In this document: positions 1-64,000 of the stretch, in pieces
How the letters are laid out: every line of letters begins with the position of its first letter
Numbering within the stretch: position 1 is the stretch's first letter
Assembly: GCA_963843145.1 (NCBI GenBank)
Contig: CAWJJC010000006.1
Span: 32,001 to 96,000 of the forward strand
Direction: 5' to 3'
DNA from: an uncultured delta proteobacterium
GTDB lineage: Bacteria; Desulfobacterota; RBG-13-43-22
Length of the DNA stretch: 64,000 nt
Notes under the pieces: generated by a model
What the model saw: the letters and a program-made list of their open reading frames with translations, nothing else
Told to the model about the DNA's origin: nothing
Database searches by the model: none
Position numbers and translations under genes: made by a program

Positions 1-278
1 CCTATTTGCAAAAAGGCTTGTTCTTTCTGGTTGAATAACTCAATGGCTTGAAGATCATCATCCAGGACGAAGCTGTAGATTTCATCCCGATGTCCTTCTT
101 TTATCCGTCCATAATCTCCATATTTTTCCTTGAGAATCCTATATTTTTGTATTTTATCGGAAATCAACTCCGGCTTTCCCAGTGTCTTATAAATATCGCC
201 AAAGACCAAAGGATTCCTTAGCCCTCCCGGCTCCATGATACACTGGCCATAATCAAACCCACACCATTTCACTTCCAT
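1..278 (-). CDS. HAD-superfamily hydrolase-like protein, 5' part (runs off left edge)
   Basis: Manual translation from ATG at 278: MEVKWCGFDYGQCIMEPGGLRNP..., open to the window edge. N-terminal beta strand plus FD resembles HAD motif I. RBS AAAAAGGAAG upstream. Not in the ORF track. Confidence 0.55.
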   Translation of the reverse strand, partial: MEVKWCGFDYGQCIMEPGGLRNPLVFGDIYKTLGKPELISDKIQKYRILKEKYGDYGRIKEGHRDEIYSFVLDDDLQAIELFNQKEQAFLQI

Positions 279-331
279 AGGAATTGGACTTCCTTTTTAA
301 ATTAATTCCAAAGGACCTTTCTCTAAACTAT

Positions 332-371
332 TCTGGGAGGCTCTACCGACCTTTTGGGAAAGCCTCCCAGA
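332..371. other. Intergenic 11-bp stem-loop inside the operon
   Basis: TCTGGGAGGCT (332-342) pairs with AGCCTCCCAGA (361-371), between the amidohydrolase stop and the HAD gene. Confidence 0.5.
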
Positions 372-379
372 CTTCTTTT

Positions 380-1408
380 CTATTTCATAGGCGGTAATTT
401 AAAGAGCCTTTCCAAATTTTTGCCCAGGATCAGATCAACCTCATCTTGTGTAAGTCCGGCTTGTTCTCCCACCTCTTTGACCGCCTTAATGGCCCCTTCA
501 GGATCGCCGACCCGATGGGCATAATCGGTTCCAATACACATGTGGTCCGGACCGACCCATTCCAGGCAGCACTTCATGGCCGGATGATAAAAGGAGGTGG
601 TATCCGGATAGACCCTGTTCTTATAGGTGATATCCGGCGATTCATCCAACACAACACCCCATTCCTTTCCATAGCCTTTATAGGAGTCCTGTAATCTTCG
701 AACAAAATAAGGGACCATGCCGCCCAGATGGCCGTGAACAATAGTCAACTTGGGATATTTCTTCATAACGCCTTGGAAGATGAGGCTTAGGACGGCCATG
801 CTGGTATCCAGGGTGTAACCCCAAAGCTGGTAAGGCAACCGCATTTTGTTCATCACGTCTTTGGTCATAGGAACGGCCGGATGCATCAGCATAGGGAGTT
901 CATATTTGTTGGCCATTTCATAAATGCCATGGTATTTTTCCAGGAAAATAGGTTCAAAATTAAAATTGGAAAACATTTGAATCCCGACACAACCCATCTG
1001 ATGGCACCTTTCCAATTCTTTACAGGCTTCATCCGGATCCTGATAGGGAAGAGAAGCCAGGAAATAGAATCGTCCCGGATAATCTTCAGTGGCCTTTTTA
1101 AGCGCGTCGTTGCACTTTTGCGCCCAATAAATACCGATATCTCTCTCCAGGGTTTCCGGCCCCGGGATGGTGACGCTGAGAAGCTGGGTATCTAGACCGC
1201 CCTTATCAAGATCTTTAATTCTTTCCTCCAGATCATAATGGCCGGCTCTGTCGATATGGGCGACACAAACACCCTCATACCACATCCGGTAATGGGTCCC
1301 GCCGTCGTGAACGCCGTTAGGGGAATTCTTGGTCCCCCGGCTGCAAAGATATTCCAAGTATTCTTTGGGATACCAATGATTGTGGGCATCAACTGTCCTT
1401 TGTGCCAT
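380..1408 (-). CDS. Amidohydrolase_2 family protein (ACMSD/decarboxylase-like)
   Basis: DAHNH metal motif, MHP, HGHLGG, GTDYAH; 342 aa; RBS GGAGG. Confidence 0.85.
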   Translation of the reverse strand: MAQRTVDAHNHWYPKEYLEYLCSRGTKNSPNGVHDGGTHYRMWYEGVCVAHIDRAGHYDLEERIKDLDKGGLDTQLLSVTIPGPETLERDIGIYWAQKCNDALKKATEDYPGRFYFLASLPYQDPDEACKELERCHQMGCVGIQMFSNFNFEPIFLEKYHGIYEMANKYELPMLMHPAVPMTKDVMNKMRLPYQLWGYTLDTSMAVLSLIFQGVMKKYPKLTIVHGHLGGMVPYFVRRLQDSYKGYGKEWGVVLDESPDITYKNRVYPDTTSFYHPAMKCCLEWVGPDHMCIGTDYAHRVGDPEGAIKAVKEVGEQAGLTQDEVDLILGKNLERLFKLPPMK

Positions 1409-1426
1409 CTTTATTATCCTCCTTTA

Positions 1427-2407
1427 TTATTCTTTAAGATTTTTTATATTTCTGCTTTGCAAGATAAATAAATTTCCCTTTTCGTAAGCCCATTCGATAT
1501 CCTGAGGGAGACCAAACAACCCTTCAATCTTAATTCCGATTTGACCCAATTCCTGCACTTGGTCATCCGAAAGAGTAGATCTATCCATTAGATCGGGATT
1601 CACAGTGATCTCTTTCCTTCCAACCCCTTTTTCTTCGTCAAAGCAAACCATAACCGTCTTTTTGGCGATCTTCTTTTGTTTTATCTGGAGGGTTGCTTTA
1701 TCCAATGAGAAAAAATCGTTCATCGATTTGCCGGAAACAACCGATTCGCCCAACCCCCAATTGGCTTCAATGACCATCTCTTTTTTGCTGCTGGTTATCG
1801 GGTTGGCGGTAAATAAAATACCGGCCATCTCGGGATTAATCATTTTCTGAACGATCGGGGCGATCAACCCCAGATGATGGTCAATTTTCTTATGATAACG
1901 GTTGAAAGTCGCCCTCGAAGTCCATAAGGAGGCCCAACACAGCTTTATATGCGTCAGGATTTCCTCCCTTTCTTTCAAGTAATGGAAGGTATCCATCATC
2001 CCGGGAAAGGAAGAGATCGGAAGGCCCTTGACCGCTACAGAAGATCGGACGGCCACGAAAACCTGATCCGGGCCGGTCAACTTATCTATGGAATCCGTCA
2101 ACTCTCTTAATAAATCGGCCGGAATAGGAGCGGAGATAATCAGGTCTCTGATTTCATTAGTTTTACCATCGATGATGGCATAATCCTCGTAATCAAAACC
2201 ACCAACGGCCTCATCAATTTTGGGCTGCAAATTATTTTTCTCAAGATGATGATAAAGAGAATTTGCCAGCACGCAGAAACCAGAGGGTACGTTAAATCCT
2301 GCTTGAGTCAATTCCCCTAAGTTGGCCGCTTTTCCACCAGCCTCTTGGATGTCTCCTTTGGTCATTTCTTCGAAAAATTTAATGTAGGTTCCGATTGGGA
2401 TCACCAC
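1427..2407 (-). CDS. Stand-alone PEP-synthase/PPDK N-terminal ATP-binding domain (phenylphosphate synthase beta-subunit-like)
   Basis: GGKAANLGEL, VAVRSS, SFPG, WGLGESVVSG, QDIEWA, ILQSR; ends directly after the ATP-grasp domain, with no His domain. Confidence 0.85.
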   Translation of the reverse strand: MVIPIGTYIKFFEEMTKGDIQEAGGKAANLGELTQAGFNVPSGFCVLANSLYHHLEKNNLQPKIDEAVGGFDYEDYAIIDGKTNEIRDLIISAPIPADLLRELTDSIDKLTGPDQVFVAVRSSVAVKGLPISSFPGMMDTFHYLKEREEILTHIKLCWASLWTSRATFNRYHKKIDHHLGLIAPIVQKMINPEMAGILFTANPITSSKKEMVIEANWGLGESVVSGKSMNDFFSLDKATLQIKQKKIAKKTVMVCFDEEKGVGRKEITVNPDLMDRSTLSDDQVQELGQIGIKIEGLFGLPQDIEWAYEKGNLFILQSRNIKNLKE

Positions 2408-2444
2408 CTTTCTTAAAAATTATCTTTATGTTAGGCTATAGGAT

Positions 2445-2460
2445 ATCAAGAATAATGCCA
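2445..2460 (-). promoter_or_regulatory. Putative sigma54 (-24/-12) promoter
   Basis: Minus strand TGGCATTATTCTTGAT vs consensus TGGCACNNNNNTTGC (GA instead of GC). Preceded by an AT-rich IHF-like repeat (TAACTAATTG twice); adjacent to an NtrC-type activator gene. Confidence 0.6.
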
Positions 2461-2681
2461 GGAAGTTCTCGTTTAATAACTAATTGTAATAATTTATAAT
2501 TTAGCGAAATAAAGGAAACATGCTGAAATTAAATAACAAATTTTAACTAATTGAAATATAATGATATTTTAAGCTAAAATCATGACACATTTCTGTTGCA
2601 TGCTACAAGAATGATTCGCCACATTATTGTTAAAGCGAGAAGGATAAATTCTAAAAGCAGGTTGCCCGGGGGGGGTACTTC

Positions 2682-4103
2682 TTACGAGTTTCTTAAGAAG
2701 GGAATTTGGGAGAGTTTGTACTTTCGCATCAGCCGTTGAAAACTGCTTCGGTGCATTTGGATTTCTCTGGCACTTTTCGAAATGTTCCAATCGGTCTTTC
2801 CCAATAATTTAGAGAGATAATCCTTTTCGAAGGTCTCGATCAGCTCTTTTTTGGCTTTACGAAAATCGGGGAGTCTTTGGGATTCTGTCGGTATTCCCTG
2901 ATAGGCTGGCATAACCAGACCTTGGCCCAGGCCGCGGATTTCGGCCGGAAGAGATTCCAGATTGATAACCTCGGTATTGCTCGTAATGATCATATGTTCC
3001 ATGACATTTTTTAATTCCCGAATATTACCCGGCCAGGGATAATCGATTAGGTATTTTAAGGCCTCATTGGACACCTGGGATATTTTGCGGCCGATTTTTT
3101 TATTAAACATTTGAATAAAATAGTCGATCAAGGGGAAGATATCTTCTTTCCTTTCCCGCAAAGGAGGCAGGTAAATCGGTACGACATTCAGGCGATAAAA
3201 GAGGTCTCTCCTGAATTGTTCTTTTTCGACTAAGGTTTTCAAGTCCCGGTTGGTGGCGGCGATGATCCTGACATCCGTTTCCAGATACTTTTCCCCGCCC
3301 ACCCTTCGAAAGCTCTTGCTTTCCAGAACCCTCAAGATTTTGGCCTGGAGCTTCAACTCCATGTCCCCGATTTCATCCAGGAAGAGGGTCCCTCTGTGAG
3401 CGACCTCAAATAACCCCCTCTTCAATCCGATGGCACCGGTAAAAGAGCCTTTTTCATGTCCAAAGAGTTCACTCTCCAACAAATTTTCGGGAAGGGAGGT
3501 GCAATCAACAGTAATGAAAGACATCTTAGCCCTTTGGCTTTTTTTATGAATCATGGCTGCCACCAATTCTTTCCCCGTTCCGGTCTCGCCATAAATCATT
3601 ACCGTACTGGAAGTTTCGGCAATGCGGTCTATCAAATTCAAGACCTCATAAAATTTTCGACTCCGGGTTATAAGTTCTCCATACTGGTAGCGATCGATCT
3701 GCCGTTCCAAGACCTCGATTCGATTTTCTAAGGAGATTAACTTCAGGGCCTTTTGAATAACGATTTTTATCTCATTATAATCAAAAGGTTTGGGAAGATA
3801 ATCAAAGGCTCCCAATTTAATGGCTTCTACTGCGCTGCTGATATCCCCATAGGCGGTGATAATAATCACATTGGTCTGGGCATCCATTTTTTTTATTTCT
3901 TTCAGCACCTCAAGACCATTGAGATCTGGAAGATTTAAATCCAGGAGAACCAAATCAATGTGTTTCTGGATTAAGTGATTCAAGCCCTCCTTTCCGTATT
4001 GGGCCGAATAGACTTCGAATCCATCTTGAGAGAGGGAATTGCCAAGATATTTTCTGATATTCTCCTCGTCATCGACAATTAAAATACTTCTGGCTATCTC
4101 CAA
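2682..4103 (-). CDS. Sigma54-dependent response regulator (NtrC/AtoC family)
   Basis: REC domain, GETGTGKE Walker A, ESELFGHEKGSFTGA, WPGNIREL, C-terminal Fis-type HTH. Confidence 0.95.
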   Translation of the reverse strand: MEIARSILIVDDEENIRKYLGNSLSQDGFEVYSAQYGKEGLNHLIQKHIDLVLLDLNLPDLNGLEVLKEIKKMDAQTNVIIITAYGDISSAVEAIKLGAFDYLPKPFDYNEIKIVIQKALKLISLENRIEVLERQIDRYQYGELITRSRKFYEVLNLIDRIAETSSTVMIYGETGTGKELVAAMIHKKSQRAKMSFITVDCTSLPENLLESELFGHEKGSFTGAIGLKRGLFEVAHRGTLFLDEIGDMELKLQAKILRVLESKSFRRVGGEKYLETDVRIIAATNRDLKTLVEKEQFRRDLFYRLNVVPIYLPPLRERKEDIFPLIDYFIQMFNKKIGRKISQVSNEALKYLIDYPWPGNIRELKNVMEHMIITSNTEVINLESLPAEIRGLGQGLVMPAYQGIPTESQRLPDFRKAKKELIETFEKDYLSKLLGKTDWNISKSAREIQMHRSSFQRLMRKYKLSQIPFLRNS

Positions 4104-5221
4104 GGCCCAGATCCTTCCTGGTCAATAAGAGGTAAATAAATCGTAAATATGGTTCCTGCTCCCCTTTGGCTCTCTACATTAATGATTCCTTTGTGGGCGG
4201 AGACGATCTCCTTACAAATGGACAATCCTAATCCCGTCCCCCCTGGTTTTAAGCTGTAAAAGGGTTTAAAAATATCCGGCAAATGTTTATGGTTTATCCC
4301 GATCCCGGTATCGGCCAGAGAGATGCACAAAAAAGATGTTTCGCTCGAAAGAGTTTCTTCCGGTGAGTTTATCCGGGTAGAAATGGTGATCTTTCCCTTG
4401 TCCGGAATGGCTTGCGAGGCATTCAAAAACAGGTTTAGCAATAATTGATAAATCCGATCCCGGTCGATAAAAATATCTAGGTCTTGAGTACATAATTTTT
4501 TTTTCACCGTGATGTTCTTCGACTCTAACTGACTTCTTAAATGAAAGAGGACTTCTTCAACGATTTCTCCTATGATCCGCTGATTTCTTTTTCTAATCCG
4601 ATATTCGGTTTTCTTGGCTCTTAAGAAAGAGCTAACCGTTTTTTGAATACGGTTTAGATCTTTCATGACACTGTCCAAAATCTGAATATTTTCTTTTTTC
4701 TCAAGACTTCCATATAGCGTGGAAAGGCCTAATTTGATCCCGGTCAAAGGATTGTTGATTTCATGGGCTAACGTATAGGACACATCGGCAATGGAAGATA
4801 ATTTGGCGGATTCAACGACCTCCTTTTCCAATTTCTTTTGATTGGTCAGGTCATTAACGATGGACATGACGTAGGTGATGTGATTGGAGTGGTCGAAAAT
4901 AGGAATAGAGCTAGCTGAAAGATAGTGCAGGTTGCCATTGGGTGAATAATAAGTAAATTCATGGGTCTGGCTCTTTACACCGGTTTGCAAGGTACTATTT
5001 AATCGCTTGACAATGGCATCTTTATGCCTCTGGTCGAAATCCGGTAGAAATTCAAGGGGTGTTTTCCCTAAGGCATTTTCCTTTTTGATTTCGAAAATTT
5101 CTTCAAAGGGATCATTAATGAAAATGACCTTGAGTTGCCGATTATGCAGAATGACCGCCGCACTAATCCCTTGAACAATGTTATTTAAAACTTTTTCATC
5201 TATGATTTTAAATGTTTTCAT
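4094..5221 (-). CDS. Cytoplasmic PAS-domain sensor histidine kinase
   Basis: N-terminal PAS; AHEINNPL H-box; NLFLNA, DTGIG, GTGLGL boxes; overlaps the regulator. Confidence 0.93.
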   Translation of the reverse strand: MKTFKIIDEKVLNNIVQGISAAVILHNRQLKVIFINDPFEEIFEIKKENALGKTPLEFLPDFDQRHKDAIVKRLNSTLQTGVKSQTHEFTYYSPNGNLHYLSASSIPIFDHSNHITYVMSIVNDLTNQKKLEKEVVESAKLSSIADVSYTLAHEINNPLTGIKLGLSTLYGSLEKKENIQILDSVMKDLNRIQKTVSSFLRAKKTEYRIRKRNQRIIGEIVEEVLFHLRSQLESKNITVKKKLCTQDLDIFIDRDRIYQLLLNLFLNASQAIPDKGKITISTRINSPEETLSSETSFLCISLADTGIGINHKHLPDIFKPFYSLKPGGTGLGLSICKEIVSAHKGIINVESQRGAGTIFTIYLPLIDQEGSGPWR

Positions 5222-5278
5222 TACGCTTGGACCGTTTCGCCCCTGATTCAGCCTCCATAATTTTTCCTCCTGTCCGGG

Positions 5279-6064
5279 CTAAGCCAAAAACCCCCCGTCT
5301 ACGTTCAAGACCGTTCCCGTAATGTAGCTGGAGGCAGGAGATCCTAAAAAGAAAATAGTGCCGATAAGTTCCTCTGTCCTGGCAAAACGCCCCAAAGGGA
5401 TCTGTTTAATGATTCCTTTATAGATTTTTTCCGAATCCCTCAGCCCTTTGGTTAACTCGGTCTCCATATAATGGGGGGCCACGGCATTAACCCGGATGTT
5501 ATATTTGGCCCACTCAACGGCCAAGCTTTTGGTAAGTAAAATCACCCCTGCTTTGGAAGCACAATAAGCAGAGGCCCTGGGAATTCCAATAAAACCGGCC
5601 GTAGAGGCAATATTGATGATGGTTCCTCCACCCCTTTGAATCATGTGTTTCCCAACGTGTTTGCAGCACAAATACGTTCCCCTCAAATTTACCTGAATGA
5701 CCTTGTCCCAATCCTCAGTCGATGCGTCTACAGTGGGTTCGAACTTCAATTGGGAAATACCGGCATTGTTAATTAATATATCCACCTGTCGAAACTGGTC
5801 GACTGCCTTCGTAACAAGATTCCTGACCGATGTTTCCTTCGATATATCCGCTTTGACGGCCTGGGCATGAGAACCGATCCGGTGTATCTCTTCGGCCGTT
5901 TCCTCAGGAGAAACCAGATCGGCCAGCACCAACGAAGCGCCCTGGCGGGCTAGGGCCAGAGCAATTTCCCTCCCCAGTCCTTTGGCGCTCCCGGTAATCA
6001 ACGCCGTTTTTCCTTCAAATCCGAAAAGTTCCGAAAGTTCCTGATTGGTGTTTCGCCTTTTCAT
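5279..6064 (-). CDS. Short-chain dehydrogenase/reductase (SDR)
   Basis: TGSAKGLG, NNAG, YCASK motifs; start at ATG 6064 preferred (RBS GAGGG). Confidence 0.92.
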   Translation of the reverse strand: MKRRNTNQELSELFGFEGKTALITGSAKGLGREIALALARQGASLVLADLVSPEETAEEIHRIGSHAQAVKADISKETSVRNLVTKAVDQFRQVDILINNAGISQLKFEPTVDASTEDWDKVIQVNLRGTYLCCKHVGKHMIQRGGGTIINIASTAGFIGIPRASAYCASKAGVILLTKSLAVEWAKYNIRVNAVAPHYMETELTKGLRDSEKIYKGIIKQIPLGRFARTEELIGTIFFLGSPASSYITGTVLNVDGGFLA

Positions 6065-6099
6065 AACCCTCTGTCTCGGGTGATCATTTCCCCCAGGCC

Positions 6100-7832
6100 T
6101 TAGGCCTTTTTGACGGCGCACAAAAGGGATTTGATTTCAGGATACCCCATGATAGGCTCCCGGCATTTCGTATCGGTGAGACGGTTGGCATTGGCCTCAC
6201 CAGGCCATCCATATTGAGCCATTTCCTCGCTGTAAAGCTCGATTTTGCGAGTAGGCGTGGAGAAGGTCTTGTCCACGATTTCATACTTTTTTTTCCGAAA
6301 AAGGCCCTCTCCGGTTTCTCGTGTAAAAGGGTGTCGAAGGTCAGGCCGGTGGGGCGCAATTCAAAAGCCACGAATTCTTCCTCCGATTTCCAGGGAAAGA
6401 ATTCTTCCAGGCCAAGCCTTTTGGCCAGTTCCGTATAGAAGCGCCATTCCGACCAACTCTCACCCAGGGGCTCTATGGCCTTCTTTCGTAACATGAGATA
6501 AGGCAAACCGTGGCAGACATTATAGGAATAGCCCAGTCCCCATTTCTCCAGGTGCGAGCAGGCCGGCAGCACGTAATGGGCCAGTTCGGCGGTCTCGGTC
6601 ATGAAAAGGTCATGGACAAAGAGCATCTCCAGCTTCTGAAATGATTCCCGAAAGGCATTGGAGTCGGCCATGGATATGACCGGGTTGCCGCCGACCGCCA
6701 GAAAGGCCTTTAGTCTCTCAGGAATGCTCTCGGGCACGCAGGTGACCACGCCATAGGGGCTTTTCCTTCCGAGAAGGATGGTAAACAAGGGGTATTGTTC
6801 CCCGCCCAACGGTTCCCCTTCAACACCCAGTCCGGCATTTCCGAGCCGCAACCCCGGTCCTATGAACCAGCCGCCGGGATTGTTGATATTACCGGTGATG
6901 GCTTGCAGCACTGAAAAGGCCCGGCTGTTCTGTGTTCCATTGGCTGTTTGATCCTGGGTGCAGGTACCCTGATAGATGCTCGCCCCTTTGGTCGTGGCAA
7001 ACAAACGGGCCAACTTTCGGATGTTATCGGCCGAAACCCAGGTGATCTTTTCACCCCATTCCGGGGTATAGGGCCGGATGTGCGGAACCAGCCGGTCAAA
7101 TCCCACGGTATATTTTTCCACGAAGTCGTGATCGGTGAGATTTTCTTCAATGATCACCTGGATCAAGGCTAAAGCCAGGGCGCCGTCCGTCCCGGGTCTG
7201 ATTTGCCGGTACATCTCGGCCCGGTCGGCTAAGGCGATCCTTTTCGGGTCAATGACCGCCAGTGTAGCCCCTTTTCTAAAACCCTCGTTCATCGCCATCC
7301 TTAAGGGAAAATCCGAGGCGTCCGGATTATGGCCCCAAAGGATATAAAGATTGGAATGCAGTTCTTCGGTGGGATACCTTCCGAAGGTCAGTTGCCTGGT
7401 TCGGATCCTCATCCGGTAACAGATACTTTCAACGGAAAAGAAGTTGGGGGACCCGTAAGCCGCTTTGAACAACTGGGTTAGACCGGCCATCTCCAGGTTT
7501 TCTACCCCGATGGACCCACTGAAGACGCCGAGGGTAGAAGGACCGTGCTTTTCCTTTAAGGAAAGGAGTTTTTCAGAAATCTCGGAGAGGGCCTGATCCC
7601 AGGGGATTTTTTCCCACCCCCGGGTTGTCCGCTTCATGGGATGTTTCAACCTCGCCGAGTCGTATATGTTCTGTAAAGCTACCCGACCCTTGGGGCAGAG
7701 GAGCCCTTTATTGAGCGGATGGGATTTCAGTCCCGCCACCTTGACGGCCATCCCATTCTCCACGGTTACTTTTGTCGCGCAGCTATGATAGCAAAGCGTA
7801 CAGTCCGTCAAAATTGGTTTTGATTCTTCCAT
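6100..7832 (-). pseudogene. Molybdopterin (DMSO reductase family) oxidoreductase, frameshifted and apparently internally deleted
   Basis: CxxCxxxC...C 4Fe-4S motif, ESIC ligand region, WGHNP, DLFMTETA. An A8 run at 6287-6294 shifts the frame; the alternative frame reads FSTPTRKIELYS...YG/WPGEANANRLT...GYPEIKSLLCAVKKA*, so most of the C-terminal dinucleotide-binding domain is absent. Confidence 0.75.
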
Positions 7833-7867
7833 TTCATCCTCAAAGCCGATTCCCTAATTTGATTTAG

Positions 7868-7987
7868 GAAAACCCCGTGCTCTGGCGGGGGACTCGCAGA
7901 GTTTGACAATTCCGGGAAAAGAAGAAAGCCTCCAAACTGTGAACCGCTCAAAGTTTACCCCATCGTTTTTTGTGCGGGGATCGGGTA
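7868..7987. mobile_element. Short non-autonomous IS200/IS605-like remnant
   Basis: Terminal hairpin AAAACCCCGTGCTCTGGCGGGGGACT and internal GCCTCC..GTGAACCGCTCAAAGTT, resembling IS200 end sequences by recall; no transposase. Confidence 0.4.
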
Positions 7988-8345
7988 AATAATTTTTTCT
8001 TATTTTTGAAATTCTGCTAAATCGTCCCCTCGCTACGTTAGCCTTCTGGGTAATTTCCGAAAGGCTGTTCTTAGATGGTGGAGTTTTGAAAACCGCTCTG
8101 ATATTGTGAATAAATTTGTTTGATTTCGAAAAGGGAAATTAACGCGTACCTTTCCGACCGGATTGGATCTCCAATGTAATTCCATAAAGAGAGAACAGGA
8201 GATGACAACAAATTGCTTCCCCTGCTGCAATCTCCATAGGTTTGGTTCTTTTGACTTTTTTGTTGAGCCTCTCGGTTATGTTGATAATTTTCAAGGTTAT
8301 CTGCTCTTCATCAGGGAGTCAATCCCTTTTTTAGTACTTCCGCCC

Positions 8346-8376
8346 TTGACTTAAGTAGCCGATTACGATGTATAAT
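8346..8376 (+). promoter_or_regulatory. Sigma70-like promoter with 19-bp spacer
   Basis: TTGACT (8346-8351), 19 nt, TATAAT (8371-8376), upstream of the DUF89 gene. Confidence 0.5.
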
Positions 8377-8473
8377 GCCTAACCCCCCTGGCGGAATCAT
8401 TGGAATAGACTTTCGCCGGGGTGACGACTTGTGGCCTTTTTAAGAGCGTTGTCAAACATGAAAAGGTGAAAAT

Positions 8474-9357
8474 TTGTTAATCAAACCGGATTGCATCCCC
8501 TGTATATTAAAGATGTTCACCTCCGCTGTCCGGAAGTTAACCGATGACGAGGAGATTCTTAGAGGACTGACGATTAAGATTCTTCAGATCCCGGCCTTGC
8601 GGGGCCTTGACTGGGATCTCACCAGCGCGGAAATGATTGAAGCAGTGATGGATTTAATCATGAAGACCTTCGATACCCCTGATCCGTTCAGGGCCGTAAA
8701 GGAAGAACAAAATCAAAGGGGGATGGAACTCTATCCCCTTTGAAGCAACTCATTCAGGAATCATCCGATCCCTTTTTTACAGCCGTTCAATTGGCCATCC
8801 AGGGAAACGCCATCGACCTGATGGTCTCCGATCGTTCGATAGAAGTTGAAAAGGTCCTCAGCCAGGAGCTGCAACAGCCGATAGAAGAAAAATCCTTCCT
8901 GGCCTTCCGGGATAAATTAAAGAAAGCCCGCTTATTGGTCTACCTAGGAGAGAATTCCGGTGAAATCGTCTTCGATAAGTTGTTGCTGAAAACGATTCGA
9001 GAAGCCTACCAGCCGAAGGTGGTCTTTGTGGTCCGAAGCGTGCCCGCGCTGAATGACGCCACTCGGAGCGAGGCCGAAATGGTGGGCCTGGATCGGGTGG
9101 CAACCATTAGGCCCAATGGGCTTCAGGCCCCGGTCCCGGGCACCGTTCTAGCTCGATGTTCCGAGGAGTTGAGGGAAATGATCCGGGAGGCCGATCTGAT
9201 CATTTCCAAGGGCGGTGGAAATTTCGACACCTTGGAAGGGGAAAAGGATTTGGGCGCGGATATCTCCTTCCTGCTGCTGTCCAAATGCATCCCCTATGGC
9301 CACTATTTTCAAACCGGAATGTTCCAACCGATCCTAGCCAATTTTTTCACCTCCTGA
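8474..9357 (+). pseudogene. ARMT1-like/DUF89 damage-control phosphatase, split by a 1-nt frameshift at ~8738
   Basis: N-terminal CIPC and DPFRAVKEEQN in ORF1; GNAID, ENSGEIVFD, LNDAT, SKGGGNFDTL, KC in ORF2. Frames are offset at TATCCCCTTTGAAG. Confidence 0.8.
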
Positions 9358-9414
9358 TTCGAAAACTTCCGAAGGACGGCCCCACAGGTTTTTCCGCTTG
9401 AACCCTTCTTGAAA

Positions 9415-9625
9415 TGACACCTCCGCCGGGGACTCCTCTTGCCGGAACAGCGGACCAGTTTGCCCTCCCCTCGGGCTTTTATATGAAAGCCGTATCGCAG
9501 TTAGAACGAAACCGATTCACTCCACGGCTCGATCGTCTCCAAAACCAATAACTTCATCCCTGGCTTCCGGACCAATTGGATCAGATGGTCAAGAATCCCA
9601 GCTCGCCGAGACCCCAAAACCGGAC
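9415..9625 (-). pseudogene. GNAT acetyltransferase C-terminal remnant
   Basis: Manual translation ...GILDHLIQLVRKPGMKLLVLETIEPWSESVSF*LRYGFH resembles the GNAT C-terminal motif (LET...FY.R.GF) with an internal stop. Confidence 0.4.
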
Positions 9626-9744
9626 TCCACCTACAAGTCCTCAACATTAGTATGTGCTTGAATTAACAATTACCATTAGATATCTTTTTAAAGATTTAGC
9701 TATTCTGAACCTACCTTAAAATGTTAATTTAACCCGAGAGTCAT

Positions 9745-12177
9745 TTATTGACTTTTAAATTCCAATACGAACCGGGTCCCCTTTCCCCGTTCAATCTTAA
9801 TGGTTCCATCGAGTTGTTTGGTCAGCATACCAACCAATCGAAGCCCAAACCCGCTGGAATGTTCGATATCCACGGTCCCTGGAATACCGTTCCCGTTGTC
9901 CTCGATAACCAACGTTACCCGTTGGTCTTGGATCGTGGCCGCTATGGTAATCAATCCCTCGTCCTGGCCAATGAAGGCATATTCCATGGCGTTCGTCAGG
10001 AGTTCGTTGACGATCATCCCCAAGAGAGACAATAGGTTAACACCGAGCACGAAATCATCGATCCGTGATTCGATTCTAATCGAAGATTGCTTGGGGGACA
10101 GGCCGATGATCTCCTCGACCAGGGGCGGGAGGTAGTCCTTGATCGACATCTCTCGTAAGTTCTCGGTGCGGTACAATCTGTCGTATAACACCTCCATGCT
10201 CTTCAAACGGCCCTTGGCGTCCTCTAATGCGACGGCGGCTTTCGGGTCTTCCAACGTACTTGGTTGCAGTGGGAGCAACCTCACCATGGTATTCAGGTTG
10301 TTTTTAATGCGGTGGCGGACCTCTTGAAAAAGGATTTCTTTTTCTTTCAGGAGCTGATTGATTTTCTCCTCGGCTTGTTTGCGTTCGGTGATGTCCTGGT
10401 GTGTCCCAAACATCATTAAAGGTTTCCCATCTTCAGTCCAAGCAGTCACTTGGCCCCGATCCAGGAACCAGACCCAGTGCCCGTCCTTATGCTTCATCCG
10501 GGCTTCAAACTCATAATAGTCAATCTCGCCCCGAAAATGCTTTTCCAACAACTCGCCACTAGCCTTCAGATCGTCCGGATGGGTGAATTTCATCCAGGTT
10601 TCAATCGATACCGGCGAGATCTCCTCCAGGGTGTAGCCAATGATTTCGGCCCAACGATGATTGAAGACGGTTTCCCCAGTTTGGACATTCCACTCCCAGG
10701 TCCCGACGTTGGTTCCCGTGATGATGCCGGCCAAGCGTAGGCGCTCTTCCCGCAGCGCCTCCTCGCCCCGCTTCCGTTCGGTGATGTCTTCGATAGCAGC
10801 CACCATTCCATATCCCTGTCCGTTCGGACCTAAGATCGGCGCCGCATTGATTGAGAGTAATACCTGTCGTCCGTCAGACCATTCAATGGCATGTTCCACC
10901 TCAAAAACCGGTCGCCCAGCGGCCATCACCCGTCGGAAAGGCAGATTCTCGTCGGGGAAAGACCTGCCATCAAAATGAGTGATATGCCGGTCAGGAGCAT
11001 CATAATTAAGTTGTGTGATTTGTTTCTTCGGCAATCCCAATATCGATTCCGCCCTTGGGTTGGCAAAGGTGATTTTTCCTTCCCGATCCAAAACCACAAT
11101 TCCCACCGGGCTGGTGTTGGCAATGGAGTTTAAGAGGCTGTGATCCCGGCGCAACGATTCCTGGGCCTCTTTGAGTTCCGCGGTATGGATTTCAACCCGC
11201 TCTTTTAAATAATTACCGAAGAAACCGGACAGGATATTCTCAATGTGTAGGTTGGACTCTCCTTTTCGATAAACCGAAACCACTGAGGCCAGGAAATAGA
11301 CGGCTCCAACGTATTGAGAAGATCTTCCTAACCAAGCTATAGGGGAACCGACCGCTTTTTGAAACCAGACGCCGAGAAGACCGATCCCCATCAAACTCAA
11401 GGCGATGGAATAAATTAAAATGAATAATTGACGGCTTCGTGTATAAAGTAAGATGAACAGGATGACCGTTATTTCATAGAACAGTATAGCCCCACCCAGA
11501 ACCCATTGTCTTATGAGTGTCGACCCTACTCGCGGGGTGAAAAATGTGGGTACCATATCCGCACTTGCCCCCCAAAAGAGAAAAATCAAACCGGCGGCAA
11601 TAATGGAATATACCGCAATAAGCTTTATCCTCCTGTTGCTGACGGTCAAACGCTGTTCCGTGAAAGAAAACGATAATATGGCGCAAATAAAATGAAACAG
11701 GCCACCAAGGAGGCTCCCTGTATTGTGAAGGATAACAGTGATATTCGGGTTATAGTCGATGGCTATGCCGCTTAGAAAACTACCCAACCCGTAAGAGATC
11801 ATACCGGAGCCTAATAAGAGAAAGGTCAGCACGCCTGTCTTTAAAAACATTATCGATACAAATACGGCTATGAGATAAGGAATGATGATAAGAAAGATTA
11901 GATTAAGGATAGGCAACAGCCAAACCGGTTCATATGCCTTATCCGGAAAAATTACCGAGGATAGGATGATCAGGACGCAAAAAATGAAAACAGGTGAAAC
12001 AAGGAGGCCAATTTTTAAGGGGGAAATTTTATCCTCAGACATTACTGGACTGGGAGGTTCCTGATTATCAGGGATTGGTCGTTCGGTCGCTTCCGATGTC
12101 ATAAAAAGGGGACTTTGTTTCATGACCTTCATTGAATTTTTAAGGGTTTGTAAATCATGATACATGGACGGGTTCAC
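9745..12177 (-). CDS. Multi-pass membrane sensor histidine kinase with two PAS/PAC domains (HisKA_2/HWE-type)
   Basis: About 8 hydrophobic segments, PAS domains, HRIKNNL H-box, NELLTNA, DNGNG, GFGL; start uncertain. Confidence 0.9.
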   Translation of the reverse strand: MNPSMYHDLQTLKNSMKVMKQSPLFMTSEATERPIPDNQEPPSPVMSEDKISPLKIGLLVSPVFIFCVLIILSSVIFPDKAYEPVWLLPILNLIFLIIIPYLIAVFVSIMFLKTGVLTFLLLGSGMISYGLGSFLSGIAIDYNPNITVILHNTGSLLGGLFHFICAILSFSFTEQRLTVSNRRIKLIAVYSIIAAGLIFLFWGASADMVPTFFTPRVGSTLIRQWVLGGAILFYEITVILFILLYTRSRQLFILIYSIALSLMGIGLLGVWFQKAVGSPIAWLGRSSQYVGAVYFLASVVSVYRKGESNLHIENILSGFFGNYLKERVEIHTAELKEAQESLRRDHSLLNSIANTSPVGIVVLDREGKITFANPRAESILGLPKKQITQLNYDAPDRHITHFDGRSFPDENLPFRRVMAAGRPVFEVEHAIEWSDGRQVLLSINAAPILGPNGQGYGMVAAIEDITERKRGEEALREERLRLAGIITGTNVGTWEWNVQTGETVFNHRWAEIIGYTLEEISPVSIETWMKFTHPDDLKASGELLEKHFRGEIDYYEFEARMKHKDGHWVWFLDRGQVTAWTEDGKPLMMFGTHQDITERKQAEEKINQLLKEKEILFQEVRHRIKNNLNTMVRLLPLQPSTLEDPKAAVALEDAKGRLKSMEVLYDRLYRTENLREMSIKDYLPPLVEEIIGLSPKQSSIRIESRIDDFVLGVNLLSLLGMIVNELLTNAMEYAFIGQDEGLITIAATIQDQRVTLVIEDNGNGIPGTVDIEHSSGFGLRLVGMLTKQLDGTIKIERGKGTRFVLEFKSQ

Positions 12178-12689
12178 TGATTTTGTTTAAATCGCACTAT
12201 TTATATCAATGACCCTATGTTCCCAAGATAAGGAAACAAAGATATAAAATATAAATGAACACCTGCAAACATCGGTCCAATTGAAGAGATCAATGATGGT
12301 TATCTCTTCATGAGGATTTACCGCTGGGGAATCTCGCAGAAACCTTTAAATTTGTAATTATATCGTAGACAATTAAGCGGAAAAGTAAATTGAAAAACAA
12401 CGGTTAGCGTTTGGAATATCGTCTCTTTTTAAAAATAGAAGTTTAGGACTACAGGAAGAACTTGCCGATATCACTAGAAAAATTACTCATGACCCACGAT
12501 TTTTCTCTTCCACCTACTAATGTTTACTTTGAGATATCTCCAAAATCAGGGATCACGGTTAAGGTTCTGACGTTGAAGGGCCCTTTGATCCCCAACGGCG
12601 TCCAGGGGGATGTCAGCCTGGTCTGGGAACGGATGCCTGAAGCACAACCAGATGTAGGGATTGGAGCTTTAGTTTCCTCCTCGGGACCC

Positions 12690-12972
12690 CCAACAACAAG
12701 GGCTTTGAGATCGGTGAAGCCTGTTACCCGGTGAGTTGGCAGGCCCGGTGGATCAAAACGGCTGACCGCCTGGCGGCCAGGGCGGAAGAAGCCTTGGCCG
12801 CCGGCCATAAGATCAGCGCCTGCAGGCAATTGCAGCGGACTTTCTAACTACCGCGCCGGTATTATCTCGATGCTCCCTGATGACGCCCGCGTCAAGAAAA
12901 TGGCTCAGCGCGGGCGCAGTTTGCTCCAAAAGGCCGGGGCGCTGATGGATCCGCCCCCGGAATATTTCGAGG
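12690..12972 (+). pseudogene. Alpha/beta-hydrolase N-terminal remnant
   Basis: Joined frames give EIGEACY..SWQARWIKTADRLAARAEEALAAGHKISA...SNYRAGIISMLPDD...KAGALMDPPPEYFE, with a frameshift near 12843; truncated before the catalytic domain. Confidence 0.55.
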
Positions 12973-13033
12973 CTCCTTCCTCTTCGACTGGCTGGATGAG
13001 GGTTTTAAGTAAAACGACCCCGACTGGTTCCTT

Positions 13034-14314
13034 TTATTCCTCCAGCATGGCCGTCGCCCCTACTTTGGTCCGTAGGGCCGTCCATTCGGCCTGGGTGATG
13101 GCGGCGTCTTCGCCTTTCATTTTATTGATGATTTCGTAATAGTCGAGTTGATGTTTATCCTTTTTGACTTCGGCCGCCGGCTTGCACTTGATCGCATAAA
13201 CCGTCTGGATGGACTGATGGTCCCAGGGACGCCAGTATTGCTCGTCCTTTAAGCCGATATATTTGTGGTCCTCCAGGGTTTTGATCACCGTCGCGGTATC
13301 AAAACTCTTCGCCCTTTCCACCGCTTCTTTATACTGGTACATGATGATGTAAGCGGAAGCGCCCGAAGTGGAAGGATAACGCTTGAATTTTTCCTCAAAC
13401 TTTTTTACAAAGGCCACCCCCTTGGGGAAGTTTTCCTGAATCGGGATCTTCCAATACCAAGGGGTGGCGCTGATTACTCCCTCCATGGCCTCTGGCCCCG
13501 CCCCTTCTGCCATGTCGATCGTCATGTTCGGCACAACCAACTGAACCTTTTTCTTCAGTCCCAGGTCGAAGGCCTGTTTGACACAAATTTCCATATCCTT
13601 CCCAAATAACACCAGGATGAGCACATCCGGATTGGCCTCCTTGGCCAGGTTCAAGACGTTGGTGAAATCGCTGGTCCCTAGCTTCGTCAGAATGCCTTTG
13701 TGCTGGTCCTTATCCGTGGTACCGGTATACTGCCGGAAAACCTCCTCGGTGGTCCACCCCCAGGTATAATCGGCGGTTATGTAGAAGAACTTCTTCCCTC
13801 CGAAATTCTTTTTCAGATAGGCCGAAGTTACCTTAGCGGCCATCCGAGAATCGTAACATTCCCGGAATATGTATTTGTGGCCCTCTTCCCCCGTAGTTTC
13901 AGTGGAATAGGTCAAGGTGCCGAAGAAGATTTTCTTTTTGTCTTTAGCAACTTTTCCCGAGGCAATGGCTACAGCGCTGGAGGAGCCCCCAAATATCATT
14001 TGGGCGCCGTCCTTATCAAAAAGTTCCACAGCGTTCACTTTGGCCACCTTAGCATTGCTTTTGCTATCCCGGTAGGCCAGTTTAACTTTTTTCCCTAAAA
14101 TACCTCCGGCCGCGTTGATTTCTTCCAGGGCCATATCCGCCGCCCGGCGCTGGTCCAGTCCCTGTTTGGCGTAGGGGCCGGTTTCGGGATAATTCAGACC
14201 AATGACTATGCCGTCATCGGCCGCTGCACTGGATGAGACCGGGTTCAAAACCAGACCCATAAGGCCGAAGAAAAGCATGACCACAAAAATACTCAGGGTT
14301 TGTTTTTTTTTCAT
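13034..14314 (-). CDS. Periplasmic substrate-binding protein, LivK/branched-chain amino acid type
   Basis: Signal peptide MKKKQ..., EEINAAGGILG, GGSSSAVA, DYTWG; RBS AGGAGGG before ATG 14314. Confidence 0.9.
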   Translation of the reverse strand: MKKKQTLSIFVVMLFFGLMGLVLNPVSSSAAADDGIVIGLNYPETGPYAKQGLDQRRAADMALEEINAAGGILGKKVKLAYRDSKSNAKVAKVNAVELFDKDGAQMIFGGSSSAVAIASGKVAKDKKKIFFGTLTYSTETTGEEGHKYIFRECYDSRMAAKVTSAYLKKNFGGKKFFYITADYTWGWTTEEVFRQYTGTTDKDQHKGILTKLGTSDFTNVLNLAKEANPDVLILVLFGKDMEICVKQAFDLGLKKKVQLVVPNMTIDMAEGAGPEAMEGVISATPWYWKIPIQENFPKGVAFVKKFEEKFKRYPSTSGASAYIIMYQYKEAVERAKSFDTATVIKTLEDHKYIGLKDEQYWRPWDHQSIQTVYAIKCKPAAEVKKDKHQLDYYEIINKMKGEDAAITQAEWTALRTKVGATAMLEE

Positions 14315-14383
14315 GGTTCCCTCCTTGGAATTGATTGGGGCTGCCAATCGATTTTTGGTTGGTCCTGATTTCTGGCTTTGGGC

Positions 14384-16849
14384 TTAGACTTTAAGCAGGT
14401 CCTCTTCCTCAAAAGGGATAACCTGTGAGGGGTTGACCTCGAAAGAGCCGGATTTGTTTTTCTTTTTCTCGGTCCGGCCGGCCGCGTTTTTACTGCCTGG
14501 ATGAACTTTCGCGATCAGCAAAGGTTTCCTATCCGCAGCGGGGATAGCTTTCAGGTTGGCCGCCGATCCTTGGCCGTTTTTTTTGCCGACCAGGACAAAA
14601 AGATCGTTCACGAACTCTTTCATTGTTTTCGCTTGGGAATTCATTTCCTCGGCCGCTTCGGCGGACTGTTGGGCACTGAGGGCATTTTTCTGAACCACAC
14701 GGTCCATTTCCGCTACCGCCTTATTGATCTGCTCGATACCCTGAGTCTGTTCGGAAGAGGCCTGGGCGATATCGTTCACCCCATTGCTCACCTGTTGGGC
14801 CTTCTGGGCTACTCGTCCAAAGTCTTCATTGGTTTGATGGACGATTTCCGAACCGTTCTTTATCTTGAGGACGGTTTCTTCGATCAGACCGGCCGTGCTT
14901 TTGGCGGCCTCTGCCGCCCTGAGGGCCAGGTTGCGGACCTCATTGGCCACCACGGCGAACCCGGCCCCCGCCTCCCCGGCCCGGGCCGCCTCGACGGCGG
15001 CGTTCAGAGCCAGCAGATTGGTTTGAAAAGCAATGTCATCGATCGTTTTAATGATCTTTCCCGTCTCCTGGTTGGCTAGCGTGATTTCGTTCATTGACCG
15101 GGTCAGCTCATTCATGGAGACATTGGCTTCCTCCACGACTTTGGCGGTTTCCTTCATCAGGCTGTTGGCTTGATGAGCCGACCCGGCATTCTGTTTGGTC
15201 ATCGAGGCCATTTCTTCCATAGAGGAAGAGGTTTCTTCAATTCCCGCCGCCTGGGCGGAGGCGCCTACGGCCAACGATCGGCTCTCCGATAAGACCTGCG
15301 CCGAGGCCGAGGCCATCCGTTCCGCACCCTCGGTAAGCCCCTCGATGACCCTGGTGATCGGCCGGGTGATGGAGCGGCTGATGCCCAGGCTCATCAGCAC
15401 GGCCACGGCGCCGATCAGCACTCCGATGACGATGACCATGGTCAGGTTTCTCTGAGCCGCCCGGTTCAGGGCCAGGACCACATTTTCTTGGTTCACCCCG
15501 GCCAGTGAAACTTCCTTCTTACTTTCTTCGATCTGTTTGGCCACAATCCCACGCACCTGGCCGTTCAGCTTCTCGAGTTCTTCCGTGCTCTGAATGGCGG
15601 CCTTTACTTTTTCGGCAACCCCTTCCGAACCTACAAAAGAGGCCTTGACGCCGGACAAGGTGTTGTTATAGGCCGCAACTATTTTTAACTCGTTGGGGTG
15701 ATTTCCTTTCTTGAGCAGCGCGCTCAGTTTCTGCCCGGAATTATTGGCTTCCTGGAACAAGTTGGAAACAGTGGCTACCTGCTGACTGAAATCATTCATG
15801 TCTTTGGCGTGCAGGCAACTGTTGAGATAGGTCACCAGGGAGGCGCTCAATAGGGACAATCCCGAGGACAAGGATAAAACCTGGTTGGTATTTCCCAACG
15901 AGTCGAGGTTTCTGGACATCTCGTCGGTATTGCTCTTCAGTTGGGCGTTGCCATTATTGATTTCTTTTTCAACGGCCGGCAACAAATAGGATATCTCGTA
16001 ACCTATTTCCTTGGCCAGACCCTCGATTTTCTCTTTCTGCTTATCGTCCTCGTCACTGATATTCCTGAGCTGCAATGAGGCCAGTCCTTTGTTCCCGGCT
16101 ATCTTTTCATTAAAGGCGGCTATTTTCCGGGAAATCTCGTTAACCCGCTGATCCATTCCCTTGACGCTTTTTACTGCCTGGACGGCGTTCTTAATGATTC
16201 CGGTCGCATTATCCCTCATGACGGCCACGGAGCGCTTATCCGCGGTTGCCGGAATTTTGGCAATGAGTAGGTTCAGATCTTTCAGACTATCCCTAACGAC
16301 GAGAAAACTATTGAGCTGTTGGTTCGAGGCCAGCAAATTGTCCACCCCTTTAACCACGGTGCTGGAACTGCTCTTCTGCAAGCCTCGCAGGAGGTTGTCC
16401 AATTGATTCAAGGCCTCCTTGAGCTTCTCTTGAATGGGCTTGGAGTCCGCGAAGGCTTTTCCCCAGGCATTCAGCTTCCGTTCGGTATTATTCTGAATAT
16501 CCTTGGTAATATTGGAAATGGTTTTGTCCTCACTGCCGGAAACGGCCTTAATCTTGTCGAGTTCGGCGGTAGTCTTGTTGAGCTGGGCCAGGGATTCCGA
16601 AGCGCTCGTCACCGAAGTTTTATACTCCTCCAGGGTCTTGGTGGACGAAAGATGAACCAGATTGGTGGTATGGGCCTGAAGCGCCCGTTGTTGATTCAGG
16701 GCCCTTAATTGGTAAGGTGTTGTTTTTTGGGTCAGTTCCTGAATGTTCTGGTTGACTATCCTGGCGCTGATGAGGGCTGAAATGATGATAATGGCTATGG
16801 CGACCAAGACTACGGCGGCATTTAAGGAAAGTTTCGTTTTAATTCTCAT
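14384..16849 (-). CDS. Methyl-accepting chemotaxis protein with large periplasmic domain
   Basis: Two TM helices flanking a ~430-aa helical region; [30 protein letters not shown] signalling hairpin. Confidence 0.95.
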
Positions 16850-16935
16850 GACGCGCTCCCTTCTTCAAGCCTACCTGATGGGACTAGTTGTCCAACTTAT
16901 CGATTTTTTTTAATTACAACTTTAAAAAAAAATTT

Positions 16936-17334
16936 GTCCTCTCCAATTGCGTCATCAATCTCGCGCCAGATAAAAAACAGGTATTTCAAGAGGCCCTGCG
17001 GGTCCTGAAGCCTGGAGGAAGGTTGATGATCTCCGATATTGTCTGGCTTCAAGAAATCCCCCAGGCCATTCGGGAGTCGGCCGGGGCTTATGTGGCCTGT
17101 TTATCCGGAGCGGTCAGGCGGGAGGAGTATCTAGCCGCTATTCAAGCCGCCGGGTTTGAGGAGGTGCGCGTGGTCGGTGAAACCCCGGTCCCTGGGGATC
17201 TCTTTCAAGGCGACCCGCTGGGGCAGACCATTATGGAGCAGTTGAACCTTTCTCCTGAGCAATTGCAGGCCGGAATCCGTTCCATAGCCAGTGTGAAAGT
17301 GGAGGCTCATAGACCGGTAGCTGCTTTAAAATGA
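16936..17334 (+). pseudogene. arsM: Arsenite methyltransferase C-terminal fragment
   Basis: VLSNCVINLAPDKKQVFQEALRVLKPGGRLMISDIV...AYVACLSGA; the SAM-binding N-terminal half is missing. Confidence 0.75.
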
Positions 17335-17353
17335 AAAAAGGGGCAAAAGTATT

Positions 17354-18805
17354 TTATTTGTTCTTTTCCCTTGTCCCTTTTTGTTGGTTTTTGAATGGAA
17401 GCGGTCTCGGGGGGTGGTTCTCATCAAGGCCTTGGTTTTTTGGGGGGAGGGTTCTTTCTATTCCGGTTGTTCCAGCGACGGTCCCGCCCTTCGGCGGCCG
17501 GGTACTGATCATTCCCCGGGCTTCCTGTCTAAGACCCGGCAACCGGTATCCAAACCCCAGGCCAGCCATCACGCCTACAACCCCGCCGAGGGCTACGGTG
17601 ATCGGAGCCCCTAGATGGTGGGCCATGGCCCCGGCCAGGAGCGCTCCGAACGGGGCCATGCCCATGAACATCATCGAATAGACGGACATGACCCGTCCGC
17701 GCAACTTGTCCGGGACCATGGATTGAATGAGGGTGTTAGAGGCGGCCATTTCCGCCATCAGGCAGAAACCCACCGGCAAAAGAAGGGCCGCGGAAAGCCA
17801 GAACCATCGGGACAGGGAAAACAGGATGAGGCTGACTCCAAAACCGGTGGCCGAAAAACTGACCCAGCGCCCCAGACCACGCACCTCCCGCCGCGCCGCG
17901 AGAAGTAACGCGGATATCAGGGCGCCCACCCCGGAGGCTCCCATCAACAGGCCTAGCCCTCGAGCCCCGCCGTGCAGGATGCGATCGGCGAAGATCGGCA
18001 TGAGCACGACATACGGCATTCCCAGGAGACTGATCAGTCCGAGTAAGATCAACAAGGCCCGAATCGGCCCCGTCCTTCCGACATAGCGAAAACCGTCGAT
18101 GATGCTGTGCAGCGCCGAGTCGGTCTGGGGAACTCGGGTCGGGAAATCGATCTTCATCAGCAGCAGCCCGGCAATGACCGCCAGGTAGCTGACGGCATTG
18201 GCGAAAAAACACCACCCTTCACCGATACTAGCCACTAACAGGCCTCCTACGGCCGGACCGACAATGCGCGCCCCATTAAACATCGAAGAATTCAAGGCAA
18301 TGGCGTTCAGAAGGTCTTCTCGCCCAACCATATCCATCAGAAAAGCCTGTCGGGTTGGTATGTCAAAGGCATTCACCACGCCGAGCAGAGAGGCGATCAT
18401 AAACACCTCCCAGACCTGCACTCTTTGAGTCAGGCTCAGCGCCGCCAGGAAAAAGGCTAAGAGCATGGAGGCCGCTTGCGTCATCACCAGAATGCGATGG
18501 CGGTTATGTCTATCGGCCACCGCACCGCCGATGGAAGCGAGCAGAAAAACCGGAATTTGACCGGCAAAACCGACGAAACCCAACCAGGCCGCCGAATCGG
18601 TTAATCGGTAGACCAGCCAGGATTGTGCTATCCACTGCATCCAGGTGCCGGTAAGCGAAATGAACTGCCCTCCGAAAAAAAGCCGGAAATTCCGGTGTCG
18701 GAAGGCTCTTAAGACCAAGGAACCTCGCGACCCGGAGGACGCCGGCCGCCCGGAGCTATTGGTGTTCTCGAGGGTCTTTTCTGAATTGATTGAATTCAAG
18801 GTCAA
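17354..18805 (-). CDS. MFS transporter (DHA3/macrolide efflux-like)
   Basis: FRHRNFRLFFGGQFISLTGTWMQ, GAVADRHNR, about 12 TM segments. Confidence 0.92.
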   Translation of the reverse strand: MTLNSINSEKTLENTNSSGRPASSGSRGSLVLRAFRHRNFRLFFGGQFISLTGTWMQWIAQSWLVYRLTDSAAWLGFVGFAGQIPVFLLASIGGAVADRHNRHRILVMTQAASMLLAFFLAALSLTQRVQVWEVFMIASLLGVVNAFDIPTRQAFLMDMVGREDLLNAIALNSSMFNGARIVGPAVGGLLVASIGEGWCFFANAVSYLAVIAGLLLMKIDFPTRVPQTDSALHSIIDGFRYVGRTGPIRALLILLGLISLLGMPYVVLMPIFADRILHGGARGLGLLMGASGVGALISALLLAARREVRGLGRWVSFSATGFGVSLILFSLSRWFWLSAALLLPVGFCLMAEMAASNTLIQSMVPDKLRGRVMSVYSMMFMGMAPFGALLAGAMAHHLGAPITVALGGVVGVMAGLGFGYRLPGLRQEARGMISTRPPKGGTVAGTTGIERTLPPKNQGLDENHPPRPLPFKNQQKGTREKNK

Positions 18806-21585
18806 GGTGCCGGGTGAGCTGTCGGCCCGAACAGGTCGAATTCATGGATCGACCAATAGTAGGTTGGATCGGACCCCTGTTGTTCCAGCCGCACATAACG
18901 GCAGGAAACCGGAGCAAAGAAATAGGTAATCCGATCCCCCCGTTTATTGAAAAAACGGTTCCCGGCCCAATACAGATCAGAGACCCACTGGGTTTCCATG
19001 TTTCGCCAGTTCGTCCCGTCGGATGAAACCCGCAGCTTTAAATCCCGGGGGTAATCCTTAAGGGAATCTTCCAGCCGCAGCGTCATCCTCCGTATGGTTT
19101 CCCTTCGGCCCAGATCCAACTGGAAATATAAGTCGGGTGTCTGGGGTTTAAGAGAGGTCCAGCGCGTTCGGGGGTTTCCGTCCAGGGCCAGGGAGGCCTC
19201 CCGCGGGTTGGCGTTCGCCGAGGCCCGCCATCTCGACCGATCCAAGGGAACCTCGGGGGCTTTCATAAAATGATAGCAAACGCGATAAGGTCCGAAAAAT
19301 TTCTGTTGGAAGGTGACCCCGTACTCGGCGAGCATTTCTTCAATCTCAGGCATTTCGGTTTGATCGATAACCACCGCTGTGGTTGGGGTGAGTTCCAGGA
19401 AATCAATAAAATCCGGAGGGGGAACCACTTCTCCGTTATCTCCCAAAAAGTGATTGGACCCCACGGTCGAAATGGTCCCTCTGCTCTCAACCTGGATCAG
19501 GGCGGATAGCCAGTGGTCTCCATAGGCCTGGTTAACTCCCTGCTCTTGGAGGAAAGCCACCAAACCCTGAATGGGTCCTTCCCCGACGGCGATTCTTTTA
19601 TTCGCCCCGGCGGTGCGGTACACCAGGAGTTCGCGGATGGACCAATAATAATCCGGTCGGCCCTGGGTTAAGGTTATCTTCAGGAAACGGGCGGGGACGG
19701 GATCAAAGGTGGCCTCCACCCGACCCCGCCGGATCTTGATCATGGGACCGGGTCCGGACCAGAAAAAAGGACCGACATAGTCCGCCACCCGGGTTACGAC
19801 CTGCCATTTTTTTCCAGTCGCCGACACCTCGATTTGATAGCCGGCCGGAATATGGCGATAACTGCCCGGCCACCAACTGACTTTATTTATTGATTCAGTC
19901 CGGCCTAAATCTAAAAGAAAAAAAACTCCCGCTTTCTGAGGGCTGAACCAGGCGCTTTCCACATCTCCGTCGAAGGCGGCCCGCGTCAGGAGGTGTTCCC
20001 GGTTGGCCGTGGCCGACCACCCGCGCCTGCTTAAAGGGAGAAAAGGACCGGGGGGAGGAATGAAATCCGTATAAAGGTCAAAAGCGGGAGTAGGCATTGA
20101 TTTTCGGCAGCCGCCGCCCAAGGCTTTCAGGTTATCCACCCAGAGGGAATCAGGTCGGGGGTATAAATAGGCCGGTCGGTCCGTGCTGTCTACCCACTGG
20201 GCATAGCGCAGATAAACGGCCTGGTAGGGATCAACGGCGATCATTTTTTCCCCGGAGAGAAAGGTAAGTCGGTTAGGATAATAGGGACTGTAAATTCTTT
20301 GGATCCCCTTTTCCGTGATGGCCCGGATTAAGGCCGAATCGGCATTCTTCCGCTGGGCAACGGCCTGGCGTTGTTCCGGGACCAGGAAGGGCCAGCTCGG
20401 CTTTATAAGGGACCCCCAACAATTAACCCCGAGGAGCAGACCCAGGAGAACCAGTCCGCCCAGCAGAGATTTAGAGGTGGTTTTATCGATAAAAAGAGCC
20501 AAAAAGAAGGGAATGCTGGTGTAATAGGGAAGGAAATATTTGGGGTCATAATCGCTGAGTCGGACGTTGAAAACCGTCAGCAGATTAATGGCGACCGTAG
20601 CGAGCAGGGTCAACAGCAGTAAGGCCGTCCCCTGGGACTTTCGATTGGGAGGTCCAAAAAGCCCGGCCAGGCCGTCTCCTCTATTCATCAGGCTGGAGGC
20701 TAAAGCCAGGCCCAGGAGGGTCAGGAAGACGACGAAAGGAATAATCTTGCCGGGTTCCGAAGTGAAGGGATACGGAATTCCCCCCAGTATCGGCAGCGCA
20801 TTACCAAAAAAGTCAACAGCGATAATTTTCCAGTCAGGCCAGACAATCAGCCGGAGAATCTGGAGGCCGGAATCCGGGTGCCGCGCCTGATAAAGAAACT
20901 GGGGTAGACCTCCCAGAAGAAAAAAGATGATCACTAAGAAAAAAGAAGGGCGCAGGGGAAGTTTTTTATCGAAGAGCCAGAGAAAAAAGAAAGCCGGCAA
21001 AAGATAACAAACGATGAGATGATTAGTCCACCAGCCCAGCCCGGCCATCAGTCCCAGGAAGATCAGTTGCCGGGAGCGTTCTTCCGGCTTTGATTTCTGA
21101 TAAATAATTCTGGAAACCAGCACTAACAGCATGCTGCCGAAGATCAGGGTCAGCGGATAATGAGATCGGGCTTCATGAGTCCAATCCAGATAGAAGGAGG
21201 GCGGAAGGGCCAGGTAAAGGAGGGCCAGCAGCACCACCTTTTCGGGGAAAAAGGTCCGTCCCAGTTGCCGGATCAAAAAGAGAAAAAGGAAAGAAAGCAT
21301 AACCGGGAGCAGCTCCAGGACCCAGGCCTGGGGACCGAGGCCGAGAACCAGCACAGCGCTCAAATAGGCCTCCAGGGACCCCATGAAATTCTGCCCATAA
21401 AAAAAAACCGGGAATTCACCGGCCAGGACCCGCAGGCTCATGATCCCGATGACCGATTCATCGCCCCCTAACTCCGCGGTCAGCAAGGGGATCGCTCGGG
21501 CCGCCAGGGCAATTAAAAAGATGCCGGCATAGGCCAGCATTTTTTTATTCAAGGGACGAGGCCCCGGAAGAATGCTCGCTTTCAT
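18802..21585 (-). CDS. GT-C fold (PMT/ArnT-like) membrane glycosyltransferase with two F5/8 type C (discoidin) domains
   Basis: DE motif in the first loop, multiple TM helices, two repeats of W.A.AN...A.DG...W.S...LDLG...WSI.E. Confidence 0.75.
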   Translation of the reverse strand: MKASILPGPRPLNKKMLAYAGIFLIALAARAIPLLTAELGGDESVIGIMSLRVLAGEFPVFFYGQNFMGSLEAYLSAVLVLGLGPQAWVLELLPVMLSFLFLFLIRQLGRTFFPEKVVLLALLYLALPPSFYLDWTHEARSHYPLTLIFGSMLLVLVSRIIYQKSKPEERSRQLIFLGLMAGLGWWTNHLIVCYLLPAFFFLWLFDKKLPLRPSFFLVIIFFLLGGLPQFLYQARHPDSGLQILRLIVWPDWKIIAVDFFGNALPILGGIPYPFTSEPGKIIPFVVFLTLLGLALASSLMNRGDGLAGLFGPPNRKSQGTALLLLTLLATVAINLLTVFNVRLSDYDPKYFLPYYTSIPFFLALFIDKTTSKSLLGGLVLLGLLLGVNCWGSLIKPSWPFLVPEQRQAVAQRKNADSALIRAITEKGIQRIYSPYYPNRLTFLSGEKMIAVDPYQAVYLRYAQWVDSTDRPAYLYPRPDSLWVDNLKALGGGCRKSMPTPAFDLYTDFIPPPGPFLPLSRRGWSATANREHLLTRAAFDGDVESAWFSPQKAGVFFLLDLGRTESINKVSWWPGSYRHIPAGYQIEVSATGKKWQVVTRVADYVGPFFWSGPGPMIKIRRGRVEATFDPVPARFLKITLTQGRPDYYWSIRELLVYRTAGANKRIAVGEGPIQGLVAFLQEQGVNQAYGDHWLSALIQVESRGTISTVGSNHFLGDNGEVVPPPDFIDFLELTPTTAVVIDQTEMPEIEEMLAEYGVTFQQKFFGPYRVCYHFMKAPEVPLDRSRWRASANANPREASLALDGNPRTRWTSLKPQTPDLYFQLDLGRRETIRRMTLRLEDSLKDYPRDLKLRVSSDGTNWRNMETQWVSDLYWAGNRFFNKRGDRITYFFAPVSCRYVRLEQQGSDPTYYWSIHEFDLFGPTAHPAP

Positions 21586-21885
21586 CAGTGGACCAGAATA
21601 AGGTGGGATGGCTTCGCTTTGGCGAATATCGGCAAAACGGGCTGAGACCCCCCGGAATACGGTGTCCGTTTTTCCGATTTGACGTTGGTAATGACGATCT
21701 CCTTATCAATGAGAGGAGTATAAAATAAGCCTAATGGGGTGGGCAAGGAGAAAAATCAAGGATGGCTAGGGGACTTAGGAGGTGTGGGTTTGATCCGTCT
21801 GAAGATAGGAGGGTCGGATAGCGTTTGTTGAATCCAAATAGTTTTCGAACCGGCACCAGCGGTTCACTCCCGCTCCACTCCTGGC

Positions 21886-22377
21886 TCACTCAGACCTAGC
21901 GTCGGCGCCATGCTCAGAAAGCTGAGCCCCAAACCAGCGATGCAGTGCTGTTAACAAGTGGAGATCGGTCGTTTTAAACGTAATTTCAGCCCCCAAGGGC
22001 AGCACGGCATACGAGACCTTGATAGCGGATGCTCCAGCTTGAAGGTCCTTGAGTCCCGGCATGTCTGCCCCATGCAGTTTCGCCGGGTCTGAATAATCGC
22101 CCTGTTGAAACCTCTCCGCCTCGTGCCGGAGATGCTGTTGAATGAGGGCAATCTGATCAGAAGCGCCGGGGTCTTTGGCGAGGATTCTTTGCACACCGCC
22201 AGACTCAGTCATTTTGAAGATGTGGACGGTCTTTGACATAGCGAAAGGCATGACGCTTGGCGCCATTTGGTGCACCTGCTCTTGTCGGGTTCCGGCAAAC
22301 ACATTGGCGCTACCCATCAAGAGCAGGATGGCGACCCCCAGGGCCGGAAAGGCGGAATTTCGTAAATGCTCGTTCAT
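21886..22377 (-). CDS. Secreted hypothetical protein, His/Met-containing
   Basis: Signal peptide; VMPF...HIF...LHG..MPG...ALH.WF..Q..EHG; RBS AGGAG. Confidence 0.7.
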   Translation of the reverse strand: MNEHLRNSAFPALGVAILLLMGSANVFAGTRQEQVHQMAPSVMPFAMSKTVHIFKMTESGGVQRILAKDPGASDQIALIQQHLRHEAERFQQGDYSDPAKLHGADMPGLKDLQAGASAIKVSYAVLPLGAEITFKTTDLHLLTALHRWFGAQLSEHGADARSE

Positions 22378-22607
22378 CTGCTTCTCCTAGAAGGTTGTCC
22401 GCGAGAATATTGAAGGCCAATAAGCTAATTAAGTAGTCTTCCCGATGTCTACCTAAGATGTTCTTTAGGGTAAAATAACTATAGCCTATTAGCTCTAATT
22501 TGGCTATTAATCTTTCAAACCGGTGGGTCCCAGCCCTTTTTTTAAATTTTCCCTGAGGGAAGAGTAGGGGGAGATCGATCTGCTTATGAGGGAGTTAATA
22601 GCGAAAT

Positions 22608-23972
22608 CTAATTTTTCGCCTTTCTTTTCAGTAAATTAGCGGCGATCAGCAGGGGATCCCAGACCGGGCTGAAGGGCGGGGCATAGGCCAGGTCCAGCCG
22701 GGAGATCTCCTCCAGGGTCATTTCATTATAAAGGGCCACGGCCAACATATTGATCTTGCGGGCTTCGCCGTCCCGGCCGATCCAGTTCCCTCCCAGGATT
22801 CTCCCGGAAGCTGAATCCGCCACGATTTTGAGCAATGAAGACTGAACCCCGGGGTAGATGCCCACCCGGGAATTGGCCTCCACCACCTGACTGATAGCAG
22901 GATAGCCCAACTTTTTGGCCTGGGCCTCCGATATTCCCGCCAGGCCGATCTCCAGGTTGAAAACCTTGACGCAGGCGGCGCCCACGATGCCGTGAAATTG
23001 CGACCGGCCGCCCACGGCATTTTCCCCGGCTACCCGTCCTTCCTTGTTGGCAATATCCCCCAGGGGGACTAAGACCGGCTTCCCGGTGACCCGGTGAAAT
23101 TTTTCGCAGCAGTCACCGGCTGAAAAAACAAGGGGGTCGTTGGTCAGCATCCGGTCGTTGACCTGGATGCCGCCGGTCTCTCCCAGGACGATCCCGGCCT
23201 GGCGGGCGATTTCACTGTTTGGCTGAACCCCGATGCCGACAAAAAAAAGGTCGGCCGGAAATGAACCCTGGTCGGTTAGTACCTGCACGGCCTGATTACC
23301 TCGGGTCTCAAAGGCTTGTGGGTTGACCCGACCCAGGAAGGCCACCCCCCGGGCTTGCAGTTCATCCACGATGATCGGTCCCAGTTCCGGCTCCAGGCCG
23401 CTGTAGGGGTAGTCGCCGCGGTAGAGGATGGTGGTTTCCACCCCACGCTCCCGCAGGGCTTCGGCCACTTCCAGGGAGATGTAGCCGGCCCCGATGATGA
23501 CTGCCCGTCCAGGCCGCTGCCGGTCGATAAAACGACGGATTCGGATCCCGTCGGCCAACTCCTTGAGCGTGAAGATATTTTCCGCCTCCTCGCCGGGGAT
23601 CCCCAATTTCCGGGAACGGGCGCCGGTGGCGATGATCAGCCGGTCGTAGGACAGGGTGCTTTCCTGTCCGCTGGCTTGATTCCGAACCTGAACCCGGCCG
23701 TTGGCCCGATCAATGGATAGGGCCTGGTGGTTCAGCCGGACGTCGATCCGCTGCTTGCTCCGAAATTCCTCCGGGGTGCGGGCGATCAGTTCCGTGTGGT
23801 CCTTGATTACATCACCGATGTAATAGGGCAGCTCTCAGGAGCCGACGGAGACAAAGGCTCCCTTTTCCAGCATGGTAATATTGGCCGCGGACGCTTTCCG
23901 CCGGGCGCTGCTGGCCGCCGTGGGTCCGGCCGCCGACCCGCCGATGATCAGGATTTCCAGCTTATTGGTCAT
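22608..23972 (-). CDS. FAD-dependent CoA-disulfide reductase/NADH oxidase family protein, probable selenoprotein (Sec46)
   Basis: True start ATG 23972 (RBS GAGGAGGG): MTNKLEILIIGGSAAGPTAA...FVSVGS-TGA-ELPYYIG...YDRLIIATG. The TGA at 23835-23837 occupies the redox-Cys position of SxxxCxLPY. GAGYISLE, AGDC and LAYAPPFS follow. Confidence 0.88.
23806..23824 (-). promoter_or_regulatory. Putative bacterial SECIS hairpin
   Basis: mRNA AUUACAUC-GGU-GAUGUAAU: perfect 8-bp stem with G-containing loop, starting 10 nt after the UGA. Confidence 0.7.
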
Positions 23973-24019
23973 TAGTAAGGCCCTCCTCTATGCATAACCT
24001 CGCAAATAACAGAATCTTT

Positions 24020-24171
24020 AAACTCGAAATCCGAAGCACGAAATCCGAAACAAATTCAAATGACCTAAATTCAAAACATTTATTCCTGATGATGGGGTAT
24101 GAGGTTTTGATCATTTGGATTTTGAGCGTTCGAGTTTGTTTCGGATTTCGAGTTTTGAATTTCGGATTTAG
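24020..24171. repeat. Heptamer-periodic inverted repeat element (CGAAAT(C/T) arms)
   Basis: Left arm CGAAATCCGAAGCACGAAATCCGAAACAAATTC pairs imperfectly with right arm TTTGTTTCGGATTTCGAGTTTTGAATTTCGGATTT. Confidence 0.8.
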
Positions 24172-24190
24172 GCTTCTAATTCGCGGGAGG

Positions 24191-25531
24191 TCAGCTTATT
24201 AAAAGGATGTGTACATCCATCACATTGGTGCCGGTAGGACCGGTGATCACCAGACCGCCGGCCTCTTCAAAGAAATGATAGGAATCGTTATTCTCCAGCA
24301 TTTTTTTCAGGGGAATCCCCTTTTTCAAGGCTCGGGTCGAGGTCCGGCCGTCCACGATCGCTCCGGCCGCTGCCGTCGGTCCGTCGCTGCCGTCGGTGCC
24401 GGCGCTCAGAAAAACGGTTTTCGGCAGTCCCTCAATCTCCAGAGCGACGGCCAGGGCCAATTCCATATTTCGGCCGCCCAGCCCCTGACCTTTGACGGTT
24501 ACCGTGGGCTCCCCGCCGGCGATCAGACAGACCGGTGGTTTTAAGGGGTGACCGGAAAGCTGAATTTCTTTGGCCAGTGCCCCGTAAAATTTGGCCAGTT
24601 CCCGGGCTTCACCCTGGACCTGGGAGGTCAGCACCAGGGGAGTGAAGCCGAAGGCCCTGGCGCTGTTGGCGGCGGCCGTCAAGGCGGAGCGATTGCGGGC
24701 CAGAATAAAATTCCGAACCCTGCGGAAGCAGGAGTCCCCGGGCTTGGGGGTCTCTACCGCCCGTCCGTGGATTCCGGCCTTCAGGTGGTTGACGATCGTC
24801 CGGGATCCGGCCTTCAACAATCGGTATTTATCCAGGACCCCCCAGGCTTCCTGGAAAGTCGAGGGGTCGGGAACAAAAGGACCGGACCCGATGCTGTCCA
24901 TTGGATCTCCCACCACGTCGGAGATGATCAGGTTGATTACGGTGGCCGGATAGGCCAGTTTGGCTAACTGCCCGCCCTTGGTTTGGGAAATATGCTTCCG
25001 GACCATGTTGATTTCCTGAATGGTGGCCCCTGAACGGAGGAGCAGGGCGGTTAATCCTTGTTTCTCTTTCAACGTGATGGACGGCGTGGGGGCCGGCAAC
25101 AGGGCCGAACACCCCCCAGAGGTAAGAAAAAGAATCAGGTCTTCGGGACGGCTTTGTTTAAGCAGAGATATCATGGACCTGGCGCCCCTCAGGCCGGCGG
25201 CGTCCGGCAAGGGATGACCGGCCTCTAAAATCTGAATACGGGATAATGGACAAGCGTGGCCGTATTTGGTAATGACCAGTCCCGAGTCGATCCGGGCGCC
25301 CAAAATCGCTTCGCAGGCCTCCGCCATCCGGGCCGAGGCCTTGCCGGCGCCCAGCACGATGATCTTTTTATAGGCTCGCAGATCGTAGTGTTGGACCTTT
25401 CCTAAATCTTCCTGGATGGTCAGGGTTTGTCCTCGAAGGAGGACTTGCCTGGGGAAAAAATTATGGGGAACCACCGCCGCTATGGCGCCCTTAAGGATTC
25501 GGTTGGTCTGGGAGAGAAGCGTCTTGATCAT
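24191..25531 (-). CDS. Glycerate 2-kinase (TtuD/MOFRL family)
   Basis: GAGKAS, EAGHPLPD, SGGCSAL, SDVVGD, GGEPTV, GGRN, GTDGSDG, TGTNVMD. Confidence 0.93.
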   Translation of the reverse strand: MIKTLLSQTNRILKGAIAAVVPHNFFPRQVLLRGQTLTIQEDLGKVQHYDLRAYKKIIVLGAGKASARMAEACEAILGARIDSGLVITKYGHACPLSRIQILEAGHPLPDAAGLRGARSMISLLKQSRPEDLILFLTSGGCSALLPAPTPSITLKEKQGLTALLLRSGATIQEINMVRKHISQTKGGQLAKLAYPATVINLIISDVVGDPMDSIGSGPFVPDPSTFQEAWGVLDKYRLLKAGSRTIVNHLKAGIHGRAVETPKPGDSCFRRVRNFILARNRSALTAAANSARAFGFTPLVLTSQVQGEARELAKFYGALAKEIQLSGHPLKPPVCLIAGGEPTVTVKGQGLGGRNMELALAVALEIEGLPKTVFLSAGTDGSDGPTAAAGAIVDGRTSTRALKKGIPLKKMLENNDSYHFFEEAGGLVITGPTGTNVMDVHILLIS

Positions 25532-25720
25532 GAAGGTAAATTTACTTTCAATATTACTTTACCATGATCCAGCCACCAAATCAACTGTCCACCGGCGGTG
25601 CCTTGGTCCTGAACTCCCCGGCCCGGGCGGGTACCCACTAAGGACGCCCCGGGCCGGCGGATTATCATTGAAAAAGATAAGCATTTGATGCTAAATAAGT
25701 CATCCCTTGGCGAGGTTATC

Positions 25721-28321
25721 ATGATTGACCTGATGGGTTTTTTAAAAAAACGGAAAGAGGGGAAGCTCCAAAAGGCGGAAAGGGAAATCGAGGTCGTCCG
25801 CCAGGCTTTCACCCAGCGGTACCTGAATTTCAAATCTCTGCTGAGCACCAACGATAAGGTCCTGGAAATAATCAACGAGCTGGAACAGGCCCTCCAGAGT
25901 CACCGCGGTTTCGGCATGTCCTTTGTCCGGGCGAATTGCACCGCCCTATCGGTCAACCTTTTTAAGATCATTCAGAACCTGAACGCGATCACCGCTAACC
26001 GCTATCCGGAGTTGTTTGAGGTCTTCCAGGGGGTCTGGGAAGAAATCGATCGGGAGCTGAAACATATAAAGCCCGTGGCCGAAGGGGAACTGGTCCTGCC
26101 CCTGGAAACGATCAACCGGGACTGGATAGGGCAGGTGGGCGGTAAGATGGCCAACCTGGGGGAAATTAGGAATCGCCTGGGTTTCCCTGTGCCGGAGGGT
26201 TTTGCCGTTACCACCGCGGCCTACCAGTATTTTATCAACGCCAATCAGCTTCAGGAAGAGATCAACCGTCGTTTCCAGTTGCTGGAGGGGAATGATCTGG
26301 CCCGGCTCCATGAGACCAGCGCCGAAATCCAGAAGCTGATTACCGGCGCCCCGCTGCCTCCCGACCTGGAAGCAGGCATCCTGGAGGCTTACCGGCAGTT
26401 AGCGGAGAAGGCGGGCCGGCCCATTAACGTCTCCATGCGGAGCAGCGCTCTGGGCGAGGACGCCCAGGAGGCCTCCTTTGCCGGGCAGTACCGTTCCCTA
26501 TTGAATGTCAGTGCGGAATTCCTGCTCCTTTCCTATAAAGAGGTGGTGGCCAGCAAATATTCGGTCCCGGCCATGACCTACCGCCTGAACAAAGGCTACC
26601 ATGATGAAGACATCCTCATGTCCGTGGGCTGTATGGTCATGGTCCCCGCCTCGACGTCGGGGGTCATGTATTCGGCCGATCCGGGGGATGTCCTTCAGGA
26701 ACAGGTGGTCATCAATGCCGTCTGGGGGTTGGGCAAATCGGTGGTGGACGGGAGCAGCACCCCGGATCTTTATCTCCTCAGTAAGCAGGACCCCCCCCGA
26801 ATCCTAAAAAAAGAAATCCATCCCAAGACCCAGCAATTCGTTTGTCAACCCGAGGAAGGCATCGAACTGCTGCCCGTAGCCGAGGCGGATCGGGAGATCC
26901 AGGCCATTAGCGATGAACAGGCCGTCGCCTTGGCCGAACTGGCCTTAAAGCTGGAAAGTCACTTTGGCGGCCCCCAGGATATCGAATGGGTTTTTGAACG
27001 GGACGGCTCGGTTAAAATCATGCAAAGCCGGCCTCTGATGATCCTGGACCAGACAGCCAGGGCGGGCCATGAACTCCCCCCGGAAGGGATTGATCTGCCC
27101 GTTTTGCTCAACGGCGGGGTTTCGGCCAGTCCGGGGGTGGCCTGCGGCCCGGCCTTTCTGGTGGATTCTACGGTAGATATGCTTCAATTTCCGGAGGGGG
27201 CCGTTTTGGTCACCCGCAACCCTTTACCTCAATGGGCGGCCCTGTTGGGCCGGGCGGCGGCCGTGCTGACGGATCAGGGGGCGGTCACCGGACACCTGGC
27301 CGCTGTGGCCCGCGAATTCCAGGTCCCGGCCCTGATGGGCGCCCTCGAGGCCACCCGGACTATACGCGGCGGGGAGCTGATCACAGTGGACGCCGATGGG
27401 CTGCGCGTCTACGCCGGGCGGGCCGAGGTCCTGATCCGGCGGGCGGCTGAAAAGGTCAGTCCGATGAAAGGCAGTCCGGTGGAACTGACCTTACGCCGGC
27501 TGCTCAGAACTATTGCTCCCTTGACGCTTACCGATCCGGAGGCGGCCAACTTCAGCACCCGGGGATGTGAGACCCTGCACGATATCATCCGTTTTTCTCA
27601 TGAAATGGCCCTTCGGGAGCTTTTTGACGACCAGGGAGAGGTTTCCTTTTCGGAAAAGGTGGCTAAGAAATTAAGCGATGATCTGCCCATGCAGTGGTGG
27701 GTCATCGACCTGGGCGGCGGATTAAAGGAGGGGGTTCAGGGCGAGACGATTCGTTTAAAAGATGTGAAGTGCCTCCCGCTGCTGGCACTCTGGGAGGGCC
27801 TGCAGGCCATTCCCTGGAAAGGTCCGCCGGCCTTAGATACCAAAGGGTTTATGTCCATCCTGGCGGAATCGGCCATGGATAGTTCCCTGGAGGCTGGACT
27901 GGGGACGGGATACGGGGCCAAGAACTATGTCTTGGTGTCTAGGGAATTCTGCCATTTGAGCACCCGACTGGGTTTTCATTTTTCCACGGTGGAGGCCTTC
28001 TTTGGCGAAAAGACGGCCGAGAGCTATGTCTGGTTTTATTTTAAGGGGGGAGGTGCCGACCATTACCGGAAGGAACAGCGAGGACTCCTGATCCAATCCC
28101 TCCTGGAACCGTTTGGTTTCTGGGTCAAGGTCAAGGGGGATATCCTCTCCGCCCGTCTGGAACGGCAGGACCCTGTTCGCCTGAGCCAGGGGTTGAAGGT
28201 CTTGGGGTTCCTGATTCTGCATACCCGGCAACTGGATATGGTCTTGGGCGATCCCGGTAAGGTTCAGGGATACCGGGAACAAATGATCCAGCAGATCAGT
28301 ACTTTTGTGGATGTCAATTGA
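25721..28321 (+). CDS. PEP-synthase-like dikinase paralog 1 (ATP-grasp + phospho-His swivel + unknown C-terminal domain)
   Basis: GGKMANLGEI, RSSALGED, SFAGQY, QDIEW, QSRPL, GAVTGHLAAVARE; no pyruvate-binding TIM-barrel motifs. Start ATG 25721 (RBS GAGGT). Confidence 0.88.
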   Translation: MIDLMGFLKKRKEGKLQKAEREIEVVRQAFTQRYLNFKSLLSTNDKVLEIINELEQALQSHRGFGMSFVRANCTALSVNLFKIIQNLNAITANRYPELFEVFQGVWEEIDRELKHIKPVAEGELVLPLETINRDWIGQVGGKMANLGEIRNRLGFPVPEGFAVTTAAYQYFINANQLQEEINRRFQLLEGNDLARLHETSAEIQKLITGAPLPPDLEAGILEAYRQLAEKAGRPINVSMRSSALGEDAQEASFAGQYRSLLNVSAEFLLLSYKEVVASKYSVPAMTYRLNKGYHDEDILMSVGCMVMVPASTSGVMYSADPGDVLQEQVVINAVWGLGKSVVDGSSTPDLYLLSKQDPPRILKKEIHPKTQQFVCQPEEGIELLPVAEADREIQAISDEQAVALAELALKLESHFGGPQDIEWVFERDGSVKIMQSRPLMILDQTARAGHELPPEGIDLPVLLNGGVSASPGVACGPAFLVDSTVDMLQFPEGAVLVTRNPLPQWAALLGRAAAVLTDQGAVTGHLAAVAREFQVPALMGALEATRTIRGGELITVDADGLRVYAGRAEVLIRRAAEKVSPMKGSPVELTLRRLLRTIAPLTLTDPEAANFSTRGCETLHDIIRFSHEMALRELFDDQGEVSFSEKVAKKLSDDLPMQWWVIDLGGGLKEGVQGETIRLKDVKCLPLLALWEGLQAIPWKGPPALDTKGFMSILAESAMDSSLEAGLGTGYGAKNYVLVSREFCHLSTRLGFHFSTVEAFFGEKTAESYVWFYFKGGGADHYRKEQRGLLIQSLLEPFGFWVKVKGDILSARLERQDPVRLSQGLKVLGFLILHTRQLDMVLGDPGKVQGYREQMIQQISTFVDVN

Positions 28322-28375
28322 AATTATTTGTAATGGGGTTATCCCGCGTCTGGGGATAATCAAGCGAGGTGATCG

Positions 28376-28765
28376 ATGGAAGATATTCGGGTGCTTTTGG
28401 TGGATGATGAAGATGATTTTAGAACGACCCTGGCCAAGCGCCTGCGCAAGCGCCAACTGGAGGTGGCCGAGGCCGAAAGCGGAAGGTCGGCCATCAACCT
28501 CCTCAGACAGGGAACTTTTGATGTGGTGGTTCTGGATGTCCGGATGCCGGGGATGGACGGGATCGAGACTTTGCAGCAGCTCAAAACAATCAATCCCCTG
28601 GTGGAGGTGATCATGCTCACCGGCCACGCCTCAGTGGAATCCGGCATAGAAGGGATGCGCCTGGGGGCTTTCGATTACCTGATGAAACCCTGCGATATAA
28701 ACGACCTGATCAACAAAATCAGGGATGCCTACCAGCGGTTGCTGCTGCAGAAGGAATCGACGTAA
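28376..28765 (+). CDS. Single-domain response regulator
   Basis: VDDE, LDVRMPGMDG, LTGH, KP; no output domain. Confidence 0.93.
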   Translation: MEDIRVLLVDDEDDFRTTLAKRLRKRQLEVAEAESGRSAINLLRQGTFDVVVLDVRMPGMDGIETLQQLKTINPLVEVIMLTGHASVESGIEGMRLGAFDYLMKPCDINDLINKIRDAYQRLLLQKEST

Positions 28766-28806
28766 GATCTGAGCCGTTCCTCTTTCGACAGGCGTCTTTT
28801 TAAAAC

Positions 28807-31401
28807 ATGCTTAAAAAAATTAATTGGTCCCGCCTTTGGACAGCAAGGGGGAAAGCCCCTTCCCGGGAATACCTGTCCACGTTTTTTCGATTCAAATATT
28901 CCTCCTTCCGGATGTTGCTGGAGTCGAACACCGAATTTCTGAAAATCCTGGCCGATCTAGAGGTCAAACTCCAGGGGGAGCAGATTTTCGGCATGTCTTT
29001 TGTCCAGAGCCAGTCGACCCGGGCGATTTTTCACACCCTGCGGATGGTCAAAAACCTGGATGACCTCTCCCGGCATCACTATCCCGTCTTGTTTGGAGTG
29101 GTGGATAAAATCAATGCCCAGATCAAAGCCGTGGTGGGGGCCCGGAAGGAACTCCCGGAGGGCCAATTTATCCTGCCCTACTCAGAGATCAACGCCGAAA
29201 TGGTGGACTGGGTGGGCGGCAAGAATGCTCATTTGGGGGAGATGGTCAGCCGGTTGGGCCTTCCGGTTCCCGAGGGTTTCGCGATCAGTACCCAGGCCTT
29301 TCAGGCTTTTTTCCAGCAAAATGATCTCTTTGATGAAATCAATCGAAAAAAGATGGAAATTGACCCTGTCCAATCGGAAACGATTACCCGGGCCAGCGAG
29401 GAAATCCAGGGATTGATCCTCAAGACTCCGCTCCCCCCGGCGTTGGAAGACGCCCTTTATCAGGCCTACGACGGCCTGACCCTGAAATTAGCCGGCACCC
29501 GTCCTGAGGGGGATCCGGTGCGGGTAGCCTTGCGGAGCAGCGCTATTGGCGAAGACAGCGAACTTTCCTTCGCCGGCCAATACCTTTCTATCCTGAATGT
29601 AAACCGGGAGCAACTGATCCAGAGCTATACGATGGTCGTCGCCAGCCTGTACACCCCACGGGCCATCTCCTACCGCTTGAATAAGGGGATCCGTGATGAG
29701 GATATTGCCATGAGCGTGGCCTGCCTGGAACTGATCGACTCGGTGGCCAGCGGGGTCATGTATTCGCGCCACCCCTTTAAGCCCTGGGATAAGGATATAT
29801 TGATCAACGCGGTCTGGGGATTGGGACCTTATGCGGTGGACGGTGTAGTCACTCCGGACACCTATCGGGTTTCTCAAAACGACTGCTTCCATATTCTGGC
29901 TTCGGCCGTATCCTCCAAGACCGTACAACTGATCCGGAATCCCGAGGGAGGCTTAATGGAGGTACCGGTGGAAGAGGAACGGATTCACTGCCCTTGCCTC
30001 TCTCCCGATCAGATTAGTACCTTAGCCGGGTACGCGCAAAGCCTGGAAGGGCATTATCACCTGCCTCAGGACATCGAGTGGGCCTTGGACTCGGCGGGTC
30101 GCCTGCTGCTTTTGCAGTCTCGGCCCCTGCTGGTAAAGCCCTCTTCGGCGGCGGGACCTCGAGACTTTTCCGGCAGGTCGGACCTGGCGGTACTCCTCGA
30201 AGAAGGCGTGGTGGCCTCGCCCGGGGTCGGGTCCGGGCCGGCTTTTTTGATCCACTCCGAGGAAGATCTCCTCGACTTTCCAGAAGGGGCCGTTCTGGTG
30301 GCCAAACACTCCTCCCCAAAATTTGTCCTGGTCATGAAAAAGGCCGCCGCCCTCATTACCGAACGGGGAAGCCTTAGCGGCCATATGGCTTCGCTGGCCC
30401 GGGAATTTGAGGTTCCCGCCATTTTGGGCGCCCGGGAAGCCATGAAGGTGATCACCCCCGGTCTGGAAATTACCGTGGATGCCTTCGAGGGCCGGGTCTA
30501 CCGGGGCCGAGTCCCGGAATTGGTGTCCCTCGTCAAGAGGGAGGATTCCCGGGTCAAAGATTCGCCGGTCTACCGGGTCTTGAGGCAGGTAGCCGACTGG
30601 ATCGTTCCTCTGAATCTGGTCGATCCCAAGGCGCCGAATTTCTCCCCGGAAGGCTGCCGGACCCTGCATGATGTCTGCCGGCTGGTGCATGAGTTTTCCT
30701 ACCGGGAGATGTTTCTGCTCGGTGACCTGGTCTCCGACAGTCCGGGGGTGTCCTTCAAGTTGGAGGCTTCCATTCCCTTGGATCTTTATGTGATCAACCT
30801 GGAAGGAGGTTTTGCGGAGCTTCCGGAGAATGCGCGCAAAGTCACCGTAGATCAGATCGTCTCCGTGCCTTTTCGGGCACTGCTCCGGGGCATGACCCGG
30901 GAAGAATTTAAAAGGCCTCAGGTGCGGCCCGTGGAATTCAAGGGGTTTTTTTCGGTGATGAGCGAACAGATGCTGACCAATCCCCAGGCCTCCGACCGTT
31001 TCGGGGATCGAAGCTTCGCCATCATCTCGGATAAATACCTGAATTTCAGTTCCCGGGTCGGATACCACTACAGCGTCCTGGATGCCTACTGCGGCCAGAC
31101 CGTCAACAAGAATTATATCACCTTCTCTTTTAAAGGCGGGGCGGCGGACGACATCCGGAAGAACCGGCGGGTCAGGGCCATTGCTCAGATTCTTAAGGAA
31201 TTGGAATTCACGGTGGAAGTTCAAGGGGATCGGGTGGACGCCCGTTTTCAAAAATATGAAGGCGGCGTCATTGAGGAAAAACTGGACCTAGTGGGACGGC
31301 TGCTGATCTTCACCCGCCAGATGGATATGCTGATGAACAGCGAAAGCAGCGTGGAGGGGGTGGCCAAAAATTTTCTGGCGGGGAATTACCGGTATGATTA
31401 A
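28807..31401 (+). CDS. PEP-synthase-like dikinase paralog 2
   Basis: GGKNAHLGEM, RSSAIGED, SFAGQY, QDIEW, GSLSGHMASLARE; same N- and C-terminal extra domains as paralog 1. Confidence 0.88.
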   Translation: MLKKINWSRLWTARGKAPSREYLSTFFRFKYSSFRMLLESNTEFLKILADLEVKLQGEQIFGMSFVQSQSTRAIFHTLRMVKNLDDLSRHHYPVLFGVVDKINAQIKAVVGARKELPEGQFILPYSEINAEMVDWVGGKNAHLGEMVSRLGLPVPEGFAISTQAFQAFFQQNDLFDEINRKKMEIDPVQSETITRASEEIQGLILKTPLPPALEDALYQAYDGLTLKLAGTRPEGDPVRVALRSSAIGEDSELSFAGQYLSILNVNREQLIQSYTMVVASLYTPRAISYRLNKGIRDEDIAMSVACLELIDSVASGVMYSRHPFKPWDKDILINAVWGLGPYAVDGVVTPDTYRVSQNDCFHILASAVSSKTVQLIRNPEGGLMEVPVEEERIHCPCLSPDQISTLAGYAQSLEGHYHLPQDIEWALDSAGRLLLLQSRPLLVKPSSAAGPRDFSGRSDLAVLLEEGVVASPGVGSGPAFLIHSEEDLLDFPEGAVLVAKHSSPKFVLVMKKAAALITERGSLSGHMASLAREFEVPAILGAREAMKVITPGLEITVDAFEGRVYRGRVPELVSLVKREDSRVKDSPVYRVLRQVADWIVPLNLVDPKAPNFSPEGCRTLHDVCRLVHEFSYREMFLLGDLVSDSPGVSFKLEASIPLDLYVINLEGGFAELPENARKVTVDQIVSVPFRALLRGMTREEFKRPQVRPVEFKGFFSVMSEQMLTNPQASDRFGDRSFAIISDKYLNFSSRVGYHYSVLDAYCGQTVNKNYITFSFKGGAADDIRKNRRVRAIAQILKELEFTVEVQGDRVDARFQKYEGGVIEEKLDLVGRLLIFTRQMDMLMNSESSVEGVAKNFLAGNYRYD

Positions 31402-31438
31402 ATTCTTCCATCCATTGTTCTGAGAATTTAAACTTAGG

Positions 31439-31870
31439 TTAAGAGGGGCTGCGGTCCACCAGGCGCCGGATCTCGGCCTGGCGGATCCGGTCATCCCGCC
31501 CGGCTTTGATATCGTAAGCCCCGTTGATCTTTTCCACCAAGACCTCGATTTCACAGGGCTTCATCAGATAATCGTAGGCCCCCAGGCGCATGCCGTCCAC
31601 TGCCGAGTCTACCGAAGCGTGGCCGGTCAACAGCAGGACCTCGATCTGGGAATTTATTTTTTTTATTTCCCCCAAGGTCTGAATGCCGTCCATCCCCGGC
31701 ATTCGCACATCCAGGAGTACCACATCATAGTCTTTCCCCCTGATTTCCTGCAGGGCTTCCATCCCGGTCCCCACCGTGGCCCCGACCTCAAACCCCCTTT
31801 CAGCCAGGCGCTTGCTCAAGGTAAGGCGGAAACGTTCCTCGTCGTCAACTATTAGAATCCGGGGCGGCAT
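31439..31870 (-). CDS. Single-domain response regulator
   Basis: VDDE, LDVRMPGMDG, LTGHAS, KP. Confidence 0.92.
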   Translation of the reverse strand: MPPRILIVDDEERFRLTLSKRLAERGFEVGATVGTGMEALQEIRGKDYDVVLLDVRMPGMDGIQTLGEIKKINSQIEVLLLTGHASVDSAVDGMRLGAYDYLMKPCEIEVLVEKINGAYDIKAGRDDRIRQAEIRRLVDRSPS

Positions 31871-32999
31871 GTATGGCAACTCCTTTCTCCCCTAAGGGAA
31901 GCTGTATCGTGAAGGTGCTTCCCTGACCCAACCGGCTGCTGACCGAAACGCTTCCCCCCAGCTTTTCCAGGATGGTATGAGAAAGGGACAGCCCCAATCC
32001 GGTTCCTTTCCCGGGGCTTTTGGTAGTAAAAAAAGGGTCAAAGATTTTTGATAAATTTTCCGGGGAAATTCCGCAGCCGGTGTCGGTTATCGCTACCTCT
32101 ATCCCTTGCGCTGGAATCCGGTTGGCCTTGACCGTGATCCGGCCTTTTTCGGGAAGGGCATCCACCGCATTATTGAGGAAATTCAAAAAAACCTGTCGTA
32201 ATAAGATCCGATCGCTGGGAATCGAAGGGAGTTCCGAATCGAATTCCCCGCTGATTTTTATCGGCCGTCCTTCGGTTTCTCGAACCTTCTGGGCGATAAC
32301 CTCCTCGAGCAGTCCGCGGACTTCCACTGCCTGAACCGCTGTGTCCAACGGCCGTCCCAGACGGAGCAGATTATGGGTAACTTCCTTGCACCGCTTGGCC
32401 TGCTGAACGATCTCCCTCAGGGAATCTCGGAAGTCGGCTATTTCCGGAAGGTCTCGGCCCTCGGACCGGTTCAAGAGATCCTGCAGCCAGCCGGCCTCCT
32501 CGCTAATCACCGCCAGCGGATTATTTATTTCATGGGCCACGCCGGCCGAAAGCTCCCCCAGGGCCGCTAACTTTCGGGAACGCTGCAGTTGCGCTTCCAG
32601 TTGATTTTTTTCTTCCAGCAATTTTCGATATTGATTCTCGTCCTCCCGTTTTTTCCCTTCCTGCACCCGCCGCTGCGTGACATCCCTAAGCACCAGAAAC
32701 AAAAGAAACCTTCCTTGATGCTGAAAGGGCGAAAAGGATAGGTGGGCCATAAAAAACTTCCCGTTTTTTCTCTGAAAATCAACATCGATTTCCGTGGTTT
32801 CCTTGATTTTGGATAAATGGACAAAAAGGAAGCGCCCCCTTTCATAGGGGGCGCACAAGTCGCTCAACGTACGGGTCGACAGTTCCGATACCGAATAGCC
32901 GCTGGCCTGCGCTACTCCCCGGTTCGCAATAAGGATGCCCCCGTTTTCGTCGGTAACCATCAAGGGCAGGGCCACCTCTTCAAACAATGTTTGAAACAA
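31845..32999 (-). CDS. PAS-domain histidine kinase
   Basis: PAS; AHEINNPL; NFLNNA; DTGCG; FFTTK; GTGLGL. Confidence 0.92.
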   Translation of the reverse strand: MFQTLFEEVALPLMVTDENGGILIANRGVAQASGYSVSELSTRTLSDLCAPYERGRFLFVHLSKIKETTEIDVDFQRKNGKFFMAHLSFSPFQHQGRFLLFLVLRDVTQRRVQEGKKREDENQYRKLLEEKNQLEAQLQRSRKLAALGELSAGVAHEINNPLAVISEEAGWLQDLLNRSEGRDLPEIADFRDSLREIVQQAKRCKEVTHNLLRLGRPLDTAVQAVEVRGLLEEVIAQKVRETEGRPIKISGEFDSELPSIPSDRILLRQVFLNFLNNAVDALPEKGRITVKANRIPAQGIEVAITDTGCGISPENLSKIFDPFFTTKSPGKGTGLGLSLSHTILEKLGGSVSVSSRLGQGSTFTIQLPLGEKGVAIHAAPDSNS

Positions 33000-33077
33000 A
33001 AGATTCCCCTATTTTGAGAAAGGGCGCGTGTGCGTTCATCCTTATCGGACGGGTCGCTCGTGATTGGTCCCGAGACC

Positions 33078-33497
33078 TTATCCGGAGAGATCTTTCCCGG
33101 AGGCGCTTCTGATTTTTTCCTCGTGGGCGGTTTTTTTTTCAGAGGCTTGGTAAATTTTTTTTACCAAGTCCTCAATATTCGCCGGCTTCATAATATAATC
33201 GAAGGCGCCCAGTTTCATACCTTCAATCCCGGATTCGAGAGAAGCATGCCCGGTCAGCATGATCACCTCGATGAGGGGTTTGTTCTTTCTCATTTCACGC
33301 AAAGTCTCGATACCGTCCATTCCAGGCATCATCACATCCAGCACCACGACATCAAAGGGTTGATGTTCAATCCGTTCCAGCGCCCTGGCCCCGTTTTCCG
33401 CCCCTTGGGTCAAAAAATTTCTTTTCTCGAGGCGTTTCACCATGGTCTCCAAAAAATCATGTTCGTCGTCCACAATTAACAGTTTGATATCGCTCAT
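33078..33497 (-). CDS. Single-domain response regulator
   Basis: VDDE, LDVMMPGMDG, LTGHAS, KP; start ATG 33497 with RBS GAGGT. Confidence 0.92.
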   Translation of the reverse strand: MSDIKLLIVDDEHDFLETMVKRLEKRNFLTQGAENGARALERIEHQPFDVVVLDVMMPGMDGIETLREMRKNKPLIEVIMLTGHASLESGIEGMKLGAFDYIMKPANIEDLVKKIYQASEKKTAHEEKIRSASGKDLSG

Positions 33498-33701
33498 CTT
33501 AACCTCGATCATTTTGCGAAGGACCCATGGGAAATCAACGGTATTGAATCAAGGAAAACTCCCCCATTTCGAACAAATAGCATAAAAAATTTGAAAAGTC
33601 AGTTGAGAAACAAACGTGAATGGGGTGAACGGGAATCGGGATGCCCGCCGGGGGGCAGGGGGGGTTAATACGAAATTAGCCTCTTTGACCAGCAACCTGG
33701 C

Positions 33702-33755
33702 CAATAATCAATAATCAATAATCAATAATCAATTGTCAATTGATTATTAATATTA
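33702..33755. repeat. AT-rich heptamer tandem/inverted repeat (CAATAAT)n
   Basis: CAATAAT x4 followed by CAATTGTCAATTGATTATTAA; related motifs at ~58490-58517 and ~63732-63766. Confidence 0.75.
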
Positions 33756-33823
33756 GCCGGTTAGGAAGTTGTTTCGTCCCTTTTTTTCTGATCTAGGCGA
33801 GTGCCCGCCCCGGGTCTGGCGGT

Positions 33824-34561
33824 TTAATATAGGGGCAGGGCCACGTTCAAAAAACGGTCGCTGCCGATTTCCTTGAATTGCAGCCGCAGTTCTTTCCCTG
33901 AGGATGCTTCTCCCGGGAAAAAGATGAAGCCCTGGACTACTTCCAGGGGTCGGATGGGGCGGTTTTCCAGGGACTTGGTTCTTAAATCGTCGGAAATTTC
34001 CTGGTAGACGGGATGGGATCCGAGGGCCTGGGCGCCTCCGAGGGTCGCCCCGGCCGCGGCCCCTATCGCCGCCCCCTTCAAGGCCGCTTCCCCCACATGG
34101 CGTCCGGCAACGATCCCGATGGCGGCCCCGATCAAAGCCCCGGCGGCGCCGGCTAAAAATCCGGAAGCTGCCGCGCTGCTGCCGACGGCCGCCGGCTGGG
34201 CGCTCCGGGCCACCCGGTCATAGGCCAGTCGTTTGTCTAACACCGGCCAGAAATTGTTCTGCCTGTCCACCAGGAAAGTCTGGGAGGGGCTGATTTCCAG
34301 GGGATAATTTCCCTTATTGTCGATGACCACCTGGACCGGCATCAGTCCGGCTCCCCGGACATCGAACCCGAAGACCTCCTGGGCCTCATTGGGTTCCGGG
34401 AAGGCCTTGGCCCCGATTTCCAACCCGGCGACTTTGACCATATTGGGATAGGCGGCGGGCATCCTGAAAGGGACCACCTGCTGGGAATAGGGGCTGCAAC
34501 CCCAAATATTCAGCCCAAAGGCTATGAGAATAACCACGATCAATAGGGTTCGCCGGCGCAT
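33824..34561 (-). CDS. Lipoprotein with glycine-zipper region
   Basis: Lipobox IWGC; GAAGALIGAAIG...GAAIGAAAGA. Confidence 0.8.
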   Translation of the reverse strand: MRRRTLLIVVILIAFGLNIWGCSPYSQQVVPFRMPAAYPNMVKVAGLEIGAKAFPEPNEAQEVFGFDVRGAGLMPVQVVIDNKGNYPLEISPSQTFLVDRQNNFWPVLDKRLAYDRVARSAQPAAVGSSAAASGFLAGAAGALIGAAIGIVAGRHVGEAALKGAAIGAAAGATLGGAQALGSHPVYQEISDDLRTKSLENRPIRPLEVVQGFIFFPGEASSGKELRLQFKEIGSDRFLNVALPLY

Positions 34562-34596
34562 GGGATTTTCTCTTTCTGGTTCGGAAGGAAATTAAT

Positions 34597-34673
34597 TGGT
34601 CGGGACGACTGGATTTGAACCAGCGACCCCAGCGTCCCGAACGCTGTGCTCTACCAGACTGAGCCACGTCCCG
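34597..34673 (-). tRNA. tRNA-Pro(CGG)
   Basis: CGGGACGTGGCTCAGTCTGGTAGAGCACAGCGTTCGGGACGCTGGGGTCGCTGGTTCAAATCCAGTCGTCCCGACCA: cloverleaf, anticodon CGG, encoded CCA. Confidence 0.97.
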
Positions 34674-34689
34674 ACCTTAACAAAATAAA

Positions 34690-35262
34690 CTACACCAAAT
34701 CTTCTCCCCTGTAAAGTACTTCCACGAAATTTTTTAAAATCCGGGCCGTGGCCCCCCAGATGAAATCTCCCTGGTACTCGACATAGTAATTCAGAAAGGT
34801 ACGCCCCCCCCAGGTAAAGGGGCCTTCTTTGAATTTGGAGGGATCCAACAGGATTTCCAAAGGCAGTTCAATCAGTCGGTCTACCTCAAAGGGGCTGAGT
34901 TGAAAGGGATAGGGGTAGGGGATCAGACCCACATAGGGGCAGATCTTGAATTGGGTGATGGTTACCGTATGGTCCAATTCGCCCAGGATTTCCACGGCGT
35001 CCATGGCCAACCCGATCTCCTCCTCGGTTTCCCGAAGGGCGGTGGTTAGACAATCCAGATCTTCGTAGTTAAACGCCCCGCCGGGGAAAGAGATCTGGCC
35101 TTTATGCTGGTCCACTTTTTCCGTCCGTTTGGTGAGCAGGATATGGGTGCGACGATTTTTTTGGAACAAAGGCACCAAGACGGCCGCCGGAGTGAGATCC
35201 GGACGATCTTCGATTTTTCGGCCCCGGCCCTGGAATGTTTTTCGCAGTGCTTCTTTTTCCAT
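34690..35262 (-). CDS. Nudix CoA pyrophosphatase (NudL-like)
   Basis: AAVLVPL, LLTKR, HKGQISFPGG, ALRETEEEIG, IWGATA. Confidence 0.92.
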   Translation of the reverse strand: MEKEALRKTFQGRGRKIEDRPDLTPAAVLVPLFQKNRRTHILLTKRTEKVDQHKGQISFPGGAFNYEDLDCLTTALRETEEEIGLAMDAVEILGELDHTVTITQFKICPYVGLIPYPYPFQLSPFEVDRLIELPLEILLDPSKFKEGPFTWGGRTFLNYYVEYQGDFIWGATARILKNFVEVLYRGEDLV

Positions 35263-35264
35263 GG

Positions 35265-36032
35265 TTAGACCAGGATTCCGTATTTCGCCATATAATCGTC
35301 GAAATCCTTTTTCAGGGACGGGGAGATAGGTTGCCGTTCCCCTTCGATGAATACCGGGATCTGCTCCGTGTAAAGGTAGTGCATCACCTCGGAAATGGGG
35401 GCTAACGAGAATACGGGCACGCCGGTTTTTTCGGTAAATTTTCTTATGGCGTCGACGCCCTTTTTTCCCAAAATGATTTTTCCGGACTCGTCATAACAGG
35501 CGGTGGTCTGCTGGCGGTCAACTCCCAGGCAGAGGCCTACGATGCGCAGGGAGATATTTTTAGTGACCGTCTCCTGATCAATCTTTTCCAGCAAGTCATA
35601 TTTGGTGGCCATGGAAGTCCCCACATCATCGACGATCCATAAACCGCAGCCGTCCGAGAAGGTATTGTTGACCATCCTGTTTTTTTGTCCGGAGGCCTCG
35701 CCGTAGGCTTTGACCTCTTTCCGGTCATATTCGAAAGACCGGTCCAGGCGATGCTCCAGCCAGAGATTGATGGCTGTGGCCTGAGCGATGGCGCTGCCCT
35801 TGTATGAGGGGCCCAAAATAATGTCCACCTCCGGCAGTCGGGTCGATTCGACCAGAAAACGGGCAAAAAAAGAACCCAACCGGTAACTTAACTTGCCGGT
35901 GGAAAATTTCCCCAGGTTGACGAAATAGGGACTGGGTCGGCCGTCCTTGAGAACCAGCCCCTGCCGAAAAAAGAGGCTCCCGGTCTCGACTAAAAAGCGG
36001 GCGAATTCTTGTTGAAAGGGTTTCAGGGCCAT
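35265..36032 (-). CDS. pyrE: Orotate phosphoribosyltransferase
   Basis: LKDGRPSPYFVN, GPSYKG, RKEVKAYGE, IVDDVGTS PRPP-binding loop. Confidence 0.8.
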   Translation of the reverse strand: MALKPFQQEFARFLVETGSLFFRQGLVLKDGRPSPYFVNLGKFSTGKLSYRLGSFFARFLVESTRLPEVDIILGPSYKGSAIAQATAINLWLEHRLDRSFEYDRKEVKAYGEASGQKNRMVNNTFSDGCGLWIVDDVGTSMATKYDLLEKIDQETVTKNISLRIVGLCLGVDRQQTTACYDESGKIILGKKGVDAIRKFTEKTGVPVFSLAPISEVMHYLYTEQIPVFIEGERQPISPSLKKDFDDYMAKYGILV

Positions 36033-36035
36033 GAG

Positions 36036-37073
36036 TTAAAACCTCCCGGTGATTTGTAGATAAAAACCGACCCGTTCGGATTTCGCTTCATCCAGTCGGG
36101 AGACGGTCGTGGTGCCATCGGCAATATAAGTAAGGTTGGTGCCGTCCTCGGCTTGAAAGAAAAAGTAACGGGCCCCGCCCTCAAATTCCAGATGAGCCCC
36201 AGGCCGGTAATACAGACCCAAGAGTGCCTCTCCGCCACCCCATCCGGTGGTTTCGGCCTGATGAACGAAACTGGGGGCCTGGCTAAGATCCGCCCTCAGA
36301 TTCCAGCGTCCTTCCCCCCGGTAATGGGTGTAAGGAAAAAGGGCGAAAGAGGCTTTGATTCCCATTTGTTGGAGCCCGGGACGCGGGGTCTTGATAAAAT
36401 CGATCCCGCCGGCCAGGCCGAGGCGCAAGGCCTCCCAGTTGAATTCGTAGCGGGAGTCCAGTCCTAGGATGGGCTGATCGGCGGGGACTCCCAGTAGGGT
36501 GGTCCAACGGCCGTGGGTCATTTTTAATTTTTCTCGGTATTGCTGCCAGCCGATAAAGGGTTTCAAATACCATAGGGTTCCGGAGGTGGAGGATATGGTG
36601 GTCTGAAGGTCGGCGGACCAGAAGGTCGTGTCAGGGGAAACGTCCATGAGCGCGTCGTAGGTTAACCCGCCGGAAAGATAATCGGCATCTCGGCCGCTGC
36701 CTTGGGTTCCGCTTCCTGAGCCGACGATGACCGATAACCCTACGAGCGATTGAGGATGCGAAAGGACCAGGGAGGCATAGGGCAGGGTGCTGTCCAGATC
36801 CTTGAAGTCGAGCACCGAACGGCCGGTTCCCTTAGTGCTGGGGAAGCTGATTTGCCAGGAATCCCAGCCTCTGGAAAAATAAGCCCCTAATCCGATCTCC
36901 AGGACCGGGGTGGGCCTGCCCCAGGTAAAAGGAAGAGGTCCCGGCGTTAGGTCAGCCGAATTTTGATCTTGGGCGAAGACCGTCCCGAACGTCACCAGCA
37001 CCAGCAGAAGGCCGAACCCGATGGCTCCCCATGATTCCCTGCGGCTTCTCTTGACTTTTGTTAATGGTCCCAT
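36036..37073 (-). CDS. Outer-membrane beta-barrel protein (omptin-like)
   Basis: Signal peptide, alternating beta strands, G.GRDADY motif, C-terminal Phe. Confidence 0.55.
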   Translation of the reverse strand: MGPLTKVKRSRRESWGAIGFGLLLVLVTFGTVFAQDQNSADLTPGPLPFTWGRPTPVLEIGLGAYFSRGWDSWQISFPSTKGTGRSVLDFKDLDSTLPYASLVLSHPQSLVGLSVIVGSGSGTQGSGRDADYLSGGLTYDALMDVSPDTTFWSADLQTTISSTSGTLWYLKPFIGWQQYREKLKMTHGRWTTLLGVPADQPILGLDSRYEFNWEALRLGLAGGIDFIKTPRPGLQQMGIKASFALFPYTHYRGEGRWNLRADLSQAPSFVHQAETTGWGGGEALLGLYYRPGAHLEFEGGARYFFFQAEDGTNLTYIADGTTTVSRLDEAKSERVGFYLQITGRF

Positions 37074-37118
37074 ATAATCAAATTTTCAGAAAATCCATGG
37101 GTAGGGGGATCTTAAACC

Positions 37119-38282
37119 GTGCAATTGGGTTTAGAAGTCTTTCTGAACAAGCCGCCCCGAGAGCTGTTGAATAAACGCTGGGGCCTGCTCTCCAACCAGG
37201 CTTCCATCAACAGGTCCGGCTACTATAGCAAAGATCTCCTCCGGGGTAAATTTGAAAACAACTTGACCTGCCTTTTTTCCCCGCAGCATGGGTTCTGGGG
37301 GACGGAGCAGGACAACATGGTGGAAACCCCGGATGCCCGTGATTCGGCCACGGGTCTGCCCATCTTCAGCTTATACAGCCGCATCCGCCGGCCTACCGCT
37401 GAAATGTTGGCTGGGATTGACCTCTTGCTGGTGGACCTCCAGGATGTAGGCACCCGGGTTTATACCTTTATCACCACCCTGGCCAATGTGCTCCAGGAGG
37501 CCAAAAAGTTCGGGATAAAGGTAGTGGTGCTGGATCGGCCCAACCCGTTGGGAGGGGAAACGGTGGAAGGCAACGTACTGCAAGCGGGCCTGACCTCTTT
37601 CGTCGGCGTCTGGAAACTTCCGATGCGCCACGGCCTGACCCTGGGGGAACTGGCCGGGCTTTTCAATCAGGTCCTGGGGATCGGGGCCGATTTGTCCGTT
37701 GCCGCCATGACGGGTTGGAACAGGGACATGTTCTTCGATCAAACCACCCGGCTCTGGGTTCCCCCTTCACCCAATATGCCGTCTCTGGAAACGGCCGTAG
37801 TGTATCCCGGACAGGTATTATGGGAAGGAACCAATATTTCCGAAGGCCGGGGAACCACCCGGCCGTTTGAATATTTTGGCGCCCCTTTTATCGACCCCTC
37901 CCGGGTAACAAAACGTCTGAATGAATTTCCAATTCCCGGGGTGAACTTATTGGAGACCGCTTTTCGTCCGACCTTTCAGAAGTGGCAAGGGGAAGTGTGC
38001 CGCGGGTTTTTTCTTCAGGTCTATGACCGCCGGGTTTTTCAGCCTTACCGCACCGCCTTGATTCTCCTGCAGACGGTCCGGGAGCTGTACCCCGAAGATT
38101 TCAAATGGAAAGAACCCCCCTATGAATACGAGACCGAACGAAGGCCCATAGACCTGTTAATCGGGGATCAGCCTCTCCGCCTGGCGCTGGAAGCCGGACA
38201 GCCGGTTTCGGAGCTTGAGGCGACCTGGATGCCGGGGCTGGAAGAATTTGTAAAAATCCGGGAAGCGTTTTTGCTCTATTAA
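37119..38282 (+). CDS. namZ: Exo-beta-N-acetylmuramidase NamZ (DUF1343)
   Basis: FSPQHG, DLQDVGTRVYTF, LDRPNPLGG, RHGLTLGELA, SPNMP, SEGRGTTRPFE. Confidence 0.9.
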   Translation: MQLGLEVFLNKPPRELLNKRWGLLSNQASINRSGYYSKDLLRGKFENNLTCLFSPQHGFWGTEQDNMVETPDARDSATGLPIFSLYSRIRRPTAEMLAGIDLLLVDLQDVGTRVYTFITTLANVLQEAKKFGIKVVVLDRPNPLGGETVEGNVLQAGLTSFVGVWKLPMRHGLTLGELAGLFNQVLGIGADLSVAAMTGWNRDMFFDQTTRLWVPPSPNMPSLETAVVYPGQVLWEGTNISEGRGTTRPFEYFGAPFIDPSRVTKRLNEFPIPGVNLLETAFRPTFQKWQGEVCRGFFLQVYDRRVFQPYRTALILLQTVRELYPEDFKWKEPPYEYETERRPIDLLIGDQPLRLALEAGQPVSELEATWMPGLEEFVKIREAFLLY

Positions 38283-38914
38283 TGCGAGGTTATCATGGCT
38301 TGAAACGATCCGATCTGATTTTCGGGCTGACCCGGACGCTAGCCCGCTTCATTCTCCCGTTGAAGTTCAATATCCGCACCCAGGGCTGGTCGAATCTCCC
38401 GGAAAAGGGGCCGGCCTTTTTGATCCCTAAGCATCAACAATGGTGGGATGTCCCTCTGCTTGGCCAGGTGGTCCCCCGCCCCCTGTATTTCTTTGCCAAA
38501 CAGGAGTTGTTTCGCTCCGCCCTGGGTCGCTATCTCATCAGCCGGTTGGGTGGGATCCCGGTGGATCGAGAGTCTCCGATTAGAAGCCTAGCCACATTCC
38601 GGGAAATAGGCTCCCTGCTGCGGCAGGAAGCTTTTTTGGTGTTGTTTCCCGAAGGGACCTATTATCCCGGGGCGATGGGGCCGGGGAAATGGAGGCTGGT
38701 GCAAGTGATTCTGAGGCTGCAAAATAAACAAGCCTTGAGACCCGTTCCGTTTTTACCGGTGGGCATCGATTACGAGCGACTATCCGGGAGCAGCAGAATC
38801 CGGGTTACCTTGCGGATCGGTGAACCGCTCCAGGAACCGGACCCCTGCCGGGCTGAGGGGTTCACGGGCCATCTTTTGTCCCGGATCCAGGACCTGTCCG
38901 GCCTTCCATCTTAA
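38282..38914 (+). CDS. Lysophospholipid acyltransferase (PlsC-like)
   Basis: HxxxxD (KHQQWWD), FAKQELF, FPEGT. Confidence 0.88.
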   Translation: MRGYHGLKRSDLIFGLTRTLARFILPLKFNIRTQGWSNLPEKGPAFLIPKHQQWWDVPLLGQVVPRPLYFFAKQELFRSALGRYLISRLGGIPVDRESPIRSLATFREIGSLLRQEAFLVLFPEGTYYPGAMGPGKWRLVQVILRLQNKQALRPVPFLPVGIDYERLSGSSRIRVTLRIGEPLQEPDPCRAEGFTGHLLSRIQDLSGLPS

Positions 38915-39007
38915 CCCGAACAAGAAGGAAGTCACCTTCCACCTTGACGCTTTCCCCTGGGGATAGGGTATAATCGATTCAGAAATAAGAAAAGAGTTTT
39001 AGAGATT

Positions 39008-39880
39008 ATGAAAAATGTTCGTTGGATAAGTTTGTTGTCCTGCCTCTGGTTGTTGGCTCTCTGGGGTTGCGGGACTACGCCGAAACCTAAAGAGACCAAA
39101 ACGTACCCCAAAATCGCCCTGGTCCTGGGTGGCGGGGCGGCCCGGGGTTTTGCCCACGTGGGGGTGATCCGGGTTTTGGAACAGGAAAAGATCCCGATTA
39201 GCATGATCGTGGGCGCCAGTGTGGGGAGTCTTATCGGCGGGTTGTATGCGGCCGATCCCAATAGCCTCAACCTGGAATGGCTGGCCTTTTCCATCGAGAA
39301 GGAGGATATTTTTGATTATTCCGTCGTTTACTCCAAAATGGGACCGGTCCAGGGCGACCGTTTGGAAAAATTCGTCCAGACCAAGGCCAAGGTGAAAAAC
39401 TTGGAACAGATGAAGATTCCCTTTTTCCCGGTGGCCACGGACCTCAACACCGGTCAGACCTGGGTCTTCGAGAGGGGTTCGGTGGCCAGGGCCGTTCGGG
39501 CCAGTTCGTCCATCCCCGGTATTTTCCAGCCGGTGGAGATCAACGGCCGGACCTATGTGGACGGAGGCGTTACGGACAACCTGCCGGTGGATGTCGCCCG
39601 GGCCAAAGGGGCGGACATAATTATCGCCGTTAACATTCAAAAGAAGATCGATAACCCTCAGATCAATTCCCTGATCGACGTGATTCTCCAATCCATCAAC
39701 ATTATGGGGCGAGAACTGGTCCTTTATAAATGCCGTCAGTATGAGGTCTTGATCGAACCCCCCGTGGGTGATGTGGGCCTGACCGATTTCAGTCAGAAAA
39801 AACGGTTGATGGACGCCGGCATGCAGGCGGCCCGGCAGGCCCTGCCCAAGATAAGAAAGCTGATTGAGGAGCGATCGTAA
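39008..39880 (+). CDS. Patatin-like phospholipase lipoprotein
   Basis: Lipobox LWGC, GGGAARG, GASVG, DGG. Confidence 0.92.
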   Translation: MKNVRWISLLSCLWLLALWGCGTTPKPKETKTYPKIALVLGGGAARGFAHVGVIRVLEQEKIPISMIVGASVGSLIGGLYAADPNSLNLEWLAFSIEKEDIFDYSVVYSKMGPVQGDRLEKFVQTKAKVKNLEQMKIPFFPVATDLNTGQTWVFERGSVARAVRASSSIPGIFQPVEINGRTYVDGGVTDNLPVDVARAKGADIIIAVNIQKKIDNPQINSLIDVILQSINIMGRELVLYKCRQYEVLIEPPVGDVGLTDFSQKKRLMDAGMQAARQALPKIRKLIEERS

Positions 39881-39965
39881 CGCCTTGTCGGAATAATTAA
39901 ACTCGCCAACCTGGGGGCGGGTACTCCGAAGCACGAAAATAGGCTTTAAACGGGTCGAGTCAGCT

Positions 39966-40055
39966 CGTCATTCCGGACAAGCGAAGCGCGATCCGGAATC
40001 CAGACCTCGGCCAAGCCTCCAAGGACCTGGATGCCGGATCGAGTCCGGCATGACG
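39966..40055. repeat. REP-like palindromic element, intact copy
   Basis: CGTCATTCCGGAC...ATCCGGAATCCAG...CTGGATGCCGGAT...GTCCGGCATGACG; a closely similar copy is split by IS110 at 54873-54886 / 55979-56060. Confidence 0.85.
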
Positions 40056-40135
40056 GCAAAAACAAATGCCCAAGGTGGCGCTTGATTTTATTTTCATACT
40101 AAACCCGGGACGAATCTCGGGTTTAAAGGAGTAGA

Positions 40136-41044
40136 ATGCGTTTTCCGTTACATGGCTGGATTGGATTGGCGGCCCTGGTGGGTTCACAGACCGCTTTAAT
40201 TCTCCAATTTGATCCCTTGACCATTCATTTTTATTCATTGATCTGGTGGCCCTATATCTTGTTGGTTGATGGACTGATCTACTATCGGCGGGGTACCAGC
40301 CTGATCATGAACCGCCCCCGGGAATTTTTATTATTAATCCCTTGGTCGGTGGTAATCTGGTTAATCTTTGAGGCCTTTAATCTGGTGCTCCGAAATTGGT
40401 ATTATATCGGGGTCCCCCAAGAAATCTTCGTCCGTTGGCCGGGGTACTTTGTGGCCTATGGGACCGTACTGCCGGCCATTTTTGAAACCCGGGAACTGCT
40501 GGACGCCTGGCAGGTTTTTGGCAAAAGGCGGATAAGACCGGTCCAATTTTCCGCTTCCTGGGTTGCCGGTTTCAAATTCCTCGGCCTGGCCATGCTGTTA
40601 CTGCCGCTGGTCTGGCCTCTTTACACCTTCCCACTGGTTTGGGGAGGTTTTGTCTTTCTCCTGGATCCCTGGAATTACCGGCGGGGTCGGCCCTCCCTCC
40701 TCAGGGACCTGGAGGGGGGAACGCTGGTTAACTTTTATCAACTTCTGCTGGCCGGTTTGATCTGCGGCGGCCTTTGGGAGTTCTGGAATTTCTGGGCTCA
40801 GGCCAAATGGATTTACACCGTGCCCTGGGTAGGTGAAGTCAAATTGTTTGAGATGCCGATTTTGGGCTTCCTGGGGTTTCCGCCTTTCGCCGTGGAGTGT
40901 TACGTCATGGCCCATTTCCTGAAGATCTACGAAACGGATTCCAACCAAAAACAGTGGTCCTGGAAGGCCGTTCCCCTCTGGCTTATTATCTACGCCCTTA
41001 TGTTCTGGGCCATTGACCGGTTTACGGTCCGCTTCTATGTCTGA
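40136..41044 (+). CDS. Conserved hypothetical Trp-rich membrane protein
   Basis: Multiple TM helices; WEFWNFWA.AKW.Y, FEMP.LG.LGFPPF. Confidence 0.75.
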   Translation: MRFPLHGWIGLAALVGSQTALILQFDPLTIHFYSLIWWPYILLVDGLIYYRRGTSLIMNRPREFLLLIPWSVVIWLIFEAFNLVLRNWYYIGVPQEIFVRWPGYFVAYGTVLPAIFETRELLDAWQVFGKRRIRPVQFSASWVAGFKFLGLAMLLLPLVWPLYTFPLVWGGFVFLLDPWNYRRGRPSLLRDLEGGTLVNFYQLLLAGLICGGLWEFWNFWAQAKWIYTVPWVGEVKLFEMPILGFLGFPPFAVECYVMAHFLKIYETDSNQKQWSWKAVPLWLIIYALMFWAIDRFTVRFYV

Positions 41045-42373
41045 AAGGGTCTATCTTATCAGCCTGGGCTGCGCCAAAAACCGGGTAGACAGTGAAGTCA
41101 TGCTGGGTCAACTGCAGGCGCAAGGGTATCGGATCACGGAGACGCCGGAAGAGGCGGCCGTTATCATTGTCAATACCTGCAGCTTCATTCGCTCGGCCGT
41201 GGAGGAGTCCATAGAAACCATCCTGGAGGCGGCCCGATTCAAGGAACAAGGCCTTTGTCGTGTCCTGGGGGTGACCGGCTGCTTTCCCCAGCGGTACCGG
41301 GAGGAACTGGTCGGCCGGCTGCCGGAGGTGGATTTTTTTTTAGGCACCGAATCCTTTTTTGGGATCGCCCGGCAGGTTCGGGAGGCCCTGACCCGGGCCG
41401 GTGGAACGACCCTCGACTTGAAGCCCGACCCGGCCCTCTGGCGCGAACCTTGGGAACGGCTCCTAACCACCCCTCCGGGAACGGCCTATTTAAAAATCGC
41501 GGAAGGCTGCTCCAACCGCTGTGCCTACTGCACCATCCCGGATATTCGCGGTCCTTTCCGGAGCCGGGACCCGAAGATTCTCGTCAGCGGAGGCCGCGTC
41601 TCTGGCCGCCCAAGGGGTCAAAGAATTGATCCTGGTGGCCCAGGACACCACGGCCTACGGGAGCGATCTTCCCCGGCCGGCTTCGCTGAGCGGTTTGATT
41701 GCTTCCCTGGCCGAGGATCGAACCGGCTTAAATGGATCCGGCTCTTATACCTGAGGCCGGAGCGGGTCACTCCGCGCCTGCTGGAAACCTTGGCCTCGCT
41801 GGAAAAGGTCTGCCCTACCTGGATATCCCCATCCAGCATGCCAGCGACCGTATTTTAAAGGCCATGAACCGGCCCTACCGGCAGCGGGACCTCAAAACCT
41901 TGTTTCGTCGGGTTCGCCGGACCTGGCCCCGAGTGGCCTTGCGGACAACGGTCATGGTCGGTTTTCCCGGCGAAGAGGAGGGGGATTTTCAGGAGCTGCA
42001 GCATTTTATCGAGGAAATTGAGTTTGATCATTTGGGCGTCTTTCGCTATTCACCCGAGGAAGGGACCCCGGCTAACCTTCTGCCAGGAAAGGTCGCCAAA
42101 AAAATGATGACCAAAAGATACAATCAGCTTCTGGCCCGGCAGAAGAAAATCTCCCAGGCCCATAATAGAGATTTTATCGGTCGGGTCGAACCGGTCCTCA
42201 TAACCGGTCCGAGCTCCGAAAGTGAATGGCTGCTGGAGGGCAGGACCCGCTTCCAGGCCCCGGAGGTGGACGGGGTGGTCTATATCACCGACGGGAACCC
42301 CCGGATCGGCGAAATCAACGCCGTAAAAATCATCGAAGCCCATCCTTATGATTTGGTTGGAGTAGCCTTATAA
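41037..42373 (+). CDS. rimO: Ribosomal protein S12 methylthiotransferase RimO, with several frameshifts (errors or pseudogene)
   Basis: [36 protein letters not shown] (other frame), [15 protein letters not shown]. Indels at ~41587, ~41713-41727 and ~41815. Confidence 0.85.
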
Positions 42374-42744
42374 ATGAGACGCTTCGCTTTTTGGACGGAT
42401 CCTATCGCCTATCCGGGTTGGCCGACGGGTCCCGAAGGCCGATTTTAGGTTAATCCGACAAATAGAGTAACCACCCATCCCAAAGGGCGAACAGCCGTAA
42501 TTAAACGCCGCCGATTCCCTACTTCCGAAGTCCGGTAGCCGGTGGAAAGTCTTTTTTGTAACCCATTGTATTTTAATAATAATATTTATAAATTTGCTTT
42601 TTGAGGAATAAAAGTCCGATTGACGAACGAGGTAGAAAAGACCAATCAGAAGAAGGTGTGGAAATATTTTGACAGAACGGGGTTTTTTCGTTATGAACAC
42701 TATTGAAGAAATAGTAGCGCCAAAGGCGGTCAGCCGGAGCCGGA

Positions 42745-43722
42745 ATGAGCCCTGAAAGCGATTTTTTAAAACATTTACAGGAGGATATAGAAAAGGTCAA
42801 CTATTGCCTGATGGAAAACCTCCGCTCCCACATCCCCCTGATCGCGGAGGTCAATCAGCATATCCTGAGCGGCGGCGGAAAACGGCTGCGGTCCCTTCTT
42901 TTTGTAATCTGCGCCCGGCTTTGCGGCTATGAGGGGGAGCGGGCCTACAAGCTATCTTCCATTTTCGAATATCTGCACGCGGCCACTCTGCTCCACGACG
43001 ACGTGATCGACAAGGCCGATACCCGCAGGGGCAAGCCGGCGGCCAACAAGGTCTGGGGCAACTCGGCGGCCGTGCTGGTGGGGGATTTTCTCCTTTCCAA
43101 GTCGTTTACCCTGGCCGTGGAAAGCGAAAAGCTGCGGCTGTTGGAGGTCCTTTCCAGTGCCACCACCCGAATGGCCGAAGGGATGGTGCTGGAACTCATT
43201 CACACCGACGACTTGGCCGTGGCTGAGGAGATCTACCGGCGCATTCTGATCGATAAGACCGCCATTCTGATCTCCGCCTCCTGCCAGACCGGGGCGATCT
43301 GGGGAGGGGCCCCGGAAAAAGAGGAACAGGCCCTCAGGGATTACGGTTTGGACCTGGGAATCGCTTTTCAAATGGTGGATGACTTACTGGATTACATTGC
43401 CTCGGAGCAGGAAACCGGAAAGACCGTGGCCAATGATTTTAAGGAAGGGAAGATCACTTTGCCGCTGATCTACGCCTTGAGTAAATGCTCGGCCGAAGAA
43501 AAGCAGCGGATTGAAGTTTTGGCCAAAAAAATCAGACCGGACCAAGAGGAGTTAAAACCTGTTTTTGAATTGGTTCAAAAATACGGGGGGCTTGAATATA
43601 CCCGGGAGCGGGCTGAAAGCTATAAAAATCGGGCCGTAAAAGCGCTCGAAATTTTTCCTCCAGGCCGGGACCGGCGGATCCTGGAAGATCTGGCGGAATT
43701 TGTGATCGCCCGGCGAAGGTAG
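42745..43722 (+). CDS. ispB: Polyprenyl (octaprenyl) diphosphate synthase
   Basis: GGKRLR, LLHDDVID..RRG, FQMVDDLLD, GKITLP. Confidence 0.88.
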   Translation: MSPESDFLKHLQEDIEKVNYCLMENLRSHIPLIAEVNQHILSGGGKRLRSLLFVICARLCGYEGERAYKLSSIFEYLHAATLLHDDVIDKADTRRGKPAANKVWGNSAAVLVGDFLLSKSFTLAVESEKLRLLEVLSSATTRMAEGMVLELIHTDDLAVAEEIYRRILIDKTAILISASCQTGAIWGGAPEKEEQALRDYGLDLGIAFQMVDDLLDYIASEQETGKTVANDFKEGKITLPLIYALSKCSAEEKQRIEVLAKKIRPDQEELKPVFELVQKYGGLEYTRERAESYKNRAVKALEIFPPGRDRRILEDLAEFVIARRR

Positions 43723-43810
43723 CTTAACAATTTGAACTCACTTTAGATGGCGGGGTTACCCGCAGAGCAGAAAGTCGTTTTTGGTCTTTTTACGAGGTTA
43801 TGAAAAAAAT

Positions 43811-44185
43811 ATGATACGATATGAATTGGCCCCGGATATCGAACGGCAACTAGGACAGATTGCCCGAAGGCTGAAGATGAAACACATCGACTTGAAGCGG
43901 GTCAGGGGGGTCCGAAGTTACGGGTCGACCGGCAAGGGGATCATTGCCCGCTGCCATGCTCTGCCCAAGGTCATGCAGTTGGCCCTTGGGCAGGAGGCCC
44001 ACTACGTCATTGAGATCTTAACCGAAGGCTATCAACGTTTGAGCGAAGAAGCCCAGATTAAGATCCTGATCCACGAATTGATGCATATCCCCGAGACCTT
44101 TGGGGGCGGGTTCCGCATGCATCGGGATCATGTCACCCGTCGAAATGTAGAAAAGATGTACCGGGAGTATACCCAAAGCAAGTAA
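43811..44185 (+). CDS. Small putative zincin metallopeptidase
   Basis: ILIHELMHIP..FGGG HExxH motif; start ATG 43811. Confidence 0.75.
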   Translation: MIRYELAPDIERQLGQIARRLKMKHIDLKRVRGVRSYGSTGKGIIARCHALPKVMQLALGQEAHYVIEILTEGYQRLSEEAQIKILIHELMHIPETFGGGFRMHRDHVTRRNVEKMYREYTQSK

Positions 44186-44196
44186 TGGTCCGCAGA

Positions 44197-44436
44197 TTAT
44201 TCCTCAGGCTCCGAGGCATCATAGAGCAGGTTATTCACCATGGAATGGAGGATGCCGGCCAGATAAATTTCGTCGCCGATATCGGACGAAAGGGAATGAT
44301 AAACCCCCTCCTTGTCCATATAAAAAACGATTAGTTCCTTGATAGCTTCGTTGTCATCGCTCAACCGCTCCAGGATATCAACCACCTGTTTCTGGGTCCG
44401 GTCGATATGAATAAGTTTTCCTTTTTTACCTGCCAT
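44197..44436 (-). CDS. Small hypothetical protein
   Basis: 79-aa ORF with RBS AAGGAG; no recognised motif. Confidence 0.6.
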   Translation of the reverse strand: MAGKKGKLIHIDRTQKQVVDILERLSDDNEAIKELIVFYMDKEGVYHSLSSDIGDEIYLAGILHSMVNNLLYDASEPEE

Positions 44437-44526
44437 GGTGGAGTACTCCTTTTTTACAGTCGGCCTGATCGGCCCATTCCACTAATAACGTAGAATAATC
44501 CGAATTATCCGAAAAGACAAGCCCCT

Positions 44527-45423
44527 TTACTTGGGGAAAAAGAGGATAAATTTCTCCAGCAGATGGTCCGGGTGATACGACTCCTTAGCCTTCCTTAATC
44601 CGGGCTCTCCCAGATCCTGTTCACGGTTGACATAGCGAATAGTGCTCCACGCCCTTTCCAAAAACTGCTGATTGATCAAGGCATACAGCCCGGGAATTTC
44701 CGGGTTGGCCTTCTCGACATGGATGACTACCGTATCAGGATTCAGTAATTCGCCGAGGCTGAAGGCTTCCACTTTCCCCCGGATACGGATAACACCCCCC
44801 CGATACGGCAGAAAATCAATATGCTTAAAGGCCTCGACAATGGCCTGTTCTTCGTTTAATAAGCTAGGCGACTCTTCGCATTGGCGTAATCGGCACCAGG
44901 CCTCCTGCAAATTAAGGCATTCGGTCACCAGTTCCGGGGTTAGGGGAAGATATTCCCAGTCGCTATTTTTCTTAAGCCGGTTGACGTGATTTTTCTGGGA
45001 GTGGTAGCGGTTGCCGGATAGGTGGACCAGGCTCTTGGTCAGGTAGACATAATCGCTGTTGTCCCGGTCCAGGACCAGTTCTGCCCCCGGAAAGGAGCCC
45101 AACTCGCCGGCCAAAGGGCCCGGAACCCGGCCTACTCGGGGCCGATGTCCAGCGTCCTTTAGCGTTTCAATCCCGGTTTGGGTCCAGGCCCGAATATCGC
45201 CCTGCCCGATGGGAGGAAATAAAAAAGGGGCGGATCCCGGAGGCTGTCCCAGGAGGGTCAAAAAGTCATGTACCACGGACACCTGGAACTGATAATAGTG
45301 CCGCCAGATGAACAGGTTGGTAAAGGTGAATTCCGAAATTTGCGGTGGAAAACGCCTGAAAAAAACGTCCACCAACCCCTGGTGGGCCTGCGATAAGGGT
45401 TCGAAGGGGAGAAGCATATTCAA
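44527..45423 (-). CDS. DUF2156 (aminoacyl-phosphatidylglycerol synthase C-terminal-like) protein
   Basis: SEFTFTNLFIW, DYVY, HVEKAN, NREQDLG.PGLRKAK.SY.P. Confidence 0.85.
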   Translation of the reverse strand: MNMLLPFEPLSQAHQGLVDVFFRRFPPQISEFTFTNLFIWRHYYQFQVSVVHDFLTLLGQPPGSAPFLFPPIGQGDIRAWTQTGIETLKDAGHRPRVGRVPGPLAGELGSFPGAELVLDRDNSDYVYLTKSLVHLSGNRYHSQKNHVNRLKKNSDWEYLPLTPELVTECLNLQEAWCRLRQCEESPSLLNEEQAIVEAFKHIDFLPYRGGVIRIRGKVEAFSLGELLNPDTVVIHVEKANPEIPGLYALINQQFLERAWSTIRYVNREQDLGEPGLRKAKESYHPDHLLEKFILFFPK

Positions 45424-46268
45424 TGCGCGGCCTTGAGGTCTTTAAGGGACTGAAGCCTTTCATAGGGTATCCGTAAAGCGCCGTAGCCGGTCAGTATATC
45501 CACCCCTTCCTTGTTTTTGCCGTGAAAATCGCTTCCTCCGGTCACCAAAAGGTCCAGGTCCTCGGCCAAGGCCAGATATTCCTGGGTTTGTTCCGGGGGA
45601 TGCTCGGAATAGAGGCATTCCAGCCCCTGAAGGCCCTGATCCCTCAACTCCCGAAGCAGATGGAAGAGCTGCTCCCGGGTGGTGCAGTTTAAGGTAAAAG
45701 GATGGGCCAGAACCGGAATGCCTCCGGCCTGGCGAATCAGAGCGATGGCCCGGCCCGGGGAAAAGCGAAATTTCTCCACATAAGCCGGAGCGCCTTTGGT
45801 CAGGTATTTTGTAAAGGCCTCGTCCAGGGTTTGGACGGCCCCAATTTGCAGCATGGCCTGGGCGATGTGCGGTCGGCCGATCTGTCCTCCGGAAAGGGCC
45901 TGGACCTGATCGTAAGTAATGGGAATGCCCAGCTCTTGTAAGCGAACGATAATTTTAGGGTTCCTTTCTCGGCGGGCCTCCTGAAGACGTTCCAGTTCCT
46001 GTTGGAAAAAGGGGTCGGTATGATCGATATAATAGCCGAGGATATGCATGCCCCCGCCGGTATAGTCGGCGCTGATTTCGAGGCCCGGGACCAATTCAAA
46101 ACGATAGGCCTCGGCTGCGCGCAGGGCCTCCGCCAGACCGGCCACCGTATCGTGGTCGGTCAGGGCGATGGCGGCCGCCCCCTTTTGGAGGGCATAAGTC
46201 ACTAATTCTCCGGGTGCCAGGCTACCGTCCGAGGCGTTGGAATGCGTGTGAAGATCGATAAGGTTCAT
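45420..46268 (-). CDS. PHP-domain phosphoesterase
   Basis: DLHTHSNASDG, TDHD, GRPHIA, LAHP, GGSDFHG. Confidence 0.92.
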   Translation of the reverse strand: MNLIDLHTHSNASDGSLAPGELVTYALQKGAAAIALTDHDTVAGLAEALRAAEAYRFELVPGLEISADYTGGGMHILGYYIDHTDPFFQQELERLQEARRERNPKIIVRLQELGIPITYDQVQALSGGQIGRPHIAQAMLQIGAVQTLDEAFTKYLTKGAPAYVEKFRFSPGRAIALIRQAGGIPVLAHPFTLNCTTREQLFHLLRELRDQGLQGLECLYSEHPPEQTQEYLALAEDLDLLVTGGSDFHGKNKEGVDILTGYGALRIPYERLQSLKDLKAAH

Positions 46269-46320
46269 AGTGAAGGGCTTCTTCCTTTACCTCGTCTTGG
46301 GATTTGTTTCTAACCTTGGG

Positions 46321-48696
46321 TTAGCGCTTGCAGGCTTTGTTTTGTTGCCGGCAGAGGGCCAAATCAATAACTTCATCCATCCGATCCACAAAATGGAATT
46401 TAAGTCCTTTCATCAAGGCCGGTTGGATCTCCTCCAAGTCCTTTTCATTTTTGTGGGGCAGGATCACCTCTTTGATGCCGGCCCGTTTCGCGGCTAAGAC
46501 CTTTTCCTTGATTCCCCCCACCGGAAGGACCAGGCCTCGGAGGGTGATTTCTCCGGTCATGGCCAGGTCGCTCCTCACCGGGCGATCCGTTAGCAGAGAG
46601 GTCAGGGCGGTTAATATAGCTACCCCGGCGGATGGCCCGTCCTTGGGGATGGCCCCGGCCGGGACGTGGATATGCAGGTCATGGTTATCATAGAAATCGG
46701 GAGAAATTCCCGCATGTTCAGCATTTGAACGAATATAGCTCAAAGCCGCCCCGGCGGATTCTTTCATCACGTCTCCCAATTGTCCGGTCAGGGTGAGCGT
46801 TCGCCGGCCGGGCATTTTTGAGGCCTCGACAAATAGAATATCCCCTCCGGCCTGAGTCCAGGCCAACCCGGTGGCCACTCCCGGGGTTTTGGTTCTATCG
46901 GCAACCTCGGAAAAGAATTTAACCGGACCTAAATAGGAATGAAGGTCTTGAGGACCGATCTTTTTGAACTGCGATTTCCCTTCGGCCACTTCTTTGGCCA
47001 CACCACGACAGATAGCCGCGATTTCTCTTTCCAGGTTACGAAGTCCGGCCTCCCGGGTATAATTCCGGATAAGGCCCTGAAGGGCTTTTTTCCCAAAGAC
47101 CAAATTTTTGTCGGTTAAGCCGTGCTCTCCCAGTTGCTTGGGGATCAAATGGGTCTGGGCGATTTGCACCTTCTCTTCCTCAATGTAGCCCGACAGGTTC
47201 AATACTTCCATGCGGTCAAGGAGGGCAGGGGGAACGGTGTCTAATATATTGGCGGTGGTAATGAACATGACCTGGGAGAGGTCAAATTCCACCTCCAGGT
47301 AGTGATCGGAAAAGGAAAAGTTCTGCTCCGGGTCCAAGACCTCCAAAAGGGCCGAAGAGGGATCGCCCCGAAAATCGGTGCCGACCTTGTCGATTTCATC
47401 CAGGATAAAAACCGGGTTGTTGGAACCGGCTTTGCGCAGTCCCTGGATAATCCTGCCCGGCAGTGCCCCCACGTAAGTGCGGCGGTGCCCCCGGATCTCG
47501 GCCTCATCCCGAACCCCGCCCAGAGAGAGGCGGACGAATTTACGCCCCAAGGCTCGGGCAATGGAACGGCCCAGGGAAGTCTTCCCGGTGCCCGGCGGGC
47601 CGACAAAGCAAAGGATAGGGCCTTTCATGTCCGGTTTCAGCTTACGCACAGCCAGATACTCCAGGATCCGTTTCTTGACCTTCTCCAAGTTGTAATGGTC
47701 TTCATCCAGAACTTTAGCGGCTTTCTCAATATCCAGATTGTCTTCCGTCCGAACATTCCAGGGCAATTCAGTGATCCAATCCAGATAAGAAAGGGCCACC
47801 GTATACTCCGGTGAGGCCGAGTTCATGCGGGCCAGACGGTTCAGTTCCCGTTCGGCCTCTTTGGCCGCTGCAGCCGGCAATTGACGATCCTTGATCTTTT
47901 GCCGATACTCTTCGATTTCCAGGGTCTTCTCATCTTTTTCGCCCAACTCCTTCTGGATGGCCTTGAGTTGCTCCCGCAGGTAATATTCCCGTTGGTTCTT
48001 GTCGATTCCCTCTTTGACCTCGGACTGGATCTTCTTGCCTAACTCCAGGACTTCCAGTTCTTTGGTCAGTACCACGGTGACTTTCTGCAGCCTTTCTTTG
48101 ACGTCCAGGGACTCCAGGATGTCCTGCTTTTCCTCCTTGGTAATATTGAGCGTCGAAGTAATCATATCGGCCAGAGAACCGGGGTCCTCCACGCTCTGGG
48201 CCAGCAGGCTTAATTCCGAGGGTAAATAGGGGGATAATTCCAGCACCTTGGTAAAGAGGGAGCGGGCATTGTTCACCAGGGCCGTGGTCTCCATCCCGGA
48301 ATCAGCGGCATCTTTCAAGACCTCAATTTTAGCTTTGAAATAGGGTTCGGTGGCCGTAATTTCAAGGATCTTGAAGCGGGTTAATCCCTGAACCATGATC
48401 CGCACGCCCCCTTCCGGGACTTTAGCCATTTTCAGAATCGAACCCACCGTTCCAATGCCGTAGAGATCTTCGGGGGTTAGCGGCTCCTGCCCTTTACCCT
48501 TAATCAGGACTAATCCCAGGATATGGTCTTTCATCAGGGCCTCATCCACCAGTCGGACCCAGTTGTTTTCCCAAATCATTAAAGGAAAGACCATCTTGGG
48601 AAACAGGGTCACGTCCATAACCGGCAAAATAGAAATTTCTTCCGGGATATTAACTACCTGCGGCTGTAGGGGTAATGTAGTCTCGTTGATTTCCAT
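46321..48696 (-). CDS. lon: ATP-dependent Lon protease
   Basis: [32 protein letters not shown]. Confidence 0.97.
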
Positions 48697-48730
48697 AGGA
48701 AACTCCTTTTTATGAAAAACGCCGCCAAAT

Positions 48731-49147
48731 TCATTTAATGGGAATGGTTTTAGCTTGCGTCGGTTTTTTAGGTAAAGTTATAGTCAAAAGTCCGTCCTGG
48801 TATTGGGCCTCGATCTTATCTTCATCGATGAGTACCGGCAACTGAAAGACTCGCTCAAAGGAACCGTATTCAATTTCCATCTGCAGAAACCGAATGCTCT
48901 CGGGAGTGAAGGGGCGTTCGCGGCGCCCATAAAGATAAACCAGGTTCTTTTTAATGGTCACCTGGATTTCATTTTTTATAAGTCCCGAGGCATCCGCCAG
49001 GATCACAAAGGACTGAGGGGTTTCCATAATGTCCATCTGCGGGTACCAGACCCGCTGATCCAGCAGAAATCGGGGACTGAGCTGGTGAACCATATCTTCC
49101 ATGAGACGGCGCATTTGCTGCTGTAGTCGGTTGAAATCGCTTACCAA
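48731..49147 (-). CDS. Hsp20/alpha-crystallin small heat-shock protein
   Basis: [23 protein letters not shown]; upstream of lon. Confidence 0.9.
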
Positions 49148-49423
49148 GGTGCCTCTCCTTTTTGAATTAGGTTAGCCCATAGAGTCGGATCCCCATAAAT
49201 GCAGGAGGCCCTCCTCCTTGTTCTGAACGATTCGTCGAATTAAGTATTGCCAAATATTATAAGATCGGATAGAGGTTTTGTAAAGGAATGGGAGGGTTTT
49301 TTCGCGGTATTTCAAGCGTATATTTTACTTGCCAGGCTTTAATAATTAGGCTATATTACAACTTTTAAATAAAGTGACCTGCCTGGCTCCAGGGGAGACA
49401 AAAAGGGAGAAGAGGAAGCGGAA

Positions 49424-49525
49424 ATGGGGAGTGTAGTCAAGAAGAGACGGAAAAAAATGCGGAAACACAAGCATAAGAAGTTGATGAAGAAGACCAGGCA
49501 CCAGCGGAAGAAGAGAGGGAAGTAA
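49424..49525 (+). CDS. Small basic AURKAIP1/COX24 (bS22/mS38-like) ribosome-associated protein
   Basis: MGSVVKKRRKKMRKHKHKKLMKKTRHQRKKRGK*; below the ORF-track cutoff; RBS GAGG. Confidence 0.88.
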   Translation: MGSVVKKRRKKMRKHKHKKLMKKTRHQRKKRGK

Positions 49526-49621
49526 CAAAAGAGATTCCTTGCGGGATAGTTTTACAGCCTGGAACCCATAATCCGGATGCATCCAGTGGATTGATTTTTT
49601 TATGATTTTCTGCTTGCCGCT

Positions 49622-49656
49622 ACAGGCCAGCCCTTCGGGGGTGGCCTGTCTTTTTT
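49622..49656 (+). terminator. Rho-independent terminator
   Basis: ACAGGCCAGCCC-TTCG-GGGGTGGCCTGT followed by C and T6. Confidence 0.8.
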
Positions 49657-49668
49657 GGGAGGGGTCCT

Positions 49669-51006
49669 ATTAAAGCGCGCATTTTAACGATTGCCGGGTC
49701 GGATTCCGGCGGAGGGGCCGGAATCCAGGCTGATTTGAAAGTAATTGCCCTGTTGGGCGGATACGGTACTTCGGTGATCACCGCCTTGACCGCCCAAAAC
49801 ACCGTGGGGGTCCAGGGGGTGTTTCCCGTTCCCGCCGCCTTTATCCGTGAACAAATGGATTCGGTTCTGTCCGATATTGGAGCGGATGCGGTCAAAACCG
49901 GTATGCTGGCTGAGGCTGAAATTATCCGTCTAGTATCTCGGGGGTTGGGCACCTACCGTCTTCAAAAAGTGGTGGTGGATCCGGTTATGGTTTCTCAGAG
50001 CGGTCACTCCCTTTTGGCCCCCGGGGCCGATCGCAGCCTGATCGAGGATTTGCTGCCCCGAGCCGGGTTGGTGACTCCCAATCTCCCGGAAGCCTCCCGG
50101 CTGGTCGGGTTTCCCATCCGGACGGCGCCTAAGATGCGTGAGGCGGCCAAACGACTTAAATCGATGACCCGAGGCGCTGTTTTAATCAAGGGCGGGCACC
50201 TGAAAGGGCCGGCCCTTGACCTATTTTATGACGGGGCCTCCTTCCAAGAATTCACGGCCCCTCGAGTAAATTCCCCCCATACCCATGGGACCGGATGTTC
50301 CTATTCGACGGCCATCGCCACCTTCTGGGCCCAAGGGCACTCCCTTCTGGAAGCCATAGAAAAAGGGAAACAGTTTATTCAGCGGGCGATCTTGACCGGA
50401 GAGCCGCTGGGCCGTGGCGAAGGGCCGACCAATCCCTATGCCTGGATTGAAGCGGAACTGGCCCGCTATCCGGTCCTGATGGCCCTGAACCGGGGGCTGG
50501 AACGGTTGAAGACTAACCGGCTGGGAAATTTAATTCCCGAGGTGCAATCCAATTTTGGGTTTGCCCTGCCTTATCCCAGGACGATTGACGAGGTAGCCGC
50601 CTTTCCGGGACGGATCTGCCGGTTTAAGGACTCTATCGCCGCGCTGGGATCCCCTGAGTTCGGGGCCTCCCGCCATGTGGCGCGAATTATTTTGACGGTG
50701 GTCGGCCATGACCCGGAATACCGTGCGGCGATGAATATCCGTTTTTCAGAAAAGATCCTTAAAAGCCTTCGGCGATCCGGGCTCCGGATGGGCGGGTTTA
50801 ATCGCCAAATGGAACCCCAAAAATTAAAAAGGCGGGAGGGTTCCTCCCTGTCCTGGGGCGTGGGCCGGGTACTGGAAGAAAAAGGGTTCGTTCCGGATTT
50901 TATCTATGACCGGGGAGACGTAGGCAAGGAGCCCATGGTCCGCGTTTTGGGAAAAGACCCGGACGAGGTGGTCGATAAGATAATTTTTATAAAGAAGAGG
51001 ATTTAG
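49669..51006 (+). CDS. thiD: Bifunctional HMP/HMP-P kinase ThiD fused to ThiN-type thiamine-phosphate synthase
   Basis: The conserved N-terminus ILTIAGSDSGGGAGIQADLK lies upstream of the track start and requires an ATT start at 49669. THGTGC; C-terminal LIPEVQSN, FGASRHVA, GKEPM. Confidence 0.88.
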   Translation: MKARILTIAGSDSGGGAGIQADLKVIALLGGYGTSVITALTAQNTVGVQGVFPVPAAFIREQMDSVLSDIGADAVKTGMLAEAEIIRLVSRGLGTYRLQKVVVDPVMVSQSGHSLLAPGADRSLIEDLLPRAGLVTPNLPEASRLVGFPIRTAPKMREAAKRLKSMTRGAVLIKGGHLKGPALDLFYDGASFQEFTAPRVNSPHTHGTGCSYSTAIATFWAQGHSLLEAIEKGKQFIQRAILTGEPLGRGEGPTNPYAWIEAELARYPVLMALNRGLERLKTNRLGNLIPEVQSNFGFALPYPRTIDEVAAFPGRICRFKDSIAALGSPEFGASRHVARIILTVVGHDPEYRAAMNIRFSEKILKSLRRSGLRMGGFNRQMEPQKLKRREGSSLSWGVGRVLEEKGFVPDFIYDRGDVGKEPMVRVLGKDPDEVVDKIIFIKKRI

Positions 51007-51094
51007 AAAACACGTCGGTTTCTAACGTCAGAAACAAATGCTAAGATGGGTTAGAGAAAGAATCAATGACCGACTCTTTGCGAGGTAGACTGTT

Positions 51095-52381
51095 ATGACC
51101 CAGTTGGATTCAGCTCGCCGTGGGGATCTTACTTCTGAAATGAAGACGGTGGCCGCCCGGGAAGGGGTGGACCCTGAAAAATTGATGGAGGGGTTGGCAC
51201 AAGGGACCATAGTCCTTCCGGCCAACACCCTCAAGAAAAAATCCCGGCCGGTGGGTATTGGGCAGGGGCTGACGATCAAGGTCAACGCCAACATCGGGAC
51301 CTCCTCGGATCATATTGATCTGGAAGAAGAGTTGACCAAGTTAAGGATTTGTGTGGAGGCCCAGGCCGATACGGTCATGGACCTGAGCACCGGCGGGGAC
51401 CTGAAGGCTATTTTGAAGGCGATTCTCCATCACTCGCCCCTGCCGGTAGGGACGGTGCCTATTTACCAGGCCGTGGTGGAAACAGTCAGCGCCCTGGGCG
51501 GAATCATCCATTTAACCGCCGATAAGATTTTTGAAGTGATCGAAGCCCAGGCCCGGGAAGGTGTGGACTTCGTCACCGTCCACTGCGGGATGACATTAAG
51601 TTCGCTGGAGCGTTTGAAAAGGCAGGGGCGGATTACGGATATCGTCAGCCGGGGCGGGGCCTTTTTGACCACCTGGATGGTCTATCACGGCCGGGAAAAT
51701 CCCCTTTACGAACAATATCCCCGGTTGCTGGAAATCGCCCGGAAATACGACCTGACCCTGAGCCTGGGCGATGCCCTGCGTCCCGGTTGTTTGGCCGATG
51801 CCACCGACCGGGCTCAGGTGGAAGAGCTGATCCTGTTGGGGGAATTGCGAAACCAGGCCCTGGAGGCCGGGGTCCAGGTCATGATCGAGGGTCCGGGGCA
51901 TGTGCCCCTGAACCAGGTGGAAACCAACATCCTGCTTCAAAAACGGTTATGCCAGGGGGCCCCGTTTTATGTCCTGGGACCTCTAGTGACCGATATCGCC
52001 GCCGGTCACGATCATATAGCCTGTGCCATCGGCGGGGCCCTGGCCGGTATGGCCGGCGCCGATTTTTTATGTTACGTCACGCCTGCGGAGCATTTGAAAC
52101 TTCCGGACCCGGAAGATGTTCGGGAAGGAATCATTGCGGCTCGCATCGCCGCCCATGCGGCGGATCTGGCTCGGGGGAATCCCCGGTCTTGGGAACGGGA
52201 TCGCCAGATGGCCTTGGCCCGCAAGGCCCTGAATTGGGAAAAACAAATGGAATTATGTCTGGACCCGGTGAAGGCCAGGAAATACCGCCAGGAAAATCCG
52301 CCCCAAGAGTCCGAGGTCTGCACCATGTGCGGCGAGTTTTGCGCCATTAAGCTGGTCCGTGATTATTTGAAACGGCCGTGA
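51095..52381 (+). CDS. thiC: Phosphomethylpyrimidine synthase ThiC
   Basis: KVNANIGTS, MDLSTGG, VSRGG, EGPGH, CYVTPAEHL, CTMCGEFC; follows thiD. Confidence 0.88.
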   Translation: MTQLDSARRGDLTSEMKTVAAREGVDPEKLMEGLAQGTIVLPANTLKKKSRPVGIGQGLTIKVNANIGTSSDHIDLEEELTKLRICVEAQADTVMDLSTGGDLKAILKAILHHSPLPVGTVPIYQAVVETVSALGGIIHLTADKIFEVIEAQAREGVDFVTVHCGMTLSSLERLKRQGRITDIVSRGGAFLTTWMVYHGRENPLYEQYPRLLEIARKYDLTLSLGDALRPGCLADATDRAQVEELILLGELRNQALEAGVQVMIEGPGHVPLNQVETNILLQKRLCQGAPFYVLGPLVTDIAAGHDHIACAIGGALAGMAGADFLCYVTPAEHLKLPDPEDVREGIIAARIAAHAADLARGNPRSWERDRQMALARKALNWEKQMELCLDPVKARKYRQENPPQESEVCTMCGEFCAIKLVRDYLKRP

Positions 52382-53391
52382 AACCCTTAGGCCCGGCCTC
52401 GGCTTCAGCCCTGGCTCCCCTTCCCCATCTCGCCCAGCAAATCGTCGCCACCCTGCTTAAACGAGAACCCGTCTCCGGGGAGGACCTGGCCGGTCTGCTG
52501 GGTGTTTCCCGGACAGCGGTCTGGAAGCATATTCGGCTCCTGAAAGAGGTCGGATTTGCAGTAGAAGCTCGAACGGGGAAAGGGTACCGGTTAACCCAAG
52601 TCCCGGACCTGTTGCTTCCGGTGCTGATCCAGGCCTTGCTGAAGACCAAAATCATGGGGCGGACCATTTATTACTTTCCGCAAATCGAGTCCACCAACAC
52701 CAAAGCCCGGGAATTAGCCGAAAAGGGAGCCCCGGAGGGCACCCTGGTGGTCGCTGAATATCAGACTCGGGGCAAGGGTCGCATGGCCCGACCCTGGGAA
52801 TCCCCGGCCGGAGAAAACCTGTTGTTCTCCCTAATCCTGCGTCCGACTTTGCCCCCCCAACAAACCTTCAACCTGATCCTGCTGGTCTCCGTGGCCCTCT
52901 GCCGGTCTATTCAAATGGAAACCAACTTGGAATTGAAAATAAAGTGGCCCAATGACCTCTATTGCCAAGAAAAAAAAATGGCTGGGATATTGGCCGAATT
53001 CGCAGCGGAGTCGGATCGTTTGAATTATGTGATCATCGGGGTAGGCTTGAACGTGAATTGGTCTCCGGCGGCCTTACCGGAGGATGCCCAACCGGCCACC
53101 AGCATTTTACTGGAATCCGGCCTTCGGGCCTCCCGGTTGGAAATTTTGGCATCGTTTCTTTCCGGGATGGAGCAGCTTTACCGGAAGGCGCAAAGAGAGG
53201 GATACCACTTTATTAAAAAGGCCTGGGAGCATTATTCGTTAATTAAGAACCGTCCGGTGAGGGTGATGAACGGAGAGGAAGCCTGGACCGGGATCGCCCA
53301 GGGGATTGATCCGCAGGGGGCCTTGCTGGTTATTTTGGATAGCGGGGAGAAAAAGCGTTTTCTAACCGGCGATGTGCATCTTAGGATCTAA
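52378..53391 (+). CDS. birA: Bifunctional biotin ligase/repressor BirA
   Basis: N-terminal HTH SRTAVWKHI; STN, QTRGKGR, KWPND, KMAGIL. Confidence 0.95.
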   Translation: MKPLGPASASALAPLPHLAQQIVATLLKREPVSGEDLAGLLGVSRTAVWKHIRLLKEVGFAVEARTGKGYRLTQVPDLLLPVLIQALLKTKIMGRTIYYFPQIESTNTKARELAEKGAPEGTLVVAEYQTRGKGRMARPWESPAGENLLFSLILRPTLPPQQTFNLILLVSVALCRSIQMETNLELKIKWPNDLYCQEKKMAGILAEFAAESDRLNYVIIGVGLNVNWSPAALPEDAQPATSILLESGLRASRLEILASFLSGMEQLYRKAQREGYHFIKKAWEHYSLIKNRPVRVMNGEEAWTGIAQGIDPQGALLVILDSGEKKRFLTGDVHLRI

Positions 53392-53409
53392 AGGTTGACA
53401 CTTTAGATC

Positions 53410-53480
53410 CCTAAATTCGAAATTCGAAGCACGAAATCCGAAACAAATTCAAATTTTCAAAATCCAGATAATCAAAACTA
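53410..53480. repeat. Second (half) copy of the CGAAAT heptamer element
   Basis: AAATTCGAAATTCGAAGCACGAAATCCGAAACAAATTCAAA nearly identical to 24020-24060. Confidence 0.75.
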
Positions 53481-53545
53481 AACCCTATAAAGCGTCATTT
53501 CTCGCAGCGCTTTTGGGCGGGAATCCAGTCTTTCAGGGTTGGATT

Positions 53546-54634
53546 TTAGTCGGCCTTTGGCGAAAGGGACAGGGGGATTTGAAAAAGGAGTTCGGTTCCC
53601 CGATCGGGTAGCGAGGAAAGCTCCATTCGTCCATTCACTAAACGGACACGTTCTTCCAGCCCTATCCGCTCCCGAGCTTCTTCGGGACCGTCCCCCGGTC
53701 GGTCCTCCTTTATTTGCCCGGTTTCAGAAATGAAGAGCTGGAGGGCATCCTCCTCCACGGTGAGCCTAACGGTAATTTGGGCGGCCTGGGTCTGGCGCAG
53801 GACTTCTTGGACCAGCCGGAAAGAGGCGATTTCTACTTCCGGGGCAAAACGCACCGACGGCGGTTCGGCGGAAAACGCTATAATACTTCCGGTCCGTTGG
53901 GACTCGTGGTCGATATGCCGGCGGAGGGCGGGAATCAATCCCAGCTCATCCAGGATCGGGGGGCGTAATTCCATTGAAAGCCGGTTAATCTGTCGCCAGA
54001 CCCGGTCAATCAATTTTATACTTTCATTTACCGGGATCGACCGGTCGACCGGGTTGGGAAGGGCCAAGGCGGCTTGGAGATTGACTTGAGCGGTGAAGAG
54101 GACTGGGCCGATTTCAACCTGCAATTCCCGGACGATCTGTTGCCTTTCCGCTTCCTGGGCTTCGATTAAGTGCCGTGATAGCAGGCGGAGCCGGTCCCGG
54201 CTGGTTCGCAGGTCTTCGGATGGCCTCTCCGCTGCCCGGGATTGGTTCTGGAATCCCTCTTCAGCCCTCCGGCCTTCAGGTATTTCCGAGATGAGGTGAA
54301 CGGCTCCGATCAACCGACCGGATTCGTCAAAGAAGGGATCGGCGCTGAGGTTTAAGGTGCGGCCATTTAAAGACAATACCAGGGTTTCTTTTCGCAGGCT
54401 TTGTCGCATGCGGCTGACCGGGCAACCGGGGATGGGTTCCAGGTTACCGTGAACCAGTTGGCAGCAGGAAAATCCCAATATTTGGTCCGCCGGTTTTTTT
54501 AGAAGGTCTACCATGGCCTGGTTATAGTTCAAAATCCGGCCTTCCAGATCCAATAGGCAAACGGCTTCAGGGAGGGAATCAAAAATACTTTGCCAGGGTT
54601 GGGAAATTGCCGTATTGTTCCGATCCATGATCAT
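53546..54634 (-). CDS. PAS-domain NarX/UhpB-like sensor with degenerate kinase motifs
   Basis: PAS with CCQLVHG...CP; H-box reads IVRELQVE (His lost; family consensus ARELHDE); LRPPILDELGL kept; N and G boxes degenerate. Own start likely ATG 54634. Confidence 0.7.
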   Translation of the reverse strand: MIMDRNNTAISQPWQSIFDSLPEAVCLLDLEGRILNYNQAMVDLLKKPADQILGFSCCQLVHGNLEPIPGCPVSRMRQSLRKETLVLSLNGRTLNLSADPFFDESGRLIGAVHLISEIPEGRRAEEGFQNQSRAAERPSEDLRTSRDRLRLLSRHLIEAQEAERQQIVRELQVEIGPVLFTAQVNLQAALALPNPVDRSIPVNESIKLIDRVWRQINRLSMELRPPILDELGLIPALRRHIDHESQRTGSIIAFSAEPPSVRFAPEVEIASFRLVQEVLRQTQAAQITVRLTVEEDALQLFISETGQIKEDRPGDGPEEARERIGLEERVRLVNGRMELSSLPDRGTELLFQIPLSLSPKAD

Positions 54635-54884
54635 TGCCTGGGTCTTCCTTGGGGGGAATAGGCCTGTAAAAGCCAACAAAGGCCTGGTTCGTACCTTCTT
54701 GAAAAGAGTACAGGTATTCTGCCATATCCTCGGGGGAGAGATCAACTCATTTTCCCGGTTTTCCCGCCTAATTCTTAAAGGGCGTTGAATGAATCTCGTG
54801 GGTATGGTATTAAACTCCCAGGCCCGGGAGGCCACCCCGAAGCAGGAACATTTGTTTTTAAGCTTAAGCATTAGCTCGTCATTC

Positions 54885-55980
54885 CGTCTCCGGGCAATCT
54901 TGACAATGGCCTTGGTCTTCTTCATCCGCCGGCAGTACTCATTAAAGGCCAGCAACAATACCGGATCCAGCCGGGCGGCCGTCCAGGCGGCTTCGATGAG
55001 TACGTCCCGTAGTTGGGCGTTTCGCCGAAAGGTCAGGCCGCCGATATGCTCGGTTTCTCCGCTGACGTGAATGTCGGGGATGAGCCCCACGTAACTGGCC
55101 AGGTGGTCCAGGTCGCTAAAGCGGGATAGGTCACAAAGCTCGGTGAGCAGGATCATGGACGCTAGCGTACTTAATCCCGGGACGGTTTTTAAGTGCTCCA
55201 CACTCTTCCGATACACGGGCTCCCGGGAAAGCAGGATGATGCCCCGGTTTACGGAGGCGATCAGTGACTTGAGCTGCTTTAGTTCTTCTAGATAGGCCTG
55301 AAAGGCCAGATGGCCGCTGGCCCGCTCCATCTGGATCTGTTCGAGCTGGTTAAGAAACTTTTGGGACCACCGACTACGAACGACTTCTTCGGGCTGATCC
55401 AGCCCGTAGAAGAACAGAAAGGACTTGATTTGATTCTTACACCGGGTTTGCTTCCGCACCAAACTTTGCCGGATTCGGACCAGGCTGCGATCTTCCAACT
55501 GGGGTCGGGTCGGAACGTAGATCCCTTTCAGTTCCCCGCTCCGCAGATGCCGGGCCAGCTTGCGGCAGTCGATCCGATCCCGTTTGGTGGTGCGCTCTTT
55601 ATTCGTCGTCGGGACATCAGCCGGATGGACCACGATACAGTTGACCCCCTTTTCCTGAAGCTGATTGTGGGTCCAGAAGCCGCTAAAACCGGCTTCATAG
55701 GCCGAATAATAGTTCGCCCCGGGAAAATTCCGTTTCAGATAATGGGCCAATTTGTCCGCTTCGGGAGGCTGGGTAAACTTTTTATGCTCGCATTGTTCCG
55801 AAAAAATGCTCACGCTCCAGTTCTTTTTATGGACATCCAGTCCCACGTAAATCGATTGACCCGAAAAATCCAATTTGTTAACCTGTTCCATAGCAAGTCT
55901 CCTTTCGGTTGTTTTTTTGTCTGGCACCAAAAGTATAACCGAAAACTCAAGACTTGCCTTTCTATTTCAACATAAGGTCG
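54885..55980 (-). mobile_element. IS110-family element, 3'-truncated, inserted in a REP-like palindrome with CG core at both junctions
   Basis: Left flank AGCTCGTCATTC-CG and right flank CG-GACAAGCGAAGCGCG reconstitute the intact palindrome at 39962 onward. Confidence 0.85.
54887..55891 (-). CDS. IS110 family transposase (DEDD recombinase), lacking C-terminus and stop codon
   Basis: YVGLDVHK, YEAG, KRDRID, TVPGL, SYVGLIP...SG, LIEAAW; ends at KIARR at the junction. RBS AAAGGAG before ATG 55891. Confidence 0.88.
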
Positions 55981-56060
55981 GACAAGCGAAGCGCGATCCG
56001 GAATCCAGGGCTGTTGAAGCCCCCCAATGCCCTGGATGCCGGACCAAGTCCGGTATGACG
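55979..56060. repeat. Right part of the REP-like palindrome interrupted by IS110
   Basis: CGGACAAGCGAAGCGCGATCCGGAATCCAG...CTGGATGCCGGACCAAGTCCGGTATGACG. Confidence 0.85.
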
Positions 56061-56113
56061 GCCAAAATCAAAGGCCCAAAAGCTGTGTTTGAATGTTATT
56101 TTCGGATTAAACT

Positions 56114-58183
56114 ATGACCGTTCTCCATCCGGCCGCGGAGCGCTACCTGAACATCCCCGGCAGCCTGATCGCCTGGGTCCTGCTGATCGTGGCCTTAATA
56201 CTGTTCTCTTTTTCATTGTACCGGCGTCTCTGTCTGCTCCGCTCCGGGCAGCCGGACCCCCGCTGGGGCGACTGGAAGGAACGGGTCTGGGGATTGCTTG
56301 TTTTTGGAATTCTCCAAAAAAGACAGCCCCGGTATTTCTGGTCCGGGTTGATCCATTTTCTTATTTTTTGGGGGTTTGTGGTCCTCGGGCTTCGTTCGCT
56401 GGATCTGATCGTGCAAGGCTTGGGAGGCGGAACCGCCCTGCCTTTTTTGAAAGGCGGATTAGGATCCTTTTACAGCAGCCTCAAGGATCTGTTCGAACTG
56501 ACTGTCCTGGGCGCCTGTATTTGGGCCATCTTTCGGCGGGTGGTAATCAGGCCTGCCCGGTACGAGCTGGAGAAAGGCCGAGGGCCTGGCTGGGAGGGCT
56601 ACCTGGTCCTGTCCCTGATTGGTTTCCTGATGCTTACGGATATGTTTTTTGAAGGGGGCACGCTCCTTTTGTCCCCCCCCGCTCCGGGCTGGCGTCCGTC
56701 GGCCGGCCTGGCCGCCTCGGTTTTGTCCGCCCTGGATGAAACCGAGATCAAAAACGTTTCCCTTCTCGCTTACTGGGCCCATTATCTGGCCTTCTTTTGC
56801 TTTTTAAATTTTCTCCCCCTGGCCAAGCACTTCCATATTATTACGGCCCTGCCCAATATCTTTCTGCGCAAGCTCAAAAAAGGGTCCCTCAAGCCGGCCC
56901 GCTGGGGGAAGGAGAACTTGGAAGAACTGGAAAGCCTGGGCGTCGGTCGTCTCGAGGATTTTACCTGGAAGCACCTCCTGGATTTATTCACCTGCACCGA
57001 ATGCGGACGCTGCTCGGACCAATGCCCGGCCAAGGCGGTGGGGCGTCCCCTTTCGCCCAAGATGATTACCCTCAAGCTCCGGGATTACGCTTACCGTAAA
57101 GTCCCGGTGTTTTCCCTCGGCCGCTCGACATCCGCTACAGAGCCAGCGGAGGATCGGAAGGAAAAAGGAGGCCCCGAAGGCGCCCTGATCGGGGAGGTGA
57201 TCACCTTCGCTGAAATCTGGTCCTGTACCACTTGCGGGGCCTGCGAAGAAGAGTGTCCGGTCTTTATCGAATACATCGATAAAATGATCGATATGCGGCG
57301 CCACCTCATTGAAACCGCCCAAAACCCCAAGACCTTTAATTCGATTCTGACTCATGTGGAAAAGACCGGCAATCCCTTCGGCAAACCGCCTAAAAAACGG
57401 GCCGATTGGATCAAGGAGATCGCGGATGTTCCGGTCAAGGTCCTGAAAAAAGGAGATGAGACGGACGTTCTTTATTTTGTGGACAGCTATGCCTCTTACG
57501 ATCCCCGGGTGCAGGCCGTAGCCCAGGCCGTCGTCCGAGGATTGAGTCTGGCCGAAGTGAACTTTGGGATCCTGGGCGCGCGGGAGAAGGACTCGGGGCA
57601 TCAGGTCCGCCGCCTGGGTGAAGAAGGGCTTTTTCAGTTGCTCCGGGAGGAGAACCTGGAAATCCTTCAATCTTGCCGGTACAAACAAATAGTCACCACG
57701 GATCCCCATGCGTTCAATACGCTAAAAAATGATTATCCGGGGAACCTGCCGGTGGGGCATTATACCCTGATTTTTCGGGATTTGCTGGCTTCCGGCCGGT
57801 TAAAGCCGAAAAAAATAATCGACGGGCAACCGCTTTACACGTATCATGACCCCTGTTACCTGGGTCGGCACAATGAGATTTATGAGGCCCCCCGGGAAAT
57901 TCTCAACCGCCTTCCGGGGTTGAAGTGGGTGGAGATGGCGCGTTGCCGGGACCGCAGCTTTTGCTGCGGGGGCGGGGACGTCAATCTCTGGCATGAAATC
58001 GAAGGGGAAACGATGCGCCCGGCGGCCAGGCGCCTGGAGATGGCCCTGGAAGCAGGGGTCGGGGGGATTGTTACGGCCTGTCCCTTCTGTTTATTGAACC
58101 TGGAGGATGCGGTCAAGACCGCGGGCCTGGAAGATGAAATGAAGGTGGTTGACCTGATGGAATTGTTGGTGTCGACTTTATAG
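56114..58183 (+). CDS. Membrane-bound FeS oxidoreductase (FadF/HdrD-like, probable ETF:quinone oxidoreductase)
   Basis: N-terminal TM helices with His residues; CTECGRC...CP, CTTCGAC...CP; HDPCYLGR, CCGGG, ACPFC; upstream of etfBA. Confidence 0.9.
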   Translation: MTVLHPAAERYLNIPGSLIAWVLLIVALILFSFSLYRRLCLLRSGQPDPRWGDWKERVWGLLVFGILQKRQPRYFWSGLIHFLIFWGFVVLGLRSLDLIVQGLGGGTALPFLKGGLGSFYSSLKDLFELTVLGACIWAIFRRVVIRPARYELEKGRGPGWEGYLVLSLIGFLMLTDMFFEGGTLLLSPPAPGWRPSAGLAASVLSALDETEIKNVSLLAYWAHYLAFFCFLNFLPLAKHFHIITALPNIFLRKLKKGSLKPARWGKENLEELESLGVGRLEDFTWKHLLDLFTCTECGRCSDQCPAKAVGRPLSPKMITLKLRDYAYRKVPVFSLGRSTSATEPAEDRKEKGGPEGALIGEVITFAEIWSCTTCGACEEECPVFIEYIDKMIDMRRHLIETAQNPKTFNSILTHVEKTGNPFGKPPKKRADWIKEIADVPVKVLKKGDETDVLYFVDSYASYDPRVQAVAQAVVRGLSLAEVNFGILGAREKDSGHQVRRLGEEGLFQLLREENLEILQSCRYKQIVTTDPHAFNTLKNDYPGNLPVGHYTLIFRDLLASGRLKPKKIIDGQPLYTYHDPCYLGRHNEIYEAPREILNRLPGLKWVEMARCRDRSFCCGGGDVNLWHEIEGETMRPAARRLEMALEAGVGGIVTACPFCLLNLEDAVKTAGLEDEMKVVDLMELLVSTL

Positions 58184-58230
58184 TTTTTTTTGGTTGTTCG
58201 CTTTTGGGCGGGTACCCAGCATAGTGGGGA

Positions 58231-58394
58231 TGGCTGCCGGGTCTCAGCAAAAGGGTTTTCCACATTGCTTTTAGGTTTTAACCCGACCCCCGTGTTTTCA
58301 AATCTTCCCGGAGTCAGGGCCACCCTGGGAGCCGTCAAAAGACTCGAAGTCCGGAGTACTTTTGGAAAACCCTTTTGCTGAGACCCGGCAGCCA
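58231..58394. mobile_element. MITE-like element with perfect 32-bp terminal inverted repeats
   Basis: TGGCTGCCGGGTCTCAGCAAAAGGGTTTTCCA (58231-58262) and its exact reverse complement (58363-58394). Confidence 0.7.
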
Positions 58395-58542
58395 CGAGGC
58401 CCGATTTCAAACTAGGCCTTCCCGCCCCCGGGAACGCCCCGAAGGATGAAAATGACTGGGAGGCAACAGCCTAAGTGAATGATATAAAAAATTAATAATC
58501 AATAGTTAATTATTAATGAATGTCTATGCAGGAGGATACCCT

Positions 58543-59322
58543 TTGAATATTATTGTTTGTGTAAAACGGGTCCCTTTCACCCAGGAGGTGGACCTGGAAA
58601 TCGAGGCCGGTAAAAAAGAGGTGGACCGGGAATCCCTGGCTTACGTCATCAATGACTGGGACCACTATGCTATTGAAGAGGCCGTTTATCTGAAAGAGCA
58701 GGGGGAGGGAACGGTCACGGCCATTACCATCGGACCGGAGGAGGATGAGGAGGTCCTCCGGCGGTGTCTGGCCATGGGGGCCGATCAAGCCCGGCGCATC
58801 GATCCCGGGGAGCAAACCCTGGACGGCGGCGGAACGGCCCGGGTGTTGGCCCGGGTCATAGCCGCTATTCCCTTTGACCTGATTTTATGCGGTGTCCAGG
58901 CGGAAGACGACAACCAGGGGATGGTGGGAATCATGCTGGCCGAACACCTCGGTCTGGCTCACGCGGCGGTGGTCACCGGCATCGAAACCCGGGGAGAAGA
59001 GTTGATCGTTCAATGCGAGTTGGAAGGCGGGATGGACGAGCGTTCGAAGATAAAGCTCCCGGCCCTTTTGACCGTTCAGACCGGCATCAACGAGCCCCGT
59101 TATGTTTCCATCATGGGGATCAAAAAGGCGACCAAGAAACCACTGGAGGTGATTCCCCTGGCCGACCTGAATTTTTCTTCGGACGATCTGGCTCCGCAAG
59201 TCCTTATTGATGAAGTTTTTCTCCCGTCGGAGACCGGCGGCGCCGAAATGATCAGCGGCGACCCGATGCAGGCGGCGGGAAAGATCCTGCAAATACTAAA
59301 AGAAAAGGGGGTGAGGACCTGA
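58543..59322 (+). CDS. etfB: Electron transfer flavoprotein beta subunit
   Basis: IIVCVKRVP, AIEEA, AMGAD, INEPRY; TTG start after AGGAGG. Confidence 0.93.
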   Translation: MNIIVCVKRVPFTQEVDLEIEAGKKEVDRESLAYVINDWDHYAIEEAVYLKEQGEGTVTAITIGPEEDEEVLRRCLAMGADQARRIDPGEQTLDGGGTARVLARVIAAIPFDLILCGVQAEDDNQGMVGIMLAEHLGLAHAAVVTGIETRGEELIVQCELEGGMDERSKIKLPALLTVQTGINEPRYVSIMGIKKATKKPLEVIPLADLNFSSDDLAPQVLIDEVFLPSETGGAEMISGDPMQAAGKILQILKEKGVRT

Positions 59323-60347
59323 TGGGAGGAATCTTCGTAGTGGTGGAACACCGCCAGGGGAGGGTTCGAGATATCACCCTGGAGATGCTCTCCAAGGCCG
59401 GTGAATTGAAGAATGACCTGGGCGGCGATCTAACGGCCGTCCTGCTGGGTTGGGAAACCGGGCCGCTGATTGAAGCCTTAAAAGGGCGGGCCGACAGGAT
59501 CCTGGTGATCGAAGACGAGCGGGTAAAATTTTTTCAGGCCGAGGTTTACCAATCGATCCTCAGGCAACTGATTCAGGAATTTCAACCGGCCCTGACCCTG
59601 ATCGGCCAGACCTCCTGGGGACTAGACCTGGCCCCCTGCCTGGCGGTCCAAATGGGTTTCCCCTTGGTCACGGATTGCCTGGATATTAAGATCGAAGCCG
59701 GAAAGCCTACGGCCCTGCGCCAGATATACGGTGGCAAAGTATTTGCTCGGGTCTCTATTAAGGAATCCACCGGGTATCTGGCCACCATTCGACCGGGCGC
59801 TTTTTCACCCGACCCGGCAGGAGACAGTCCCACCGAAGTGGTCAAAATAGAATTCCCGCCGGAACTGCCGGAAAGTAAAAGGCAGATCCTGGAATTGGTC
59901 GAGTCGGAAGCCGGGGAGGTGGATATTGCCCAGGCCGAGTTTCTGGTTTCGGTAGGTCGGGGTGTGGGCGAAGAAGAAAACCTGGCCCAGGTCCGGGAAC
60001 TGGCCCAGTCGCTGGGGGCCGTGTTGTCCTGTTCCCGGCCGATTGTGGACAAGAAGTGGTTGCCCAAGTACCACCAGGTGGGCACCTCGGGCAAATCGGT
60101 CAAGCCCAAGGTCTACCTGGCGTTGGGCATCAGCGGGGCCTTTCAGCACCTGGCCGGGATCGGCGGCGCCGGTACCGTAATTGCCGTCAACAAGGACCCC
60201 CGGGCCCCGATTTTTCGGGTGGCCCAGTACGGCGTGGCCCAGGATATTTTTAAGATCATCCCGGCATTGATGGAACAAATAAACAGGAAAGATTCTTACC
60301 TACATTGTTCTGAGAATTTGTCTTTAACAACGGATGTAAGAATCTAA
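59322..60347 (+). CDS. etfA: Electron transfer flavoprotein alpha subunit
   Basis: SVGRG, SRPIVD, QVGTSG, GISGAFQH, NKDPRAPIF. Confidence 0.95.
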   Translation: MGGIFVVVEHRQGRVRDITLEMLSKAGELKNDLGGDLTAVLLGWETGPLIEALKGRADRILVIEDERVKFFQAEVYQSILRQLIQEFQPALTLIGQTSWGLDLAPCLAVQMGFPLVTDCLDIKIEAGKPTALRQIYGGKVFARVSIKESTGYLATIRPGAFSPDPAGDSPTEVVKIEFPPELPESKRQILELVESEAGEVDIAQAEFLVSVGRGVGEEENLAQVRELAQSLGAVLSCSRPIVDKKWLPKYHQVGTSGKSVKPKVYLALGISGAFQHLAGIGGAGTVIAVNKDPRAPIFRVAQYGVAQDIFKIIPALMEQINRKDSYLHCSENLSLTTDVRI

Positions 60348-60419
60348 TATGAAAAACGGTTTTAAATCGGTATTTCAAAATATTTGGCAGTATTCACCGC
60401 CAAGACGCAAAGGAACCTC

Positions 60420-61565
60420 ATGGATTTTACTTTGAGCAAAGAACAACAGGATATCATCAAGGCCGCCCGGGAGTTCGCCCGCAAGGAGTTTCCGGAAAGG
60501 GCCCTGGAGTTTGACCGCACTGAAACCTTTGATTTGACCCTTTGGAAAAAGGCCTGTGAACTGGGTTTCGTGGGCGTCTTCATCGACGAAAAGTATGACG
60601 GGGCCGGCTACGGCTTTCTGGAGCACTGCCTGATTACCGAGGAATTCTGGGCCGTGGACCCGGGGATCGGCCAGGCCATCCTATCCGCCACCTTCGGGGC
60701 CGAACTGCTTCTATTGTTTGCCCAGGAGGACCAGAAGGAATGGATCCTTCCGGAACTGGTTTCCGGAGAGGCCCTGCTGGCCACGGCCATCACCGAACCG
60801 GATGCCGGATCGGACGTGACCGGGGCTTCCACCACCGCGGTGCAACAGGGGGACCAGTGGGTGATCAACGGCTCCAAAATGTTCATCACCAACGGAGACC
60901 TGGCCAAGTATGCGATCGTCTATGCCCTGACCAATCCGGACCATCCCTCCCGGCATTCCCGTCACAGTTTTATCATTGTGCCCACCGATCAGCCCGGTTT
61001 TCAGGCCAACAAAATCCACGGGAAGCTGGGCATCCGGGCCTCGGATACGGCGGAATTGGTTTTTTGTGACGTCAAGGCGCCCCTTTCCAATCTGATAGGG
61101 GAAGAGGGGGAGGGGTTTCATCAGTTGATGGCCTTCTTCAACCGGACCCGCCTGCACATCTGCGCTCAGGGTGTGGGGTTGGCCCGGGCGGCCCTGGAGG
61201 AGAGCATCCGCTATACCAAGAAGCGCCACCAGTACGGGGTTCCCCTGGCCTCCTTCCAGGCCACCCAATTCAAACTGGCCGAAATGGCCACCCGGATCCG
61301 GGCCGCCCGAAATATGTATTACGAGGCCGCCTGGCTGATGGATAACGGGGTGGTAGATCACGCCCTGATCGCCATGGCTAAGTGGTTTTCCGGGGAGATG
61401 GCCGTGCGTGCCGCCGACGAGGCCCTGCAGATGCACGGGGGCTATGGCTATATCGACGAATACAAAGTACAGCGCCTCTACCGGGATTGCAAAATCCTGG
61501 AGATCTACGAAGGCACCAAGGAGATTGAAAAATCAATCGTGGCCCAGTCCATTTTGGGAATGTAG
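60420..61565 (+). CDS. Acyl-CoA dehydrogenase
   Basis: TEPDAGSD, NGSKMFITNG, QMHGGYG, EIYEGT. Confidence 0.95.
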   Translation: MDFTLSKEQQDIIKAAREFARKEFPERALEFDRTETFDLTLWKKACELGFVGVFIDEKYDGAGYGFLEHCLITEEFWAVDPGIGQAILSATFGAELLLLFAQEDQKEWILPELVSGEALLATAITEPDAGSDVTGASTTAVQQGDQWVINGSKMFITNGDLAKYAIVYALTNPDHPSRHSRHSFIIVPTDQPGFQANKIHGKLGIRASDTAELVFCDVKAPLSNLIGEEGEGFHQLMAFFNRTRLHICAQGVGLARAALEESIRYTKKRHQYGVPLASFQATQFKLAEMATRIRAARNMYYEAAWLMDNGVVDHALIAMAKWFSGEMAVRAADEALQMHGGYGYIDEYKVQRLYRDCKILEIYEGTKEIEKSIVAQSILGM

Positions 61566-61714
61566 GCAATTGCTCGTCATCCCCGAAGGTCTGTGTTGAG
61601 ACCATTTATGATTGGCTCGGCCGACGGACTTGGGCCTTATCGGTAAGCAGTCTCTCCTCCAAGCATTTTGCTTCCCCCAGGGAAGACCGGGAATATAATC
61701 CGTAAAAAGAAGGA

Positions 61715-62149
61715 ATGAAACCTTATTCAGGAAATGATGGGCGACTGCGAATTCCCACCGTGGAATTGAGCTTCGAATTTTTCAGGGCCTCGGGACCGGG
61801 CGGCCAGAATGTCAACAAAGTGGCCACCGCCGTCCGATTGCGGTTTGATGTCCGACGGTCTCCCTCCCTGACCGAGCCCCAGCGAGCGCGGCTCATCCGG
61901 TTGGCCGGCCACAAGTTGACCGAGGGGGGAGAACTCCTGATTGAGTCTCGGCGCTTCCGCACCCAGGAGGCCAACCGGCAGGCGGCCATTGAACGGTTGG
62001 AGCAACTGGTTTCCCAGGCTTCGGTTGTACCCAGGGTCCGGCGGCCCACCCGACCTACCCTGGCCTCCAAGAAAAAACGCCTGGAGGGCAAACGCACCCG
62101 TTCCGGGCTGAAAGACCGGCGTCGACCGGTTTCGGATACGGAGGAATAA
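61715..62149 (+). CDS. arfB: Alternative ribosome rescue factor ArfB (YaeJ)
   Basis: SGPGGQNVNK and basic C-terminal tail. Confidence 0.93.
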   Translation: MKPYSGNDGRLRIPTVELSFEFFRASGPGGQNVNKVATAVRLRFDVRRSPSLTEPQRARLIRLAGHKLTEGGELLIESRRFRTQEANRQAAIERLEQLVSQASVVPRVRRPTRPTLASKKKRLEGKRTRSGLKDRRRPVSDTEE

Positions 62150-62270
62150 GATTGGGAAACATTAGGGTTATTCGCCCTTTTGAATTGACTCGTTTTCTTC
62201 TTTAGCCTATAGTTTTATGTATTTATTTTAAGCTCTTAAACGCTAGAACCTTTATTCAAGGGAGGCACCC

Positions 62271-62870
62271 ATGGATCTGGTAAGCCGAGTCAAGGCCATT
62301 CTACTCAAACCCAACGACACTTGGCCGGAGATCAAGAATGAACCGGCCACGGTGAAAGATCTTTTTACTTCCTACGCGGCCATTCTGGCCGCCATCCCGC
62401 CCATCGCCTTTTTTATCGGGGTTTCCCTGATCGGCATGTCCGTTTTAGGGTTTCATTATCGCATGCCTTTGGGATCAGGGCTCGGGCATTTGATTGTCTC
62501 TTATGTCTTTTCACTGGCGGGGATTTATTTAGTCGGAATGATCATTGATGCCTTGGCGCCCAGCTTCGGGTCCTCAAAAAATCAGCTCAATGCCATGAAG
62601 GTGGCGGTCTATTCCTGGACGCCGGGCTGGGTGGGCGGCGTCTTTCTGGCTATTCCTTCCCTTTCAGCCCTCAGTATGCTGGTATCCTTATATGGGTTAT
62701 ACCTGTTTTACCTGGGCTTGCCGGTCCTGATGGAGACTCCTCAGGACAAGGCGTTGGGGTATGTGATCGTCACGATCCTGGTGAGTATCGTGGTTTCCAT
62801 TCTGGTGAGTACCCTCTCGGGCGCCCTGTTCGGTTACGGACGCGGGGGGATGATGGGCTGGCGTTTCTAA
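62271..62870 (+). CDS. Yip1-family membrane protein
   Basis: RVKAILLKP..W, IDALAPSFG, LYLFYLGLP. Confidence 0.85.
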   Translation: MDLVSRVKAILLKPNDTWPEIKNEPATVKDLFTSYAAILAAIPPIAFFIGVSLIGMSVLGFHYRMPLGSGLGHLIVSYVFSLAGIYLVGMIIDALAPSFGSSKNQLNAMKVAVYSWTPGWVGGVFLAIPSLSALSMLVSLYGLYLFYLGLPVLMETPQDKALGYVIVTILVSIVVSILVSTLSGALFGYGRGGMMGWRF

Positions 62871-62897
62871 TTCCTAAAGGGATTCAGGAGGGAGCAA

Positions 62898-63282
62898 ATG
62901 AAGAGAAATAAGTTGGGATTCACGCTTTTTTTCATGGTGCTTATGGGTGGCCGCCTACAGCGGAGTCTGTTTCGCCAATAAAGCCGCGGTGACCATTGAG
63001 GCCCCGGACCAGGCGGCCAAGGGGGCGGAAGTCGTGGTCAAACTGCATGTCACCCACAGCGCCAACAATTTTTTCCATCACATCAATTGGGTGCAGGTCA
63101 AAGTGAATGGCAAAGACACGGCCCTTTGGGAATATTCCATGACCAATCTACCCGAGGCGGCTAACTTCACTAAAGAAGTAAAATTGATGGTCAACGAGCC
63201 TTTGGAGATCGTGGCCGAGGCCAACTGCAACTTGCACGGCAGCGCAGGTCCGGCAATAAAGAAGATCGGCCTGAGGGAATAA
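62898..63282 (+). CDS. Periplasmic desulfoferrodoxin/superoxide-reductase-like protein, +1 frameshift in the signal peptide
   Basis: RBS AGGAGGG and ATG 62898 give signal peptide MKRNKLGFTLFFMVLM; one extra base near 62946; then H...HHINW...CNLHG. Confidence 0.6.
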
Positions 63283-63409
63283 AGCTGTCTGTGCCCCGGC
63301 TGGAGTTTACCCCTCCTTTGAAGCGGGGTGGGGTGAAAAAGAGTGCGGCCTGTTTGCTTCGTCATCCCGGGCTTGACACGGAATCCGGTTGGGAAGAGTG
63401 GGGTAAATT

Positions 63410-63595
63410 ATGACCATCGGCGCCATTTCCATTATCTTAATTTTGGGCATCATCAATTTTCTGCTGTTGCTCTTCCAGCTTTCCACCGGGTTGCATTGGA
63501 TCAAAGTCAAATTCGGCATTCACCGGAAAATCGGCATCCTGCTGGTCATCGTGGCCACGATTCACGGTCTACTGGCCCTGCTGGCCTCGGACTAA
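63410..63595 (+). CDS. Small 2-TM membrane protein with His residues
   Basis: 61 aa, two hydrophobic helices, HRKIG...IHG. Confidence 0.65.
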   Translation: MTIGAISIILILGIINFLLLLFQLSTGLHWIKVKFGIHRKIGILLVIVATIHGLLALLASD

Positions 63596-63876
63596 AAAGA
63601 GGGAAGATAGAAGAAGGAAGAGGGAAGCAAAAAGGGGATCATGGCCTCTGCTCAAACCCCCGTCCCTGAGGCGGGCGCCCGCGAAGAATGAAAAAATAGG
63701 GGGAGACATAAGCCGAACTGTTTGACATTAGTAATTAATAATCAATTGTTAATTATTAATCATTGATGAAGTGCCTTGGTGGCACACCTTTGTATTTTCA
63801 TATTCTATTTTGTGCCCTTCTCCCCTCTGTTTTTTCTTCCATCTTCCATCTCCCCTCTTCCCTCTGCTCCCTGTCC

Positions 63877-64000
63877 TCAGCCCTTATCGCTAACCCCGGC
63901 GGAGGCGAAGGTGGCCATCTCATTGTAGATCCTGACTGACGCTTCGATCAGGATCATGGCCAGGGCCGCCCCGGTCCCTTCCCCCAGGCGCATTTTCATA
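63877..64000 (-). CDS. cobT: Nicotinate-nucleotide:dimethylbenzimidazole phosphoribosyltransferase CobT, 3' end
   Basis: Manual translation [13 protein letters not shown]...[14 protein letters not shown]. Confidence 0.9.

Follow-up and report, generated by a model that had tools for sequence, protein, structure and literature searches.

A 3'-truncated IS1111-group element in a REP-like palindrome and the predicted bridge RNA of its complete copy in an uncultured delta proteobacterium

The window, i.e. the whole stretch of 64,000 nucleotides analysed here, contains an IS110-family transposase gene on the minus strand that interrupts a REP-like palindrome, as found from the sequence and a domain search. 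We consider it very probable that this segment (54887-55979) derives from a 1586-bp insertion sequence (IS) of the IS1111 group, of which it is a defective copy truncated at the 3' side, lying in a REP-like palindrome and belonging to a system guided by a bridge RNA. This reading draws on the observed anatomy of the element, on ends shared throughout the family, on a covarying RNA structure and on the covariation of guides with their targets.

Results

The interrupted repeat is split at 54886/55980. Its left half on the plus strand (54826-54886) consists of a conserved lead-in followed by GCTCGTCATTCC and aligns to 39915-39975 of an intact copy; the same left half also precedes the complete element of this genome (locus L002, 950-1008). 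The left flank ends in AGCTCGTCATTCCG at 54886, where the final G can be assigned either to the repeat or to the IS, and the right flank begins with GGACAAGCGAAGCGCGATCCGGAATCCAG at 55980, after a C at 55979. This right half, from GGACAAGCGAAGCGCGATCCGGAATCCAG to GTCCGGTATGACGG (55980-56060, plus strand), aligns to 39975-40055. Read on the plus strand, AGCTCGTCATTCCG is directly followed by TCTCCGGGC between 54886 and 54887, and CATAAGGTC by GGACAAGCGAAGCGCGATCCGGAATCCAG between 55979 and 55980. In the transposase sense the left junction of this copy is CTTGTCC-G-ACCTTATG, from which the A of AG is absent, and the other junction joins CCCGGAGAC to GGAATGAC. Within the 1093-bp element (minus strand), the transposase gene occupies 54887-55891, comprises codons 1-335 and has no stop, its frame continuing through the REP half into the next gene. 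The ATG (55891-55889) stands downstream of a ribosome-binding site and an 87-nt leader. This 5' non-coding end (55892-55978, minus strand) is conserved among relatives and contains the ribosome-binding site AAAGGAGAC as well as the arms of the left subterminal inverted repeats, at 55949-55962 and 55965-55974; these arms are also found in the full copy. At 55979 only the C of the core dinucleotide is left, at a position where the intact copy and the relatives have CT (AG in the transposase sense); a public contig from run X3 carries the extra T here.

The sequence-only reading had suggested searching the genome for a full-length copy, and one was found. The only further copy in the genome is 100% identical to the window copy across all 1093 bases (G000:C20:4595-5687) and then extends for 491 bp more. 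The complete element, with its transposase gene on the minus strand, measures 1586 bp (G000:C20:4103-5688; L002 1009-2594) and runs into the left half of a further REP copy, with GGCTCGTCATTCC adjoining TCTATGTTGAAAAGCAAGTCTT. Both copies occupy the identical position and orientation within the repeat. The complete copy has 87 nt of non-coding DNA upstream and 426 nt downstream of the transposase gene, an arrangement that agrees with the earlier suggestion, made from the short 5' end, of an IS1111-like layout with a guide RNA at the 3' side. Its subterminal inverted repeats, with arms of 10 nt (100%) and 14 nt (93%), lie 2 and 6 nt inside the ends and are conserved in relatives.

The 491 bp absent from the window copy comprise codons 336-356, the entire 3' non-coding region with the bridge RNA, and the right subterminal repeat arm. 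The window copy has thus lost 21 conserved residues from the C-terminus of the transposase, and with them the RNA gene and the right end; it is a dead remnant that is incapable of autonomous movement. The claim that both of its junctions are readable is not confirmed: the left junction (plus strand) is not an IS end, the ORF has no stop within the element, and the right junction is shorter by one base than in the intact copy and in 51/51 relatives.

The full copy encodes a 356-aa DEDD/serine recombinase, which continues past the window truncation as ...KIARRLLNRIRYVLKNQVDYVPGVIQ and stop. Pfam profile searches matched PF01548 at 1.6e-14 (residues 17-160, the DEDD, RuvC-like N-terminal domain) and PF02371 at 2.2e-17 (residues 233-312, the C-terminal Transposase_20 domain), and the profile NF033542 ("IS110 family RNA-guided transposase") was reached with 193 bits against a cutoff of 140; the IS110 element in a REP-like target described by the sequence-only reading is thus borne out. 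By our own count, the length is exactly 356 aa in 85 of the best 120 homologues listed. In a 14-sequence alignment (A2), invariant positions account for 11 of the 21 residues that the window copy has lost, and the motif GL-P----SG is present as GLIPDIHVSG (residues 269-278) with G269, L270, I271, P272 and G278 invariant and S277 nearly so. The structures of the ISCro4 and IS621 recombinases are distant profile matches to the protein, that of IS621 at E = 1.1e-10 and over the C-terminal half only. The best transposase among 72,556 plasmid records has at most 39% identity.

A scan of species-representative genomes yielded 79 related loci with 47-79% protein identity, mostly from metagenome-assembled genomes (MAGs) of uncultured Deltaproteobacteria and Nitrospirota, mainly of soil and sediment origin. 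Both ends were located by pattern in 52 of these loci, the other 27 having been missed by the end patterns or the ORF filter. In the transposase sense, the element starts AG-ACCTTATG... and finishes ...TTTCAACATAGA. A wider pattern count of junctions covered 51 loci, with the C20 and window copies falling outside the pattern: AG precedes the left end in 51/51, and the dinucleotide after the right end is AG in 29, GG in 20, AA in one (L026) and TG in one (L028). AG/CU also stands at the core positions of both loops of the bridge RNA described below. The core of the family is thus CT (AG in the transposase sense), and the CG core of the sequence-only reading has to be given up. CT is the published core of IS621 (PMC11208160), and for ISPpu9 a core of AG has been reported (PMC12288879).

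Two minor observations concern the ends. The right end of L026 is directly followed by 16 nt that recur in its own non-coding region, and this partial duplicate of the element in the 3' flank suggests tandem or nested copies. Joining right to left ends in a virtual circle gives, in most relatives (L004-L080), a -35 box TTGACT/TTGCTT, a 17-bp spacer and a -10 box TATGAT/TATGTT; this candidate junction promoter is a consensus match only, weak in the C20 copy, and junction promoters of this kind have been reported for other IS110/IS1111 elements.

The target has the properties of a REP, being a short imperfect palindrome that is multicopy and located between genes. The sequence-only reading had called 39966-40055 an empty target site, and we agree with slightly wider limits: the uninterrupted palindrome at 39962-40055 (plus strand) starts unbroken with AGCTCGTCATTCCGGACAAGCG..., in a longer reading AGCTCGTCATTCCGGACAAGCGAAGCGCGATCCGGAATCCAG, and the equivalent of the insertion point lies between 39974 and 39975. 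It is one of 33 empty sites in the 5.35-Mb assembly (G000), as the 15-mer GTCATTCCGGACAAG has 33 exact uninterrupted copies there; the target is a genomic repeat, as had been proposed. BLAST of the genome returned 97 matches to the 241-bp repeat unit, 35 of them spanning the insertion site, and the number of copies is 33-42 overall, depending on the count. The repeat unit is a long imperfect hairpin (-29.6 kcal/mol, z = -5.2, 0/200 shuffles as stable) with the insertion point in its 5' arm. Both occupied copies and the one at 39962 are intergenic, i.e. between ORFs. In some relatives (L079, L080, L019-L022), tandem heptamer-type repeats take the place of REP palindromes as the target, e.g. TAATAGT units in L079, and the guides of such relatives match those repeats.

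The 3' non-coding region of the C20 copy is predicted to encode a two-loop bridge/seekRNA, as both structure and target covariation suggest. The predicted RNA (C20:4334-4493, minus strand; located by RNA structure prediction and covariation) is about 150 nt long, starts about 40 nt past the stop codon and has two similar internal loops; the guide RNA that the sequence-only reading expected is hence found in the C20 copy and absent from the window copy. Each module has the order stem, 5' guide, (C)U, GCAGC, hairpin, GUCUGC, 3' guide, AG, stem. The RNAalifold consensus of 33 distinct sequences has 26 pairs, with compensatory changes in 13. Adding the base stem of the second module extends the structure to 32 pairs, 15 of which change on both sides; 93.7% of the cells are paired in it, compared with 33-43% when partners are slid, and its covariation score of 0.288 (0.123 in shuffles) was reached by none of 500 shuffles. 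An Rfam search of the full copy returned no family for the guide RNA, and its sole match, to a snoRNA at E = 0.21, was dismissed as chance. Separately, a near-perfect hairpin of about 90 nt lies between the bridge RNA and the right inverted repeat in the C20 copy (L002 1057-1148; arms of 25 nt, 96% complementary), in L004-L007 and in L016. It is restricted to relatives with a long 3' non-coding region (~370-430 nt) and absent from those with a short one (~260-270 nt).

Within the target loop, the sequence of the 5' guide is reverse-complementary to the core and the adjoining right flank. For C20 this guide is GUCAUUC-CU, complementary to the right side of the REP in the transposase sense (GGAATGAC), and comparable pairs of guide and right flank are CGUCACCCCU and AGGGGTGACG in L005, AUUUUAUGCU and AGCATAAAAT in L013, UGCGUAAUCU and AGATTACGCA in L019, and GCCCCCGCU and AGCGGGGGC in L061. 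The 3' guide corresponds in sense to the left flank followed by AG (CUAGUCC-AG against CTTGTCC in C20, 6/7 positions) and, having the orientation of the left side of the REP, it pairs with the other strand. Flanks and anchors were usable in 46 loci, and the guide-flank comparison covered 43 distinct rows in 28 guide classes. The 5' guide agrees with its own right flank at a mean of 7.8/9 positions (4.5 with other loci) and the 3' guide with its own left flank at 4.7/7 (2.2 with other loci). For each guide, the observed sums were reached 0 times in 10,000 permutations over the 28 classes, a statistic inflated by the guides and targets that related loci have in common. The evidence proper lies in the many different pairs of guide and target.

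The donor loop gives a less uniform picture. Its 3' guide tracks variants of the right end (ATAGA-AG with CATAGA, ATAAA-AG with CATAAA, ATAGG-AG with CATAGG), and the C20 guide AAUAGA-AG matches the right IS end CATAGA; L078 breaks this rule, its end probably being mis-called. The 5' guide has only partial complementarity to the left IS end (AAGG against CCTT), and no clean base-pairing rule for it was found when the guides of the relatives were compared with their left ends.

At REP sites the core itself does not match. The C20 guides specify CTAGTCC-AG-GAATGAC and the repeat offers CTTGTCC-G-GAATGAC, i.e. CC/GG at the core position, so the core is either mismatched or one base short. One RNA loop matches the REP site on both sides, and a guide-perfect target with AG between the arms (CT on the plus strand) has no match in the genome (G000). 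The junctions of the C20 copy read left arm-AG-left end and right end-GG AATGAC, and the same pattern occurs in 20/20 GG loci, all with the 5' guide GUCAUUCCU and spread over five or more lineages. Another genome, G001, contains some ten copies, and its six empty sites read GGACAAGCCGGAATGAC, without an extra base; altogether, 0/33 empty sites in G000 and 0/6 in G001 have one. All 21 mismatched-core loci (these 20 plus C20, including about ten independent insertions in one genome) have the donor AG at the left, transposase-proximal junction and target bases at the right, distal one.

Discussion

By the features compared here, the element is assigned to the IS1111 group of the IS110 family. Its subterminal inverted repeats, with arms of 10 and 14 nt, fall within the 7-17 bp that characterise the group, and these repeats together with the short 5' end and the long 3' non-coding region are shared with ISEc11, ISPa11, ISKpn4 and ISPst6, which are IS1111 elements with a 3' seekRNA. 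ISPa11 targets REPs. The layout is the one given for IS1111 elements by Siddiquee et al. 2024 (PMC11187229), and so is the order of the guides, in which the match to the top strand lies 5' of that to the bottom strand; the seekRNA elements treated there also share the GL-P----SG motif and site-specific insertion into repeated sequence. In contrast, the transposase is, at 356 aa, slightly outside the range of 330-350 aa stated for the group in that source, the guide loops are simple internal loops in a common frame GCAGC...GUCUGC, and the element occurs mainly in MAGs of uncultured Deltaproteobacteria and Nitrospirota from soil and sediment. With IS621 (Durrant et al. 2024, PMC11208160; 8WT6) it has in common a two-loop RNA and a DEDD plus serine recombinase, and in both systems, going by what is described for IS621, each loop pairs with the bottom strand to one side of the CT core and with the top strand to its other side, and both guides cover the core. 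The IS621 RNA, however, is described as lying in the 5' (left) end and its subterminal repeats as only 2-3 bp long, and the two recombinases are only distantly related. The IS110-family element ISPpu9 of Pseudomonas putida KT2440 (Pares-Guillen et al. 2025, PMC12288879) resembles ours in being inserted in REP sequences, in its crossover at AG in the transposase sense and in that only some of its genome copies carry the downstream RNA module. It is described there as a member of the IS110 group without subterminal inverted repeats, with an Ssr9 RNA that is dispensable for transposition and with modules bounded by repeated A/B boxes, whereas the window copy has no such boxes. The element is therefore a natural example of the system described in 2024, of a kind already known, with the member itself being new.

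As to mechanism, we infer that the RNA is expressed and that a circular intermediate forms. By analogy with IS621 and ISEc11, a complex of recombinase and RNA would pair the circular IS junction with a REP site, and strands would be exchanged at the 2-nt core CT (AG in the transposase sense). Two readings fit the REP core: either a target GG faces the donor AG and the 5' guide is shifted by a single nucleotide (some relatives have one more U in the RNA at the place of this shift), or the core is one base short. Under either of them, a left junction with the donor core and a right junction with the target core is the product of exchange of the CT strand. The opposite junction product was not seen among the relatives, and the window copy is the single exception, with a left junction as expected from exchange of the other strand. 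Rather doubtfully, we raise the idea that only the CT strand is exchanged and the other copied later, the window copy perhaps being the fossil of a failed or aberrant double-strand event. Resolution of the top strand only and single-strand copy-and-paste would each give the observed junction asymmetry, and single-strand excision with copy-and-paste has been proposed for IS621 (2026 preprint, 10.64898/2026.08.31.748434). The asymmetry is compatible with single-strand copy-and-paste, but mismatch repair or selection could also produce it.

The origin of the window copy is most simply described as a normal insertion followed by a later deletion: removal of TGCTC...CATAGA from such an insertion would give the second junction of the window copy. 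The missing A at the left junction is not explained by plain deletion alone and calls for a second event or another origin. A microhomology-mediated deletion was considered and set aside, as AGA is common to both deletion ends by eye but the extra C of the product is unaccounted for. Read in this way, the pair of flanking CG dinucleotides results from the 491-bp 3' deletion and one missing base, each of them combining a base of the REP with a base of the IS or its core; CG is not a core. The sequence-only reading had instead taken the window copy for a complete element with a CG crossover core and two genuine junctions. CG does stand literally on both sides, excision of the element with one CG restores exactly the repeat that is intact at 39962, and the REP bases at the core position are CG on the register of the 5' guide of the RNA. 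We nevertheless give this reading next to no chance, given an ORF without a stop and without its last 21 conserved residues, an identical copy on C20 that extends 491 bp beyond, as far as a subterminal inverted repeat and then half of a REP, relatives with AG at every one of 51 left junctions and CG at no right junction, and AG/CU in the loop guides. A different thought is that the recombinase itself made or moved the truncated copy, as a transposase-only mini-circle using an internal pseudo-end with the bridge RNA supplied in trans, or by abortive excision. The rest of the copy is pristine (1093/1093 identical), a 2-nt CG is duplicated as after a crossover, and both lesions adjoin expected CT-strand cut positions, the missing A coming right after the left target arm and the deletion ending exactly at the boundary of right end and target; moreover, ISPpu9 circles are reported to form with and without the downstream RNA module (PMC12288879). 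The internal breakpoint CCGGAGA/CT, on the other hand, matches the donor guide at 3/9 positions by eye, which is chance level and led us to reject a recombinase pseudo-site there; it has no box resembling a right end, the genome holds neither a second truncated copy nor a solo RNA module, and none of the 52 relatives' loci with located ends is of the truncated form. Given lesions at predicted cut sites in a copy otherwise identical to C20, we leave an origin linked to the recombinase a small probability.

The locus might also be an assembly chimera across the IS and REP repeats, such that the truncated copy does not exist in the cell, and in its favour are the 32 contigs and 6.9% estimated contamination of the assembly, the repeated nature of both IS and REP, and public contigs that at 54886 all run on as the full-length element. 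The truncated junction between 54886 and 54887 was seen in this assembly alone. Four public runs (X1-X4) contain the IS at 95-100% identity (three at least 99%) and only in full length, together with intact repeats; their depth is zero over 54600-54869 and 56112-56200, and lacking the flanks of the window copy they are uninformative for this locus, neither for nor against. What speaks against a chimera is that the left REP half is joined to an internal IS position with only about 4-5 common bases, which makes a repeat-mediated mis-join unlikely, and that unique flanks on both sides are contiguous with the REP halves. We regard a chimera as highly improbable, and the truncated IS1111-group element remains our preferred reading.

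The analysis provides an annotated natural IS1111-type system from uncultured soil bacteria, with ends, core, target and two guide loops defined, and it corrects the idea of a CG core. The 33 related RNAs with their many different natural targets form a comparative set for the rules of guide recognition. The recurrent use of REPs with a mismatched or shortened core and a constant outcome could inform how stringently core identity is required and which strand decides the product, and this bears on the off-target behaviour of bridge editors.

Some further features of the surroundings are recorded here. The REP that holds the intact IS on C20 is flanked by two genes (L002 222-815 and 2776-3777): one for a PstS-like phosphate-binding protein (PBP_like_2 at 1e-39), the other an ORF without a Pfam match that resembles a permease of the PstS-like gene's operon. 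The sole other IS110-family gene of the genome is a second, very distant transposase gene (G000:C27:3827-4819, 21% identity). In the window (53546-55930, minus strand), the stop-less transposase frame runs through the REP half and about 80 intergenic codons into a gene for a PAS-domain sensor kinase (PAS_4 at 2.6e-9), giving an ORF of 794 aa. This in-frame fusion is probably due to chance, and since the IS lies directly upstream of the kinase gene on the same strand, read-through transcription into the kinase gene is possible.
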